From the IMG/VR virus record IMGVR_UViG_3300035156_000041, positions 22,315 through 86,314 of that record: a DNA stretch of 64,000 nt. One strand, 5' to 3'. Below are positions 1 to 64,000 of this stretch, one piece after another; within the stretch, counting starts at the first letter, position 1, and every line of letters starts with the position of its first letter. The stretch is from a virus. The position numbers and the translations under genes were made by a program. The notes beneath the pieces are model-generated. The model made no database searches, had not been told where the DNA came from, and saw only the letters and a program-made list of their open reading frames with translations.

Positions 1-19
1 TGGACCTGGAGGTTGGGTT

Positions 20-247
20 ATGATTGACACTGAAACACTAGTAGAACAAAGCTTTGCTAACACGCCTAACGAAGTGTTAGACTTGGCGAAGAATTACTTC
101 ATGGCACACAAACCGGATGTGTTGATAGAGTATAACCAGTTTGAAGCAATGTTGGCACAGATTAGAGCATATGAAAAGGGTAACGATTTTAAGGCAATTA
201 CTGACGAGGAACTTCTTGCCATGCTTTCCGATAGGAGTGACAAATGA
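20..247 (+). CDS. hypothetical early protein
   Basis: ORF with GGAGGT RBS; overlaps next gene (ATGA). Confidence 0.7.
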   Translation: MIDTETLVEQSFANTPNEVLDLAKNYFMAHKPDVLIEYNQFEAMLAQIRAYEKGNDFKAITDEELLAMLSDRSDK

Positions 248-474
248 TTACAATATCCGTAGTAATAGCTATTAGTGGCTACACAGCATTCTACCTTGCT
301 TCACAGTTTGCGGAGTGGGCAGGTAAGACAGCAGCACGTATGGAGCCTGACGGTGTGATGTTCGGTGCACACTTCTGTGTATCTTTAGTGGCTACTATTG
401 TTGCTGTCATTGGTATACTGTTCGGATGGTTGGTGCTATGCGATATGTTGTTGAGATTGCATTTGTGTCTTTGA
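244..474 (+). CDS. small membrane protein (2 predicted TM)
   Basis: Two hydrophobic stretches; GGAG RBS. Confidence 0.65.
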   Translation: MITISVVIAISGYTAFYLASQFAEWAGKTAARMEPDGVMFGAHFCVSLVATIVAVIGILFGWLVLCDMLLRLHLCL

Positions 475-493
475 CCTTAAGCGAAGAAATTCC

Positions 494-522
494 TTGCCAG
501 GAGGATGATAAGGGGTTATGAT
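494..522 (+). promoter_or_regulatory. sigma70-like promoter
   Basis: TTGCCA-17bp-TATGAT. Confidence 0.6.
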
Positions 523-568
523 GGTTTATAGCGGAGATGTTCCGGGGTTTACTAACAAAGGAACTAAC

Positions 569-760
569 ATGTCAGATGAACAACTTCTAGCCGAACTAAA
601 AGAGCACATTCTACAGCAAGGTTATGAAGCATTCCTAATGTGGGCTGTAGGCAGCGACGACGTAAGGACAGAGTACTGTGCAGCAACAGGATTGTGGCCC
701 TCTGAGGACATTGACAAGTTTATTGAATGGGTGACAGAGAATTACTGGGGAGATGAGTAA
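569..760 (+). CDS. hypothetical early protein
   Basis: AAAGGA RBS before ATG 569 (start moved from 518). Confidence 0.7.
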   Translation: MSDEQLLAELKEHILQQGYEAFLMWAVGSDDVRTEYCAATGLWPSEDIDKFIEWVTENYWGDE

Positions 761-909
761 CACCCTCACGCCATAGCCCCATGCCAGAGGAATGTTAGAG
801 GGGCCGAGCGGGGAATTCTGCAAATAATTGAAAATAGCGCTTGCGATGTGTTCTGTAACGTGAGATGATTACTACATCGAGCAGCACTAACCAAACAGGA
901 GCTTACATC

Positions 910-1212
910 ATGGCAATCAACAAAGAACTGAACATGAAGTTTATCAACGGCAAGCGTTATCGTTTTGAGCCTACCGTTGGCGAACTGGCTGATCTGGCAC
1001 GCGTCCCTTACGTTGATTTGCTGTCGGCTGTGCTGGCCGATACGCTGGCCCCTGAAGTGTTGACAGGTGTGGTAGCTCAGGACAAAGCACGTCACGAAGC
1101 TAAGGAAGATGCTCGTATTGCTGATGTGAAACAGCGCCACGCTGATATCCGTAGCAAAGGCGTTTGTATGGAGCATAACCGCACAGTGTGGCATACGACT
1201 AACAGAGGTTGA
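910..1212 (+). CDS. hypothetical early protein
   Basis: ACAGGAG RBS before ATG 910; followed by a terminator hairpin. Confidence 0.75.
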   Translation: MAINKELNMKFINGKRYRFEPTVGELADLARVPYVDLLSAVLADTLAPEVLTGVVAQDKARHEAKEDARIADVKQRHADIRSKGVCMEHNRTVWHTTNRG

Positions 1213-1217
1213 TAGGT

Positions 1218-1234
1218 GCCTCTTCGGAGGCTTT
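1218..1234 (+). terminator. intrinsic terminator
   Basis: GCCTC-TTCG-GAGGC then TTT. Confidence 0.6.
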
Positions 1235-1276
1235 ACAGGCCCATAACGGCCTTCTAACACATAAGGAGAGTAAGAC

Positions 1277-1495
1277 ATGCCAGACATTACAGAGAACGCT
1301 TGTACAGCCTGTGACGGGCTTGGAGAAGTGCTGGTAAGCTATTCAGCCTATCCAGACGATGAGCCTCCTACGAAGAAATGTACAGAATGCAATGGCACAG
1401 GAGAGGGAGACGTGCAGGAATACGTAATGGGAGCTTGGCGGGATGCTGCGAAGCGTGGGGAAAAGCTGGGAGGATGGATTGTTACGAAGGCTTAG
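1277..1495 (+). CDS. small DnaJ-type zinc-finger protein
   Basis: CTACDGLG and CTECNGTG (CxxCxGxG) motifs; AAGGAG RBS. Confidence 0.75.
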   Translation: MPDITENACTACDGLGEVLVSYSAYPDDEPPTKKCTECNGTGEGDVQEYVMGAWRDAAKRGEKLGGWIVTKA

Positions 1496-1624
1496 ATAGT
1501 GCTTGACAGAGTGTGCTAGATGGGTGATGATGGCTTATCAGCACAGCTTTTTTGTGGTTGACGAAGTAGAGGTATGGGAGAAGAGGTTGCTTTGAAGAAT
1601 GTTCAAAATAAACCTAAATAAAGC

Positions 1625-1652
1625 TTGCACACTCCAAAAATAAGCGTAGAAT
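1625..1652 (+). promoter_or_regulatory. sigma70-like promoter with A-rich UP region
   Basis: TTGCAC-16bp-TAGAAT. Confidence 0.6.
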
Positions 1653-1815
1653 AGAACTTGTTGGAGCAGCACTGCATAAGTTGACAGGAAACGCTGGATC
1701 ATGCCAAGTAGAATCTGCCGGAGTCCCGCAGTGAGATGGATAAAGCGAAACGGTGATAAAGTCGGGCACCAAACAAAGTCGAATGTTCCCAGTGATGCCG
1801 AAACAGATAAAGTAG

Positions 1816-1843
1816 TTGACAGGGTAGGCAAGAGTGGTAAGAT
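1816..1843 (+). promoter_or_regulatory. sigma70-like promoter
   Basis: TTGACA-16bp-TAAGAT with TG extension. Confidence 0.7.
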
Positions 1844-1883
1844 GTAGTCTCAGTACCGAACAACCCACACAAAGGAAAACATC

Positions 1884-2144
1884 ATGGCAATCGCTCAAAT
1901 CAAAGTAGCTCCTTTCCGCACCGTAGTGGCTCGTAAGGAAGTTTTCGGTGGTTATCATGTTCAAGCTCTTTATTGTGCTGCCCGTAGTGCCCCCTTTGAG
2001 TGGATTGGTCATCCTGCTGTGTTTGCTACTAAAGAGCGCGCAGAGGCTTTTATGGCTAAGATAGAAACGGCTCTGGTGGCTAAGAAAGGTTGTCTGAACA
2101 TGCAAGCATGGGGTAACGGAGTAGCAGCCTACGGCGTAATCTGA
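1884..2144 (+). CDS. hypothetical early protein
   Basis: AAAGGA RBS, with its own promoter and terminator. Confidence 0.75.
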   Translation: MAIAQIKVAPFRTVVARKEVFGGYHVQALYCAARSAPFEWIGHPAVFATKERAEAFMAKIETALVAKKGCLNMQAWGNGVAAYGVI

Positions 2145-2148
2145 GAAT

Positions 2149-2171
2149 AAGCCTTTAGGGGCTTTTCTTTT
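2149..2171 (+). terminator. intrinsic terminator
   Basis: AAGCC/GGCTT stem followed by TTCTTTT. Confidence 0.6.
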
Positions 2172-2191
2172 GAGCTAAGCGTAGAGAACAC

Positions 2192-2219
2192 TTGCATTGT
2201 GTGGCAGGTGTGCTATTAT
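2192..2219 (+). promoter_or_regulatory. sigma70-like promoter
   Basis: TTGCAT-16bp-TATTAT, extended TG. Confidence 0.6.
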
Positions 2220-2256
2220 GTACTCAGTACCCCGACAAACCTAACAAAAGAAAATC

Positions 2257-2505
2257 ATGTTCAACGCTACCGCTGCTAAATACCTTCGCTGGATTGCTAC
2301 ACAGAACGGCAGCATGGTGCAAGTGTTTGCGGCTAATGCTGAAGGTGGTTTCCTGAGCGTAGCTACTAAGCACTACGCTAACGACACTATCACGGCAGAG
2401 GGTGTCAGTAAGGAAGAGGCAGTATGCGAAGCTTTAATTCAAGCTGGCCTGACGTTTGATGAATCCTTCGATCTGGCATTGTCGGCTAAGGTGGAGTGGC
2501 AGTAA
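2257..2505 (+). CDS. hypothetical early protein
   Basis: ORF directly downstream of promoter, phage-like codon use. Confidence 0.7.
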   Translation: MFNATAAKYLRWIATQNGSMVQVFAANAEGGFLSVATKHYANDTITAEGVSKEEAVCEALIQAGLTFDESFDLALSAKVEWQ

Positions 2506-2540
2506 GCACAGCCCGGGAGGGCTACTAACAAGGGGATTGC

Positions 2541-2726
2541 ATGCACAGCGTGACATTGATAGATGAAGAAAACGACGTAATAGCACTTGCACGTAAGCTT
2601 GATTGCATAGATGAGCTATGTTCTTTAGAGGACTACCACCCTGACTATGGTAAAGTGGTTCCATACTGGAAGCCTAGATGGTTCGCGTTAGCACTGTTCA
2701 AAGAGCTAAAGAGTAACAACACATAG
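2541..2726 (+). CDS. hypothetical protein
   Basis: AAGGGG RBS; followed by terminator. Confidence 0.6.
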   Translation: MHSVTLIDEENDVIALARKLDCIDELCSLEDYHPDYGKVVPYWKPRWFALALFKELKSNNT

Positions 2727-2735
2727 CAATACCAT

Positions 2736-2762
2736 AGAGCGCCCTTAGAGGCGCTTTTATTA
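2736..2762 (+). terminator. intrinsic terminator ending the early cluster
   Basis: AGAGCGCC-cttaga-GGCGCTTT then T-rich. Confidence 0.7.
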
Positions 2763-2789
2763 TATCTGTTACACATATACCAAATCCGC

Positions 2790-3240
2790 TGCACGATGGC
2801 CCTGTAGGGCTGCTATGGTTCGCCTATGAGGCCGTCTGTATGGTACTGCTACAGGGTGGGCTGTATAGGGCACAGTGCAAGGGGTCGCAGTAGGCTATCA
2901 CCTGTGTGTGTAAGCCTGTGGATAATTATGCATAAGTACACCTGCTATGGTATGTAGTACACTATTGTATAGCGTGCTATCTATTAAGTAACAATCGATG
3001 CCTTCTTTCTTAGTTCACTATAATGGAATGCTGTGCAGTATAGTGGATAGTATTACTCCGTAGCAACCCCTATCAGTACCATCTAGCGATGTCTCCCAAG
3101 CAACCTTTCTTAGCAGTAATAGTGTGGAATAGTTGCTTGTGGGGCAATGAAAGGTGCTAGTGTGACAATGAATAGACACGTAGCAGCCACCTAGCAGCGC
3201 CATCGAGTAATACCCTACAACAGGCTGAGAGCTAGTATCC
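2790..3240. repeat. non-coding array of degenerate short repeats in inverted arrangement (candidate terminus, pac site or origin)
   Basis: TGCTA at 2811, 2847, 2943, 2975 and TAGCA at 3061, 3111, 3181, 3192; ATGGTACTG 2840 / CAGTACCAT 3074; no credible ORF. Confidence 0.45.
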
Positions 3241-3534
3241 ATGCGGGTTACAGCCTGGTAGGGCCATAGGCAGTCATGCGCCAGGGTGATAACGATATCT
3301 CTTAAGTGCCATCTCTGATCCGAATGACGGTGAGATTCGACCAGGCGTTAAAAAGCCCTAGGAGGCCGTAGGAGCGTCGAAGGGCTTAGAAGGTAGGGTG
3401 ATGAGGGAAGGCTTGTGATTGTTCAATGGCGCTATATTTTAACGCAGGAAATGGGGGTGTTTTGTACCTTTTATCCAGTGTTTAACTATGCAGGCGTGTA
3501 TTAGCAAAACTGAGAAAGTAAACACCTAAATATG

Positions 3535-4701
3535 TTAGCTAGGTTCCCAGTGGATAAGTGCATCATAAGCCTTGTCGGAAATAAAATTTTCATAAGATTT
3601 TGCAAGTTTTTTAACATAGTCCATACGATATTTCTTGTAAGCAAACTGTGCGTCTCCCTTGGTCGGGTATGTCCCTAAAAAAATTGGAAGATTTTCTGCT
3701 TGAAATTTCACATCAAACCCTTGACTAGTCTTGCGAACCACTGTAGAGTCACCTTTATTGATGATGGCATAGTTGATTACGTTAGGTACAAACACACAAG
3801 ACTCAGCACAGTAGATTTTGCAGTTTGGGGAGAGTAAATCCTTCTCCAGTACGTAACCCATACCCCAACCGGGTTGCTGTACAGCCCAGTCGCAGAACTT
3901 TTGAGCATCTGAAAACTCATCTGAGATAGTCACACCGTTATATGTATTGTGAAACTTCTGAAAGCTGCCGTCTTTCTTAGCACGTTGAGTCACGTTGTTA
4001 TGGAGCTTACCAAGCCGAGTCTGGATGAACTTATCTCCCATCTGGAATCTTAACACCCAGTTACCTTGACGATCCTTGAAATCAATATGCAAGACATTCT
4101 TACTTACTACAATATCTTCTGGAGAGAACTCCATAAGAGCGGCTGAGGCATTGTCCAAGCAAGCTTTAGTGTACTGCTCACGCGACTCTTTAAAAGCTTC
4201 CCTAGAGGCAGCTAAGGCAGCCTTACGAGCCTCAAGACCTTCTCGGTACTCCTTCATTGCCTTGGCCCTAGCCTCACGCTTGATACGAAACTTAGTCTGC
4301 TCTGCCTCGAACTTATCCTTTGCAATTTTATCAATACGTTTCCGCTCTGTCCGCTCGGTGTCCTTAATAGCTTTGTCTGTTACATAGCCACACAGTGCAG
4401 CATCTTTTTGGACAGTTGTAATATTTCCAGTGTCTTCAAAAATAATACTGACAGCCTTATTGTTCTTACATTCTAAAATTTTAAAATTTCCGTAGGCGCT
4501 GGAACGCAGCGTCTCCCCTACAGAAAGTTCTCGACGTGCGCTTACGTTGCCACTTAGGAAGGCATTACCTGAGACAGTTTTAGTGTCGCCTGTATCCTCA
4601 AATTTTACGAGCAGCCTACCTCCACGATCACCTTTGTGAACTTCTAACACTTCCATCCAACCACAGTTTACACCCTCACTACGTTGTCCAATGGTAATCA
4701 T
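3535..4701 (-). CDS. HNH-like/AP2 homing-endonuclease-type protein with N-terminal repeats and coiled coil
   Basis: Two xFEDTG repeats; EF..QKFCDW..LEKDLL..KIY..SCVFVP..IN nuclease motif; AP2-like LGTY..A..AY at the C-terminus. Confidence 0.75.
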   Translation of the reverse strand: MITIGQRSEGVNCGWMEVLEVHKGDRGGRLLVKFEDTGDTKTVSGNAFLSGNVSARRELSVGETLRSSAYGNFKILECKNNKAVSIIFEDTGNITTVQKDAALCGYVTDKAIKDTERTERKRIDKIAKDKFEAEQTKFRIKREARAKAMKEYREGLEARKAALAASREAFKESREQYTKACLDNASAALMEFSPEDIVVSKNVLHIDFKDRQGNWVLRFQMGDKFIQTRLGKLHNNVTQRAKKDGSFQKFHNTYNGVTISDEFSDAQKFCDWAVQQPGWGMGYVLEKDLLSPNCKIYCAESCVFVPNVINYAIINKGDSTVVRKTSQGFDVKFQAENLPIFLGTYPTKGDAQFAYKKYRMDYVKKLAKSYENFISDKAYDALIHWEPS

Positions 4702-4731
4702 GTTCTCTCCAGTTAAGTTATCTACTCTTTC

Positions 4732-4760
4732 AGTATACCACTAAACGTTCTGTTTGTCAA
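4732..4760 (-). promoter_or_regulatory. sigma70 promoter for the HNH-like gene
   Basis: TTGACA-17bp-TATACT on the minus strand. Confidence 0.75.
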
Positions 4761-4838
4761 GTGTTATCTAGCTTATCCTAACACTTAAATATATCTCACA
4801 AACCTGTTGACACTTCTGAGACGGACATGTAAGATGTC
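4759..4838. promoter_or_regulatory. putative res-like recombination/autoregulatory site overlapping the resolvase promoter
   Basis: IRs AAGTGTTA/TAACACTT (4759-4786), TCTCA/TGAGA (4794-4821) and GACAT/ATGTC (4824-4838); promoter TTGACA(4807)-17-TAAGAT(4830). Confidence 0.5.
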
Positions 4839-4864
4839 TATATCGAATCCAACAGGAGCAACAG

Positions 4865-5512
4865 ATGTCTAAAGTATTCGGCTACATGAGGGTTAGCCAG
4901 TCGTCCCAGACGGTAGAGAACCAGAAGATTGAACTCCTTGCCAGCCACATGACAATCACTGAGTGGTATGCAGATGAAGGCGTTAGTGGAAGCATCCCTC
5001 AAATGGAACGTAAGGGCTTTAGCGAGATGCGCCAAGCCATGTCAGAGGGCGACACACTGGTAGTAGCGAAGCTCGACAGATTGGGCCGTAACGCCTACGA
5101 TGTAATGGGCACAGTGAATCACTTAAAGGAAGACGGCATCAAGATTGTTGTGCTCCAGCTTGGGCAGATGGACGTAACCTCCCCCGCAGGTAAGATGATG
5201 TTGACAATGCTTGCGGCTGTCGCTGAGATGGAGATGGACGTTCTGAAAGAGCGCATCCACGCAGGGCTGATCCGTGCTAAATCTGAAGGTGTTATTATGG
5301 GCGCTCCAAACAAGATTGACCCTGAGACGTTACAAGCAATGTGTAGTGACAAAGCATGTGGAGCCACACTAGACCAGATAGCTGCAAAGTATGACGTAGC
5401 TCGTGCCACAGCAGCACGTACCATCAGCCGTTGGAAGGACAACATCGAAGGCTACACATTCGAGTTCCATAGCAAGGCTCGGTACACTGAAAAGAAACGT
5501 GCAGCACAATGA
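4865..5512 (+). CDS. small serine recombinase (resolvase/invertase family)
   Basis: GYMRVS (catalytic Ser), DEGVSGS, GDTLVVAKLDRLGRN, ERIHAGL..A, C-terminal HTH. Confidence 0.95.
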   Translation: MSKVFGYMRVSQSSQTVENQKIELLASHMTITEWYADEGVSGSIPQMERKGFSEMRQAMSEGDTLVVAKLDRLGRNAYDVMGTVNHLKEDGIKIVVLQLGQMDVTSPAGKMMLTMLAAVAEMEMDVLKERIHAGLIRAKSEGVIMGAPNKIDPETLQAMCSDKACGATLDQIAAKYDVARATAARTISRWKDNIEGYTFEFHSKARYTEKKRAAQ

Positions 5513-5513
5513 G

Positions 5514-5535
5514 AAAAGCCCGCTTGCGCGGGCCT
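5514..5535. terminator. terminator between convergent genes
   Basis: AAAA-GCCCGC-ttgc-GCGGGC. Confidence 0.65.
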
Positions 5536-5537
5536 AT

Positions 5538-6053
5538 TCACGTGTACAACTGTGCCAATATTTCTTCCCTAGTATGCGTAACATCTTTACCATCCTCGTG
5601 ACGCTGTAAAAATCCTTTGGGCAATGTAATCGTACAATCAACACCAAGTTTGACAGCAGCCCACCCTCCAGAAATATCCACACCTGTCTGTCCACCACTG
5701 ATAATCTTTGAGATTGGATAATGTTTATGCACCAATCCCAGCATGGAGTAGACATACCAATTAATCTTGTCTTGATTGCAGCCATGCTTAACAACGGTAT
5801 TTATACCGTTACCAGCGACGTTGATTACAGGATTCTCAATTTTGTGGACAACCCGCCACAGATTTCTGGCGTTGACAATTTCAGAGTCCTGAAGGTCTAG
5901 CTTCAAATATTTATCACCAGCCGCTTTGTGCGTCAGCCTCTCCCCAGCAGTATTGTAATCCACAGCAAGCGCAATGGTGACATCAGCGTCGGCTGCATTA
6001 GCCCAAGTACGAGGCGCATAGCTGGAGCTACTATGTTCTAGAATCTCAATCAT
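5538..6053 (-). CDS. SLOG-superfamily (YpsA/'molybdenum carrier'-like) protein, permuted motif order
   Basis: YAPRT..N, NVAGN, ISGGQTGVD and PKGF motifs. Confidence 0.75.
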   Translation of the reverse strand: MIEILEHSSSSYAPRTWANAADADVTIALAVDYNTAGERLTHKAAGDKYLKLDLQDSEIVNARNLWRVVHKIENPVINVAGNGINTVVKHGCNQDKINWYVYSMLGLVHKHYPISKIISGGQTGVDISGGWAAVKLGVDCTITLPKGFLQRHEDGKDVTHTREEILAQLYT

Positions 6054-6259
6054 TTATCTTCCTTCTCAGTCAGCCACCTAAACCCACCACTATCCATAAA
6101 CTCCTTCCAAGACTGCTCAGCACGAGCTTCCTCAGCTTTCCTCAAAGGGTTGTTATCCATGTCACCTTGTAAGCCTCTGGCCCTCATCTCACAAGGGCAG
6201 TAAGGCTCTCCGTACATTGATCCCATACAGGCACATGCGTATGTCATTTCAGTCTCCAT
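6050..6259 (-). CDS. small Cys-rich protein
   Basis: CACMG..GEPYCPCEM motif; overlaps neighbours. Confidence 0.7.
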   Translation of the reverse strand: METEMTYACACMGSMYGEPYCPCEMRARGLQGDMDNNPLRKAEEARAEQSWKEFMDSGGFRWLTEKEDK

Positions 6260-6458
6260 AACATGTCAAGTCTTCCTCGAAAGCCTGTTCTGGCGTATGC
6301 CCAACATGGTAATAATTCTTCCAGTGCTCTCTGTCCAAAGTACCCATCTCTGTAATCTCCAGAAACTTATTCTTGAACATGTGAAAATAAACTTGCATCA
6401 TCCACGAGTCAAACATTGTAAGGCCCACTGTAGGGAAATCCTCGTTATCGTCAATCAT
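6249..6458 (-). CDS. hypothetical protein
   Basis: GGAGG RBS before ATG 6458. Confidence 0.65.
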   Translation of the reverse strand: MIDDNEDFPTVGLTMFDSWMMQVYFHMFKNKFLEITEMGTLDREHWKNYYHVGHTPEQAFEEDLTCYGD

Positions 6459-6616
6459 TGATCCTCCCCTTTCCACTCACCAACATGGCATAGCCAATCC
6501 TTCATAACCTTGTATTCAAGATAACAAGGAACATTACAACGTGTGCTAAAATAATGCCGAAGCTCATTAAAGAGTTGTTGGCGCTCTAGCTCCTCCACTG
6601 ATTTAGGCTCTTTCAT
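6455..6616 (-). CDS. hypothetical 53-aa protein (not in ORF track)
   Basis: GGAGG RBS; MKEPKSVEELERQ...; translationally coupled to both neighbours. Confidence 0.55.
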   Translation of the reverse strand: MKEPKSVEELERQQLFNELRHYFSTRCNVPCYLEYKVMKDWLCHVGEWKGEDQ

Positions 6617-6768
6617 CACAGCCTCCAAGTATTGTCAACATCTGGCACAAATGTCATAGCTACTGTTAATCCTCCTATATTTTGTTCACGGTAACGCACG
6701 AGCCAGCCTCCAGGTACTCGTGTACGTTCTGTGCAATTGTCAATATGTTGCCAAATTAGTGTGCTCAT
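6616..6768 (-). CDS. 50-aa small phage protein (not in ORF track)
   Basis: MSTLIWQHIDNCTERTRVPGGWLV...TFVPD..W; coupled overlaps. Confidence 0.6.
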   Translation of the reverse strand: MSTLIWQHIDNCTERTRVPGGWLVRYREQNIGGLTVAMTFVPDVDNTWRL

Positions 6769-6917
6769 TGTGAAGCCTTAATAGTGTAGTAAATCATTGT
6801 AGCTACAAGTATTCCTGAAATAGCTAAAAAGATGTGAGGGGTTAAAAATAAGATTGGCATGACAACTGTTCCAACAAGCCCGTAGGGTGTCACGCGCCAG
6901 CGATAACATCTGCACAT
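6765..6917 (-). CDS. 50-aa membrane peptide (not in ORF track)
   Basis: GGAGGT RBS, hydrophobic, ATGA overlap. Confidence 0.5.
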   Translation of the reverse strand: MCRCYRWRVTPYGLVGTVVMPILFLTPHIFLAISGILVATMIYYTIKASQ

Positions 6918-6971
6918 ACAACCTCCAATTAGTAAAGCCCACAAGCCTTGTGAGCTAATGGGCTTAGTGTA

Positions 6972-7679
6972 TTACTCTTGTGGAGCCTTGTCAACTGCTT
7001 TAACAGCAGGTTTGCTAACTTTCTTAGCAGCGGGTTTACGAGCTTTCTTGACAGGCTTAGGGTTTTGCAGTTCTTCCATCTTAGCGGCCAGCCAGTCGTT
7101 GCGCTGCTCATGACGGTCAATCCAGTCATTCGCCGTCAACCATACATCCTGTCCCTTGATAAGACCTTCAATCTCGTCAGTGCTCAAAAAACCGGCATAA
7201 GTACGACGCACCCAATCTGGCATAAACTTGTTATAGAACTGCGTCGATGCTGCAAATTCGTTGTACGCGCCGCCTGTACCAAGGCTACCAGAGTGAATCA
7301 AGGAATTAAATCCTTCTGACAACTCAAACGACAGAGAGTTGAGCAGGATAGCACTAGCAGCGGATGAACAGTTGCCCGTAGCTACAGTGTGGATGTGTGC
7401 CTTGCAGCCAATCATAGCGTGGATAAAAGCGTCCGTAGCGTCCATGTTGCCACCAGGGGACTGCAAACGAATTTCAATCTCGTCATCCTCGCCAGCCATG
7501 TTCATAGCCTGGATAGCGTATTCAAACTGGCTAACATCTTCAATCTGACGATTCAAGTTAATGATGTATGTGCCAGAACGACTTGGCAGGTAGGAAACAT
7601 CGAAGGGTCCGCAAGCATCGTCATCACGGCGGGACGCTTTAGGTTCGGTTTGGGAAGAGATTTTTGGTGAATTAAACAT
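6972..7679 (-). CDS. ClpP-like (S14) protease with Lys/Ala/Pro-rich tail
   Basis: LQSPGG, CSSAASAIL (catalytic Ser), LIHS (His), DVWLTA; AAGGA RBS before ATG 7679. Confidence 0.85.
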   Translation of the reverse strand: MFNSPKISSQTEPKASRRDDDACGPFDVSYLPSRSGTYIINLNRQIEDVSQFEYAIQAMNMAGEDDEIEIRLQSPGGNMDATDAFIHAMIGCKAHIHTVATGNCSSAASAILLNSLSFELSEGFNSLIHSGSLGTGGAYNEFAASTQFYNKFMPDWVRRTYAGFLSTDEIEGLIKGQDVWLTANDWIDRHEQRNDWLAAKMEELQNPKPVKKARKPAAKKVSKPAVKAVDKAPQE

Positions 7680-7687
7680 GTTGTTCC

Positions 7688-8485
7688 TTAGGCGTAATAA
7701 AACATTTTCACAAGGCTGCGAGTAATACCGTCGCGTACGCAATCTTCGGGCATGAATGTAACTGAGCCAATCAAGTTTTGCAGGTTGTCCAAATCCTCGT
7801 CAGACATGTACTCTGGCTCATCTTCGATAGTCTTACTGATAAGACTGATAGTAGCTTGCAAACCACTCATACCGCGCATATCATTTTGTTTCCAATCTCC
7901 CGTCAGCAGGTAACTTGTCCCTTTACCAAGGCGAGTAAGCAACATCTCAAGATCACTTTCAGTGAAGTTTTGTACCTCCTCACAAAGTACTACAGCGTTT
8001 TCAAAAGATCGTCCACGAAGGAACTCCGCAGATTTGGTTTCAATAACCTCTTTCTCAACACAGTAGTTAAGGTAGCCTTGCCCCATGAACGTGCCAAGGT
8101 GGATTAGTGTTTGTGCAAAGTAGGGTGCAAGTTTCTCTGTTTCTGTGCCGGGCAGGGAGCCTCCAGACTTCCCCGTTGATACGTTAGGCCGCACAAGATA
8201 AATCTTCTCAACTTTCTTTTCTTTCAGGAGCGTTGCAGCCCACCACGCAGCCAGCATACTTTTACCAGTCCCTGCCGATCCGCTGAGAAACAACACTCGC
8301 ACGCCTGAGCGTAACAGTGCGACAGCATTCTTTTGATTCTGTGTAGCAGGTGTAAACTTAGCTACTGGCCCCTGACGGAGCATTTCTTCAGCAGCAATTT
8401 CAGCAAAGAACTTATCCTTGGCACACGGCTTAGGCGTCTCGTTATCAATCTTAGTACGGCGGGTACGAGCAACACGTTTGGTCAT
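7688..8485 (-). CDS. phoH: PhoH-family ATPase
   Basis: GSAGTGKS Walker A, FLRGRSF, EEVQN, LTRLG, TGD..QND. Confidence 0.93.
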   Translation of the reverse strand: MTKRVARTRRTKIDNETPKPCAKDKFFAEIAAEEMLRQGPVAKFTPATQNQKNAVALLRSGVRVLFLSGSAGTGKSMLAAWWAATLLKEKKVEKIYLVRPNVSTGKSGGSLPGTETEKLAPYFAQTLIHLGTFMGQGYLNYCVEKEVIETKSAEFLRGRSFENAVVLCEEVQNFTESDLEMLLTRLGKGTSYLLTGDWKQNDMRGMSGLQATISLISKTIEDEPEYMSDEDLDNLQNLIGSVTFMPEDCVRDGITRSLVKMFYYA

Positions 8486-8500
8486 AACACTTCCTTTATA

Positions 8501-8743
8501 TTACTTAGCTTCGGAGTTTTCTGCTTTAGGACGACCTTTAGGTTTTGGTGTTTCAACAGGTTCTTGTGCAGGTTTGTCGTTGGCAGCAGCCAACTCCCCA
8601 CGCTCCATCCGAACTTCTTTTTGCCAGCCATGATCGGAAGGAGAACCTTCGACAAGTGTCCAGCCATCCTGCACATGTTTCTGGATTTCTTGGCCAAGTT
8701 CGTAAGTACCGGATACAAGGAAGTTAGTAGTTTCTTTAGTCAT
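8501..8743 (-). CDS. hypothetical protein
   Basis: GAGG RBS; in operon with phoH. Confidence 0.65.
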   Translation of the reverse strand: MTKETTNFLVSGTYELGQEIQKHVQDGWTLVEGSPSDHGWQKEVRMERGELAAANDKPAQEPVETPKPKGRPKAENSEAK

Positions 8744-8858
8744 AGGATAAGTCCTCTAGTGGTTGGTCATGCGGTGGGATGTAATAAATTGAGTAGTGCA
8801 TATCGTTAGCAATTTCGTCAGCCTCGTACTCTGCGATAAAGTCTTCAAGATAGGTCAT
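8736..8858 (-). CDS. 40-aa acidic peptide (not in ORF track)
   Basis: Fills the gap; ATGA overlap and AAGGA RBS. Confidence 0.4.
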   Translation of the reverse strand: MTYLEDFIAEYEADEIANDMHYSIYYIPPHDQPLEDLSYD

Positions 8859-9073
8859 GCTGCTTCCTTCACGTCAGTTTTGCCACCTTTGATAACAACC
8901 ATAAGAGGCTCTTTGACCTTGATAGCTGTAAGATGCCCGTACACGGTGGTTCGGAACAGTGTTACATCGTTCTCTGTGACGCCTTCAGGCTCGATTCCGA
9001 TGACGCTAGTAATATGGTGAAGCTTATTATCCATATCTTTGTAGTAGGCTGAAACTTTTGCTGTGTGAGACAT
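8855..9073 (-). CDS. hypothetical protein
   Basis: TAAGGA RBS; first gene after the leftward promoters. Confidence 0.7.
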   Translation of the reverse strand: MSHTAKVSAYYKDMDNKLHHITSVIGIEPEGVTENDVTLFRTTVYGHLTAIKVKEPLMVVIKGGKTDVKEAA

Positions 9074-9103
9074 GACGTTCCTTACGTTGTGAGTAGTAAG
9101 GCT

Positions 9104-9132
9104 ATTGTGAAGGAATTTTGAGAGCCTGTCAA
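9104..9132 (-). promoter_or_regulatory. sigma70-like promoter
   Basis: TTGACA-17bp-CACAAT. Confidence 0.6.
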
Positions 9133-9177
9133 GCGGTTATTTCTTGAGAGGAAGGCTCGTCAGCAAGACAAGTACTT

Positions 9178-9206
9178 ATTATAGTACGAAGTGTGCCTGT
9201 TGTCAA
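9178..9206 (-). promoter_or_regulatory. consensus sigma70 promoter
   Basis: TTGACA-17bp-TATAAT. Confidence 0.85.
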
Positions 9207-9254
9207 GATATTTCGAGTTGTCTTGGTAGAGTGATAACACATAATAAATTTAAC

Positions 9255-9283
9255 TTGACTTTTGGCACATCTTATGCTATCAT
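9255..9283 (+). promoter_or_regulatory. promoter of the morphogenesis operon
   Basis: TTGACT-TTTGGCACATCTTATGC-TATCAT. Confidence 0.75.
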
Positions 9284-9320
9284 GGCGTTATTAGAGAAAT
9301 AAACATAACAAGGAGGCCAT

Positions 9321-9647
9321 TTGGGCGCACAATTAAAGCCAGTGGCTACAGAGGTTGGATTTGCCAGGCGGCAAAATCACCCTCTCTCCAAGCTTCTCAA
9401 AAGTTTGACAGCAGAGAGTCAAGATGCCGTGGATGTTCTTGTGGCTCTTACGAAATCCACGGATGAAAAGATCAAGCTTGCTGCTGCTACGAAGCTTCTG
9501 GAGTTTCAGGAGAGCGTTGCTAAGTCGATTGAGAATGACGCTCTTATGCGCGTTATGGCTAACGCTAAGTATGGCGGGCCAAAAGAGTTGGCTGAAGGTG
9601 AAGATGAGACGGTTTTGATAGATTACACTGTTCAAGACCCGGAGTAA
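9321..9647 (+). CDS. putative terminase small subunit
   Basis: AGGAGG RBS and TTG start; helical ~110 aa; first gene of the late operon upstream of terL. Confidence 0.55.
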   Translation: MGAQLKPVATEVGFARRQNHPLSKLLKSLTAESQDAVDVLVALTKSTDEKIKLAAATKLLEFQESVAKSIENDALMRVMANAKYGGPKELAEGEDETVLIDYTVQDPE

Positions 9648-9654
9648 AAGTTTA

Positions 9655-9730
9655 GCCGCCGTAGCTCAGTTGGCAGAGCGCCAGATTTGTAATCTGGATG
9701 TCAGGGATTCGATTTCTCTCGGCGGCACCA
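9655..9730 (+). tRNA. tRNA-Thr (anticodon UGU)
   Basis: 76-nt cloverleaf: GCCGCCG/CGGCGGC acceptor stem, D arm TAGCTCAGTTGGCAGAGC, CCAGA-TTTGTAA-TCTGG anticodon arm, TTCGA T-loop, encoded CCA. Confidence 0.95.
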
Positions 9731-9768
9731 GAATTAGCCGTGTACCGGCACAACTAGAGACGAAAACT

Positions 9769-10311
9769 ATGAAAACTCTGGATAAAGAAGTACAAATTGC
9801 AATTATCAACGAAGCTGGCAGTACGTATAGGAATCACTTGTTAGGTTTGACTAAGCAGTCCAGTGACACGAAGGCGTGCATTCAAGCAGCAACACTCGCT
9901 GCACAAGGCTTTATTGACATGTTCAGTAAGAACCTCACCAGTACGTGGAAGATTGATCCAAATGGCAATGTAACAGCCGAGAATATTAAAATTGGTAATT
10001 TGTCCACTATTTCGGCTACTTATGGCGGCTCTAAGAGTATGACAGTCACTTTATACAAATGGGCGCTGACACAACCTAGTGTACCTGAATTTTGTGTCGT
10101 TCAGTGGGAGTCAAACACCATTATGAAAGGCAGTAAACTAACTGGTTGGTCTTCTGTTGAACCGGGCAAAGGTAGTTTTGGCAATGCTGGTGAAACACTG
10201 TTTGAGCTAAAAGTGAATGTTTCTGCACCAGATAATGAAATCTACACTGCTGTTGATTTCAAAGACTACAAAATACAAAGTATTGCCTACAATGGCAAGC
10301 AAGGAATCTGA
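9769..10311 (+). CDS. hypothetical protein containing a tail-fibre-like segment
   Basis: Start moved to ATG 9769 because the upstream part overlaps the tRNA; contains NIKIGNLSTISATYG. Confidence 0.6.
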   Translation: MKTLDKEVQIAIINEAGSTYRNHLLGLTKQSSDTKACIQAATLAAQGFIDMFSKNLTSTWKIDPNGNVTAENIKIGNLSTISATYGGSKSMTVTLYKWALTQPSVPEFCVVQWESNTIMKGSKLTGWSSVEPGKGSFGNAGETLFELKVNVSAPDNEIYTAVDFKDYKIQSIAYNGKQGI

Positions 10312-10312
10312 A

Positions 10313-10562
10313 GGCAGCTACCTGAAGACGATAGCCGTACTCTGTAAGGCTCGGCAGAGGAAATTTACACGGGGGTATGAGTCCCAATGAGAGTAATTTA
10401 AGAATTTGCTTTTCGGGGCTAGCAGGAACAAGTGGCTAGTCGGTAAAGAGCAATGTGTGGAGAGGCCCGCAGTATGGTGGGCATGTTGCATTAGCATAGG
10501 CAGAGTAGCTGTGCAGCACGATTACGTATCAGGCGGGGCATCCTTAATGGGTGTATCCCGCT
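10313..10562 (+). ncRNA. candidate structured non-coding RNA
   Basis: Closing helix GCAGCTAC-CTG/CAG-A-GTAGCTGT, several internal stems and a trailing hairpin; no ORF. Confidence 0.5.
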
Positions 10563-10613
10563 GTAGTTGTTTCTAAGAGGTGGATTACCTCGCTAATTAT
10601 AAATGAGGAATTC

Positions 10614-12044
10614 ATGGCAAAAATTAAAAAACAAAAGTTTTCACCCTCTAGTGAGAAACAGCGACTAGTCTTGATTGAAGATGATGTTGACATCTTGCTC
10701 ACAGGCGGCGGCGCTGGCTCTGGAAAAAGTTTCCTTGCGTTACTTAAAGCCGTTGGCCTCTGCATGGTAGACAGCGCAGCAAAAGTCATGATCTTGCGGC
10801 TATCCTACCCGATGCTGAAAGACCTTATCAGTGCGTCTAAACAGATTTATCCTCATTTTGGCGGAGAGTATAAGACCCAAGCCCGTACGTGGGTGTTTCC
10901 TAACGGCACTGAGATTGACTTTAAAGCTATGCCACGAGACTTGTACGAAGTCCAGGGGTGGGAGAGGACCACATATATCGTAGATGAAGCCGCTGAGTTT
11001 CAATTGACAGATATCCTAGCAATTCTAAGCCGTCTCAGGAGTGCTACGTACAAAGGTAAGAAGAGTTTGTTGCTCACGTGCAACCCTTCTAAAACATCTT
11101 ACCTCTTAGACTGGGTTCAGTTCTCATTGGATCAAGAGGGCATTCCCTTGCCCGGCACTGAGGATCGAGTCCGTTACTTCGTTGTACAAAATAGCCACGT
11201 CAAATGGGCTGACAGTGCAGATGAGTTATACGAGAAGTATGGGGCAGGCTTAAAACTAGGCATTGAGTTTGTGCCGCTGAAAATGAAATTCATCCCTATG
11301 TTGTGTTATGACAACAAAGTGTTGATGAAAGCTGACCCTGGCTACCCAGGCCGCTTGATGTCGCAGCCCCGTGTAAATCAACTTCGTCTGCTCTACGGCT
11401 CTTGGTATGCTGCTGTTGAGGGTAGTTCGATGGTCACGGAGGATATGTTTGAGATTGTCGAGCATCCACCAATTAACCCAATCGCAAAGCTACGAGGCTG
11501 GGACATGGCTGCGTCCATCCCTAATGAGGCCAACAACTTTCGTTGTGATTGGACCGCTGGCGTGCTAATGTCAAAAGATGCCTTCGGTAATTTCTATATT
11601 GAAGATGTAGAAAGGTTTCAAAAACAAATTGATGGAGTGTTGAAGGGAATTCGGGACACAGCATGGCAAGATGGTTTGGAAATTACCCAAGTAATCCCAT
11701 GTGACCCCGCACAGGCTGGCCTAGTAGCCAATCGATTCTACACGACATTCTTAGCTGAGGGCGGTGTTACGACGCGGACAGAGAAGGCCAATCCCCACGC
11801 TAACAAGGCTACCCGTTTTGGACCATTTGCAAGTGTTGCCGCCAATGGAGCTATAAAATTAGTCCGTGGAGATTGGAACCGTGCATACTTAGATGAAGTT
11901 TGTTTCTTTACGGGTAAAAAGGGAGACACAGATGACCAAGCTGACGCGACTAGCACTACCTTCAACCAGCTTGCACGCCAAATGATTATCCCCACATTTT
12001 CTCTTTCGGCCTTTACTAACCCCAGCCCTGTGCCTACGATTTAG
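10614..12044 (+). CDS. terL: terminase large subunit
   Basis: GGGAGSGKS Walker A, YIVDEAAEF Walker B, TCNP coupling motif, GWDMA and DDQADA nuclease motifs; GAGG RBS before ATG 10614. Confidence 0.95.
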   Translation: MAKIKKQKFSPSSEKQRLVLIEDDVDILLTGGGAGSGKSFLALLKAVGLCMVDSAAKVMILRLSYPMLKDLISASKQIYPHFGGEYKTQARTWVFPNGTEIDFKAMPRDLYEVQGWERTTYIVDEAAEFQLTDILAILSRLRSATYKGKKSLLLTCNPSKTSYLLDWVQFSLDQEGIPLPGTEDRVRYFVVQNSHVKWADSADELYEKYGAGLKLGIEFVPLKMKFIPMLCYDNKVLMKADPGYPGRLMSQPRVNQLRLLYGSWYAAVEGSSMVTEDMFEIVEHPPINPIAKLRGWDMAASIPNEANNFRCDWTAGVLMSKDAFGNFYIEDVERFQKQIDGVLKGIRDTAWQDGLEITQVIPCDPAQAGLVANRFYTTFLAEGGVTTRTEKANPHANKATRFGPFASVAANGAIKLVRGDWNRAYLDEVCFFTGKKGDTDDQADATSTTFNQLARQMIIPTFSLSAFTNPSPVPTI

Positions 12045-12065
12045 TGTGTACAGTACAAATAGTTC

Positions 12066-12094
12066 TTGACAAACAACACACACCGTGCTACAAT
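12066..12094 (+). promoter_or_regulatory. promoter upstream of portal
   Basis: TTGACA-17bp-TACAAT, extended TG. Confidence 0.75.
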
Positions 12095-12122
12095 GAGTGT
12101 TAATTAGAGGAATACAACGCCT

Positions 12123-13631
12123 ATGGCTGACAACACTACGCCTGACGGCGCTGACAATTCCGCAGCATTGCAAGCTGACGACGGCACGACGATCCCCCGC
12201 TTACGCTTAGGTGAAGTGGGCTTTTCTGCGCTTAAGCAGCGCAATGGTCGTATCATGGAAGAAGCTAACACGCAATTTCAAATGCCTTATCTGGCTAAAG
12301 TTATTGCTGATATGTCTTACTCCCCTGCTGTCAGTATCGGCTTGGGTGCCATCAATACACTTATCAGTCGCTCGCAGGTAGCTGTAGAGCCTGTAATTGG
12401 TGAGAATAGTGTCGATAAGGTACGTCGAGAGTATCTGCTTTCCGTACTGCACGACATGGAGAACTCCTTTCAGAGTACTTTGCAAAACATCGCTACGTCT
12501 AAAGAGTGGGGCCACCAAGTTAGTGAGATTGTACTAGGTCGCAGGCTTTGGAGCAAGGGTTCCAAGCACAATGACGGGCTTATCCGAGTCACTAAGTTGG
12601 CACACCGTCCTCAAGCCACGTTGGTAAAGTGGAACTATGACGAATCCGGTAGGAACCTGCTTAGTGTCAGCCAAAGTATTGCTAACGTTGAAAACTCCTA
12701 TCGCTTCCAGTCGCAGACAGATGAGAACGGGCTTATTGTAATTCCTCGTGAAAAGTTCTTACTTTTCCGCTCGGACGCCACATCAGATAACCCGCATGGA
12801 GCTAGCTGTCTTAAGAGTGTGTATCTAGCATGGAAACAGCTCACACTTCTAGAAGAAAACATGCTTCGTGGAGTGGCTAAAGACACCTCCGGTATCCCTT
12901 TTGCGCAGTTGCCAGTAAAATTCCTTGATCCTAATGCTTCTGCTGAGGATAAAGCTGTTTACACGGCAACCAAAGCTATCCTTGACGATATCGCTGACGG
13001 TGTTTCCCGAAGCATTATCTTCCCGATGATGAAGGACGATCAGAATAATGATATGTTCTCGCTTCAGTTGTTGGAGCAAAAGGGTGGCAAAGCTTATGAC
13101 CTGCCGGGAATTATTCGTCAACTTCAGGCGAATATTCTCAGCGTCCTCAGTGCCGACTCCATCACAATGGGCGCTGATAAGAGTGGTTCAATGTCCCTGC
13201 AAGACTCCGACACGAACATGTTGGCGCTGCGCGTAAGCTTCCTGCTCTCGCAGATTAGTGACACAATTAACCAAGAATTAGTTCCACTCTTGTGGAGGCT
13301 TAATGGCTGGTCACAAGACCGTATGCCACAAGTCTACTTTAAAGATGTGTCATCCGTATCTCTCGAAGAGTTCTCGAAGTTCTTCCAACGTGTAGCAGCA
13401 GTGGGCGGAATTGAGTATACGCGTGATGTACTCAATAAAGTCCGCGAAGTCGGTGGTTTTGATCTACTCCCAGAAGACGAGGCAGTAGACATCGATAAAC
13501 TCTCCACAACTATGGCAGGCAAGGCGTCAGGTAGTGGTGCCGGTCTTGCTGTAGGTGCTAATGGTGATGGTACAGCTAAGACTCCGGGTGGGCAAGACAA
13601 TTCAGTTAAAAACACAGAAAATAAAGCATAA
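12123..13631 (+). CDS. portal protein
   Basis: Follows terL, 502 aa; IPREKFLLF..NPHG.S.LKSVY..W motif. Confidence 0.88.
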   Translation: MADNTTPDGADNSAALQADDGTTIPRLRLGEVGFSALKQRNGRIMEEANTQFQMPYLAKVIADMSYSPAVSIGLGAINTLISRSQVAVEPVIGENSVDKVRREYLLSVLHDMENSFQSTLQNIATSKEWGHQVSEIVLGRRLWSKGSKHNDGLIRVTKLAHRPQATLVKWNYDESGRNLLSVSQSIANVENSYRFQSQTDENGLIVIPREKFLLFRSDATSDNPHGASCLKSVYLAWKQLTLLEENMLRGVAKDTSGIPFAQLPVKFLDPNASAEDKAVYTATKAILDDIADGVSRSIIFPMMKDDQNNDMFSLQLLEQKGGKAYDLPGIIRQLQANILSVLSADSITMGADKSGSMSLQDSDTNMLALRVSFLLSQISDTINQELVPLLWRLNGWSQDRMPQVYFKDVSSVSLEEFSKFFQRVAAVGGIEYTRDVLNKVREVGGFDLLPEDEAVDIDKLSTTMAGKASGSGAGLAVGANGDGTAKTPGGQDNSVKNTENKA

Positions 13632-13640
13632 GGAGCTTCA

Positions 13641-14483
13641 TTGAAAGCACATTCACTTCATAGGCTCCTAGCCTCACTGTATGGGCGACCTCACTTGATT
13701 AGCCGGGACGCTTTTCAAAGCGTTTCCACATACCTTAACTCCCGTAATGCAGGACTGCTAACCTTCCCCGACGATAGCAAACAGGCTGAGAAGCCTCCCT
13801 CGTTCGACACAAATGCAGGTATCGGGGTGCTTACAGTACGAGGTAGCTTAACATACCGTGCAAGCGGCTGGGAAGCTCTTTGCGGAGGCTACTCGTACGA
13901 ATCCCTAATGGCAGACGCCACTGAGATGGTCGAAGCAGGTATTAAGACTATCATCATTGATGCTGATTCAGGTGGTGGGGAGGCCTACGGCTGTTTTGAA
14001 ACTGCCGACGAGTTTTCAGCTATGTGTGCAGCCAACGGAGTAAAGACTTATGGGTATGTAGACGGCACAGCCGCTTCTGCAATGTATGGTTTGATCTGCG
14101 TATGTGATGAGGTAGTAGCAAACCCATTTGCCGAGGTAGGGTCTATCGGGGTGCTTATTGCACTGATGAATGATTCGGAGTACCTGAAAAAAGAAGGTAT
14201 TGAGCGAATCTTTATCACAGACGGAACTGAAAAAGTTCCATTTGCAGATGATGGCTCTTTCCGGGAAGGTTTCATTGAAGACTTGGAAGCTCGTTGTGCA
14301 GAACTTGGTGACGCGTTTCGCTCACACGTAAGTTCGTACACTGGATTGTCGGTCGAGGACTTGAAGGCCACTAACGCCAAAGTCTACTCCGCACAAGATG
14401 CTCTTGAAATTGGCCTGATTAATAAAATTCAAACTCGTTCGGAGTTCATCTCCTACGTAGCTAACAAACACAAAGGGGCATGA
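13641..14483 (+). CDS. S49-family head maturation protease
   Basis: DSGGGEA, AASAMY and VGSIGV motifs; TTG start with AAGGAG RBS. Confidence 0.9.
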   Translation: MKAHSLHRLLASLYGRPHLISRDAFQSVSTYLNSRNAGLLTFPDDSKQAEKPPSFDTNAGIGVLTVRGSLTYRASGWEALCGGYSYESLMADATEMVEAGIKTIIIDADSGGGEAYGCFETADEFSAMCAANGVKTYGYVDGTAASAMYGLICVCDEVVANPFAEVGSIGVLIALMNDSEYLKKEGIERIFITDGTEKVPFADDGSFREGFIEDLEARCAELGDAFRSHVSSYTGLSVEDLKATNAKVYSAQDALEIGLINKIQTRSEFISYVANKHKGA

Positions 14484-14484
14484 A

Positions 14485-15027
14485 ATGCTTAAAGATTTGA
14501 TGAAGAAAGTTTTCCCTGCTTCGGCAGATAACGCAGCTTCGGCTGAAAACAGTGAGGTAGTCCCAGAAATGACGACACAAGAACAGCAGCCAACCGCTGC
14601 TAATGAACAACTAGCGGAGATGGCAGCAGCACTTGCAACGGCTACTGAGGCTCAAGCCACAATGCAATCGCAAATGGCCGAACTCGCTACTAAATACGCA
14701 GCAGCAGAAGCAGCCCTCGCAGCCTCTGCTCAAGCACAAGAAATGCTTATTTCGCAAGCCAAAGCAGCCAAGATGGAAGCTCGTACAGCATCCTTGTCGG
14801 CAGTGATGGGCGATGTTAAAGGTCCACAGATGGCTGTTGCTCTTGAAAGCCTTGGCGATGAATCTTTCGCCACTGTTCTCAGCGGTTATGCAGCTAGCTT
14901 TGAGGCTGAAAGCAAATCCGAGATGTTTTCGGAAAAAGGAGTAGCTGCTGAGGCGGCTCCAGTAGTAGAAGAAGATACAGCAACCCGTCTCGCAGCATCC
15001 CTTGCTGCAACATTTAAAACGAAATAA
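14485..15027 (+). CDS. capsid scaffolding protein (putative)
   Basis: Ala/Glu-rich coiled coil between protease and capsid genes. Confidence 0.7.
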   Translation: MLKDLMKKVFPASADNAASAENSEVVPEMTTQEQQPTAANEQLAEMAAALATATEAQATMQSQMAELATKYAAAEAALAASAQAQEMLISQAKAAKMEARTASLSAVMGDVKGPQMAVALESLGDESFATVLSGYAASFEAESKSEMFSEKGVAAEAAPVVEEDTATRLAASLAATFKTK

Positions 15028-15036
15028 GGAAATATA

Positions 15037-15453
15037 ATGCCAATTATCGCCACTGACTCGCAACGTTATAGCAATGTTGTGAAACGCGAAGCCGGTCCTG
15101 AATGGGGCCAATGCAAGAAAATGGTAGTTCTGAACGGTGTCGCTGGCACCTTTCCAATCGGCACGGTTATCGGCCAAGTAACTGCAACTGGTAAGTATAA
15201 AGTGGTGGAAGCCACTGCTACCGATGGTTCGCAAGTTGCTAGTGCTGTAGTGGTTGGCGACTTCATGGGCCATCCTGTACCAGTTACTGTCGCAGCTAAC
15301 ACGGACGCTCGCGTTCTGGTTCTGTATCGCGGCGCATCGGCTGTTGCTGACAAGTCGCTGTCGTTTGGCACATCGGTTACGACTGGTGCTCTGACGCTGT
15401 CTCTGTATGCACAATTGGCGGCTGTCGGTATCGACGTTCTGCCAGCAATCTAA
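15037..15453 (+). CDS. head decoration protein
   Basis: GTVIGQVTATGKY..ATDGSQ.A.AV motif (lambda gpD-like); immediately before MCP. Confidence 0.85.
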   Translation: MPIIATDSQRYSNVVKREAGPEWGQCKKMVVLNGVAGTFPIGTVIGQVTATGKYKVVEATATDGSQVASAVVVGDFMGHPVPVTVAANTDARVLVLYRGASAVADKSLSFGTSVTTGALTLSLYAQLAAVGIDVLPAI

Positions 15454-15497
15454 TAGTTGTCGTTGACAACAATCTTTGACAATTAAAAGGAAATAAC

Positions 15498-16532
15498 ATG
15501 CTGGTTCGTAGCCCCCTTAATAATTTTGATGTCGTTGACCTGACATCCGCTGTACGCAATCTACCTATTCAATATGGCACCTATAACATGATGGGTATTT
15601 TTGAAGAGGAAGGTGTCGCTTCTGATACCGTCATGTTTGAAGAAACCACTTTGAATGGTGCTCTTATTCTTGACCGTGTTCGCGGTGAAAAGAATAACGT
15701 GAATACTGACGGTGTTCGTAAACTGCACACATTCCCTATTCCTCACTTCCCGCTCGATGACCATATCTCGCCTAAAGACTTGGCGCAGAAGTCGGCCTAT
15801 GATAACTTCAATGAAATCGAACAACTGGATGCTGTCCGTGCTCGCAAAATGCTGCGTATGCGTCAGAACCACGATTGGACGTTGAACGCTGCACGTGCTC
15901 AAGCGCTGTTCTCGGGCACAGCGTATGCTCCAAACGGCACGATTTCCATGAACTGGTTCCAAGAATTTAACGTTACTCAGACATCGGTAGACTTTGCGCT
16001 TGGCACTCCTGGCACTGAAGTACTGTCGAAAATTGAGTTGGTGATTCAAGCAACCCATGACGGTATGGGCGGTAACGGTGTCTTTAGTGGCATTATTGCA
16101 CCTGTCAGTACCGGCTTCTTTAACAAACTGATTACGCACGCTAGCGTAAAAGCTGCATGGGTTTACGCTCAGCAAAACGCAGTTGGTTTTGACCCTATTC
16201 GCGGTCGTCTGGCTGACGGTAATTCGGTTATGCCCAACGGTCGTTCGTTCTTTTTCGGTGGTATTACCTTCCGCGAAGTTCGTGACTCGTATAACGGTGT
16301 TTCGATTACCACCGCTAACGAAGGCGTTGCTGTGCCACAAGGTTCGGGCATGTTCAAAACGTACTTTGCTCCAGCAGAGCGTTTCGGTCTGGTCAATACC
16401 CAAGGCGAGAAAATGTACGCTTTTGAAGAGGCTGCAACTAACGGCACCAAGATCGACATCGAAACAGAATCGAATCATATTAGCTGCCTGACCCGTCCTC
16501 AAGCGGTTATTCGTCTGTTTTCTAGCAACTAA
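15498..16532 (+). CDS. major capsid protein (lambda gpE-like family)
   Basis: 344 aa; IPHFPLDD, TYFAPA..VNT.G, ETESN..C..RPQAVI; strong codon bias; followed by terminator. Confidence 0.93.
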   Translation: MLVRSPLNNFDVVDLTSAVRNLPIQYGTYNMMGIFEEEGVASDTVMFEETTLNGALILDRVRGEKNNVNTDGVRKLHTFPIPHFPLDDHISPKDLAQKSAYDNFNEIEQLDAVRARKMLRMRQNHDWTLNAARAQALFSGTAYAPNGTISMNWFQEFNVTQTSVDFALGTPGTEVLSKIELVIQATHDGMGGNGVFSGIIAPVSTGFFNKLITHASVKAAWVYAQQNAVGFDPIRGRLADGNSVMPNGRSFFFGGITFREVRDSYNGVSITTANEGVAVPQGSGMFKTYFAPAERFGLVNTQGEKMYAFEEAATNGTKIDIETESNHISCLTRPQAVIRLFSSN

Positions 16533-16534
16533 AT

Positions 16535-16556
16535 AAAATGCCTTTCGGGGCTTTTA
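16535..16556 (+). terminator. intrinsic terminator after MCP
   Basis: GCCT-TTCG-GGGC then TTTT. Confidence 0.65.
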
Positions 16557-16590
16557 TACAACAAAGATAAGCTGGGAGTTGTCCAGCCTC

Positions 16591-16632
16591 TTTACCGATG
16601 TAATCTTATCGTGTATAATGGTAAGATTACAT
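16591..16632 (+). promoter_or_regulatory. promoter of the HNH gene with its -10 inside an 11-bp inverted repeat
   Basis: TTTACC-17-TATAAT; ATGTAATCTTA/TAAGATTACAT. Confidence 0.55.
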
Positions 16633-16647
16633 TAATAAGGAGCTTAA

Positions 16648-17364
16648 TTGAGCAAACGACTTACACAACGAGAATTTGAGCAGCGTTCCACAGAATCTCA
16701 TGCCATCTTACATGACTATTCCGAAGCCGTCTATACACACCGTACGGAACTCGTAAAAATTCGCTGCACAGAGCATGATGCTGTTTTCTACCAACCTGCT
16801 GGTGCTCATATGGATGGACATACACGTTGTCACCAATGTGTTCTTGACAGGAAGATGGCTACGCGAGTAGCTAAGAGATCGGTAGGGCTAGAGCTAAACG
16901 AAAAACGTTGCTCGACCTGTGCTGAAATTAAGGATAAGAGCGAGTTTACTGCTAACCTTATGGGTGCTGACGGACTGCGTTGCGAGTGCAGAGCTTGTGG
17001 CTCGCTGAAGAGTAAAGAACGTATGAAGTGTCCTATAGAGTGGCAAAAGAAAAAGGAGTACTCTGCCGAGTACACTCGCAATAATCGAGATAAGGCTAAT
17101 GCTAAGTCTGCTCTTCGCAGAGCTAACCGAAATCGCGCCACCGTAGATTTCGAGGACAAAGAGTTTGAAGAGCTTTTCTTAAAAGAGATGTACAATTTAA
17201 CTGTCCTCCGAGAGTCTGCGACAGGTTTCAAGTGGCAAGTAGACCATACCGTGCCTCTTTTGTCAAGCTTTGTTTGTGGTCTGCACTGGAGTGGTAATCT
17301 TAGCATTATCCCTGCTTTCGACAATCTTTCCAAGGGTAACAGATTTTGGCCCGATATGTGGTAA
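16648..17364 (+). CDS. HNH homing endonuclease
   Basis: CxxH/CxxC zinc modules; VDHTVPL..VCGLH..NL..N..KGNRFWPDM. Confidence 0.88.
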   Translation: MSKRLTQREFEQRSTESHAILHDYSEAVYTHRTELVKIRCTEHDAVFYQPAGAHMDGHTRCHQCVLDRKMATRVAKRSVGLELNEKRCSTCAEIKDKSEFTANLMGADGLRCECRACGSLKSKERMKCPIEWQKKKEYSAEYTRNNRDKANAKSALRRANRNRATVDFEDKEFEELFLKEMYNLTVLRESATGFKWQVDHTVPLLSSFVCGLHWSGNLSIIPAFDNLSKGNRFWPDMW

Positions 17365-17380
17365 ATAATTTAAGGAACGT

Positions 17381-17845
17381 ATGACAGTCATTGACCCATC
17401 TTCTGATCTAGGGAAGCTCCGTTTACGTTGTGGTGATTGGCAAACCCTTCCATGGTTACCAGACACAGTGTACCTGCAAACCCTCACAGATAGTGGGGGC
17501 AATCTGCCAGCAGCAGCCAAGACCTGCGCGCTTTACATCTTGGCGATGCTCAGTTTCCGCACGCACGAGAAGATGGCGCAATTGGAAAGTTGGTCTGCGG
17601 AAAGTTATACAAACTTTAAAGATTTCCTTTTGACCACTGTAAGCAACCCTGCGTTCATGTCTTTTTCGCCAATCCCTTCGTCTACGTCTGAGGAGTTCTC
17701 ACCTATTCTGAGTTTTCAGAAAGCATGGAATCAGAACTTTAATTCGGGAGATGAAGCGCAGCAGCTTGCATTCACTGGTGACATCAGTGCTAATGACGGC
17801 TCAAGGTTGGGTATGTATGGGCGTACTGGTTGGTCCGAAGCATGA
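17381..17845 (+). CDS. head-tail adaptor (putative)
   Basis: Position after MCP; DPSS..GKLRLRCGD N-terminus. Confidence 0.6.
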   Translation: MTVIDPSSDLGKLRLRCGDWQTLPWLPDTVYLQTLTDSGGNLPAAAKTCALYILAMLSFRTHEKMAQLESWSAESYTNFKDFLLTTVSNPAFMSFSPIPSSTSEEFSPILSFQKAWNQNFNSGDEAQQLAFTGDISANDGSRLGMYGRTGWSEA

Positions 17846-18237
17846 GCAGATTTGACCAATTTGACCGGCTAGTTGCCAACGCGATGCAGCGATGGGGCTT
17901 CACCGCCCTCTACCAGAAAATTACAACAGTCCCCAACGACGCCACAGGTGGCGTCGATGAAACTATCATAGCAATCCCTATTCGCTGTATCCGCCAGGAA
18001 CAGTTACGCCCCCTATTCGGCACTGGCACTAACACTGGCACCGATATCCAGAATGGCGACCTAATCCTGTACGTGCAGCCTACTGAGAAGGCTGACAAGT
18101 TTGCCGATGCTCTCGTAATTGATCCCACAGATGATAACGTGGTAATCCAAGGAGTAACTTGGAACATTGTAACGAGTAAGCTTCATGGCACCGATCCGTC
18201 AGACCCAATCCTCTACGAGTTGTACATTCGTAAATAA
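17842..18237 (+). CDS. head closure / head-tail joining protein (putative)
   Basis: GTDIQNGD..ILYELYIRK pattern; ATGA overlap. Confidence 0.6.
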   Translation: MSRFDQFDRLVANAMQRWGFTALYQKITTVPNDATGGVDETIIAIPIRCIRQEQLRPLFGTGTNTGTDIQNGDLILYVQPTEKADKFADALVIDPTDDNVVIQGVTWNIVTSKLHGTDPSDPILYELYIRK

Positions 18238-18291
18238 TTAACAGCATCGTCAAGCTGCAAAAGTGGCTTCCCTATTTCCAAGGAACCCCTA

Positions 18292-20964
18292 ATGTCTCTC
18301 CCAATCGGCTCTGTCGTAACAGACGTTACGCTCGAAAGCCTATCAGCAGCAAATCAGAGTAACACCCCTATCACATTCGGTCAAGTGTTTAAAGTTGGCG
18401 ATACGCTTCAAGGTGAAAGCCTTGTAGGGCGTATTGGCAAGGACACTGTACCACTCCAATACGAAGTGAAAGCCACTCACGCAGATGGCTCTGTGCGTCA
18501 CGCTATTATCAGCCTTGTGCTGCCAAGCTTGTCTGCCAAGACCCTGCCAGTGATGCAGCTTGTGAAGTCTGCTCCAAGCGACTCTACATCAGCACCTAGC
18601 ACGCCTACCACAGCCTCTGTGACAGCCACGATTGCAGGCGTAAAGTATTCGGCTACTGTTGATAATACGCACCTTGCCAATAAGGTTTGGTTGTCTGGTA
18701 ATATAGTGCAAGAGAAGCAATTCAATGTTCCTTTCACTACAGCAGATGGTACAGCCCACCCTCACTTGTATGCACGGTTTGCTCTGCGTGATTATACGGC
18801 AATTGGTAATGTGCGTGTGGATGTGGCAGTAGAGAACAATTGGGCATATGAAAGTGGCCCACAGAACTTTGTGTATGATCTTGAAAATCAAGTAAATGGT
18901 AACGTAGTTTATTCTCAAGCTGCTCTCAACCACTACCACCACGCCCGCCATCGTAAGGTGTATTGGACTGGAAGCTCGCCACAAGTCAATGTGCGTCCTA
19001 ATCTAGTTTATTTTCTTGCTGCTAAAGCTGTCCCATACTACGACCCAGCTACGCCACCATCTGAAAAAACTTTGCAGCAAACCGGCGCTCTAGCGTTGAA
19101 TGCTGGACCAATGCAGATTGGTGCGACAACAGCGTACATGCCAATGACAGGTGGTCGTGGAGATATTGGTATCCTCCCTGATTGGCAAGTTAATTGGCTG
19201 CTTTCAGGAGACTCCCGAGCACGCGATACCAGCCTTGTAACAGCTAACGGCGCTGGTAGCTTTCCAATGCACTACCGGGACAAGAATACAGATCGTCCAG
19301 TTAGCCTTAAAGACCATCCACGAATGACGATGGGTAACGTTTCAGATGCAGGGACAGACGCTTTTCCTTGGGTGGATACAGGCAACGATGCTAACCCTAA
19401 GAATCGCACACCACTTACTCCTGAGATTCCACATCACCCTGCACTTCCCTATTTGCCCTACCTTTTGACGGGTGACTACTACTATCTGGAGGAGTTGCAA
19501 TTCTGGGCAATGTGGTGCGTGTTTTCCTCGAACCCCGGCTATCGTGGCGCTGGTTTAGGTCTTGTTATTCCTGAGCAGTTACGAGGTCAAGCATGGGCTT
19601 TACGAACATTAACTCAAGCAACCTATATTACGCCCGATGATGACTCTTATAAACAAGAGTTTACTCGTATTCTGAACAACAATTTTGATTGGTATAACTC
19701 AGCTTACACCAATAACAAAGTTCGTAATGATGTTTCTCCAGGTGATAGTGACTTCGACCAAAGTAAGATGGGTAATGATCTTGGAACCATCGTTAATGGC
19801 TTTGCAGTAGCATACGATGGAAATACGGGCGTAGCACCTTGGATGGATGATTTCTTCACATCGGTAATTGGTTATGCAGCAGACTTGGGCTTCACCGAGG
19901 CTCTACATCTACTGGCATGGAAAGCTCAGTTTCCGGTGGGTCGAATGACGGCAGACGGTGTGTGTTGGGTAACAGCCGTTCCTTACAATCTTCATATTAG
20001 AGAAACTGGTAACGGACCATTCTATAAAACTCTAAAAGAGTGCTACACAAAGCAGCTTGGCGAGAAGTTTATGGCTTTGCCTTGTGCAAGCCCTGAGATG
20101 GCTCAAGCGTGGAATGCAACCGGATACCCTTCCAATCAGTACCCATCATCAGGCGGTGTATTTGCAGGGGACATGAGTAATATTGCTTTTGGTAACGTTG
20201 GCTATCCCTCTAATATGCAGCCAGCCTTGGCATACTGTGCAGAATATGATTTGCCAAATGCTCGAAAAGCTTGGGACTTGTTTATGTCACGCAGCGTTCA
20301 ATGTGACTACTCGAACGGCGCACAGTTTAACGTAGTACCTCGAAACTACAAGGCGCAGCCAGTTGCACCTTACGTAGACACTGACACTAGAGTTTGGAAT
20401 CAAATTGGCAAAGAAGGTGAGACAGTTAATGTCCCTGACAACACAACAGTGCGTTACGGGGCAAACGGCTTGTACTCCTCTGAAGAAGTAATGAGCGGGG
20501 AGATTGTTATTTCCAACGCAACATTTGGCGGCGACCCTGCCCCCAATACCCCTAAGTTTTTGCAACAACTAATTCCATCAGCAACACCACCTATTAAGGA
20601 CGACCCTATCATGACTTTCAAAGTATCCGTAGCACTCACATTTGCTAACCAAACCCTTCCAGCAGGCTCCGAAGCCTCCGCAGCACAAACCCTCGTAGAA
20701 CTGCTCGCAGCAGACGGCGTAACAGTTGTAGCATCGTCAGCAACTGTCTACGAATTTAGCGGCATCAACGCTGGCGATTATGTTGTTCGTGCTAGCGGTA
20801 TTGACAGCAAGGGCGCTGTCATGGGCGTACCTTACACGCAAGCTTTCACTATCGTGGAAGAAGTTGTGACGCCACCAGTTGACACGCCTCCTGTTGAGCC
20901 TGCTCCACAACCTGTTGATGTCTCGCTCCCAAGCGGTATCACTGTCAGCTACGTCAAGGAATAA
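18292..20964 (+). CDS. large putative glycan-degrading virion protein (lyase-like alpha-toroid core, lectin-like module, Ig-like tail)
   Basis: PITFGQVF..HADGSVRHA N-terminal beta domain; aromatic-rich helical core (HHP.LPYLPYLLTGDYYYLEE, QLRGQAWALR); VRYGA..NATFGGDPAP module. Confidence 0.5.
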   Translation: MSLPIGSVVTDVTLESLSAANQSNTPITFGQVFKVGDTLQGESLVGRIGKDTVPLQYEVKATHADGSVRHAIISLVLPSLSAKTLPVMQLVKSAPSDSTSAPSTPTTASVTATIAGVKYSATVDNTHLANKVWLSGNIVQEKQFNVPFTTADGTAHPHLYARFALRDYTAIGNVRVDVAVENNWAYESGPQNFVYDLENQVNGNVVYSQAALNHYHHARHRKVYWTGSSPQVNVRPNLVYFLAAKAVPYYDPATPPSEKTLQQTGALALNAGPMQIGATTAYMPMTGGRGDIGILPDWQVNWLLSGDSRARDTSLVTANGAGSFPMHYRDKNTDRPVSLKDHPRMTMGNVSDAGTDAFPWVDTGNDANPKNRTPLTPEIPHHPALPYLPYLLTGDYYYLEELQFWAMWCVFSSNPGYRGAGLGLVIPEQLRGQAWALRTLTQATYITPDDDSYKQEFTRILNNNFDWYNSAYTNNKVRNDVSPGDSDFDQSKMGNDLGTIVNGFAVAYDGNTGVAPWMDDFFTSVIGYAADLGFTEALHLLAWKAQFPVGRMTADGVCWVTAVPYNLHIRETGNGPFYKTLKECYTKQLGEKFMALPCASPEMAQAWNATGYPSNQYPSSGGVFAGDMSNIAFGNVGYPSNMQPALAYCAEYDLPNARKAWDLFMSRSVQCDYSNGAQFNVVPRNYKAQPVAPYVDTDTRVWNQIGKEGETVNVPDNTTVRYGANGLYSSEEVMSGEIVISNATFGGDPAPNTPKFLQQLIPSATPPIKDDPIMTFKVSVALTFANQTLPAGSEASAAQTLVELLAADGVTVVASSATVYEFSGINAGDYVVRASGIDSKGAVMGVPYTQAFTIVEEVVTPPVDTPPVEPAPQPVDVSLPSGITVSYVKE

Positions 20965-20965
20965 C

Positions 20966-21064
20966 ATGCTGAAGAAGATATGGGCATGGCTGCTAGGAAC
21001 ATTTGGCAAGAAGGTACATGTCCAGCTTCCTTCAGCAGCAGTTGTAGTAATTAAAGACGAGTAA
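20966..21064 (+). CDS. 32-aa peptide
   Basis: AAGGA RBS, MLKKIWAWLLGTFGKK..., followed by terminator. Confidence 0.45.
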   Translation: MLKKIWAWLLGTFGKKVHVQLPSAAVVVIKDE

Positions 21065-21072
21065 GTAATTAT

Positions 21073-21119
21073 AGGAGACTTGATGGCACCTGCAAGGTGT
21101 GGCTGTCAAGTCTCTTTTG
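21073..21119 (+). terminator. long hairpin terminator
   Basis: GGAGACTTGATGGC...GCTGTCAAGTCTCT then TTTG. Confidence 0.65.
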
Positions 21120-21141
21120 TTGTATATAAATAGGAATAAGA

Positions 21142-23739
21142 ATGTCCATTAAATTCGACCCGGCACTATCGCCCCCTACTTTTATTTTCTCAACACTTGC
21201 AGCAGCTAAGACTTTACCAGATAGTGATTGGGCAATTGGTTGCGTTATTTATTTTAATTCGATAAACGCCGCAGTCGTGGGTCAGCCACAATATCTGTAC
21301 TCAACAGGACCATTTCAAACCGCGGGTTCGTTCAATTTAGTATACGAGCCAGCCTCTGCCGCAAATTCTGAGAGAAATGTCCACTTGTTTTTAGGGGCTT
21401 CAAACAGTCCCGTCTGTATAAGTCCTACATCACCTGTCAGCGGTGATTCGTGGTTATTTGTATTCCAGCGTGTTTCAGGGAACCTTACGGTAAAACAATG
21501 TCGCGTGTTGGCATCGGCTCCGGTGGATGGTTCAGCAGTGCTTACTGGGCAAACTGTCGCTTTAACGGGGACTTTAGTAGGTACTGGGAACTTGACCATT
21601 GGTGCTAGGTCGGATCAAGCAACTAACAGGGTTTTTGGCCAATCTGCTGCGCGTATTTTCCGATTGGACGGTACAGGGTTGACCGACTTCGAGATTGCCA
21701 AACTTGCATACGGAATGGAGTTGTCCGATATCGGGAAAACCCCAGCGCAATATATTCGGATGAATGACGTGTCCGATTTGTCTGACCGAGGTACGCAAGC
21801 AAATTCATTCTCGGCAACTCCGTCTACTATGGTTACGGGTACTTCCCCTGGCTTCGGCTATGTTGCGTCAGGTACACCGGTTGCTCCAGCTATTTCTGGC
21901 TTGCCAACATTTGCCGGTGCAGCAGTTGGTTCTGTTTCTACAGTATCCCCAGCCAGCACGACTGGTACTCCATCACCGGCAAACACGTTTCAATGGAAGA
22001 TTGACGGCGCTGCCATTTCTGGAGCAACCGGGACAACTTATACGCCGATCTCAAGTGATGCAGGAAAAACACTTACTGTTACCCAAACTGCCAATAGCAC
22101 TAGCGGTACAGCTACAGCCACCAGCACCGGCTCTGTAGTTTCGGCAACCGTTGCATATGGTATTGATGCCGCGCAGTTGGTGGCAGAGAGAATCTACCAG
22201 CGCATTTCTGGCGCAGCTACTATTGCGGTGTCTGGAACATGGGTGGGGTCTTCTGCACCGGCTTCAGTTGAGTACCAGCTTTTTGCTCCTAATGGAACTG
22301 ACGTTCAAAAAACATGGGCATCGATTGGAGCCACAATTGCAGCAGGAGGAACTTGGGTAGCTTCTCCGTCGATTCCTCAACCAACAAACGGAAAGAAATA
22401 CTTAATTCAGTATCGGTCTAAAGACTTGGGTGGAACGGTATTGGCGACATCTGCCATTAAATCCAACCGTTTCGGTGTCGGTGATATCCACGGCTTTATT
22501 GGATCAAGCAGCGCAGAAAAAGCGTTTTACACGGATTCAGGCACAGGTTTTACTCTTGACCCAGATGTCACCAGTCGCTACGACGGGACGTGGTACACTA
22601 TTACCGCTGGCTGTGCAATTCAGATTGCGAGTTACTTGGCTGTGCAGGCAGGCGTACCAATTGCCTTCCTTGACTACGGTATCGGTGGCTCTGTGATTAC
22701 AGATTGGACCAATACAAGTTATTCTCAGTGGACAGCCTTTGCGAGTGGTGTCAGTGATGTTGGTGGCAAGATATCAGGTTGTTTAATTACAATCGGATCA
22801 AACGATGCTGCTTATGGGTCCGTTACTTCGAGGGCATCGCACTTGGCAAACTGGAGGACCATGATAGCGAATGTGAGAGCTTTGACTTCGCAAAGCGCCA
22901 TGCCTATCTGCGCCATTGGATTCAACCGACGAACCAACACCACAGTCTCACAATCAGTATTCGATTTATGCTCTGATTATGTCCGCATGGCTGAAAATGA
23001 TATTGGCGATGATGCAAACGTATGCACCGTTCAGACTATGGACTTCCTACTGAGCAGTGACGGAATTCACTTAGCGTCTGTTGACACTGGCTTCCCAGCA
23101 TGGGGGCGGCGGATATCTTATCAGTACGGCTCATTTATCGCAGGCACTTATTTGCGTGGCCCTAAAATCACACAAATCTCCGTAACTGGCAATGTCGCCA
23201 CAGTTTCTATTGCCAACAGGGGTTCCACAGATTTCACACCGACTAGTGGTATTACTGGGTTCACAGCCTTTGATACAGGGGGTGTTGCTGTCACAATTAA
23301 CTCTGCTGTCCGCACAAATGCCACCACAATCACCTTAACGTGCGCGTCTGCTCCAGCAAAGATTCAGTATCTAGAGGGCAGCGCGCCTGCTGTTGGAACG
23401 CCAGTTTTTGGCAACACGGCTAGCCCACTACCAATGACCGTAGAGACTGATAGAGCTATTGTAGCCGCGCTGGCTACTGCTGCTAATTTTACAGTTGTAG
23501 ATTCTACGGGCGCTGCTGTCACAGGCGTAACAGGCTTAGACTATGCATTCTATGACAATTACCGTGTCAGTGCAGGGGCCGCTCCTGTTAAATATGGAAC
23601 AAATCTCGCCATCACCGGGGGTACAGCCACAATTAATATTACGGGCGTGACAACCTTGGCACCAGGAGGTATTGGACGAGTTATTTGGAGTGACGCAGCA
23701 GGCACCAAGATTGGTAGCGGACTGGTAACGGTGTCGTAA
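21142..23739 (+). CDS. multidomain virion protein: LamG-like, Ig-like, SGNH (O-acetyl)esterase and C-terminal anchor
   Basis: GDIHGFIGSSS, GIGGSVITDW, GSNDA and DGIH SGNH blocks; FQW..DGAAISGATGTTY Ig-like repeat. Confidence 0.7.
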   Translation: MSIKFDPALSPPTFIFSTLAAAKTLPDSDWAIGCVIYFNSINAAVVGQPQYLYSTGPFQTAGSFNLVYEPASAANSERNVHLFLGASNSPVCISPTSPVSGDSWLFVFQRVSGNLTVKQCRVLASAPVDGSAVLTGQTVALTGTLVGTGNLTIGARSDQATNRVFGQSAARIFRLDGTGLTDFEIAKLAYGMELSDIGKTPAQYIRMNDVSDLSDRGTQANSFSATPSTMVTGTSPGFGYVASGTPVAPAISGLPTFAGAAVGSVSTVSPASTTGTPSPANTFQWKIDGAAISGATGTTYTPISSDAGKTLTVTQTANSTSGTATATSTGSVVSATVAYGIDAAQLVAERIYQRISGAATIAVSGTWVGSSAPASVEYQLFAPNGTDVQKTWASIGATIAAGGTWVASPSIPQPTNGKKYLIQYRSKDLGGTVLATSAIKSNRFGVGDIHGFIGSSSAEKAFYTDSGTGFTLDPDVTSRYDGTWYTITAGCAIQIASYLAVQAGVPIAFLDYGIGGSVITDWTNTSYSQWTAFASGVSDVGGKISGCLITIGSNDAAYGSVTSRASHLANWRTMIANVRALTSQSAMPICAIGFNRRTNTTVSQSVFDLCSDYVRMAENDIGDDANVCTVQTMDFLLSSDGIHLASVDTGFPAWGRRISYQYGSFIAGTYLRGPKITQISVTGNVATVSIANRGSTDFTPTSGITGFTAFDTGGVAVTINSAVRTNATTITLTCASAPAKIQYLEGSAPAVGTPVFGNTASPLPMTVETDRAIVAALATAANFTVVDSTGAAVTGVTGLDYAFYDNYRVSAGAAPVKYGTNLAITGGTATINITGVTTLAPGGIGRVIWSDAAGTKIGSGLVTVS

Positions 23740-24953
23740 TGGCACTAACTTATCGCGATTCCAAGAATGGCTCTGCTGTAGTGTATGCGAATTCTGTGTA
23801 TGCTACAAGTTCTGACACAACCCTGCCAGTAATGGTGGGAAGCCTCACTAGCAGTGCAATCACAACAAGTGGTTTTACTCTGTCGTGGTCAGCAGCAACA
23901 GACAACGTAGCCGTTACAGGCTATGAAGTTTCTACTGACAATGGTACGAGTTATACAGATGCTGGCAACGTCCTGACAGTAGTTAAGTCAGGCTTGACAC
24001 AAGCTACTCTGTACAACACAAAAGTCCGTGCATATGATGCTGCTGGTAACCGTGCAACACCTCTGAGCCTAGCTGTAACAACAGCCACAGCAGCAGATGG
24101 AACAGCACCTGTGATGACTGGCCCTATCACTATTAGCAGCCAAACAGCTTCTAGTTTTGTCATGTCATGGCCTGCTGCCTCTGACAATGTTGGAGTTACA
24201 GGCTACAAAGTTAGCACAGACGGTGGCAGCACATACGTAGACGTAGGCAATGTCCTCACAAGCACGCGTAGCGGCCTCACAGCTGCTACAACGTTCAACG
24301 TGCGAGTGTATGCCTACGATGCTGCTAACAACACTGCCACGCCCCTTACAACCACTGCCACAACGCTTGCTTCAGCAGACACTACTGCACCTGTAATGAC
24401 TGGCACGATTAGTGTCACAGCCATCAACTCTGGTGGCTTCACTTTTAGTTATGCAGCAGGCACTGACAATGTCGCTGTAACGGGCTATGAAGTTAGCGTA
24501 GACACTGGCACAGCCTCTTATACAAGTGTTGGCAATGTCTTGTCAGTGGCTAAGGTTAATCTGGCAGCAAGTACACAGTATAACATTCGTGTGCGAGCTT
24601 TCGATGCTGCTGGTTTGCGCTCTAACGTGCTGACAACAACTGCTACAACAGCCGCTGCACAGCAACTTGCAAGCTCTTTGACACTGACGTTCAAGAATCG
24701 TGCAGGCGTTGTGCAGGCTAGCTTGACAGGCATGAAGTGGGCATTCTTCGACGCTGCTACGCCAGATGCTTTGTTTTCACCTTCTGCGAAAGGTACAGGA
24801 GCCTCTACAAATGCTAGCGGGATTCTTGTGCTGAACGTTACAGGAACGCAGCTTCCTCCGGGGAGTACAGGCTGGCTTGTGTTTAGTAATAGTGATGGCA
24901 CAGCTACTCAGAGCAATCTTATCAGCTTTGCTGGCCCGTGTGTTGTAGCGTGA
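23739..24953 (+). CDS. fibronectin type III repeat protein (3x FN3) with C-terminal anchor
   Basis: Three repeats of DTTAP..W.AA.DNV.VTGY.VS..Y..VRAYDAAGN. Confidence 0.85.
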   Translation: MALTYRDSKNGSAVVYANSVYATSSDTTLPVMVGSLTSSAITTSGFTLSWSAATDNVAVTGYEVSTDNGTSYTDAGNVLTVVKSGLTQATLYNTKVRAYDAAGNRATPLSLAVTTATAADGTAPVMTGPITISSQTASSFVMSWPAASDNVGVTGYKVSTDGGSTYVDVGNVLTSTRSGLTAATTFNVRVYAYDAANNTATPLTTTATTLASADTTAPVMTGTISVTAINSGGFTFSYAAGTDNVAVTGYEVSVDTGTASYTSVGNVLSVAKVNLAASTQYNIRVRAFDAAGLRSNVLTTTATTAAAQQLASSLTLTFKNRAGVVQASLTGMKWAFFDAATPDALFSPSAKGTGASTNASGILVLNVTGTQLPPGSTGWLVFSNSDGTATQSNLISFAGPCVVA

Positions 24954-25120
24954 TGGAAGCGCTATTAGACAAGCAGCATTCCGCTGATGGAGATTTGGTA
25001 GTGGACACTCAGGAGTACGCTGTGGAGGATTATGAGGTGGATAGCACACGTCTCTCCACAGTGGCTGCTGAGCCTCGCATTGGAACAGTTAATTTAGAGA
25101 ATAGGATTGCCAATGGCTAA
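24953..25120 (+). CDS. 55-aa connector peptide
   Basis: TGATG coupling; ends in repeated (V/A)xxE(P/N)RI units. Confidence 0.5.
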   Translation: MEALLDKQHSADGDLVVDTQEYAVEDYEVDSTRLSTVAAEPRIGTVNLENRIANG

Positions 25121-25397
25121 AGATATGTTTGAGTATGAAGCCGCTGTCAATTCGGCTCTTGAGTACGGCATCAAGTGGCCTTTGCTAGATGGTGAAGCCA
25201 TTGTGCAGAGCACTTGGACTGTGTTGGCAGGGGCTGTCGCAGTGACGGCTGAAAAGGTTGTTGGGAATGTCTCATCAGCCTTTCTTCATCCTACTGTGGT
25301 GGGAACAGTTGTCAGGTTGGTTAATGAGATCACCACTAACAATGTTCCTCCGAGGGTTGATAGTCGGATGATCGTGCTGAGTGTGAAGCGTCTGTAG
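25113..25397 (+). CDS. small fibre-adaptor-like protein
   Basis: LEYGIKW..L.DGEAI..STW..RLVNEITT..RVDSR pattern recalled from phage fibre adaptor proteins. Confidence 0.55.
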   Translation: MAKDMFEYEAAVNSALEYGIKWPLLDGEAIVQSTWTVLAGAVAVTAEKVVGNVSSAFLHPTVVGTVVRLVNEITTNNVPPRVDSRMIVLSVKRL

Positions 25398-25423
25398 CAC
25401 ACCGATAGCTGCCTAGATAAGTC

Positions 25424-25452
25424 TTGACATTTGGCACACTTTATGCTATAAT
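25424..25452 (+). promoter_or_regulatory. consensus promoter of the tail operon
   Basis: TTGACA-TTTGGCACACTTTATGC-TATAAT. Confidence 0.85.
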
Positions 25453-25478
25453 ACGTAGATTAGAGGAATGGGTTGTTT

Positions 25479-25922
25479 ATGGGCTTTGCTATTGATATTC
25501 AAGCCTTCGGACAAAAGGCTCTTACACAAGCTAACAAGTCTTGCTGTAACGCTGTTGAAAGTTTGTTTACAGATGAAGTTGTGCTAAGCCCTATCCAACC
25601 TGTTGCGCAATACTCAACAGGATTACTTAAAAATAGCTACTACGCTAAAGTTGGTGGTTTCGACTTGACAGTGGGCACGTCTCCAAATTCTTCAGGTGGT
25701 GACAGTTTGAGTAGGATTAAGGCCATGTTAGCAGAAGCGCCTTTTCTTGGCAAGGACAATTTTGTAACGCTTACGAACTCTGTAGAAGAGGCTTATCGTG
25801 CAGATGTCCTAGGATGGCCTGCTGGAGAAGGGGCCAACGGTTGGGTGTGGAGTGGTCGTGTACAAGCATACGGCTTCACGAGCCAAGCTGTCAACAACTT
25901 TAAAGGAGCTTACGCACATTGA
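25479..25922 (+). CDS. neck / tail-completion protein (HK97 gp10-like)
   Basis: SP...TGLLKNSY and LTNSV..AY....GW motifs; position. Confidence 0.65.
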   Translation: MGFAIDIQAFGQKALTQANKSCCNAVESLFTDEVVLSPIQPVAQYSTGLLKNSYYAKVGGFDLTVGTSPNSSGGDSLSRIKAMLAEAPFLGKDNFVTLTNSVEEAYRADVLGWPAGEGANGWVWSGRVQAYGFTSQAVNNFKGAYAH

Positions 25923-26335
25923 GTCAAGCCATTATCAGAGCGAAGCTGATGCAAACTTTAGCAGCATACGCCACAGCGCATGCCCCAGTGCTTACCATAG
26001 CCCGCGAAAACATTGCGTTCACCAAGCCAGTTAACTCCGCTACGTTTCTTGAAGCGTTTCTTATCCCAGCTAACACAATTAATCCTAACGTCTCTGCTGA
26101 TCGTCGTAGATTCTACGGTGACTTCCAGATAAATGTTTGGAGTAAGGAAGGCAACGGCGCACAGGATGCGGAAACAATTGCAGAAGAAATATCGCAGCTA
26201 TTTAAAGTGTTCCCAAAAGATTTAATGCCAGTGAGTGTAGAAGCTCCTGCCAGTATCAAGAAAAGTCTGACAGATGGAACAGGCTATCGTGTAACCCCCA
26301 TTCTCATCCCCTATCGGATGGAATCAGAAAATTAA
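25919..26335 (+). CDS. tail terminator-like protein
   Basis: ENIAFTKP, GDFQINV..GNG, TPILIPYR; TTG start. Confidence 0.7.
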   Translation: MSQAIIRAKLMQTLAAYATAHAPVLTIARENIAFTKPVNSATFLEAFLIPANTINPNVSADRRRFYGDFQINVWSKEGNGAQDAETIAEEISQLFKVFPKDLMPVSVEAPASIKKSLTDGTGYRVTPILIPYRMESEN

Positions 26336-26351
26336 ACATTAAGGAAATAAC

Positions 26352-26708
26352 ATGGCAGTCGTTCCAAACGTTATCAAAAACTCGGCAGGCGCTTTGCAGA
26401 TGTCCAGCATCGCTCTTGGCACATCGGGTGACACTCTTGTGTATTCGGCTAATGCTGGTCAAGAGTTGCATCTTTTTAATACATCAGGCAGTGCTGTGGT
26501 TGTTACGGTGGATGGCTCTTTGGGCACAACCGTTAATGTCCCCGGCGCTGGTGATACTACAGTTTCCGTAGCAGCAGGTTACAACATGAGCGTACCAGCC
26601 GGTAAGTTTGTGCTCCTGTCGCTCGATAAAGTGTCGGCGTTCTGTCAAGGAACCGTGGCAATCACAGCAGCAACTGGTGCGGTTGTCCAAGCCAGCATTA
26701 CTCAATAA
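26352..26708 (+). CDS. small virion structural protein
   Basis: Beta-rich, strong RBS, between tail terminator and tube genes. Confidence 0.6.
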   Translation: MAVVPNVIKNSAGALQMSSIALGTSGDTLVYSANAGQELHLFNTSGSAVVVTVDGSLGTTVNVPGAGDTTVSVAAGYNMSVPAGKFVLLSLDKVSAFCQGTVAITAATGAVVQASITQ

Positions 26709-26728
26709 TTACTTAAGAAAGATATAAA

Positions 26729-27172
26729 ATGTCTACACTGGCTTTTAGCTCCGCAGGTTCTACTTTTTCCATTTCGGCTGGCGTTCCAGCAACCAAAGAC
26801 GCAGCAGGCTTCGCTGCTCTTACCTATACAAAAATTGGTGACGTTACCGACCTAGGTCAGATCGGCCCTTCGTCTTCGGTGCTTCTCGTCAATCCTTTGG
26901 ACGACAATAACACGTATAAATTGAAAGGCTCACGCAATAATGGAAAAATTGCGCTGAAAATGAATCGTGCTCCTGGTGATCCTGGGCAAACTCTTCTTAT
27001 CGCTGCTGAGCAATCTACTGCTCCTTACTCGGCTAAGATTGTTCTGCAAACCGGCACCATTCTTTACTTCCAAGTTCTCGTTATGTCGTTCACGACAACT
27101 GTCGGTGGTCAGAACTCCATTACTGCTGCGGATGCTGACTGCGAAGTTAGTGGCGTGATTATCACGGTTTAA
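26729..27172 (+). CDS. major tail tube protein
   Basis: SAG..F.ISAG.PAT.DAAGF.ALTY.KIG.V, KLKGS.N.G, DPGQ motifs. Confidence 0.85.
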   Translation: MSTLAFSSAGSTFSISAGVPATKDAAGFAALTYTKIGDVTDLGQIGPSSSVLLVNPLDDNNTYKLKGSRNNGKIALKMNRAPGDPGQTLLIAAEQSTAPYSAKIVLQTGTILYFQVLVMSFTTTVGGQNSITAADADCEVSGVIITV

Positions 27173-27243
27173 TACTCTTAACACTACGCCCGTTGCAGGC
27201 TTTTACCTGCCGGGCATCTAGTGTATCTTACTACAGGATACAC

Positions 27244-28185
27244 ATGCCACGTAAAGTTGTAATTAAAAGCACTGAAGAGTGGTTGTCACTAGTTCCAAAA
27301 GACCACCAAAATAAGCACGGATATGAAAGGGCTGTTTACACGGGTTCTGATAACTTTCTCACAATTACCTGTAGAATACACGGGGATTTTGAGCAGCGCG
27401 CATACTCTCACCAGAGTGGTGCTGGGTGCCTCGCGTGCGCAAGGTTAAAGTCTGGGCAGTCACAAAAAGGAAGTAAAGAAAGCTTTGTGAGTAAGACTGA
27501 CAGCGTTCCTGCTATTGCAGGCCTTTATGACTATGTCAAAGTTAAATATGTAAATGGTACTACTCCGGTTGAGATAATTTGCAGCAAACACGGTAGTTTC
27601 ATGATGTCCCCAGGTAATCATTTGTCGGGCAAAGGATGCCGGAAATGCTATGATGAACGTCGGTACTTAAATAATTCAAAAGATAACGAGCAGTACAAAT
27701 CAGACGTAGCAAATAAGCATGGGCACACTTACGACCATTCCCTTGTGCAGTATAAAGGTGCTAAATGTAAAGTCCAAGTTATCTGTAAATTGCACGGGCC
27801 TTTTTGGATCGCGGCAACAAACCACTTAAGTGGACAGGGTTGTCCGAAGTGCAACACTTCAGGGTATAACAATGGTAAGCCCGGTTATTTATATATTCTG
27901 ATAGCGGATGACATAACTAAAGTAGGTATTACCACACGTACCCCAGAGCACAGAATCAGGGAAGTGGCTAAAGACGGTGGACCAAGCTTTACAGTAATTT
28001 CTAGCTACTATTTTATGGACGGGACAATTCCGCAAATCCTTGAGCACAAGATTCATAGATATTTAGAACAGCACTACAAGCGAGTTGATAGGACTTTTGA
28101 TGGAAGCACAGAATGCTTCATAGACGTTAACTTGGCAGCATTACTAAACTTTGTAACACCCCTAGCAACCACAGAGGCCGCATAA
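27244..28185 (+). CDS. GIY-YIG-type homing endonuclease with three CxxHG/CxxC repeats
   Basis: Repeated I.C..HG.F....H.SG.GC..C; GYLYIL..KVGIT..R..E C-terminal domain ending FDGSTECF. Confidence 0.85.
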   Translation: MPRKVVIKSTEEWLSLVPKDHQNKHGYERAVYTGSDNFLTITCRIHGDFEQRAYSHQSGAGCLACARLKSGQSQKGSKESFVSKTDSVPAIAGLYDYVKVKYVNGTTPVEIICSKHGSFMMSPGNHLSGKGCRKCYDERRYLNNSKDNEQYKSDVANKHGHTYDHSLVQYKGAKCKVQVICKLHGPFWIAATNHLSGQGCPKCNTSGYNNGKPGYLYILIADDITKVGITTRTPEHRIREVAKDGGPSFTVISSYYFMDGTIPQILEHKIHRYLEQHYKRVDRTFDGSTECFIDVNLAALLNFVTPLATTEAA

Positions 28186-28218
28186 GCGGCCCTTATTATT
28201 CTACCAAAGGAACTGAAA

Positions 28219-28626
28219 ATGTTTGAAATTACTTCCAAAGAACTGTCGGACACTGTTATCGTGGACCTGATTGACCCATCTACAGGTGGTGTTATCTATG
28301 CTGATGAAGCAGAGACGAAGCCTGTCAGCATCGAATTGTACGGTCGCTCCTCGAAGCAACACCGTGCTTGGCTCGCCCTTGCCCTGCGCAAACAGGAAGC
28401 CAACCGAAATAAAAAAGAAAAAAGTAAGACCCCTGATGAACTCTTGGAAGAGAACGCAGAGTTCTTCGCTACCATGACCGTGGGTATTAAGAATATGAGT
28501 ATGGACGGTAAGCCTGTGGCTACGAAGGAAGACTTCAAGAAACTATATGCCAACCCTAAACTCATGTGGATTTCCGAGTTTGTGGCTGAGGCACTAGGAA
28601 ATGTGGAAAGTTTTTTGCAGAAATAA
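28219..28626 (+). CDS. tail assembly chaperone (gpG analogue)
   Basis: Between tube and tape measure; slippery T TTT TTG at 28611-28617. Confidence 0.8.
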   Translation: MFEITSKELSDTVIVDLIDPSTGGVIYADEAETKPVSIELYGRSSKQHRAWLALALRKQEANRNKKEKSKTPDELLEENAEFFATMTVGIKNMSMDGKPVATKEDFKKLYANPKLMWISEFVAEALGNVESFLQK

Positions 28627-29180
28627 GCGACAATCTTAGCCGTTACGCTAGGCACATGGGGTGGCTAAACTCCTACCACGAAACGGCTAAGACATCGCGC
28701 AGGTTACTCTACACAGAGGGTAGCCCTTACTTAGAATACCCCACGCTATCAGAGTACGAACAGAATTTAGTTAAGTACTGGTTTGCTTGTGGGGTCTCTG
28801 ACCAGACTGCTAACGGACCGACTCAATTATCATGGGGGGAAATTCTTAATTGGGCTAATCACTTCCACAAGAGGGTGGATATTGAACTTGTAGAGCATCC
28901 TAGACCTGATAAGAGATTTAAACCTTCCTATTCCGCTGTGGCTATTGAAAGCTGTAATTTAGTAGATTGGGAGATTGAGCAAATCCGGCGTATGAGCGAA
29001 GATTATGTTGGAGAGTACTCCGCAGCTTCCTCGGATGCAAAACGCCCATGTCCAACACCAATCTTCTTGGATGAAGTTAGCGAAGACGCTGCGTTGGCTA
29101 ATGCAAGAGCTATTGAAGAAGGTTTCAAAATGTGGGCGCAGGATAATTCTCCACGTGTTGAAGTTGTACCAAATGAGTAA
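28611..29180 (+). CDS. tail assembly chaperone extension (gpT analogue) reached by -1 frameshift
   Basis: -1 frame open from the slippery site: FAEISDNLSRYARHMGWL...LSWGEI..W...WEIEQIRRMS. Confidence 0.75.
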   Translation, partial: FFAEISDNLSRYARHMGWLNSYHETAKTSRRLLYTEGSPYLEYPTLSEYEQNLVKYWFACGVSDQTANGPTQLSWGEILNWANHFHKRVDIELVEHPRPDKRFKPSYSAVAIESCNLVDWEIEQIRRMSEDYVGEYSAASSDAKRPCPTPIFLDEVSEDAALANARAIEEGFKMWAQDNSPRVEVVPNE

Positions 29181-29222
29181 CGTGTGCCTAATTGGCGAAA
29201 CTAATAAAAGGAGTAGCTAAAT

Positions 29223-32200
29223 TTGGACATCACGACACTAGCAATTTCCGTGACCTCAACCGGTATTAAAGAAGCCTCCGCAGCAATCGGCGGATTGTCA
29301 ACCTCCGCAGCTAACGCGGAGAAACGCATCCTCGCCCTTACAGCAGCCACACAGCAGCTTAGTACAGTTAATAGTGCTTCGGCTGCTGCCATGGCTGGCT
29401 ACATGGCTAAGCTGCAACAGCAAGCTGCCCTACTGCAATCTATCCAAGCGTCTAGTTCAGGCGCTGTAGGCTCTACACAAGCGCTCGCAGCAGCTATGGC
29501 CTTGCTCGCAACGTCCCTTACAGTACTCAATCAGCAGCTTCAAAATCATCAGCAGCGTCAGCGTGCTAGTAACGAGGCCATGGATGAAGGTAAGGCCGCT
29601 GCACGTGGCCTCAGCGGCTCACTAGGCGCTCTATGGGTTACTTACGGAGCCTTCACAGGCATGGCTGCTGGCCTCGCCATTGGCGTAGCTCTAAAAGGTA
29701 TTGTAACAGTTGGCTCAGATGTTGAGAACACTCTTGAAGGCATCCGTGTAAAGGGCGGCGAAACAGTCGCGTCTATTACCGCCATTCGTGAGTCTGTTCT
29801 TAGTCTTGGTCAAGGTATCTATGGACCTCAGCAGGTCGCCAAAGCCTTCGAGACAATGATTCTTGCTGGCTTGAATGCTAAGCAAGCTTTGACGGGCATT
29901 TCAGACGCGCTTAACTTGGCAACGATTGGTGGCACTTCTATTGAGAAGTCTGCTTATACGCTCGTACAGGTTGGCACAGCAATGGGCTACACTACAGAGA
30001 ACTATAGTCGGATTGCAGATGTTATTGCAAAAACTGCTGCTGTGTCCATGTCGTCTGTTGAATCGCTGTCAGAAGCCTTCAAGGCTGGCTCCGCTGTGGG
30101 TAAATTGTATGGCGTTAGCTTGACAGACATTGGTGTCTCGCTTGCTGCTCTAAGTAACTTAGGTATCCAAGGCTCCGCTGCGGGTACATCACTGAAGAAC
30201 TTCTACAAGGAATTGGCTTCAGAGTCTGAAAAAGTCGTGAGTACGCTAGCATCCATGAAACTTACTCCTGCAAGCTTTAAAGATTCTGAAGGTAATTACA
30301 AAAGCTTGTTACAGGTAGTTTCCACGTTGTCAACGGGGCTTGATGGATTGACGGGTGCAGCACAGAAAAATGCTATTGCAAATCTGTCTAATGAGCGCGG
30401 TATGAAAACAATTGTGGAACTGTTGGATTTGTACCGGAAAAAATCAGAAGACGCTACAGATGCAGATGGTAAACGTGTCACTATGTTTCAGTATTTGAAC
30501 GATCAAGTAGTTCAGTCTTTCGGCTATGCTGCTATTGGCTCGGCTCAAATGTCTCTCACCGTTGAGAATCAATTCAAGTCTGTTGGTAACACCCTAAAAA
30601 CTGTGTTTGTGGAAGCTTTTCAAGCTGTCTCTCCGCAGTTGTCTGTGGTTGCTTCAGAGATGAAGAGTGCTTTCGCCTCTCCTGAATTTCTTACAGGTGT
30701 CACCAACTTAGCTGTCGGCGTTGCAAAGTTTACAGTAGCTGTTGCAGAGAATATCCCTCTCGTGGTGAAGCTCTTTGAAGGGTTGCTAGCCTATAAAGCT
30801 ATCGGTTTCATGGTTGGTGTCTTTACGAGTATTGGTGAATCCGTGCTTGTTTTGACAACTGCCTTTGAAGCACTTACAGTTGCATCAGTAGCATTGCAAG
30901 TGGGTATGGGTGTACTGATTATTGCCCTGTCAGCAGCCGCTGCCGCATACACATACTTTAAAGCTGAACGTGACGCTGCTGATTTGTCTGCCAATCAAAA
31001 GAATGCTATACAGTATTCCAAAGACTACGCTGATGCACTTGACTTGGAAGCGAAGCGTCTCAACGATCAAATTAAACTGATGCAGAACGGTAAGTCTGCA
31101 CGTGACGCTGAGACACAATCTATCTATGCACAAAACTTAGCACTTGCTGGGCAGAAGCGTGATAGTGCTGTTTCCGAAGCGTACACTAACGTCGCTAAAA
31201 CTAAATCCGCACTAAATGATACTAGTGGCGAAGATGGCGATGCCTACCTGATGGCTCGTGCTAAGAAGTTGCAAGAATACAATGGTGCTGTCAAGGCTGC
31301 CACCGCTGTTCGTGCTCAAGCTGACGCTGAGTATAACCGTGTTGAGAAGTCTCAGCAAGCCGTCATGGCCGCAGCCGCCTCTAAAGAGCAATTGCGCCTT
31401 CAGCAAGAGAAAGATGCAGCAGCCGCTAACAAATCCAAAGGTACTGGCACTCTCGGCGGTGGTCCTGACAAGGCAGCTATTAGTGATGCCTACGGAGCAC
31501 AAATCCAAGACTTCCAAAATCAAATCAACGCTCAAAAGAAACTCCTAGAGCAAGCTAAAGCTGAAACAACGTCAGCCTACAAGCAAGGCTTGATCGGTGA
31601 GCGCGGAGTTATCGAAGAGAACTACACAGCCGAAGTAACCGCCGCAAACGCTATCATCAAGCTCTTGCAATCCAAAGTGGACACAGCCGTAGGCGCTGAG
31701 AATAAGCGTCAAGCTGCTATGAAGTACACCGGGCAGATTCAAGCTGAGCAAGCTAACATCGAAGCCGCAGAAGCTGCCCGTAATCGTGCTAACGCTACGT
31801 GGATGGTGGACAGCGAGACAATGGTTCAGAAGGCTCAAGCAGCCACCTACACTGCTCAAGGCAAATATGCTGATGCATACGAAGCTGAGTTTGGCGCCAA
31901 GCGTGCTGTCCGTATTGCCGGTATTCAAGCTGACTTGGCAACAGAAGTAAATGCTGAGCGCAAAGCAATGGAGCAGAAAGTATTGTTTGCCCTTGAAGCT
32001 GAACAAGCTGCTGGTAAATCTCAGGCACAAGAGAAAGAGAATCTGAAGTCTTTCATGGACTTGTCAAACACTGTGCGCAACTCTCTGAAGGGTGTCCAGA
32101 CAGCCACTGAAGGTGAGGGTATTGGCGAGATGTTCACAGCAGCCTCGAAGGCCTCCAAGGTCTTGTCCGAGAACATGGTTGAGCTTAAGAGTCGCATGAG

Positions 32201-34901
32201 CAAGCTGATTGATCCTAAAGACTTCAACGAAGCTCAAGCACAACTCACCAACCTTGCAGAAACACAGCGCAAGATGTGGGTGGGTGTTGGTGAGTCGATT
32301 AGTAAGTCCCTTGGAGATGCTTTTGGTAGCTCCGGTAAAGCTGCTGGTGCAATGGTGCAGGCTTACGTAGCTGCTAGCAACACTAGCACGAAAATGGATC
32401 AGGACAAACAAGCTGCCTTGCAAGAGACACAGTCGATGTATGACGCTTTCGGTGTTAGCCAAGAGAACACTAACAAAGCTCTGGCAGATATTAACGCAGA
32501 GTATGCGTCGAAAGAGGCCACTGCTCGTATCAAATCTTATGGGGATATGGCAGGAGCTGCACAAGGATTCTTCAAAGAAGGCTCCACAGGCTACAAAGTT
32601 TTGGGCGCGGCTGAGAAAGCATTCCGTGTTATGGAGCTTGCCGAGGCAGTTAAAAACTTTGTTGTTAAGAGCGGCTTGGTAACAGGCTACTTGGCAGTGA
32701 AGGTAGGTGCAGACGCAGCAGGAGCAGCTTCTGGAGCAGCTTACACTATCTTGGATGTGGCTCAAGCAGGTATTCGTGCAACAGCTAACGGTATTGCGGC
32801 TATTGCAAGCTCTATGATGGCTCTCCCATTCCCTTTCAATCTTGCAGCAGGGGCAGCTACAGCAGCAGCATTGCTGGCAGTCGGTGTGAAGGTGTTTGGA
32901 GGAATGTCAGGTGGCGGTGCTGATGTGTCTGAGCAACGTCAGAAAACTCAAGGCACAGGCTCCGTCCTCGGAGATGACGACGCCAAATCAGCCTCTATCG
33001 TAAACAGCCTTTCAATCCTTGAAAAGAACTCTGGTGTTGGCTTAGTACAAACTAACAAGATGGTGGGCTATCTGAAAACTGTCTCTGACAGCATTGGCAA
33101 CCTATCCTCCTTGATTGTGCAATCCACAGGAATTACAGGTAAAACTGGTGTTGGTTCTAACGGAAGCGCTTATGACTTCGCATCATCCATTGACAAGATG
33201 TTTGGTGGATTAATCAGCGGCACTATTGGTAAGATTGCCAACTTTATCTTCGGCGGTAAAACCACAGTCACTGATACGGGCTTCACAGCAGCTAAAACTA
33301 CAGTTGGTGCTGGCACATTCAATGCAAGCCAGTATTCAGATATGAATAGAGAAGGTGGCCTGTTCAGTAGCGACAAGCAGTACACTGATAGTACGTCGCT
33401 CGGCTCTGACGCAAACGGACAGTTCTCGTTAATCGTACAGAGCATGGCTTCCACCTTGAAAGAGGCTAGCAAGGCTCTCGGTATTAGTGGAGATGCCTTT
33501 AATGCCAAGCTGAATAGCTTTGTAATTGACATTGGCAAAATCTCCCTGAAGGACATGACAGGCGCTGAGATTCAAGACGCTCTGACAGCAGTGTTTAGCA
33601 AGCTGGGCGATGATATGGCTAAGTTTGCCTTCACAGACTTCACACAATTCCAAAAGGTTGGTGAAGGAATGCTGGAGACAATCACACGTGTTGCTACAGA
33701 TGTGATGGGTGTGAAGGATGTCTTTGCAGTGTTGGGCAAATCGTTCGAGCTTACAGGAACTGCTGCTGCCACCGTGGCTGAAAACCTTATCAGTGCAGCA
33801 GGTAGTCTGGACACGTTGAATACGAACACGCAATACTTCGTAGACAACTTCCTGACAGAAGCTGAGAAGATGGGGCCAATTACGGCTTCTGTGCAGAACG
33901 CAATGGCTCAGCTTGGTTATTCGTCTGTTACGACAATGGATCAGTTTAAAGGGCTGGTTCGCTCGCTAGACTTGACGGACCCTGCATCACAGACATTGTA
34001 CACAACTTTGTTGGCATTAGCTCCACAGTTTAAAGAATCGGCTGACTACGCAACAAGTTTAGCAGAGGGCACTGTAACATTGACAGCCGCACAAACTAAG
34101 CTGTTGGACGCTGTGACGAAAGCTAAGAGCACTCTGCAAGATAGCTACGATTCGGAAAGCTCAGCTATCCAGAGTGTGATTGATAAAACTAAATCCTTTA
34201 TCGCCACGCTCAGCAGCTACAAGGACAGCTTGAAAACTGGTGCTGACAGTCCTCTGACGAACATCCAGAAATATCAAGAGGCTAAGAAGCAGTTTGACGC
34301 TACAGCCGTTGCAGCAGCTAATGGTGACGCTACAGCGCAGGCAAACTTTACAGCGGCTTCTACTACATTGCTGTCAGCTTCTAAAGTAGTGAACGCATCA
34401 GGTCAGGCTTATACAGATGACTACAACATGGTGCAGACAGCTATTGATAAGCTGATGGGCAGTTCGACAGTGCAAGTGGACGTTGCTCAGGCTAGCTTGG
34501 ATGCTCTTAATAAGCAAGTGCAAGGGCTTATCGATGTGAACAAGTCGGTGATGTCTGTTACAGATGCTATCACAGCTTTGCAATCAGCCATTATTGCTGG
34601 CTCTGTTGGGGGTTTGTCTAACTCGCAGATGGACACTACGTACACTCCTACGGCTTCGCAAGTGGCAGCAGCTACGCCTTCAAGCAGTAGCAATACAACA
34701 AACTTTGCTACGGCACAACCTGTTGTAGTGGCTATTCAGGCTAACACTGAAGCCATCCTTGCTCAGACGGCAGCACAGTCTGCACAAGCTGGTGTCATGG
34801 TTGGTGCTATGTATGACTCATCTGATGACAATGCCTCGACAGTGACAACAGGTTTGGCAGGACTTATCAACAAGGCAGCAGCAAAGGTTGCCTTAGTTTA
34901 A
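29223..34901 (+). CDS. tail tape measure protein
   Basis: 1892 aa, Ala-rich helical; TP901-type core (GIQGSAAGTSLKN); TTG start. Confidence 0.95.
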   Translation: MDITTLAISVTSTGIKEASAAIGGLSTSAANAEKRILALTAATQQLSTVNSASAAAMAGYMAKLQQQAALLQSIQASSSGAVGSTQALAAAMALLATSLTVLNQQLQNHQQRQRASNEAMDEGKAAARGLSGSLGALWVTYGAFTGMAAGLAIGVALKGIVTVGSDVENTLEGIRVKGGETVASITAIRESVLSLGQGIYGPQQVAKAFETMILAGLNAKQALTGISDALNLATIGGTSIEKSAYTLVQVGTAMGYTTENYSRIADVIAKTAAVSMSSVESLSEAFKAGSAVGKLYGVSLTDIGVSLAALSNLGIQGSAAGTSLKNFYKELASESEKVVSTLASMKLTPASFKDSEGNYKSLLQVVSTLSTGLDGLTGAAQKNAIANLSNERGMKTIVELLDLYRKKSEDATDADGKRVTMFQYLNDQVVQSFGYAAIGSAQMSLTVENQFKSVGNTLKTVFVEAFQAVSPQLSVVASEMKSAFASPEFLTGVTNLAVGVAKFTVAVAENIPLVVKLFEGLLAYKAIGFMVGVFTSIGESVLVLTTAFEALTVASVALQVGMGVLIIALSAAAAAYTYFKAERDAADLSANQKNAIQYSKDYADALDLEAKRLNDQIKLMQNGKSARDAETQSIYAQNLALAGQKRDSAVSEAYTNVAKTKSALNDTSGEDGDAYLMARAKKLQEYNGAVKAATAVRAQADAEYNRVEKSQQAVMAAAASKEQLRLQQEKDAAAANKSKGTGTLGGGPDKAAISDAYGAQIQDFQNQINAQKKLLEQAKAETTSAYKQGLIGERGVIEENYTAEVTAANAIIKLLQSKVDTAVGAENKRQAAMKYTGQIQAEQANIEAAEAARNRANATWMVDSETMVQKAQAATYTAQGKYADAYEAEFGAKRAVRIAGIQADLATEVNAERKAMEQKVLFALEAEQAAGKSQAQEKENLKSFMDLSNTVRNSLKGVQTATEGEGIGEMFTAASKASKVLSENMVELKSRMSKLIDPKDFNEAQAQLTNLAETQRKMWVGVGESISKSLGDAFGSSGKAAGAMVQAYVAASNTSTKMDQDKQAALQETQSMYDAFGVSQENTNKALADINAEYASKEATARIKSYGDMAGAAQGFFKEGSTGYKVLGAAEKAFRVMELAEAVKNFVVKSGLVTGYLAVKVGADAAGAASGAAYTILDVAQAGIRATANGIAAIASSMMALPFPFNLAAGAATAAALLAVGVKVFGGMSGGGADVSEQRQKTQGTGSVLGDDDAKSASIVNSLSILEKNSGVGLVQTNKMVGYLKTVSDSIGNLSSLIVQSTGITGKTGVGSNGSAYDFASSIDKMFGGLISGTIGKIANFIFGGKTTVTDTGFTAAKTTVGAGTFNASQYSDMNREGGLFSSDKQYTDSTSLGSDANGQFSLIVQSMASTLKEASKALGISGDAFNAKLNSFVIDIGKISLKDMTGAEIQDALTAVFSKLGDDMAKFAFTDFTQFQKVGEGMLETITRVATDVMGVKDVFAVLGKSFELTGTAAATVAENLISAAGSLDTLNTNTQYFVDNFLTEAEKMGPITASVQNAMAQLGYSSVTTMDQFKGLVRSLDLTDPASQTLYTTLLALAPQFKESADYATSLAEGTVTLTAAQTKLLDAVTKAKSTLQDSYDSESSAIQSVIDKTKSFIATLSSYKDSLKTGADSPLTNIQKYQEAKKQFDATAVAAANGDATAQANFTAASTTLLSASKVVNASGQAYTDDYNMVQTAIDKLMGSSTVQVDVAQASLDALNKQVQGLIDVNKSVMSVTDAITALQSAIIAGSVGGLSNSQMDTTYTPTASQVAAATPSSSSNTTNFATAQPVVVAIQANTEAILAQTAAQSAQAGVMVGAMYDSSDDNASTVTTGLAGLINKAAAKVALV

Positions 34902-34916
34902 TCTACTAGGAAATAA

Positions 34917-36446
34917 ATGACAACAAGCGCACAACTAATAGCATGGCTTAAAAGTGACACGGCTAAACGTTGTGTGCTGATTCGTGCTCATGTTCAGATT
35001 AATGGTGTAGAAACTATTCGCTATCTATCTAACAAGAACTACGGCACATATCAGCCTGTCATTGCAGGCGGTGTCACATTCTCTGAAGCTCTATCGCTGG
35101 ATGGCTCTGTCAGTATCTCTAGCGGTAGTATCGACCTTCATAATATCAATGGAGAGATTGATAGTTGGCTTGAGGATGTGTGGAAGAATCGCAAGATTGA
35201 TGTGTTGTTGGGCGATGAATTCTGGTCAGAGAGTGATTTCTATCTAATCTTTAGTGGTGTTATTGCGGAGCAGCCTACGGCAGATGACCGTACAAAGGTT
35301 ACACTAACATTGTCAGATAAGCTTCAGCGCCTTAACACAACTGTCAGTGATGTTAAGCTTGATGACAATTCTGCAAACACTGATAAGCTGCTTCCACTGT
35401 TGTTTGGTGAGTGCTTTAATATCAGCCCATTGCTGACAAACTTAGCTACACTGGAGTATCAGATTCACAATGGCCCTATCGAGCGTATTATTGAAGTTAG
35501 GGATAACGGCATTCCGGTAGGCTTCACACAGTTTTTATCAACAGGTAAATTCCAGCTCACTCAAGCTCCTGTTGGCACAATTACTTGTGATGCTCAAGGG
35601 TATAACACAGGCGGCTATGTTAACGACTGTGCAGGTATTATCAAGGTGCTTGTAAAGAATTATGGAGATGCTGATAAGCGCTTCACAGATTCTGAACTGT
35701 ATCTTACGTCTGACTTGTCTGCCAATCTCCCTGGCGATGGTAGCCGCACATTGGACAGCCAGCTTGGCGGCAATATTGTTCTTGAGCAGCAGATCACACA
35801 AGGTGCTGTTGTCTCAGGTGCTGCCACAATTGGCGTGTACATCACAGAGAAGACTAACTTACTCGACTTGTGCAATCAAGTGGCATCCAGTATTGGTGCT
35901 CGTGTTGCTATGACTCGTACAGGCTTGCTCTACGTTGTCCGCATTCAGCTTCCAGCGCCTAGCACGGGAACAATGGTGACAGCAGCTAATATACGTGAGC
36001 GCACATTGACAGCAACCACTGTACCTGTTGTGGCATCTGTGAAGCTTGGCTTTGCAAAGAACTACACAGTGCAGAGCAGCTTGGCAGCAGGCGTTCCACC
36101 AGATCAAGTTGTAGTATTTGCACAGGATTGGCCTTTCACATCGACATACTCGGATAACATTACAGCAGCTAAATACATGCTGATTCAGAATCCAGACATT
36201 GTTGAGACGTGCTTGCAGAATCAGGCTGACGCTGACTTAGAAACTAACCGCAGAGGTGTGTTGTTTGGCACTCAGCGCAAGGCTTACAGTTATGAAGGTA
36301 CGGCAGAATTGCTTATGGAGACACTAGGTGGTGCACAGTTCTTGCAACACAGACGTTTCAGCCTTTCAAGTGGCAAGGCATCCCAAATTATTAGCATTCA
36401 GAGTGATTGGCTAGCAGCCAAACCAACATTGACAGTTTTAGCATAA
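34917..36446 (+). CDS. tail tip / hub protein
   Basis: Follows tape measure; LPLLFGECFNISP and IEVRDNG motifs. Confidence 0.7.
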   Translation: MTTSAQLIAWLKSDTAKRCVLIRAHVQINGVETIRYLSNKNYGTYQPVIAGGVTFSEALSLDGSVSISSGSIDLHNINGEIDSWLEDVWKNRKIDVLLGDEFWSESDFYLIFSGVIAEQPTADDRTKVTLTLSDKLQRLNTTVSDVKLDDNSANTDKLLPLLFGECFNISPLLTNLATLEYQIHNGPIERIIEVRDNGIPVGFTQFLSTGKFQLTQAPVGTITCDAQGYNTGGYVNDCAGIIKVLVKNYGDADKRFTDSELYLTSDLSANLPGDGSRTLDSQLGGNIVLEQQITQGAVVSGAATIGVYITEKTNLLDLCNQVASSIGARVAMTRTGLLYVVRIQLPAPSTGTMVTAANIRERTLTATTVPVVASVKLGFAKNYTVQSSLAAGVPPDQVVVFAQDWPFTSTYSDNITAAKYMLIQNPDIVETCLQNQADADLETNRRGVLFGTQRKAYSYEGTAELLMETLGGAQFLQHRRFSLSSGKASQIISIQSDWLAAKPTLTVLA

Positions 36447-36455
36447 GAGGAACAC

Positions 36456-39116
36456 ATGGCAGATATTAGAAATGCAGGCTCATTATTTTTGGCTGCTGCA
36501 AACCCACGCCTGCTAGTTCCTATCAACGCCTCTGTCATTGTGACAGCTTCCAAGGAAGTGTTCCACGTAAGCACATCGAACACTCCTGATGTTACGTCTA
36601 TCACTTTCAATGCTAACTTGCTCCTGCTAGATGGCACTGTAACGTGGACATGCACAGGCGGTACGCTGTCAAATATTGTTGGCAATACATGTGTACTCAC
36701 GTACGACAATATGAGTGCTGACACAGCCACTGTCACAGCCACTCTGCCATATCGTCAGCAGAGCTACAACGCTTTCAAGACAGTGTCAAAGCTATATGAC
36801 AACTCTGGCGCTACAGGTCCAAGTGGATTGAGCAACGCCACTGTGATGGCCTATCAGCGTTCTGCTACAGTCTTGACATCAAATCCTGGGGCAATTAGCT
36901 ATAGCTTCTCCACAGGGATTATCACACCTACGCTGCTCAATGGTTGGTCTAAAACTATCCCAGCAGGAACTGACCCGCTCTACGTCACTGTAGCTTCTGC
37001 GAGTGCTAGCACAACCACTGATACGATTGCTTCTAACGAGTGGAGCACACCTGTTGTGTTGGCTCAGAATGGTACGCAAGGGCTGAGTGTAGCTACAATT
37101 TATATTTATCAGCGCACAACTACGAGCGGTGCTCCTAGTCTTCCTTCAGCTACGGCAACGTACACGTTCAGTAATACCAACGTAGCAAACTTGAACAATG
37201 GCTGGACAAGTGTTGTGCCGACAGCCGGTGGAGCATACTTATGGGTGAGTACAGCTACAGCAGCCTCCACGACAGGCACAGACGACATTACAGCATCTGA
37301 GTGGGCCGCTGCACAGATTCTCGCACAGAATGGCGGTGCAGGCACAGCAGGAGCCTCTACAGGCGTTGCAAACCTCTATCAGTGGTCTACCGTCACACCT
37401 AGCCTGCCAACAGGCACAGCGACCTTCTCGTGGGCTACAGCGACGGTTACAGGGTATAGCGACACAGATGGATGGAGTGTTGCCATTCCTAACAACCCTG
37501 GAAGTCCTGGTATTAAGTTGTGGCAAGCTTCCAAGCCTGTTACAGCACCAGCAGGGACAATTAGCACAGGCGTCACATATGCAAGTGGTAGCTCATTAGC
37601 TGCTGTCAGTATTAACGGTGCTCAAGGTATCGCAGGTATCAAAACATGGACAGTGACTGCTTATCAGTGGGGGCTGTCAGCACCGACCACAACAGGTTCC
37701 GCCACGTACAACTGGACAGCAGGCACCTATGACAATCCCCCGCAGACAGGTTGGACACAAGTAAAAGGAAATGCTCCCGGAAGTGGTTATACATTGTATG
37801 AGGCATCTGTTAGGCTTGTTGAAACATCTGGTGCTAATACCTCTGCAATTAACTGGACACTTGCCACTATTGCAGGCATTGCTTATCAAGGTACAAGTGG
37901 CGGTGCAGGTAGCCAAGGCGCATCGGCACGTATCGCCTACGTCCTTATTGATGGCTTTACGCTTGCCACAACTCCTTTATACGTGTTAACCGCTGGGCAG
38001 TCACTTCCTGTTAATGGCTATTGGGGGACAACAAGAGATTGGGTTTCGCAGCCCCCTACGCCCGCTGCGGGACAAGCTGTCTTTCAGTCGGATGGTATCT
38101 ATGACCCGGTGCCTAACCAAACAGTTTGGAATGTCCCTTATTTATCTAATCTGAAAGTGGGCAATCTCAGCGCGATTAGTGCCAACTTTGGGCAGATGAC
38201 AGCAGGTAGTATTGATATTGGCAGTGGGCTTAATAGCTGGCACGTTGATAGCTTGGGCAACACTTGGGCAGGTGCTAGTAGCTTTGGTGCTGCACCTTAC
38301 AGGGTGAGCAACACGGGTGACACTGTTCTAACCTCTGTGATAATCCAAGACAAGAACGGCAATGCTATCTTGAGGTCGGATTCTAGTTTAGCACAGCAGG
38401 TGGCTGGGAATCCTAACATAGTGCCACGCCTATCTAATTGGCCCGGTTCAGGAACTTTCGGAGGTGCATTTTTTAACAAAGGTGTCGCAGCCTCAGCTAA
38501 CTCCGAGTATGCTTACCTTCCTACTAATGGAGTCAACTATACAGCCGTCCAATCAGCAAGGCTGAATATTCCTGCTAACGCATATTACACAGTTAGCTTT
38601 GAAGTTTACTGTGATGGAGTACCAAGGTTACTCAACCTTGACGTATTTGGCACAAACTGTGACACTGCGGGTATTCAGGTCACAACCTCTACTACGGCTG
38701 CACGATACACCTTCACAGAGCAAATGCCATCAGGGGCAAATGGAGACGCATTCTTAAGAATTTATGCTAATAGTAGTGGTTCTAACATTATCATATATAA
38801 CGTCAAAGTGGAGTTAGGCTTTAAAGCAACCCCTTGGTCAGACAGTGTAATCACTCCTGCCAACATTAGCACATTTATTCAGAATGCTTCCATCGGAGGT
38901 GTGTTGATTCAGGACGGAGCTATCGTGGCTAGCAAAGTAGCTGCACAGGCCATCACATCTGATAAGATTCTTGTGTCAAACCTCCAAGCCATCTCAAGCA
39001 TTGTTACAGCCCGTGTTAACGGTACAGGTGCGGGAATTGACCAAGATGCTAATGGTGTGCGTATTTACGATGGTAATAGTATTAGACGCTTTCAAGCGGG
39101 GAACTTAGACGTATGA
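36456..39116 (+). CDS. central tail fibre / host-specificity protein
   Basis: About five tandem ~90-aa repeats (..YQ(R/W)..P..P..Y.(F/W)..GW..P), NLKVGNLSAISAN, carbohydrate-binding-like module. Confidence 0.8.
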   Translation: MADIRNAGSLFLAAANPRLLVPINASVIVTASKEVFHVSTSNTPDVTSITFNANLLLLDGTVTWTCTGGTLSNIVGNTCVLTYDNMSADTATVTATLPYRQQSYNAFKTVSKLYDNSGATGPSGLSNATVMAYQRSATVLTSNPGAISYSFSTGIITPTLLNGWSKTIPAGTDPLYVTVASASASTTTDTIASNEWSTPVVLAQNGTQGLSVATIYIYQRTTTSGAPSLPSATATYTFSNTNVANLNNGWTSVVPTAGGAYLWVSTATAASTTGTDDITASEWAAAQILAQNGGAGTAGASTGVANLYQWSTVTPSLPTGTATFSWATATVTGYSDTDGWSVAIPNNPGSPGIKLWQASKPVTAPAGTISTGVTYASGSSLAAVSINGAQGIAGIKTWTVTAYQWGLSAPTTTGSATYNWTAGTYDNPPQTGWTQVKGNAPGSGYTLYEASVRLVETSGANTSAINWTLATIAGIAYQGTSGGAGSQGASARIAYVLIDGFTLATTPLYVLTAGQSLPVNGYWGTTRDWVSQPPTPAAGQAVFQSDGIYDPVPNQTVWNVPYLSNLKVGNLSAISANFGQMTAGSIDIGSGLNSWHVDSLGNTWAGASSFGAAPYRVSNTGDTVLTSVIIQDKNGNAILRSDSSLAQQVAGNPNIVPRLSNWPGSGTFGGAFFNKGVAASANSEYAYLPTNGVNYTAVQSARLNIPANAYYTVSFEVYCDGVPRLLNLDVFGTNCDTAGIQVTTSTTAARYTFTEQMPSGANGDAFLRIYANSSGSNIIIYNVKVELGFKATPWSDSVITPANISTFIQNASIGGVLIQDGAIVASKVAAQAITSDKILVSNLQAISSIVTARVNGTGAGIDQDANGVRIYDGNSIRRFQAGNLDV

Positions 39117-39478
39117 CATATGGAATGCGCGCATGGGATGCTCAAGGCAATCTCACATTTGATAGTAATGTTGATCTGACGTTGTTCCCTAAAACTGAGG
39201 AAGTGCTGTCAGGTAATAATCAAGTTGGCAATGGGGCTGGCATTACACGCACCTACCCACAGTTTCAGGGTAAGAAGATTATGCCATTCCTGACATCGCC
39301 TTATGGGACTTACGGAGGCTTGGAAGGCTACGCTGTGCTGAGTTGCAGAGTGACTTACCCGAATGGTACGCCTACTATTAACATCTTCGTAGACAAGGCA
39401 CAGTCTACCATTGATGGCTCCAACCAGCCAATCAACGATGGCTATCTAGTAGTGATGGCGACAGGGAGCAACCAATGA
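39113..39478 (+). CDS. tail-tip accessory protein
   Basis: MTYGMRAWDAQG.LTFDS N-terminus. Confidence 0.65.
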   Translation: MTYGMRAWDAQGNLTFDSNVDLTLFPKTEEVLSGNNQVGNGAGITRTYPQFQGKKIMPFLTSPYGTYGGLEGYAVLSCRVTYPNGTPTINIFVDKAQSTIDGSNQPINDGYLVVMATGSNQ

Positions 39479-40308
39479 CGTATGGCTTCAGAATTACTAA
39501 CGCCAATAATATCGTCAACGTGGATGAGGATTCGTTCTCATACGTTTATCTAGGCAAGGTAGCTTTCGATGTGAACAACACATTGGAGCAAGCTGTAACA
39601 TTTACTTGTGTCGGATACCCACTGGTGTTCTTCGGAGTGCCCTACGGAACAGTGAATGGTGGGGAGAACAATGCAAGCTTAGGTCATTCTACATTGATTA
39701 TGCGGGCTGGTGTCCAGATGACGAGGTTGCAGCAAGTTAACAGCAACACTTGGACAGCCAATATCAGGTGCAACTTTGTTAATGGCGGCAATCCGGGGCA
39801 GCTTTACCTGAGGGTGTTTGGAAAGCTTCATCAGAACTTTCCTAACGGCGCTGGGCAGAGTTATGGCGCACGTGCTTGGAATGCAGCAGGTCAGCTTATA
39901 TTTGATACAGGTTGTCGTCAGCTTAGGCTTGCAGGTAATACGTATGACACAGAGTTGGCACTGAGTTCAACAGTTCCGTTAGACGACCAGCGGGTTGATT
40001 CCTGCGACACTTCTGTGACATTACCATTTAATTTATCTAATAAATCCATAATGGCAAACACACGGGGCAGTATTATCTATCCATACTACACAGGAACTGA
40101 TAAAGACCCTGATACTCAACAGGATGTTAATCACTTTGATTTTGAGACAGTGACAACGTTGTTCTGGGCTAATGGCAATACCTTGTACGCTAGAAAAGCT
40201 TCTTCAAATACTCAGCGGGTAGATAGAACAAATGACATTATTGTTTCTGGTAATGGCAGCGTAACGTACACCCGCGTAGCAGTTATTGACAACAACCTAT
40301 TCCCATAA
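39475..40308 (+). CDS. tail-tip accessory / receptor-binding protein
   Basis: MTYGF and internal YGARAWNAAGQLIFDT motifs. Confidence 0.65.
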   Translation: MTYGFRITNANNIVNVDEDSFSYVYLGKVAFDVNNTLEQAVTFTCVGYPLVFFGVPYGTVNGGENNASLGHSTLIMRAGVQMTRLQQVNSNTWTANIRCNFVNGGNPGQLYLRVFGKLHQNFPNGAGQSYGARAWNAAGQLIFDTGCRQLRLAGNTYDTELALSSTVPLDDQRVDSCDTSVTLPFNLSNKSIMANTRGSIIYPYYTGTDKDPDTQQDVNHFDFETVTTLFWANGNTLYARKASSNTQRVDRTNDIIVSGNGSVTYTRVAVIDNNLFP

Positions 40309-40313
40309 TACAT

Positions 40314-40949
40314 ATGATAATTAAAACAATCTCTACCGCTAACGGAGCAGCACAATATCATGTTCTTAAGAAGATTGATTCTCTTAAGCCTTTCACGACA
40401 TTAACATTGACAGTTGATAGCTACTTTGATGAAGCTACTTTTCAAGCTGGTGGCAATGCCCTGAGCCGCTATACGCTCTACGCATCTGTGCCAGAGTCTA
40501 TGGATGGGCTTGAGAGCTTCGCAGAGAATTGGCTCATCACAGACGCTTCCAGTCCTATCACAGGAGGTGTCATTACAGCAGACACATCAGATAGCTTGGA
40601 AGCTGCTCAAGCACGCGCATGGGTGAAAGTGAAGGCTATCCGTGCTGAGCAGGAGCTCGGTAATTTCATCTACGATGGTGGTGAGTATCAATGTGATAGC
40701 ACACGCGTGACAGGTGCTGTGACAATGGCTCTTATGGCTAAGCTGGCTGGGCAGCCTTTCAGTATTGGCTGGACACTTGCTGATAATAGTGTGCGAACTC
40801 TTGATGGCGACCAAATGATTGCTATGGGAGCGGCTGCTGGGAAGTATGTTGACAGTGTGTTTGCTATTGCTAGGGGTTTGAGAGTGAGGATTGAAGCTGC
40901 AAAAAAGCTTGACGAGCTTGATAGTATTTACTGGCCTATTGGAGATTAA
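40314..40949 (+). CDS. DUF4376-like tail fibre assembly protein
   Basis: W..VKA.R..E...F.YDG..YQCD..WTLADNSVRTL. Confidence 0.75.
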   Translation: MIIKTISTANGAAQYHVLKKIDSLKPFTTLTLTVDSYFDEATFQAGGNALSRYTLYASVPESMDGLESFAENWLITDASSPITGGVITADTSDSLEAAQARAWVKVKAIRAEQELGNFIYDGGEYQCDSTRVTGAVTMALMAKLAGQPFSIGWTLADNSVRTLDGDQMIAMGAAAGKYVDSVFAIARGLRVRIEAAKKLDELDSIYWPIGD

Positions 40950-41792
40950 ATGGCAACTGCATTGAGGTGCGTACATGATAACGCAGTAGATAGGGTGTCA
41001 GGCTTATCAAGCACAGGTGTAAGTGTGTTGCCAATTACAGCATTGCAAACTAATAGCAAGAGCGAAGTATGGCGCACAAGTGCCACGACAACTAGCGTGA
41101 CAATCACCGCTACGTTTAATAGTCCTGAGATTCTTGGCATGGTGAGTTTCCCATTCTGTAACTTTAGCTCGACAGCTACGATGCGAGTTAGGCTTTATTC
41201 TGATACAGCTTGCACAGCGCAGGTTCTGGATACTGTGACGCCTACCCTGTGTTCGCAAGGTGGTGGTAGCAAGGTGCAAGGATTGACGCTACAGCAGTCT
41301 GCAAGCGCCTACCAGTTCGGTGGTGGAGTAGCAGCCACGTTGTACTTCACAAAGACTTCAGGTGTGCAGGGATGCAAGATCGATGTTGCTGACAGTGCAA
41401 ACCTGCAAGGCTATTTGGAAGCAGCAAGGCTGGTGATGGGGGAGTATTTCGAGCCAAATTTTAATGCTGAAATGGGCGCTACTCTGGAACTGGCCGACAC
41501 TACACAAAACTTTAGAACAGATGCTGGAAATCTTCTGAGTGATGTTGGCACACGGCATAAAGTACTATCAATCGTGCTGAGTTTTATGCAGCCATCCGAC
41601 AGGTCAAATCTTTATCGCATTGTGAAGAATACTGGGATGAGCCAACCAATTTGGCTGAGTTTGTTTCCCAATAATACGGATAAGGGGCTTGAGCAAGAGC
41701 ATACGATTTACGGCAAATTCACGAAGGTATCTGTGATAGGTGCTGTGAATTATCAAATTTATAGTGCGCCTATGGAGATTGAATCACTGTGA
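40950..41792 (+). CDS. tail protein (distal-tail-like)
   Basis: LQT..KSEVWR, GYLEAARLV.GEY..P..N, RTDAGNL motifs. Confidence 0.6.
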   Translation: MATALRCVHDNAVDRVSGLSSTGVSVLPITALQTNSKSEVWRTSATTTSVTITATFNSPEILGMVSFPFCNFSSTATMRVRLYSDTACTAQVLDTVTPTLCSQGGGSKVQGLTLQQSASAYQFGGGVAATLYFTKTSGVQGCKIDVADSANLQGYLEAARLVMGEYFEPNFNAEMGATLELADTTQNFRTDAGNLLSDVGTRHKVLSIVLSFMQPSDRSNLYRIVKNTGMSQPIWLSLFPNNTDKGLEQEHTIYGKFTKVSVIGAVNYQIYSAPMEIESL

Positions 41793-42292
41793 GCAATTAT
41801 TCAAATGTACGTAGCAAGATTCGCTCGGGTGATTTGTTGGCCTTCAGTCACCAAGGCTGGAAGACTTTCAAGGATATTAAGTCGCAGATTGTCCGTATGG
41901 CCACTAGAAGCGAATTCAGTCACGTGGCTATCGCATGGGTTGTAGGTGATCGGGTGTTTTGTATTGAGGCGGTTATCCCCGAGGTACGCATTTATCCTCT
42001 CTCGAAGAATGGAAATTTCTATTGGATTCCCACCAATCCTCCTTGGAAGCCTGAGACAGAGGAGATGGCACTTTCCTTTGTTGGCTACAAGTACAGTCAG
42101 TGGGATGCTATTAAAGCATTCTTCAGACCCCTTGCGAAAGGGAACGTAAGCGAGTGTGCAGCATTGGTGTTAAATATTATGCAACAAGACGGCGTTGACT
42201 TGGGTACGAGAGCTACACCGGACTCGGTTGTCCTACAAGCTCAACTTTACGGGCATCCCGTTTATTTTGTGGAGAATAAGCTTGGAAAGTAA
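41789..42292 (+). CDS. permuted papain-like amidase (YaeF/YiiX, NlpC/P60-related)
   Basis: GDLLAF, SEFSHVAI, IEA, Y, ECA, TP order; GTG start. Confidence 0.75.
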   Translation: MSNYSNVRSKIRSGDLLAFSHQGWKTFKDIKSQIVRMATRSEFSHVAIAWVVGDRVFCIEAVIPEVRIYPLSKNGNFYWIPTNPPWKPETEEMALSFVGYKYSQWDAIKAFFRPLAKGNVSECAALVLNIMQQDGVDLGTRATPDSVVLQAQLYGHPVYFVENKLGK

Positions 42293-42839
42293 AACTTGTA
42301 AGACATGTGGTGTGTTAAAAGAGTTGACGGAGTTTAGGAAAGCTAAGAGTAACAAGGACGGACACAACACTCAATGCTCTGTTTGCCTAAGATTGCACTA
42401 CAAAAAGTATAGGGAGGATTTTCCTGAGCGTAAATCAGCATCGGACGCAAGGAACTATAGTAAGAACAGTGAGAAGATTAAGGCCAATGTCAAAAAGTGG
42501 TACAAAGAAAACCGTGACTGGGCATTAGAGCGGCAGCTTGCTTACAACAGGTTAAATGCCGGTGCAACTAACGCAAGAATCTCTTTCAGGAAAGCTTGGA
42601 AAATTAGAGCGACACCAGCATGGGCTAATCGTTTTGCTATTAAAACTATCTATTCCAAATGTCAGAGACTCACAGCATGGACACAAGAGTTATACAACGT
42701 AGATCATATTGTACCACTCAAATCAAAATTTGTATGCGGCTTGCACTGCGAAGCTAATCTCCGAATTATCCCAAAACTTGAAAATCTTGTCAAGAGCAAC
42801 TTACATTGGCCTGACATGTGGGAACCATTAAAGGAATGA
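42282..42839 (+). CDS. HNH homing endonuclease
   Basis: CKTC..CSVC, ATPAWA, VDHIVPL.SKFVCGLHCEANL..N..KSN..WPDM; TTG start 42282 with GGAG RBS. Confidence 0.88.
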   Translation: MESKTCKTCGVLKELTEFRKAKSNKDGHNTQCSVCLRLHYKKYREDFPERKSASDARNYSKNSEKIKANVKKWYKENRDWALERQLAYNRLNAGATNARISFRKAWKIRATPAWANRFAIKTIYSKCQRLTAWTQELYNVDHIVPLKSKFVCGLHCEANLRIIPKLENLVKSNLHWPDMWEPLKE

Positions 42840-42841
42840 AT

Positions 42842-43132
42842 ATGGATGCAACAACATTAATCGCAATTATCCAAGGTCTTATGGGCTTATTGATGGCCAT
42901 CGCAGGATGGACATATAAAGACTTGAAAAATAAAGTCGATAAGACGCACGAAGACTTCCTTATTTATAAAACTCACGTTGCAAGCAACTATATCGGAAAT
43001 GATGAGCTGCGCGCCGTGGTGGAAAACTTATCTCGTTCTATTGATGGTGTGCAAGCGAGTTTGCTCCGGGTGGAGAACCGCTTGAATCTCCAGCTCGACC
43101 GCAGAACAGGCGATAACCATAGCCCACACTAA
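42842..43132 (+). CDS. holin/antiholin-like membrane protein
   Basis: One N-terminal TM and a coiled coil; upstream of endolysin. Confidence 0.55.
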   Translation: MDATTLIAIIQGLMGLLMAIAGWTYKDLKNKVDKTHEDFLIYKTHVASNYIGNDELRAVVENLSRSIDGVQASLLRVENRLNLQLDRRTGDNHSPH

Positions 43133-43197
43133 ATGTGGAGAAAACAAAGCCATCGCTAAGAATGGCCCTAACAAACTATTCTACCAAGGAACCTAAT

Positions 43198-43752
43198 ATG
43201 ATTCTCAACGAACTCGCCGTACGCATTACCAAGAAGCTCCTCTACAATTTTGAAGACTGCATCCTCTTCGCCTACCCCGATCCTTCCTCGGACCTCTACA
43301 AAGCCCTCAGCGAGCACGGAATGCTGCCAAGCTACCTGAGTGGTAAGACTCGCTGGAAAGACCTTCCAGATAACTTTAAAGGCCTCTCAGGTGCGCCCTT
43401 CACATGCGGCGTAGGTGAGACTAACGGAGTTACCAAGAACACTGTCTACACGGCTGCTGAAGCTGATGCCAAGCTTGACTTCCGTGTGCGGCTAGTTATG
43501 ACACAAGCTCTGACAGACTGCCCAGCACTGGCTAAGATGAAGCCTGAGTGCATCGCTGCTTGCACAAGTCTCGCGTACAATGTAGGTTCCTCTGCATTCA
43601 AGAATAGCACGGCTGCTAAGCAGATTGCAGCAGGCCATTACGGACTTGTACCTGACGCCATGAAAATGTGGAATAAGTCGGCTGGCAAAATTGTACAAGG
43701 GCTTGTCAATCGCCGTAAGGTGGAAGCCGACCTCTTCAAATCCGGAGTATAA
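43198..43752 (+). CDS. endolysin, GH24 (T4-like) lysozyme
   Basis: FE.C.L.AYPD, TCGVGET, SLAYNVG..AF..ST, W.K.AG....GLVNRR..E. Confidence 0.9.
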   Translation: MILNELAVRITKKLLYNFEDCILFAYPDPSSDLYKALSEHGMLPSYLSGKTRWKDLPDNFKGLSGAPFTCGVGETNGVTKNTVYTAAEADAKLDFRVRLVMTQALTDCPALAKMKPECIAACTSLAYNVGSSAFKNSTAAKQIAAGHYGLVPDAMKMWNKSAGKIVQGLVNRRKVEADLFKSGV

Positions 43753-43753
43753 C

Positions 43754-43999
43754 ATGTTCGATAAAATTAAACAATACCTTGTACACGACTGGGCTTGCGC
43801 ATACAAGTTCGTATCAGTTCAACTCACAGCCCTGCTCGGCTTGGTAGCTCTAGCTGAACCCTACATTCCACAGCTTCAACAGTACCTTCCTCAAAAATGG
43901 ATACCCATCGCTTGCGGGGTGATTATCATGGCACGTGTCATCCAGCAAAAGGCCGTCACCCGTAGTGTCAAAGATGCCCTCTCTGAGCGTGCGAGCTAA
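43754..43999 (+). CDS. putative holin
   Basis: LV.DW..A.K..SVQ, two TMs, ARVIQQ. Confidence 0.65.
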   Translation: MFDKIKQYLVHDWACAYKFVSVQLTALLGLVALAEPYIPQLQQYLPQKWIPIACGVIIMARVIQQKAVTRSVKDALSERAS

Positions 44000-44001
44000 T
44001 T

Positions 44002-44334
44002 ATGCTATCCCTTATTAGTCCGTACACTAAAATTATTGAGGCTGTCGTCCTAGCTGTCGCATTCTACTTTGGGTATATGTGGATTGGTGACAAGGCTGTT
44101 GACCGTTATAAAGCTCAGCAGGTTGTCTTGCAAGCCAAGTCTGACGCTCTCCAGAAGGAGAAATACGACAAGCTCTCCGCAGACTACACAACGCTTCAAA
44201 GCCAACGCACAGAGGCTACCAACACTGTTACTCATAGCGTACAAACTATCGTGAAGCAACCGATATACCAGACTTCATGTGTCGATCAATCAGGCATGGA
44301 CATTGCTAACAAAGCACTATCAGGAAAGCTATGA
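44002..44334 (+). CDS. i-spanin (Rz-like)
   Basis: N-terminal TM, coiled coil, IV..PIY...C. Confidence 0.75.
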   Translation: MLSLISPYTKIIEAVVLAVAFYFGYMWIGDKAVDRYKAQQVVLQAKSDALQKEKYDKLSADYTTLQSQRTEATNTVTHSVQTIVKQPIYQTSCVDQSGMDIANKALSGKL

Positions 44335-44558
44335 AGACTCTTATCGTCTGTGTAGCGTTGCTGCTGAGCGGCTGTACGACTGTGCTGCCTGTGGCTAAGA
44401 CTCCATTGCCAACAGAGTTTATGCAACCTTGTGCGCCTCTTGTTATGCTGCAAGGAACAACTGGTGCTGACTTGTTGGCTAACATAACGCAAAACAGCGC
44501 TATCTTCTGGGCCTGTAAAGACTCAAAAGACGCGCTGATAAAAGCAATTAGTAAGTGA
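44331..44558 (+). CDS. o-spanin lipoprotein (Rz1-like)
   Basis: Lipobox LLSGC, Pro-rich, two Cys. Confidence 0.8.
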   Translation: MKTLIVCVALLLSGCTTVLPVAKTPLPTEFMQPCAPLVMLQGTTGADLLANITQNSAIFWACKDSKDALIKAISK

Positions 44559-44602
44559 AGATTTCCGTCTGGTAGACGATGCTATCGCGTGATAGCTTTA
44601 TG

Positions 44603-44636
44603 CCCTCTAACCCTTCACAGGGCCGAGGGCTTTTTT
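44603..44636 (+). terminator. terminator at the convergence of the two arms
   Basis: GCCCTC..CCCT/AGGG..GAGGGC then TTTTTT. Confidence 0.8.
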
Positions 44637-44641
44637 ACGTC

Positions 44642-45004
44642 TCAACCAATCTCGTTATCAAGCTGCGAATATAACTCACCCTTCTCCACAGTCTTGCTAA
44701 CCTTCTCCGCAGCACGAGCAGCAAAGTAAGATTTAACCCCGCCCGCTTTGTAGTTGGACCCTTTCACACAAGCTTTGCAAGCCAATGCAATATCTGTTTG
44801 GTATGCTTTAATTTCTCGTACCAATGCTGACTTGTTTTCTTCAACATGCTCTTTAATAGCCAATTGCAAGTTCTTAATCTTCTCAAGAGTCTCTTGCACA
44901 AACGTATCAGCAGCCATGAATTCCTTCATAACTTCTTTGGACTCTGCGAGTGCCAGAAAAAGTGGCACGACTTCTTTATTGTAAGACTTCAACAGTTCAC
45001 TCAT
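44642..45004 (-). CDS. hypothetical coiled-coil protein
   Basis: GAGG RBS. Confidence 0.7.
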   Translation of the reverse strand: MSELLKSYNKEVVPLFLALAESKEVMKEFMAADTFVQETLEKIKNLQLAIKEHVEENKSALVREIKAYQTDIALACKACVKGSNYKAGGVKSYFAARAAEKVSKTVEKGELYSQLDNEIG

Positions 45005-45019
45005 TATTTATTCCTCAAA

Positions 45020-45229
45020 TTAGTATTTAGAAAACAGCGCAATCACACCAGCAACTATTGCGAGAATTAGAAGCATCCCTAGAGCAATTGCTGTCGGGAG
45101 CCAGAAGGGTGCTGTCACCCACCACCAAGACCATGCGATGATGCCTATCAGCTTGAGAGTGACGAATACAACGCCTAGCAGGCCCATTACACCGATGCCG
45201 CCAGAGCGGGTAGTTTCTTTAGTGCTCAT
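45020..45229 (-). CDS. small membrane protein
   Basis: LKLIGIIAWSWWWV..P.W motif common in phages. Confidence 0.75.
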   Translation of the reverse strand: MSTKETTRSGGIGVMGLLGVVFVTLKLIGIIAWSWWWVTAPFWLPTAIALGMLLILAIVAGVIALFSKY

Positions 45230-45244
45230 TGTGCTTCCTTTAGG

Positions 45245-45403
45245 TTAGTAATTATCGTAAGTTTGTTGCGAAGCCTCTTGACGAGCCTCCTCATATTCAG
45301 CGTTCAAATCTCGCATAGCAGCTTGATAGTCTTTCTGGCTTAGAAGGCCATCGTCGTAGTTTCGGTCAAGTTCTTCGCAGGCTTTGTCGTACCAATTAGT
45401 CAT
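45245..45403 (-). CDS. hypothetical protein
   Basis: GAGG RBS before ATG 45403. Confidence 0.6.
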   Translation of the reverse strand: MTNWYDKACEELDRNYDDGLLSQKDYQAAMRDLNAEYEEARQEASQQTYDNY

Positions 45404-45466
45404 AAGGTTCCTCTTAATGTTGTTGAACATGACAGCCATTATAGGAGGCTGTCATGTGTGTCAAGG

Positions 45467-46246
45467 TTATTCTTCGCAGAGGGCCAACAAAGCTTTTGTG
45501 TAACGCCGCCCAGAATGTCTCGCTTCCGTGTCTTCTAGTACCCATTGCTTTGTTAATGGTTGTCCCGCCTGCTCCTGTGTTAAAGCTACCTGATGAGCAT
45601 GTCGCTGATTAGACGCCTCTAAGTACTCATTCCGTAGTTCTCTGGCTTTAGTGGACCCTGTAAGACTGTAGTCATCATAGAGCCTATAAGCCAGCTCAAC
45701 ACGTTTTGGTGTGGATTTAAAGTGTTTGGCAACTTTCTTAAAGACAGATTGCGCAGAGAACCCTATCTTAATCGCTCCAAAAACAGCTTCCATCTTAAAT
45801 CCAGTGTTGTAAGATCCGTCTGTACTGTCTACACGTGTCGCACTCCTGTCCAGTACCCTGCGTATGTAGTTAAGATGCCTAACTTTTTCTATGTTTAGCC
45901 TAGAGTTAAGATATGCTTCCTCATCTAATAGAGACTCCACTTTCTCCTCAAGAGTAGTCACTGGCTGTGCCAATGCCTTGAGCATGGTGGTAGCCTCAGA
46001 GTAAACACAGTCTTTAAAGAACTCCGTGCAACCCTCTCCAATAACAAACTCCACCCGGTGCTTACTAAAGCGTCCGTGGAGAAACTTCTCAATTTTGTGG
46101 CTTTCATCACCAATCTTGAATTTCTCCACGTTAAGCACCTTGCCATAAGACTTGCATAATTGAGACATTCTTGTTGGCACGTCTACAGAAATACCAATCT
46201 TTATTAGATCAGGATGCTTATTGAATTTTGCGATGTATACGTACAT
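45467..46246 (-). CDS. GIY-YIG (T5orf172-like) endonuclease
   Basis: YVYI..IKIGIS..R..EKFLH..EG.TEFF. Confidence 0.85.
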   Translation of the reverse strand: MYVYIAKFNKHPDLIKIGISVDVPTRMSQLCKSYGKVLNVEKFKIGDESHKIEKFLHGRFSKHRVEFVIGEGCTEFFKDCVYSEATTMLKALAQPVTTLEEKVESLLDEEAYLNSRLNIEKVRHLNYIRRVLDRSATRVDSTDGSYNTGFKMEAVFGAIKIGFSAQSVFKKVAKHFKSTPKRVELAYRLYDDYSLTGSTKARELRNEYLEASNQRHAHQVALTQEQAGQPLTKQWVLEDTEARHSGRRYTKALLALCEE

Positions 46247-46249
46247 GGA

Positions 46250-47206
46250 TCAATATTCCCACTCACCAACAAGACTGTCTTTGCTGTATGCCGTAATCGT
46301 ACTCTCAAAGAAGTTGCCCAAGATACCATCCCCGGTAATTTCCTCGATAAACGGGAGAGGATTCTTCTCAATGCCGAACTGGGGTTTAAAGCCCATCTGC
46401 TGCATCCGGTAATCACAGATCAATCGCAAGTAGTCTTTCAAGTCTTGCTTATCTAGCAGCTTCGGTGTATGAATACTGTAGCACAAGTCAATGAAGTCTT
46501 CCTCAAGCGCGATAACCTTACGCCCTGTTTCGTAGATTACTTTCTTCAATTCCTCAGTGACGACTGAAGGATTCTCCTCTACGAAGATACGAAACAGTTC
46601 TGTCAAGCCTTCACAGTGATACGATTCTTCAATAATACTCCATTGATTCACACTTACCATGCCCGGCAGCTTGTTGCTACGGGAGTAGTCCAGCAGCATA
46701 GCAAATGGGCCAAACAGCCCAACACCTTCCATCAGAATTTGCTTTGCAAGATACTCAGCCTTACTCTTATTGGAGCGTAACTCCGTAGCCTCCACCATGA
46801 AATCATGTTTATCCTTCATGGCTTTATACTGCAAGAACTCCGACATAAATTCTTCACTGTCGTAGCCAAGCGTGTCATTCAGTCGCTTGTAGCCGAGCAT
46901 GTGCGTCGTTTCCCGGCAAGCAAAAGACAGCAGCATAATACGCGCATCTGCATTCTTGAAGATAGGTAGAAGCTTCTCTACATACCCTGCACAGACATTC
47001 GTGTCTGCTTGAGTGAACAGGCGCAAAATCATTTTGATATATGCTTTGTCACCTTCACTAATTGATCCATCCTTCCACTGCACCACGTCTTGAGACATAT
47101 CAGCCTCTTCAGGATACCAGTGTGCCCTCTCGTGCTTGGCATACACCTCCTGCAGCTTGTGATATCGTGGTACGAAGATTTCTGTAGCAGTCGTTACATT
47201 ACTCAT
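46250..47206 (-). CDS. nrdB: ribonucleotide reductase class Ia beta subunit
   Basis: W.PEE, FTQAD, ETTH..GY (radical Tyr), MEG and EESYH iron ligands. Confidence 0.95.
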   Translation of the reverse strand: MSNVTTATEIFVPRYHKLQEVYAKHERAHWYPEEADMSQDVVQWKDGSISEGDKAYIKMILRLFTQADTNVCAGYVEKLLPIFKNADARIMLLSFACRETTHMLGYKRLNDTLGYDSEEFMSEFLQYKAMKDKHDFMVEATELRSNKSKAEYLAKQILMEGVGLFGPFAMLLDYSRSNKLPGMVSVNQWSIIEESYHCEGLTELFRIFVEENPSVVTEELKKVIYETGRKVIALEEDFIDLCYSIHTPKLLDKQDLKDYLRLICDYRMQQMGFKPQFGIEKNPLPFIEEITGDGILGNFFESTITAYSKDSLVGEWEY

Positions 47207-47218
47207 TGTTTTCCTTTA

Positions 47219-49060
47219 TTATCCCGAGCAGGCAACACATTCTTCGCCAGCCCAATCAACTAGAGCTTTGCGCTCAATCACCTTGGCATTGTCTGCATCA
47301 CCCTCGCGCTCAGAACGATAGTAATACATCGTAGTGACGCTCTGGCTTTTCAAGAACTTCATATGCACAGAATTCACATACTTCCGGCTACTGCCAAACG
47401 GGAAGAACACGTTCAAGCTTTGACTTTGAAACCGAGGGCCAAGAATACTAGCACGAATATCCGCTTGTTCAATCACCCAATGCATATCCGTTTCCATAGC
47501 GATCTTGAACGTGTTCTTTTCATCTTCCGTCAAGAAATCCAGCTTACCAACACGCCCATTGTCATTTAGGATTGCGTTCCACACCTCTTCTGTGTCTTTG
47601 CCATACCCTTGCAGCACTTTCTGAAGGTGACGATTCTTAACTTTGAAATTACCTGCACGAGTACTCTTCAAGAACACATTACGGAAGTACGGCTCAATGC
47701 TAGGCGACGTGTCCAGCAAGTCTGCGCTGTTGGCGTTAGGGGCAATGGCAGTAGTCTTGCTATTACGCAACCCCGTCCCTTTCATATCCTCCGGCTCACC
47801 ACGCTCCACAGCCAGCTTACGACTTTCAGCTTCCGCACGTTTAGCAATCAAACCGTACACAATGGCTGTCTGCTGGATAGCACTGTTGAAGCCACCACTC
47901 TCGAACGCGATACCTTTACTCTGCAAGTATCCGTGCCAGCCTAGTGTACCAAGCCCAATTGCACGCTCACGCTCTGCACTATAACGTGCTTTGTGCAAAT
48001 CTGCCGGAGCATTGTCAATAAAGCTTTGCAACACGTTGTCAAGGAATCGTACCAAGTCCTCTACGATAGTTGTGTCTTTCCACTCTTCAAACTTCTCAAT
48101 GTTCAGGCTACTGAGGCAGCAAACGAAAGTGCGCTCACTGTCTGTAGGAAGAAGAATCTCACTACACAAATTACTACCTTTAATACTCAGTCCCAAATCT
48201 TTCTGAGTTTGTGGCATCAAGCGATTAGCTAAATCAATCTTCAGGAGGTAAGGCTCCCCAGTAAGGGCGCGCGTCTCAAGAATCTCTTCCCACACCTTAC
48301 GAGCTTTTAAAGTCTCTCGTACATCGCCACCGTGGGGGCATACCAAATCATACTCAGTGTCGTTAATCACAGCATCAATAAACTTGTCAGTCAAATTGAC
48401 AGCATTGTGAAACTGCTGCCGATTGTCACTACGTCGCTTACTGTCTCCACCCGGCTTACGGAAACGAATGTGCTCAATGATGTCAGGGTGGTCAACACGT
48501 TGGTAAGCTGCGATTGCTCCCTTACGAGTCTTGCCTTGACGGAAATAACCAATAGCACTGTCCATCACCTTCATGTAGGGGATTGGCCCTGGAGCTTTCC
48601 CACCAATTGCACGAATACTCATGTGAGCACCAGTGCCACCGCCTGACAAGGACAGGTTAGCAAGCTCCGCTGTCACTGCTACTTGATCCTTTGTTGTGTC
48701 GCCTACGTCAAATGCAAAGCAGCTAATAGGCTGTCCTTGTGGCTTCTCTTTAGGGTAGAACAAGCTGTCCATCCAAGGCTCTACAAAGTCTAGTTCAGGG
48801 TGCTTCACCCACTCACCACGAGTTGCATTTGACAGCACAGGGCTAGCATACATAAACCAACCGTTATTTACATAGTCATATACACGCTGAGCAAGCTCAT
48901 AGTCACCGTAGCAATAAGCAACAGCAGGACGTGAGAGTGCTTGCGAAATTGACTCATCACTGCGCTTGTAAAAGTCTCCCAACAAGGTTTTAGAGAACTC
49001 TGTGATGTACTTTGGGTCTTCCTCATCGATTAGGATTCCTTGATATTTTACTTTACTCAT
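47219..49060 (-). CDS. nrdA: ribonucleotide reductase class I alpha subunit (no ATP cone)
   Basis: ASPVLSN, PISCF, SNLCSEI, VCCLSSLN, IAPNA, YYYR, C-terminal CVACSG. Confidence 0.95.
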   Translation of the reverse strand: MSKVKYQGILIDEEDPKYITEFSKTLLGDFYKRSDESISQALSRPAVAYCYGDYELAQRVYDYVNNGWFMYASPVLSNATRGEWVKHPELDFVEPWMDSLFYPKEKPQGQPISCFAFDVGDTTKDQVAVTAELANLSLSGGGTGAHMSIRAIGGKAPGPIPYMKVMDSAIGYFRQGKTRKGAIAAYQRVDHPDIIEHIRFRKPGGDSKRRSDNRQQFHNAVNLTDKFIDAVINDTEYDLVCPHGGDVRETLKARKVWEEILETRALTGEPYLLKIDLANRLMPQTQKDLGLSIKGSNLCSEILLPTDSERTFVCCLSSLNIEKFEEWKDTTIVEDLVRFLDNVLQSFIDNAPADLHKARYSAERERAIGLGTLGWHGYLQSKGIAFESGGFNSAIQQTAIVYGLIAKRAEAESRKLAVERGEPEDMKGTGLRNSKTTAIAPNANSADLLDTSPSIEPYFRNVFLKSTRAGNFKVKNRHLQKVLQGYGKDTEEVWNAILNDNGRVGKLDFLTEDEKNTFKIAMETDMHWVIEQADIRASILGPRFQSQSLNVFFPFGSSRKYVNSVHMKFLKSQSVTTMYYYRSEREGDADNAKVIERKALVDWAGEECVACSG

Positions 49061-49608
49061 TTGACTCCTCGAAGATCATCACGCACAGATTCTAATTGTT
49101 TAATAGCTCGCAGAGTTTCTTCCCAATCTCGTTCGATGTACTCCCCTGCAAATTCATCTTCCTCATCCTCTGGCTCGCTGTAGCCTAGTGCAAGCAACTC
49201 TTCGTCGGAGAAAAAACGAGGGTCATTGGGCTTAGCTCGGCTCCCGTCATTCCAGTTATCTTCAGCAGAGCGATACGTAGCTTTCTTTCCCAATAAGTTC
49301 GACATTTCCCGACCAAGGCTTACATCAACCATTGATGCTACTACTATGCGCTCTGTCACATCCAAGAACTGCTTGTAGCGAACATCGGTAGAGTACTCCC
49401 CGCATGCGATAACACCTACTGCAATGTTACCCTGCAAGTCACGGTGTTTCGCCACTTCATATAGGATGTCTTTTTTAACATCAAAGCCGATTTGTACCAG
49501 CAGGCTCTTTACTAGGTCGTCATTCGACGGATGCATAAGAATTACTTCGTTAGGGATGTGAGAGAGTTCTTCACAAATTAGTAGGTCACGGAAGCTGATG
49601 CTTTTCAT
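49057..49608 (-). CDS. hypothetical protein
   Basis: Coupled ORF in operon. Confidence 0.7.
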   Translation of the reverse strand: MKSISFRDLLICEELSHIPNEVILMHPSNDDLVKSLLVQIGFDVKKDILYEVAKHRDLQGNIAVGVIACGEYSTDVRYKQFLDVTERIVVASMVDVSLGREMSNLLGKKATYRSAEDNWNDGSRAKPNDPRFFSDEELLALGYSEPEDEEDEFAGEYIERDWEETLRAIKQLESVRDDLRGVK

Positions 49609-49982
49609 TAATATTTCTTTCCGCCTTCGGCACGACGATTAACTAGCTGGTGATCTGGACGTGTTACGTTGAAACTCATTTTTTCTTCGATAGCTCCACC
49701 AACATCTAAATCGTAGGCTGCTGCCAAGTCACCAGCGCGGATAATCAAGTCGGCAAGCTCGACTTCGAGCATACTGCGATGTGGCAGCTTGTCGTCCATT
49801 AAACCTTTACGGTCGCCTTCCATAGCTTCGATGGCTTCGGAGATACAAAGGATAAGCTTAACCGCAACAGCGTATTTGTTATCTTTGATAGGAGAGCCAT
49901 CCGGCTCGTGCCACCAACCAGCTTGGTATGAAGCTGCATGGCAACGTTCAGCGAAGTTGTTAAATTCTTGTTTAAAGCTCAT
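49608..49982 (-). CDS. MazG-like nucleotide pyrophosphohydrolase
   Basis: SEAIEAMEG.RK, EVELADLIIR..D, EEKM.FN..R.DH. Confidence 0.85.
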   Translation of the reverse strand: MSFKQEFNNFAERCHAASYQAGWWHEPDGSPIKDNKYAVAVKLILCISEAIEAMEGDRKGLMDDKLPHRSMLEVELADLIIRAGDLAAAYDLDVGGAIEEKMSFNVTRPDHQLVNRRAEGGKKY

Positions 49983-49992
49983 AGTGTGTTCC

Positions 49993-50265
49993 TTAAATTG
50001 GACTTGTAAGATTCATATTAATTAGCCAGTCCTTTAAAACTGGATTGTCCTTATAGCTAATCATGCTATTATACTTCAAACATAACGGGCTGTCAAGCTT
50101 ATCTCCAGTAAACTCTATACCTTCCTCATCAATGCAGACGTTGTAGCCATCGCAGGATTCGTAGATTGTCTCAAAGTGCGAGGATCTTACGAACGCTATG
50201 AGGCCATTCTGTAGGCAGACAAGGTTGACTGGCAGATGGGCTAGCTGCACTGCAACCTGCATCAT
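49993..50265 (-). CDS. hypothetical protein
   Basis: ORF filling the operon gap. Confidence 0.5.
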   Translation of the reverse strand: MMQVAVQLAHLPVNLVCLQNGLIAFVRSSHFETIYESCDGYNVCIDEEGIEFTGDKLDSPLCLKYNSMISYKDNPVLKDWLINMNLTSPI

Positions 50266-50267
50266 AA

Positions 50268-51200
50268 TTATCGACCTACGTTAGTCAGCACATGCTTGTT
50301 ACCATTGCTCTTACGTTTCCTATTAGGCTTACCGCAAGAGTTACAAACAAGCATGTCAAACTCCGAAGTCCCCGTATAAAACTTCTTGCTAACAGGTTTC
50401 AAGTCTTTGCTACCGCAGCATACACAAGATGGATCAGTGCTAGCTTGATGCAATGCCACGTTAGGGTGCGTTTTGCTCCAATGACGGATACGGAGGTACA
50501 ATTCCTCCAGCACTACAACGTCCTGCACGTTATACTCCAGCATCTCTGCGAAGGCTTCATCTTCCATAGCCATACAGCGAGTCCACAGTTCAAAGCCGCT
50601 ATGGCTAATCTTACGCGGCAAGTTAAGGTAGGCTGCAATGTTGTCCAAACTATTGCTAGGGAAACGGAACTCAGCCTTAGCGATTCGCAGAGTATCTACA
50701 ATCTTACTAGGCAATGGAGGGGTCAACCCTAGTGCCAGCATACGAGTCTTGATAAGAGGAACATCGAACTTGAGGGCGTTGTGAGCTACGATTACATCAG
50801 CTTTGCTCATCAGGTCTGCAAGCTCGATAACAATATTGTCGTCGTTACCAGCTTCTGTGATACGATTGGAGATGATGGTGTCTTCACCAAGCCACTTAGC
50901 AGAGTAGGTCAGCAAGTAGCCTTCCTTTACAACCTGTTTCTGGTTCACAGTTTGATCCCACCGGCCCCAGACGTAGGCTGTAGTAGGCGCGCTCTCAATG
51001 TCAATCAGGAGGATACGGATGCCCTCTGGTATAGGCTGCTCGGTTTTATCCGTAACAGCATACATAGCCTTGTAGTAGCTTCGCAAGTAATCACTCACAG
51101 TTGACTTGCTAATACCTACAAGCTCTGCGATTCTTCTCCAAGACATGTCCGTTTTGCTCAAAGCCAAACTCTGTTCCTGCCACGTTTTGTTAGTAGTCAT
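50268..51200 (-). CDS. DnaQ/RNase H-like 3'-5' exonuclease with N-terminal HTH and C-terminal Zn ribbon
   Basis: DIES, HN..KFD, DTL, YNVQDV; HTH WRRIAELVGISKSTVSD; two CxxC. Confidence 0.85.
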   Translation of the reverse strand: MTTNKTWQEQSLALSKTDMSWRRIAELVGISKSTVSDYLRSYYKAMYAVTDKTEQPIPEGIRILLIDIESAPTTAYVWGRWDQTVNQKQVVKEGYLLTYSAKWLGEDTIISNRITEAGNDDNIVIELADLMSKADVIVAHNALKFDVPLIKTRMLALGLTPPLPSKIVDTLRIAKAEFRFPSNSLDNIAAYLNLPRKISHSGFELWTRCMAMEDEAFAEMLEYNVQDVVVLEELYLRIRHWSKTHPNVALHQASTDPSCVCCGSKDLKPVSKKFYTGTSEFDMLVCNSCGKPNRKRKSNGNKHVLTNVGR

Positions 51201-51212
51201 TCGATTCCTTAA

Positions 51213-51908
51213 TTAAATTTCAGAGCAGCAAAAAGTCTGCACATTAACATCACCACCAAAGCTCATACCCATCTCCTCCATAATACTCTGCAAGCTCTCA
51301 AACGCCATCGTAACATTCTCAGTAGCCTGTGCCAGTCGCTCCATCTTGGCAGTTGTTTCGTCAATGCCTTCGGAGCCGATTTTGATAGTGAGGCTACTAA
51401 CATTCCCAACAGTGTGCTTTTCCATTGCCATGCCATGTCCTGCTACGTTGCCTTTGTCATCAATGTCTACAGAGTAGTTGGCAGGCTCCTCTTTAGCTCC
51501 CTGTTCGCCTACGCTTTGGACGAGACAGTGGCCCATTTTGATAGCCTTTTTAAGCATATCTTCAGGGTAATCTATACTGTTGTTTGACCATGAGCAGGAT
51601 ACTTTTCCAGTGGAGACATCCTTGGTGAATACGTAGACATTAGAATCTTTGTAGATGCTTGTCGGAACAGACCACTTAGCAGTGATCGGAAACTTCATCT
51701 CAGGCTCCTTGTTCTCTGTAGTAAGGTCAGCTACGATTTTCCACTTCCCCGTGTGCAGCTTATGCTCAACGTTGAGCCTGTCATACACAGCGCTGCTAAT
51801 CGTGTCTGCTTCGACGTGTGGCAAGGTGCAGTAGTAGGTTCCTTGGATGTTGGTAAGCTTTAGGAGGCTATTACCGTTGTGGAAGGTGAATTTATGGGGG
51901 ATTTTCAT
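51213..51908 (-). CDS. hypothetical protein
   Basis: Coupled ORF. Confidence 0.65.
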   Translation of the reverse strand: MKIPHKFTFHNGNSLLKLTNIQGTYYCTLPHVEADTISSAVYDRLNVEHKLHTGKWKIVADLTTENKEPEMKFPITAKWSVPTSIYKDSNVYVFTKDVSTGKVSCSWSNNSIDYPEDMLKKAIKMGHCLVQSVGEQGAKEEPANYSVDIDDKGNVAGHGMAMEKHTVGNVSSLTIKIGSEGIDETTAKMERLAQATENVTMAFESLQSIMEEMGMSFGGDVNVQTFCCSEI

Positions 51909-52444
51909 TGCTGTCCTTTGTTAAAGTGGTCTGTGAAGGCTGCTTTTCGCTTCTCTGCGTTGCTTATGCTATTATATCCCAACTGAGCAAGTTTAGCAAG
52001 CTGAATCACCACCTTATCTTTCATAGCTTCGATAACAAGCTTGGCTGTACGAGCTTGCTCAAACGTCATACCTTCATGAGATTCTTGGTAACTCTTAATA
52101 CGGTGGCACGGCTTGCAGGCCAGCACCCAATTGTCATTACAGTCAAGCAGGTTCCGAAGAAATTGCTGAGCCGTTTCCCAAGAGTTACATTGTCCAGCTT
52201 GTTGCACATGATCGACTTCCAAGTGAGAGGCGGCAAAGTCACAGCCACAGTAATGGCATGTGCCAAGCTTCTTAGCACGCCCTGTGTAGCCCTTTGGAGG
52301 CTTCCTAAGCTGCGCATTCTTCCACGCTATCTTGGCGGGATAGCGGCTCCATAGGAGCCGTAGGTGGCCTCGCAGGTATGTGAAGAACGCTGTCTTGTTG
52401 CGCCAGATAGTTGTATGGATTTCCCAAGGTTCTTGCGGAGTCAA
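51905..52444 (-). CDS. HNH endonuclease (replication-module type)
   Basis: CHYC, EVDH, CKPCH..KS; FF.YLRG.LR..WSRYP N-terminus. Confidence 0.8.
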   Translation of the reverse strand: MTPQEPWEIHTTIWRNKTAFFTYLRGHLRLLWSRYPAKIAWKNAQLRKPPKGYTGRAKKLGTCHYCGCDFAASHLEVDHVQQAGQCNSWETAQQFLRNLLDCNDNWVLACKPCHRIKSYQESHEGMTFEQARTAKLVIEAMKDKVVIQLAKLAQLGYNSISNAEKRKAAFTDHFNKGQQ

Positions 52445-52632
52445 TTAAAATTCCCCACAGTCAGCCGCAGAGCCTGCAACTCCGTGAATCCCTCTTTCAC
52501 GTAAGCGTCGAAGTAAATCTTGTAGACGCCTGCTAAATGCTTCGCAGCTTCCTTTGTGGCAATTGGGCTGTAATCCTCTTGAGCCTTTTTAATCAGTTTA
52601 GCAAAGACAGCTTGGTTGGATTCGTTACTCAT
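52441..52632 (-). CDS. hypothetical protein
   Basis: AYVKEGFTE.QAL.L motif; coupled. Confidence 0.65.
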   Translation of the reverse strand: MSNESNQAVFAKLIKKAQEDYSPIATKEAAKHLAGVYKIYFDAYVKEGFTELQALRLTVGNFN

Positions 52633-53623
52633 GTGGGACTCCTAGTTTATTTAGCAAATCTTTTACAACCAGACGGTCATTTTCCCAGCGTTGCATGAAT
52701 GCGCAATCGGCATACATCTGCATAATTTCAAGCCAATCCTTCGTATGCAAAGTGTCATCCCACGCCTTGTACGTGATTGGTTTTGGATACCAAATCTTGT
52801 ACTGAGCTACAATAGCCTCAAGAGCCTCCTTATCATTCTTTGCGTCCTTCAACAGTTCGTAAGCCCCGACTTCTCCAAACTTTACTTTGGCAAGCTCACA
52901 CGGTTTGTACGAATCGACAGCATCTCCAAAAATTATTTGGAACCAGAGGAAGGCTCTACCCTTACCTTTGATAATCTTCTCTGTGATAAGGTCACCGTTA
53001 GCTTTCTTACGTGCTGTCTCGCGGACAGTGCAGGTAAGCTCTCCGTAGCCTTCGATAAGTTCAGGTTCGTCCATTGTTGACCAATCGAATAACCATCCGG
53101 GGCCATGCTTGGCGTCTTTGTCCAAACTGGCTTGTACTACATACTCCTTGTTCTTGTAACCTTGTACAGCGTAGCCCACAAGAATGTCGTCAGCCTCGAC
53201 CCCCACACTGACCTCTGCATTGTGCTGGGCGATAAGATACTCTTTACAAGCCTTAAGATGGATTGGTTTTTGTGTTTCCTTACGCCCGTCTTTATAGCGC
53301 GTAGGTAACGGCAAGTCTAGGCGGAAGTTAGTTGGCCCACTAACTACGATATGATAGCTGTCACACTTTGCATTTTCAACAATACGAGCAATGGTTTGCT
53401 TCATTGCGTGCAAGGCGTGCTCGACAGGCTCTGCTTCTTGTTTAGGCACAAGTGTGTAGTTCTCCTTATCATCACCGGCCCATTCTTTGAAAGCTGTTGC
53501 TGTGTCGAATGTAACTACTTCAAGAGTTTCGTTGTGTGTAGCCTCCACAGTGCGCTTCTCAATAGCAGCGGAACAGCGGTAGCTGAGGATGTCACCGTCG
53601 ATACAAACTAATCCTGTATTCAT
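52625..53623 (-). CDS. 5'-3' exonuclease (T7 gp6 / PolA N-terminal family)
   Basis: IDGD, NFR..YK.GR..KP, EADD, DKD, GD.VD; GGAGG RBS before ATG 53623. Confidence 0.9.
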   Translation of the reverse strand: MNTGLVCIDGDILSYRCSAAIEKRTVEATHNETLEVVTFDTATAFKEWAGDDKENYTLVPKQEAEPVEHALHAMKQTIARIVENAKCDSYHIVVSGPTNFRLDLPLPTRYKDGRKETQKPIHLKACKEYLIAQHNAEVSVGVEADDILVGYAVQGYKNKEYVVQASLDKDAKHGPGWLFDWSTMDEPELIEGYGELTCTVRETARKKANGDLITEKIIKGKGRAFLWFQIIFGDAVDSYKPCELAKVKFGEVGAYELLKDAKNDKEALEAIVAQYKIWYPKPITYKAWDDTLHTKDWLEIMQMYADCAFMQRWENDRLVVKDLLNKLGVPHE

Positions 53624-53683
53624 AAACCTCCAAAGTAAAAGCCCCACTCCCATCAGGAAGCAGGGCAAATGTTGTCAAATAGA

Positions 53684-54736
53684 TCAGAACGGCGCGTCGT
53701 CGTCCCCAAGGTCAATTACCGGAGCTTTCGGTTTCACCGGAGCCTTTGGCTTAGCGACTTCAGGCTTATCAGCCGCAGCCACTTCACCACCTTCAGGACC
53801 ATTAGGGAACTTCTCTTTAATCTCATTCAGGTCTTTGTCGCCTTGAATAATCTTCTCGGCAATTTCCTTAGCCTTGCTAATTACGTCATCCTCATCGAAA
53901 CGCTCTTTGACAGCCTCTTGCATCTTTGAGCCAGCGTAATCCGAAGCAAGAACAATCTTACGAACGTCAGCAAGACGAAGTAGGTCAAACTTAGCAACAC
54001 CACCAAGCTCATCTTTGACTTCCAACAGGTCATCATCATCAAAGCCAACACTGACAGCAGGAATCAGAGCAGCCTCTACAGCCATACCTTTCATCAGTGG
54101 CACAGGGCTTTTCAGCTTAGTGTTGACGTAGTTATTACCATCTTTCTCAGTCTGCTTGACTTCAACGTTGAACATAAAGGGCTTACCAAGCAGCAAGTCG
54201 ATATTGTTGTGGTTAGGGTTCTTGTAGTCAGCCTTAAGCATGACATCCGAAACTTTCGTCTTGTCATCAATCTTCGTGACAGCAGCAATCTTGCACCACT
54301 GCGAAGCTGGAGCAACAGTCCACGGCTTACCTTTGATGTAGTTACCATCAGGGTCACGAGGTGCCACGGTAGTGAAGTTCAAGCCTTCGCTCATGCCGCG
54401 GCTAACAGGATGCAGCGGCAGACGAATATTCTTCACACCAATATCACCTTCGTAGTCGTGAGTCTGTGACAGCAAGTCCACGTACACACCAACTCGTTGC
54501 TCAAGGTCTTTGCCCTCTTTAGGCCAGATAATCTTGTCCTTTCCGTCCTCGTCTTGCTCACGCTTGCCAGCGTTGTCTTTGGCAAACTTAGGCAGCTTTT
54601 TGTGCTGACCCAGATTGACGATGAGGCCCACTTGGACAGCTTGTAAGCCGTCTTCTGGTACAATGGCTACGAAAGGCTTACGGTCTGCGTTGTCGGAATT
54701 CTCTGCTTGTTTATTGCTAACTGGTTTAAATGCCAT
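53684..54736 (-). CDS. putative ssDNA-binding protein
   Basis: Acidic tail DLGDDDAPF resembling SSB DDDIPF; LLGKP..F.V motif; located in the replication module. Confidence 0.6.
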   Translation of the reverse strand: MAFKPVSNKQAENSDNADRKPFVAIVPEDGLQAVQVGLIVNLGQHKKLPKFAKDNAGKREQDEDGKDKIIWPKEGKDLEQRVGVYVDLLSQTHDYEGDIGVKNIRLPLHPVSRGMSEGLNFTTVAPRDPDGNYIKGKPWTVAPASQWCKIAAVTKIDDKTKVSDVMLKADYKNPNHNNIDLLLGKPFMFNVEVKQTEKDGNNYVNTKLKSPVPLMKGMAVEAALIPAVSVGFDDDDLLEVKDELGGVAKFDLLRLADVRKIVLASDYAGSKMQEAVKERFDEDDVISKAKEIAEKIIQGDKDLNEIKEKFPNGPEGGEVAAADKPEVAKPKAPVKPKAPVIDLGDDDAPF

Positions 54737-54799
54737 TTGGTTTTCCTAATTTAAATCTGTGAGGCCCACAGAGGCTTTTATTGCAAGTGCTGCAATTCT

Positions 54800-55000
54800 T
54801 TACTTCTTCAGTACATAAACAGTATTAAGCGTTTGAAACTCTCCACTCCCCTCGTCATACTCCAGCACCTGCGAAGTGCTCACCCAAGGTGCCCTATTCA
54901 GCTCCTCTCTAGGGTGATCGTAAGTTTTCACACTGGCACGCTCTCCGACGATGATGGGGATAGTCGTAGGCGTATATTGCACAATAGGCTTGTCAGCCAT
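54800..55000 (-). CDS. hypothetical protein
   Basis: AGGAG RBS; DHP..V.TS.V..F.T.NTVY motif. Confidence 0.7.
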   Translation of the reverse strand: MADKPIVQYTPTTIPIIVGERASVKTYDHPREELNRAPWVSTSQVLEYDEGSGEFQTLNTVYVLKK

Positions 55001-55109
55001 GTAATCTCCTATTTAACGTAATTGTAATTACTGCCCGGTGCTAGTGGGAAGGTTTCTGCCAGCCATGCTTGGAACATTTGGCAGTAGATTTGTAGGGTTG
55101 TGAGGAGGG

Positions 55110-55292
55110 TCATGCTTCTTCATCCACTTTGAAAATCTTGTAAGCAATATATGGATAAGCAGCAGTCATCTCACGCTTAGTCTTTTTAGCCAACTCCTTG
55201 TCATCCGTCCAGTGCTCATCACAATCACCATACGCAAGGTAAGTTAGTTTTGGCACATCTTCATCAATGTGAACAACACAGTATCTCTTCAT
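55110..55292 (-). CDS. hypothetical protein
   Basis: AGGAG RBS; promoter upstream. Confidence 0.6.
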   Translation of the reverse strand: MKRYCVVHIDEDVPKLTYLAYGDCDEHWTDDKELAKKTKREMTAAYPYIAYKIFKVDEEA

Positions 55293-55318
55293 AGCCTTCT
55301 CCTAAATTTGATGTGACC

Positions 55319-55347
55319 ATTTTACAGCATAACCTACTCACTGTCAA
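55319..55347 (-). promoter_or_regulatory. sigma70-like promoter
   Basis: TTGACA-17bp-TAAAAT. Confidence 0.7.
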
Positions 55348-55768
55348 GCTTATCTTCGCTATGTTGCACAATATCCACGTCAATGCCTTTCAAGAGCCTG
55401 TCAAGCTTTAGTTCGAGCTTGCAGAGTCTCATCATTATTGGCAGGCGTTGCTCAAAGAGCTTGGCAGCATCGTAGTCAATGTAACCCTTGCTGCGAAAAT
55501 AGCTGAGCAAGCCTACTACAGAGTGCTTCACAACAACTCCCGCAGCCTCCCTTGACAACACCATGCCCGTAGGAAAGTCTTCTGGCAAGTCAACCTGTGT
55601 AGTACCCGGCTTGTAAGACCACATAATATTCACAGTGATGATCTTGTCGCCAGTAGGCGTTCCACTCGTTTGGGGAGGGGAGGTGAGAATCTTTGTGCGG
55701 CATAGCTCGATGAGTGAAGCGAACTTTCTGCGAAGCTTGATGGGTGGCTTAGTTGTCTTGCGAGGCAT
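55334..55768 (-). CDS. hypothetical protein
   Basis: ORF in operon. Confidence 0.65.
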   Translation of the reverse strand: MPRKTTKPPIKLRRKFASLIELCRTKILTSPPQTSGTPTGDKIITVNIMWSYKPGTTQVDLPEDFPTGMVLSREAAGVVVKHSVVGLLSYFRSKGYIDYDAAKLFEQRLPIMMRLCKLELKLDRLLKGIDVDIVQHSEDKLDSE

Positions 55769-55895
55769 CTTCAGACTCTTCTAAGAGCAATGACAACTCA
55801 AAATAAGCATGATGGTACTCCAGCAAGCTAACCTCACCAGCCTCGTACTTGCTTAGCAGTTCATTGGCAAAATAGTGAAAGTCCTTGTCAGTCAT
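55749..55895 (-). CDS. 48-aa acidic protein (not in ORF track)
   Basis: GGAG RBS, ATGA overlap, MTDKDFHYFANELL... Confidence 0.5.
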   Translation of the reverse strand: MTDKDFHYFANELLSKYEAGEVSLLEYHHAYFELSLLLEESEDASQDN

Positions 55896-56095
55896 TGTGG
55901 CTCGCTCCAAAACTTACAGCAAACAGGACAGTCAAACTCATACCAATAACTGTCATCATCTTTGCACCAGTTTCCAGTATCTCCTTTGGCAACCTTAGCA
56001 GCGCCTTCGTGAGTACATACGTCTTGGATGTCCTTGAGCTTCTGTTTCCACTTAAGGATTTTACGGTGACACTTGTTGACTTCTTCGTTAATCAT
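55892..56095 (-). CDS. small Zn-binding protein
   Basis: CTH..GNW...D.YW..F.CPVC. Confidence 0.7.
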   Translation of the reverse strand: MINEEVNKCHRKILKWKQKLKDIQDVCTHEGAAKVAKGDTGNWCKDDDSYWYEFDCPVCCKFWSEPQ

Positions 56096-56304
56096 AGCAG
56101 CACAGCCTTCAGAGTATATCCCATATCTTCTGCTTCGTCAGGATAGCTTGTGAAGTCGTCCCACAGACAATAGGGCAGGCTTTCTGCATAAATCTCGCTA
56201 GGACTGTTAGACTTCTCAGGACTCTGCCCGTGGTCGCATTGGCTGTACACTTCTAGGTTGCCGTCGAATTTCTTTAGCGCTGCGATCAACTCTTTAACTT
56301 TCAT
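56092..56304 (-). CDS. hypothetical protein
   Basis: MKVKELIAALKKFD N-terminus; AAGGAG RBS. Confidence 0.7.
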   Translation of the reverse strand: MKVKELIAALKKFDGNLEVYSQCDHGQSPEKSNSPSEIYAESLPYCLWDDFTSYPDEAEDMGYTLKAVLL

Positions 56305-56389
56305 TGTAAATCTCCTTGTAAAAAACACTTTGCAGGTATTTCGTAGAATTGGCCATTGAGCCAAACGCCGTCGTTGCTGTAGTCCCAGT

Positions 56390-56971
56390 TCATGTGCCAT
56401 GCCTTTCTGTGTAACCTGCACCTTGCTCATTAAGTTCTGTAATCATCTTAGCTCGGTATTCGCAAGCTAAGCGGAAAGCTTCATCGTTTCCATAATTGTT
56501 TAACGCGAACCTTTTGCTAAATCTTTTACCTGTAGAAGCGTCACACCAGTGGGCTACGTAGCCTTGTGTAATGCTACCATTTCTTTGCTTGCTATTCGTA
56601 AGGGTTACTCCAACAATTCCTGTTACATTATCGGACCTCAAAGTAGCATTCCTAGCATTTATTGCAGCTGACGCTAATCTCAAATTTTGTGGTGAGTTGT
56701 TTAAGCCATTGCCATCAATATGGTCAATGCCAAACCCTTCAGGAATAGGCCCATTAATGATTTCCCAGACTACCCTATGAGCTTGGAATCTTTTACCACA
56801 ACAGTACACTAGATAGTATGACTTTAGACCATTAAATGATCCAGCAGGACTCCCCACAGCCTCCCTAAGAAAATTTCCACCAGAGCCAGTTCGCCAGTCT
56901 GTTTTCCTTACTAGATGGCTCGGGCTTGTGCAGTCATATACGAACCAGTCATTAAAATTAATATTCATCAA
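56390..56971 (-). CDS. HNH homing endonuclease with AP2-like C-terminus
   Basis: AHRVVW..GPIP.G..IDHIDGN.LNN...NLR..N.RN; KRF...YG..EAFRLACEYR. Confidence 0.9.
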   Translation of the reverse strand: MMNINFNDWFVYDCTSPSHLVRKTDWRTGSGGNFLREAVGSPAGSFNGLKSYYLVYCCGKRFQAHRVVWEIINGPIPEGFGIDHIDGNGLNNSPQNLRLASAAINARNATLRSDNVTGIVGVTLTNSKQRNGSITQGYVAHWCDASTGKRFSKRFALNNYGNDEAFRLACEYRAKMITELNEQGAGYTERHGT

Positions 56972-58926
56972 TGGATTTCACTTCCTGATTTTCCAAACAT
57001 CACATCACACTTAATCTCTACGTTCAGCTTAAGAGAATCATTAACCTTTTTTAAAGCATCTCTAACAAGAGCTTCATACTCAACCTCCTCGCCCTCACCT
57101 AGACGAATCGCCTGATCGTCGTGAAACTGGCACATCAATTTGTAAGGAAGGCTTCGCTTCTTAGCTAAGTTGTAGCACTGAAACAGCCAGATATCAAAAA
57201 CGTAAGCTGCTGTGCCTTGCACAAGCGTGGAAAACTTATCTTTCTCTGTCCTTAACGAATACCAAAACTTATTAACAGGATTGATCTGCCATTGTCCAAA
57301 CGATGTGTTCTTCACTCTCATCAATGACGCGATCTTTGGCACAGACCAGTTAAGCTTGTTGTATGCTGTGTGAAGCTTCTTAGCCACCTTCTCAGACACT
57401 TTGCAAGATCGGGCCACAGTAGTAACACCTGCACCATATTGAAGGCTATACGAAGCTGTCTTCCCAACAGCACGAACTAAATCAAGGTCATGGAAGCGTT
57501 TATCGTTCTGAGATGTTTTATCAGCCTTGTCTAATTTCTTATAATATTTATACCACTCAGCGTCTTCATCTGACATCAAACCTGCCGTAGTTGCCATTAG
57601 CAAGTGTGGATCAAAGCCATGTGCCAATTGGGTCTTTACGTACTCTGGATCAATGGAGTGCTGAAAATGATTTTTAACATAATTTTCAACGCCGCTGAGG
57701 TCCGAGCCACAAAGTACTTCGCCATCTTCGCAAATCAGCAAGCTACGAATCTCTTCACCGTAAGCTACGCGAGTAGACGGCAAATTGCACAGTGGAATAC
57801 GGTGCTGCATGCGAATAGTGTTTGTGAAGCCGTTAGAGCTTGCTACAAGCATACCTTGAAATTCCTCCCGTAAGAATCCTGTAACGACGCTGTAACGGTG
57901 ATTCAAAATACCTAGTCCTGCCACATGCTCAAGGCCCGGTTCTTTTGGAATCAAATCTTTGACGCTCTGGCAAATCTCACCGCCTTTCAAATTAATCTGG
58001 GGAATCTGTCGAGTATCCCCATTATCTTCCTTAACGAACTTGAAGGTTTCGGGGGTCCATGAAAGGGAATCCAGCCATGATTTCATCTGAACATGCGAAG
58101 CCGGATTACCTTCTTTGTACTCAGTGACAACCTTAATATCTTCCTCATGCTCGAAGGGCAACCCTAATGATTCTGTCAAAGCTTTCCACTTCAGGCCAAG
58201 AGCAGACATATCACCATTCTTTGAGAAGCACTTTTTAGGACGTTTCTTAATCGCGTACACAGGAACCTTTGGCATAACTTCAATCAGTGCCAATGTCTTT
58301 GCTTCAATCTTTTCTGCCAACTCAGCTTGCAGCTTTTCAGCAGCGGGAATATCAAGCTTCCACTTAGTGTCCTGCTGCATGCGAAGGCAGTCCCCTTTCC
58401 ACATGAGATACTTCACCAGACGGTCATAGCTGCCCTCAGCAGTACCGTAAAGCTCTTGCAGACGCCTTACTTGACGGTGCCAAAGCTTCTTCTGGATTCT
58501 ACAGTCTTCCAGCACGCGATGGTTGTACTCCTCTTGAGTCTGATTCTCCCAGTCATCGATAATCGGCTTCGGAACTCCAAACTCTTCGCCATAGTATGCC
58601 AAGCCATGCATCATCCGTGAAGGTTCCAGATACCAAGACAAGAGCAGGGAGTCAATCCATACGGACTTGGACGTATCATATCCAAGGAATTGCAATGCGG
58701 GTTCGTCGTATGTCTTACAGTTGTGTACGATAAACGTGTGACCTTCATCAAGCCAAGCCTGCAACTCTTTACGCTGGCTACCTTCAAACAAAACCATCTC
58801 ATCACTATCGACGCTCAGAGAACAGAAGTTGTGCAACTTAGGGTTTTCCTGCACAGCCATCTGATCTAAAAGGCCACTCGTCTCACAATCGCTGGCGTAA
58901 ATTCCCAAAGCTTTCTCTCCTATCAA
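56968..58926 (-). CDS. family A DNA polymerase with 3'-5' exonuclease domain
   Basis: DCET, HN..YD exonuclease motifs; motif A DLSGVE, motif B R..GKTASYSLQYG, motif C FHDD. Confidence 0.93.
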   Translation of the reverse strand: MIGEKALGIYASDCETSGLLDQMAVQENPKLHNFCSLSVDSDEMVLFEGSQRKELQAWLDEGHTFIVHNCKTYDEPALQFLGYDTSKSVWIDSLLLSWYLEPSRMMHGLAYYGEEFGVPKPIIDDWENQTQEEYNHRVLEDCRIQKKLWHRQVRRLQELYGTAEGSYDRLVKYLMWKGDCLRMQQDTKWKLDIPAAEKLQAELAEKIEAKTLALIEVMPKVPVYAIKKRPKKCFSKNGDMSALGLKWKALTESLGLPFEHEEDIKVVTEYKEGNPASHVQMKSWLDSLSWTPETFKFVKEDNGDTRQIPQINLKGGEICQSVKDLIPKEPGLEHVAGLGILNHRYSVVTGFLREEFQGMLVASSNGFTNTIRMQHRIPLCNLPSTRVAYGEEIRSLLICEDGEVLCGSDLSGVENYVKNHFQHSIDPEYVKTQLAHGFDPHLLMATTAGLMSDEDAEWYKYYKKLDKADKTSQNDKRFHDLDLVRAVGKTASYSLQYGAGVTTVARSCKVSEKVAKKLHTAYNKLNWSVPKIASLMRVKNTSFGQWQINPVNKFWYSLRTEKDKFSTLVQGTAAYVFDIWLFQCYNLAKKRSLPYKLMCQFHDDQAIRLGEGEEVEYEALVRDALKKVNDSLKLNVEIKCDVMFGKSGSEIH

Positions 58927-59345
58927 TAACTAGCCAACTTATTCAACTGAGCCGAGTATTTCTTTACCCTTCCCATTTGCCCTGTCTTCAAACTCTCTTG
59001 TAAATTACACAGAGTATCGTGCATCTTAACCGTCAGCGCAATTTTGTTCTTAGAAACTTTATCAAGATACTCATAAGGGGCTTCACCAGCCACCTTAGTA
59101 ATAGCTCTCACAGCATTAACAATATTCGCTGAAAATTCCTCACCAAGCTGTTGCTCCATTACTTCAGTGTCTTCCAAGATATCGTGCAAGTAGGCTACAC
59201 AAATCGTGTCATCATCGTATCCAGCTTCAGCAACACTACTGGCAACTTTACTTAAGTGATACGAATATTGATGCTCGCCATACTTTTGTCCGTCATGTGC
59301 ATCGAAAGCCATATGCATCGCTTTCCAAACTAGCTCACCGTCCAT
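58923..59345 (-). CDS. HD-domain (p)ppGpp hydrolase-like protein (SpoT/Mesh1 small alarmone hydrolase type)
   Basis: AH.GQ.YG..Y..H, AYLHDILEDT, V.AITK, VKMHD..NL. Confidence 0.8.
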   Translation of the reverse strand: MDGELVWKAMHMAFDAHDGQKYGEHQYSYHLSKVASSVAEAGYDDDTICVAYLHDILEDTEVMEQQLGEEFSANIVNAVRAITKVAGEAPYEYLDKVSKNKIALTVKMHDTLCNLQESLKTGQMGRVKKYSAQLNKLASY

Positions 59346-59484
59346 TTAAACCTCCTTCACCAATTAGTCATCAATCGCCAAACAACCCTCACCACCGGAA
59401 CAGCCCCTGGGAACATCACCACAAATAGTCCCACAATTAGCCACACAAATAGCATGGCTTCTATGATGGCTTCAAAGAGCTTGG

Positions 59485-59712
59485 TCACAGTGCGCCTACC
59501 AGAATATACTTAAGAGCTAAGTATACACCGCACAGAAGAACCTCAGCCATAATAGTGGCAGCAAATCCCCAGCAAAACCCAAACACACTGCCAACGTAAC
59601 TCCGCTCCATAGGACTACAATCTTTGTGAAAAACGTACCAAGCGGTGTAGCCTCCTCCCAGCAGGCCTAGCAACAGGCTCATTCGCACAATGATATCTGG
59701 AATAATCATCAA
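59485..59712 (-). CDS. small membrane protein
   Basis: Two TM segments; GAGGT RBS. Confidence 0.6.
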   Translation of the reverse strand: MMIIPDIIVRMSLLLGLLGGGYTAWYVFHKDCSPMERSYVGSVFGFCWGFAATIMAEVLLCGVYLALKYILVGAL

Positions 59713-59819
59713 TACACCTCATCCGCACGGCTCATCCCAGCAGCCTTAGCATCCCCTTCCAGCAACTTCAACGCTTCATATCGCTGCGCAATATCTGGCA
59801 CGATGCCTGATGTTGCTAG

Positions 59820-60113
59820 TCAGCCAGAGGCGATTAGGCGATCTGCACGTTGCAGGGAGAGTGCTTGGCGGTAGCTTTTCTTCAGGCTCTTTTGAAGCTC
59901 AACAATGGCTGCAATCTTTGGCACAAGCTTGACAGACTCTTTGTGGTAAGAATATGCTTGAACCTTGCACTCATCCTCGGTAGCATAACGTTTCATACGC
60001 TCAGAATCTGACCATTGCTTGCGAGCATTTCGTGCAATATCAAGAGCGCGGTAAAGGTCTGCCAAAGCCTTGCGGTTGACCGTCAGTTGCCGCTGAGTTT
60101 GTGCTGGTGTCAT
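59820..60113 (-). CDS. hypothetical protein
   Basis: GAGGAG RBS; ATGA overlap. Confidence 0.7.
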   Translation of the reverse strand: MTPAQTQRQLTVNRKALADLYRALDIARNARKQWSDSERMKRYATEDECKVQAYSYHKESVKLVPKIAAIVELQKSLKKSYRQALSLQRADRLIASG

Positions 60114-60295
60114 TTCGTCTCCTCAAGAATGCTCAGAAAATAAGGTGCAGCAGCCTCGCCATACGTGTACTCATCTTCGTCAGGATTGAGCAGACGTGCA
60201 GCCTCGTTCATGAAGGCTTCTGGGTTTGCTCGGTAGCGTGCGTCCCAAGTGGTGAAGGCTTGCTGGATTTGCTTTGCGGTGAATGTGTAGGTCAT
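60110..60295 (-). CDS. hypothetical protein
   Basis: ACAGGAG RBS, after promoter. Confidence 0.75.
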   Translation of the reverse strand: MTYTFTAKQIQQAFTTWDARYRANPEAFMNEAARLLNPDEDEYTYGEAAAPYFLSILEETK

Positions 60296-60342
60296 TTGAG
60301 GCTCCTGTGTGGGTTGCCCTGTTGGGCGGTTAGTGTGTAAGC

Positions 60343-60371
60343 ATTGTATTACGTAAGAGGGTGGCTGTCAA
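60343..60371 (-). promoter_or_regulatory. sigma70-like promoter
   Basis: TTGACA-17bp-TACAAT. Confidence 0.75.
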
Positions 60372-60373
60372 GG

Positions 60374-60988
60374 TTAATCTGTAATATCTTCTGGATATGT
60401 AAACTCCCAAGTTCTCATTCTTTCGGTAACTCTTGGGTCTACGATAAACTCTCCTGAAATGAGTCTGCCGTACCACACCCTTGCTTCTTTATTTTTAGCT
60501 GCTATATATGCGCTCTTAGCTTGCTCTAAGGTTTTGTAGTACCCAACATGTTTCTTCCCATACTTCTGATTAACCTGCACTTTATACAGGTTGTCTCTAC
60601 TAAACCACGACACACCTTGTGGGTACTTTCCACGACTCTTTTCACAACTGCACAAAAAGCAATTCAATTCATTGGGGATAAAAACACAACTATCTGGCCC
60701 GTACTTTTTATTTCCTGTAGAGAGCAAATCCTTATCTAAGTGAAACCCTGAATCAATTCCAATTTGATCGTTAAACCAATCAGCAAAAACCTGATAATCG
60801 TAAAACTCAGCGGCCATTGTGCAGCCGCTATAAGTCGGTCTAATCCTCTGTACATACCCGCCAGCTTTACATCTAGACTTCATATGACTCCATACAGAAC
60901 TTGATTTAGTCCTGCATTGTTTCCCTCCCTCGTAGAAACTGGAGACCCACAAACCGTCTTTCTTGTAATCCGGTACAATACAAGCCAT
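60374..60988 (-). CDS. HNH/AP2 homing endonuclease
   Basis: W..M..RC, PTY.GC, F.DW, HLDKDLL..GNK.YGPDSCVFIP..LN, AP2-like HVGYY. Confidence 0.88.
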   Translation of the reverse strand: MACIVPDYKKDGLWVSSFYEGGKQCRTKSSSVWSHMKSRCKAGGYVQRIRPTYSGCTMAAEFYDYQVFADWFNDQIGIDSGFHLDKDLLSTGNKKYGPDSCVFIPNELNCFLCSCEKSRGKYPQGVSWFSRDNLYKVQVNQKYGKKHVGYYKTLEQAKSAYIAAKNKEARVWYGRLISGEFIVDPRVTERMRTWEFTYPEDITD

Positions 60989-61179
60989 TACATGCCCTCC
61001 AATTGCTTCAGCAACTTCCGTTTCTTAACAATCTTACGGGCTTCCTTAATCTTATTCACCATCTCATCTACTCCACGTTTTTGGTAGTAGATGAGGGTAG
61101 TGGTGATAATCTGTGCGTTACTAGCTTCTACGTGGTCAGCAAGCTCTTCGGTGGTGCAATTACGATAATCAAATGACAT
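60988..61179 (-). CDS. hypothetical protein
   Basis: GAGGAGG RBS, after promoter. Confidence 0.7.
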   Translation of the reverse strand: MSFDYRNCTTEELADHVEASNAQIITTTLIYYQKRGVDEMVNKIKEARKIVKKRKLLKQLEGM

Positions 61180-61201
61180 AAGGTGCCTCCTCTAAAACAC
61201 C

Positions 61202-61230
61202 ATTATAGCACAACCTGTACTATTTGTCAA
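61202..61230 (-). promoter_or_regulatory. consensus sigma70 promoter
   Basis: TTGACA-17bp-TATAAT with extended TG. Confidence 0.85.
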
Positions 61231-61237
61231 GCATTAA

Positions 61238-63013
61238 TTAAAACTCATGAGGATGCTCCTGCATATACAAGTCAAAATCGTGCAGTCGGTGCGTCATCTT
61301 GTCATAGTACAGCTTTCCTGCTGGCCCTGTATCAGCGTTAGCGCGGTTCTTAAGTAGCATGACTTCTGTGGTGTTGCGAACAATGTCCTCAGTAGCCATC
61401 TTATCTCGCTGCAAGCCAATGATTATAGACGCACTCTTGTAGAGCGTCGAGGTGCCCATAATCGATTCATCGCTTACAGCAGCGCCTCGGCTACCTTCCT
61501 TTTGGCCTGATGCAGCCTTCCTAATGTGGACTACGTTCAGCAAAGTTACGCCCGTCTCCTTAGTCAACTTTTTCTGCCAGTCCATGTGCATCTCTTGTTC
61601 AGAAATCGTCAGGCCGCTGAGAAGATCGCTTGTCACATCGATAAGAATTGCGGTGCAGCCCATTGCCTTAACCATCTCTTCAATCTTGGTCTGCATGACT
61701 TCCAGCTTCTCGCCACGGTCATCACACAATACAAAACGAGGAGAGCCATCTTCACGAGTAAAAAGTTCTTTAGCAGCTTCTTTAGTAGCCTCGCTAGACA
61801 TCATGCTGATGCGCTCGTCACGACTCTCAATACCCATATAGCGGGTCTTCGTGTAATACGAGATAAGATTGGCAGCATAATCACCTGCTGTGGCCTCAAG
61901 CGATACAACACCAAATCGCTCATTGTCGTTCATAATCCACTCAACAAGGCACTGGTTCAGAACCGTTGTCTTGCCAATAGATGAAGCCGCTGCAATCAGA
62001 ACAATACAACCACCTTTAGGGATACCGCCGCCAAGCATCCGATTCAACGTAGGAAGGAAGCTAGGCATTGGCAATCGCTCCATGCTGATGTGCGCCAACG
62101 CTGCATCATACAACTGGTCAGCAGTGTACAAGCCAGCAGGGGACCACGGCTTAGCATTCCAGTAGTCCTGCACAAACTCCTTTTCCTTACCTTTGGCAAT
62201 ATATGTATCAGCGTCTTTATAACGCATTTTCATAATAAACACACGACCACGTGGCAGAACTTTAGCCAGCTTCTCAGCGGCTTCTGCTCCAGCATCGTCC
62301 TGATCCATGCAAATCACAATTTTGGAGAACTGCATACAGAAATCATAACGGGACTGTGCCTGACGCGCTGCACCAGCTTCTCCGAGGGTACTACAAACCA
62401 CGGCAACAGTCTCAAAATTCATCTTGTCGCGGGCTTTTTGGTCGTCCAGCATCATCTGATAAGATGCCAACATTTTAATCTCGCCACCCGTAATCATGAG
62501 CGTGCGGGTATGGCTCTTGAAGCGGAACTCTCCCACGAAGTCTACTTCCTTACCTACTTGACCAATACTTTGGCTAAAGTCCTTGGGGAACACTCGTACA
62601 CGGTATCCACACAAATCTGAATCAATGGTAGTAGGCACGTACTGCTTGATTGGCTCACCTGTCGTCTCATCATACTCATAACGCACCCCGAAAAAGGTAT
62701 TAATGTCCTTGCGAATACCTCGATAGCCCTTGCCATCGTTTCCAGTGTAACTTTTAATCTGCTCGTTCTGCTCTGGCGTAATCTTTTCTCGTGTGCTCAC
62801 ATATTCCTCTTCGTCTGTTTCTTCATCCCAACCCATAGCTTCACGATGCTCCGCTGAAGGAATTACGAATCCGCAACTCCAGCAGAAAGCTCCCTTGTCG
62901 CCGCCATATACTTTTAGATTATTGCAAGAGCGGTCTCTACCATTCCTTGCACAACGTGGACACTGGCAGTTATGCTCTCGCTCTAAATCAATGCCCCATT
63001 TGTTTTGCATCAC
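61238..63013 (-). CDS. primase-helicase (T7 gp4-like)
   Basis: Zn finger CPRC/CWSC, TOPRIM GE..DQD, Walker A AASSIGKT, SLE, H.RK, LKNR..TG. Confidence 0.93.
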   Translation of the reverse strand: MMQNKWGIDLEREHNCQCPRCARNGRDRSCNNLKVYGGDKGAFCWSCGFVIPSAEHREAMGWDEETDEEEYVSTREKITPEQNEQIKSYTGNDGKGYRGIRKDINTFFGVRYEYDETTGEPIKQYVPTTIDSDLCGYRVRVFPKDFSQSIGQVGKEVDFVGEFRFKSHTRTLMITGGEIKMLASYQMMLDDQKARDKMNFETVAVVCSTLGEAGAARQAQSRYDFCMQFSKIVICMDQDDAGAEAAEKLAKVLPRGRVFIMKMRYKDADTYIAKGKEKEFVQDYWNAKPWSPAGLYTADQLYDAALAHISMERLPMPSFLPTLNRMLGGGIPKGGCIVLIAAASSIGKTTVLNQCLVEWIMNDNERFGVVSLEATAGDYAANLISYYTKTRYMGIESRDERISMMSSEATKEAAKELFTREDGSPRFVLCDDRGEKLEVMQTKIEEMVKAMGCTAILIDVTSDLLSGLTISEQEMHMDWQKKLTKETGVTLLNVVHIRKAASGQKEGSRGAAVSDESIMGTSTLYKSASIIIGLQRDKMATEDIVRNTTEVMLLKNRANADTGPAGKLYYDKMTHRLHDFDLYMQEHPHEF

Positions 63014-63016
63014 TCC

Positions 63017-63238
63017 TCACTCACTCTTAAACACAGTCATGCCAAAGAACTTTGAAAACTTAACCTTAGCCACCAAAGCCATAAGCACAATTACCAACGC
63101 AACGCCGCCAAGCCCCGTAACAATAATAGCCGTAAGCATTTCTGTGTCAAACTTTCGATCATCCACCCAGCGATAACCAATATAGGCTGCTGCAAAGCCT
63201 GACAGAAGCCAGCCTGCAATGTAAAGTGTAATCATCAC
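63017..63238 (-). CDS. small membrane protein
   Basis: Two TM segments. Confidence 0.6.
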   Translation of the reverse strand: MMITLYIAGWLLSGFAAAYIGYRWVDDRKFDTEMLTAIIVTGLGGVALVIVLMALVAKVKFSKFFGMTVFKSE

Positions 63239-64000
63239 TTACTCCCTTTGTAGCACTCACCCGGCACAAGCTTGCGGTACTGCACCCAGCCTGCAAAATT
63301 ACCTGACCAAAATTGTCCACTGCGATCTACATGGCTAATACCTTGCTCCCAAGATTCAGGGTCGCCCGGATCATTATCCGCCCACTCACCCGCTCCCGGT
63401 GAAAAGCTGTCTTTCATAGGCGAGGCTTGGTGTTCCAAAGCCCCAGCATGAATCTTATCCCCATTTACCAGCCGATCATACACTTGCAAGGATTTAGCAA
63501 GATCATAATCGGTATTCCGAAACGAAGTTGCTGCACAGCGAGCGCACGATACTTTGATAGCATCTCCCAATGTGTAATACTCGTAAGCTGGTGTGTTGTC
63601 ATGATGATTGGTAATCTCCTCGCAATACATTAACTTTTTTGTGGAGTAGTTCCGAAGGGTTGGCACAAAAGGCAAATGCCACTCACCCGCCTTCAACACT
63701 TGAGGCTTACTCTTCAAATGTGCCTCACGCATGCACTTAGCCTGCTCAGCCAACGTAGGATCAGCAGCCTTATCGTCCCTTAACCAATAGAAGTTCTCCG
63801 TTTCCGTGGCTGTCACGAGCACGCGAATCATCTGGAAAGGCTCTGTCAAGCGCCCACTAATTTGCTTGTGATAGCCTGCCTCAGCAAAACCTCGTGAAAA
63901 ATTCGTGGCACTGAGTTTGGCGAGTTTCCACCATTCTTCGGGCGTGTACATTCCATTGATAAGCTCGTTGTGTTCTCCGCCAGCTTGCATGCCTGACTGG
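63235..64000 (-). CDS. thyX: FAD-dependent thymidylate synthase, 5' end outside the window
   Basis: HKQI..RL.EPF, LR...A.P, WHLP, S.ARCA..S, H...EHQA.P, SGNF.GWVQYRK. Confidence 0.85.
   Translation of the reverse strand, partial: QSGMQAGGEHNELINGMYTPEEWWKLAKLSATNFSRGFAEAGYHKQISGRLTEPFQMIRVLVTATETENFYWLRDDKAADPTLAEQAKCMREAHLKSKPQVLKAGEWHLPFVPTLRNYSTKKLMYCEEITNHHDNTPAYEYYTLGDAIKVSCARCAATSFRNTDYDLAKSLQVYDRLVNGDKIHAGALEHQASPMKDSFSPGAGEWADNDPGDPESWEQGISHVDRSGQFWSGNFAGWVQYRKLVPGECYKGSK

Follow-up and report, generated by a model that had tools for sequence, protein, structure and literature searches.

The 302-nt noncoding gap before terL of an uncultured phage: most probably a regulatory spacer of an ordinary kind

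Why does a phage keep some 300 nt of noncoding DNA directly before its terminase gene (terL), and is that stretch a structured RNA in its own right? We addressed this question in a window of 64,000 nt (bases 22315-86314 of an IMG/VR phage record of 86,314 bp with direct terminal repeats). A sequence-only reading had noticed an ORF-less gap of about 300 nt before terL and had proposed that it holds a novel multi-stem noncoding RNA (ncRNA) or a switch controlling terminase expression. The gap itself is real on direct reading: the upstream ORF stops at 10309-10311, and terL starts with an ATG at 10614, preceded by the Shine-Dalgarno (SD) sequence GAGGA at 10605-10609. The 302 nt in between (10312-10613) are by the ORF list the largest noncoding stretch in the plus-strand structural operon. 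The features of the locus are:

9255..9283, plus strand: sigma70-like promoter, TTGACT-17-TATCAT with TG (promoter scan)
9321-9647, plus strand: ORF of 108 aa
9655..9730, plus strand: tRNA-Thr (UGU) (ARAGORN; Rfam tRNA, 69.4 bits)
9769 (ATG)..10311, plus strand: fibre-like ORF of 180 aa, family unassigned, with the gap as its 3′ flank
10312..10613, plus strand: noncoding gap, 302 nt (direct reading; ORF check)
10314..10512, plus strand: multi-stem core with closing helix 10314-24/10501-12, overall at chance level
10406-53 (nested with 10417-41), plus strand: hairpin inside the core
10465-82, plus strand: hairpin inside the core
10532..10574, plus strand: terminator-like or attenuator-like hairpin (10532-62) with tail UGUAGUUGUUUCU (z = -3.29, 0/200 shuffles)
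10580..10615, plus strand: hairpin over the SD and start codon, 12 bp, -10.4 kcal/mol (folding, z = -1.64)
10614..12044, plus strand: terL, 476 aa (Pfam Terminase_6N/6C; phrog_979)

The promoter scan found no sigma70-like promoter on the plus strand between 9283 and terL, and the one at 9255..9283 is the sole one upstream of terL; the portal gene, 3′ of terL, has a strong promoter of its own at 12066. Several plain identities for the gap were considered and rejected. An intron of group I or an interrupted gene does not fit, as terL is complete (the alignment with TerL of relatives begins at residue 1) and the 180-aa ORF has the same end point as its homologues. ORFs of 20-59 aa occur in the gap, none with an SD or a good start, which speaks against a small protein gene; no tRNA-model match was obtained in the gap with ARAGORN or Rfam, which removes a decayed tRNA array; and tblastx against the upstream regions of relatives gave nothing that would mark a remnant of a homing-endonuclease gene. 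Neither direct repeats longer than 10 nt within the gap nor a second copy of it in the 86-kb phage genome were found.

We then asked whether the gap belongs to a known RNA family. Searching Rfam 15 over 9000-11500 on both strands (E <= 10) returned nothing beyond tRNA-Thr and a mirror match on it, and the whole window at gathering scores returned the tRNA alone, so that the covariance-model check put forward in the sequence-only reading yields no family match in the gap. The helices named there are all present by direct reading. The closing helix has its arms at 10314-24 (GCAGCTAC-CTG) and 10501-12 (CAGAGTAGCTGT); TTGCTTTT pairs with AAGAGCAA (10406-13/10446-53), GGCTAGC with GCTAGTC (10417-23/10435-41) and GCCCGC with GTGGGC (10465-70/10477-82); an AGCC/GGCT stem with a CTCTG loop is accompanied by CAGAG at 10355; CTGAAGA lies at 10322-28 and GAAA at 10360-63; and the last hairpin is located at 10532-62. 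The segment GCAGCUAC (10314-21) has two possible partners, GUAGCUGU (10505-12), which gives the closing helix, and the near-repeat GUAGUUGU (10564-71), which is used in the MFE structure of 306 nt; either choice leaves the terminator-like stem at 10532-62 untouched.

A likeness to the hammerhead core had also been suggested, given CUGAAGA and GAAA 31 nt apart and beside a helix. The layout is not that of a hammerhead ribozyme: 10329-10359 form no helix adjacent to both motifs and hence no stem II between them, there is no NUH to link stem III to stem I, the would-be stem I has its second strand 105 nt beyond stem III, and no Rfam hammerhead match was observed at E <= 10.

Folding energies were compared with those of dinucleotide shuffles (n = 200 for the element and core tests). 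The whole gap folds more stably than shuffles on the plus strand (306 nt: z = -2.65; 302 nt: z = -2.1) and no better than shuffles on the minus strand (z = -0.70 and -0.73, respectively), and the plus strand has an excess of G (GC skew up to +0.30). This strand preference, together with the G.U pairs, suggests an element that works as RNA rather than as DNA. Most of the signal comes from the 3′ half of the gap (200-nt windows from 10400 and 10500: z = -2.55 and -3.0; 10300-10499: z = -0.55). Within the core (10312-10515), the MFE was -65.1 against -58.6 ± 4.1 in shuffles (z = -1.59), with 13 of 200 shuffles equally stable; its ensemble is ill-defined (MFE frequency 0.0016), and the centroid retains just the closing helix and the 10465-82 hairpin. 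The 5′ part (10312-72), which carries the proposed pseudoknot and the hammerhead-like motifs, has z = +0.63, and the H-type pseudoknot thus finds no support. Among the single elements, the AAATTTAC/GTAATTT hairpin (10360-402, z = -0.45) and the 10465-82 hairpin (z = -1.55) are within the range of shuffles, the nested hairpin at 10406-53 is mildly beyond it (z = -2.26), and the hairpin at 10532-62 is the sole element clearly beyond it (z = -3.29, with none of 200 shuffles as stable). The comparison with shuffles that had been asked of the multi-stem RNA is therefore passed by the last hairpin, mildly by 10406-53, and failed by the core and the 5′ part.

To place these values in the genome, energies of all 200-nt windows on both strands were regressed on composition and ranked (n = 3446). 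Those of the gap rank 123-152 and are no outliers. The most over-stable windows are at 44437-44736 of the window analysed (minus strand) and at 16151-16400 of the genome (minus strand, outside that window), with z = -4.3 and -4.6; both are far stronger than the gap.

The functional part of the gap would be its 3′ third, where two hairpins precede terL. The first (10532-62, 52 nt before terL) is GC-rich, as intrinsic terminators are, with 12 bp, three G.U pairs, a 2-nt bulge and an energy of -18.4 kcal/mol; because of the three G.U pairs it is specific to the sense RNA. Its tail UGUAGUUGUUUCU has U at 8 of 13 positions in an interrupted run. The site is absent from the list of our terminator scan, which asks for five T in eight, and the broken U-run probably explains the absence. 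In the second hairpin (10580-10615), 10580-92 pair with the terL SD (10605-09) and with the AU of its start codon; taken alone, the stability of this hairpin is not significant (z = -1.64), and an upstream GAGG could compete for its CCUC strand. No alternative anti-terminator pairing was seen by eye, upstream segments matching the terminator arms over 5 bp at most. A riboswitch or a transcription attenuator was rejected, Rfam showing no aptamer and inspection by eye no mutually exclusive pairing. The proposed switch controlling terminase expression survives in part: control is plausible given the stable hairpin with its U-rich tail, the hairpin over SD and AUG, the lack of an own terL promoter and the terminator-like sites of relatives described below, but switching pairings were not found by eye.

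We consider a regulatory spacer of an ordinary kind the most likely identity of the gap, in preference to a novel structured RNA. The specific form that we prefer, a 3′-UTR and leader in which TerL is throttled jointly by two hairpins, one leaky and terminator-like and the other over SD and AUG, has in our judgement about an even chance of being right. The anatomy, the folding energies, the strand bias, the missing terL promoter and the equivalent gaps of relatives are observations; termination, read-through and translational damping we infer as follows. One transcript from the 9255 promoter would carry the 108-aa ORF, tRNA-Thr, the 180-aa ORF, the gap and terL, the gap serving as 3′-UTR of the 180-aa ORF and as leader of terL. 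The 10532-62 hairpin with its interrupted U-tail would act as a leaky intrinsic terminator, as a stabiliser of the 3′ end of the upstream message, or as both; with leaky termination, just a fraction of transcripts would reach terL, and there the 10580-10615 hairpin would hide the SD and the start codon and reduce translation. Both hairpins would keep TerL, which is needed in small amounts, below the upstream genes, with the portal and later genes on promoters of their own. The 5′ two-thirds (10312-10530) would be a lineage-specific spacer that arrived with the 180-aa ORF, and its helices may be the chance yield of a G-rich sequence of 200 nt.

Such a mechanism has precedents. Leaky intrinsic terminators and premature termination occur in 5′-UTRs of virulent phages, structured RNAs of less than 250 nt can arise from such termination, and the downstream gene then needs read-through (Putzeys et al. 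2024, PMC10914365). The gap resembles these cases in having a stable hairpin and a U-rich tail, both untranslated and shortly ahead of a gene, and differs in that its promoter lies 1.3 kb upstream, its U-tract is interrupted and its 3′ end is predicted. Pairing of the terL SD and start codon likewise recalls SD-sequestering leader hairpins (translational operators and RNA thermometers), although the stability of the terL hairpin is within that of shuffles.

The position beside the terminase gene raises the alternative that the gap acts as DNA, as a pac or cos packaging site. It lies directly upstream of terL, and the direct terminal repeat of the record is uninformative on the true genome ends. 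Strand bias and a lack of repeats weaken this alternative: neither direct repeats of more than 10 nt nor arrays of binding-site-like motifs are present, and the hairpins depend on G.U pairs, their folding being much poorer on the minus strand. Given also that relatives with 69-82% identical TerL show no significant match to the gap, we regard a packaging site as very improbable.

To see what relatives hold at this position, we searched with TerL and obtained eight viral and two metagenome loci (69-86% identity, near-identical records excluded); no TerL locus was found in genome contigs. The gap has no significant match in relatives with 69-82% identical TerL (blastn, nhmmer), in the whole records of three relatives, or in phage GenBank records (blastn); three exact patterns from it are absent from viral contigs; and scans with motifs from the relatives' gaps returned known contigs or chance matches only. 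No homologue of the gap was thus found in the eight viral loci, the two metagenome loci (one of which has upstream sequence) or the genome collection, a set that leaves out the two near relatives in the TerL 90% cluster (TerL > 90% identical), P0006 (an 87,245-bp IMG contig) and P0007 (Logan contigs). Profile searches were not significant either: a profile of the L006 and L007 gaps matched the window with E = 0.78 in a 2-kb target, and one of L003 and L013 matched 10520-10578 with E = 15 genome-wide (about 0.03 if the syntenic 300 nt alone are counted). With the core fold at z = -1.59 and Rfam empty at E <= 10, the novel multi-stem ncRNA is unsupported.

The relatives retain the tRNA locus some 2 kb upstream, and in each reachable one a homing-endonuclease-type gene abuts or overlaps the start of terL; the phage of the window has none there. 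The genes before terL are:

L006:1652-3004 (also in L004): 450-aa protein, phrog_681 endonuclease with sub-threshold DUF723/CapR-like Pfam matches
L003:1560-2999: 479-aa DUF723 protein
L007:2253-3032 (also in L008): 259-aa T5orf172 protein
L013:1390-2106: 238-aa AP2-domain protein

The site directly upstream of terL is a homing-endonuclease hotspot, and the layout fits the reported clustering of homing-endonuclease genes beside terL and other essential genes (PMC10055350). Every relative has a noncoding gap of its own as well (150-381 nt), between the tRNA(s) and small ORFs and the endonuclease gene. In four lineages these fold far more stably than shuffles on the plus strand (z = -5.0, -3.1, -3.7 and -7.3), the minus strand always being weaker, and the scan called plus-strand terminator-like sites in three of the four (L006, 1633-1668; L007, 2127-2158; L003, 1420-1448). 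The terminators of L006 and L007 have unrelated stems and similar tails, and the tail of L006, UUUUUGUUGUUUC, has GUUGUUUC in common with that of the window, UGUAGUUGUUUC. What is kept is the position, occupied by an untranslated stretch that is folded and bears a terminator, and neither the sequence nor any particular multi-stem fold.

Several features of the relatives' gaps are of interest in themselves. Those of L006 (1474-1760) and L007 (1984-2252) are 77% identical and have a common hairpin, GUGGCGAA...AGAUAGCCAC, with a compensatory change (CUUAGG/CCUAAG vs. CUGAGG/CCUCAG), while their terminator stems are wholly different; as a candidate conserved structured leader this pair is superior to the gap of the window, the consensus fold resting on two sequences and being too weak for model building. 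In L003 (1470-1540) and L013 (1290-1370) an imperfect hairpin of great length, with the common motif CTAAGAAGATTTATTAA as its 3′ arm, stands directly ahead of the SD of an endonuclease gene, the two genes being unrelated. This hairpin may serve as a backbone leader or be processed in the manner of RNase III sites. The window carries CTAAGAGGTGGATTACC at the matching place (10573-10589). The tRNA content also varies, with three adjacent tRNAs in L006 (779-1012), a single tRNA-Thr in the window and a tRNA-Ser in its place in L013.

Such variability suits another reading, in which the gap is a functionless recombination spacer in a hypervariable tRNA-terL hotspot and its hairpins are incidental. 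The region from tRNA to terL differs in each relative (endonuclease genes, small ORFs and gaps), the core fold is at chance level, and the neighbouring 180-aa ORF appears to have a mosaic boundary. That ORF has no Pfam or PHROG family match, and among 5.8 billion proteins it has just two homologues (49% and 41% identical), each encoded on a short Logan contig; all three sequences agree over their first 22 residues, and two of the three over a C-terminal ...SIAYNGK motif. Such a pattern could reflect a recombination boundary, or a conserved anchor beside a middle part that diversifies. A scan with the alignment of the ORF gave no match in contigs from viruses, metagenomes or genomes, and a 965-aa protein in the relative G003 (L010/L011) contains two repeats that the ORF weakly matches (24-30% identity). 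Against a functionless spacer stand the 10532-62 hairpin (z = -3.29) and the strand bias, and the strongly folded gap that all relatives keep at this position, with a scan-called terminator-like site in three of four lineages. Phage genomes, moreover, seldom retain 300 nt of junk within an operon. We think it unlikely that the gap has no function.

There remains the reading closest to the original proposal, that the gap yields a discrete, stable and functional ncRNA of about 200-260 nt, cut from the polycistronic transcript or its 3′-UTR, with ends guarded by the closing helix and the 3′ hairpin. The nearest cultured phages are Pseudomonas Nankokuvirus and Pakpunavirus (TerL 36-37% identical, with 36% for Nankokuvirus), which have the same order as the window: tRNAs, a small head-fibre-like ORF, terL and portal. 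This synteny also counts in favour of the preferred leader reading. One phage that shows it, PAK_P3, makes two abundant late RNAs in the tRNA/terL region, ncRNA1 of about 210 nt and ncRNA2 of about 120 nt, processed and with no start sites of their own (PMC10914365), and by analogy a processed ncRNA is conceivable in the gap. Like the gap, the PAK_P3 ncRNAs are noncoding, highly foldable and without a promoter of their own, in a neighbourhood of divergent promoters, small ORFs, tRNAs, a fibre-like ORF, terL and portal; unlike the gap, which lies directly before terL and is known from sequence alone, they lie upstream of or between the tRNAs. They are absent from Rfam, and blastn-short between them and the gap gave words of 7-10 nt only, with no similarity.

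Two side observations concern PAK_P3 itself. Its ncRNA2 (L016:2808-2927), inspected by eye, has a 7-bp terminal stem with a GGAGGUUCGAUUCCUC arm beside the 3′ strand, a tRNA-like frame around a large insert that neither ARAGORN nor the Rfam tRNA model calls. Its gp164 (L016:3200-4018), annotated as terminase large subunit, is a 272-aa paralogue comprising the ATPase domain only (phrog_979 positions 155-393) and lies upstream of the real terL.

A discrete ncRNA draws further on the plus-strand folding bias and G excess of the gap, on the closing helix that survives in the centroid, and on the gap being the largest in the operon. The core fold, however, is within shuffles with an MFE frequency of 0.0016, the gap is no genome-wide outlier, and neither Rfam, the PAK_P3 ncRNAs nor relatives with 69-82% identical TerL provide a significant match. 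On balance we see this reading as a minority prospect, about level with the functionless spacer. Its most elaborate form is more doubtful still: a lineage-specific processed ncRNA of about 200-260 nt, running from the 10314-24/10501-12 helix to 10532-62, would accumulate late and act in trans, as the PAK_P3 ncRNAs may, and the relatives' gaps, unlike it in sequence yet folded to an equal degree, would be fast-evolving counterparts within one class of terminase-operon RNA.

If the preferred reading, a leaky terminator-like hairpin and an SD-covering hairpin before terL, is true, the gap would be a routine case of a phage holding terminase expression low, with little wider consequence. For this uncultured clade, the stretch from the tRNA locus to terL always has a strongly folded, sense-biased noncoding segment beside a homing-endonuclease hotspot, and it is a reasonable place to look for phage RNAs derived from 3′-UTRs or leaders.
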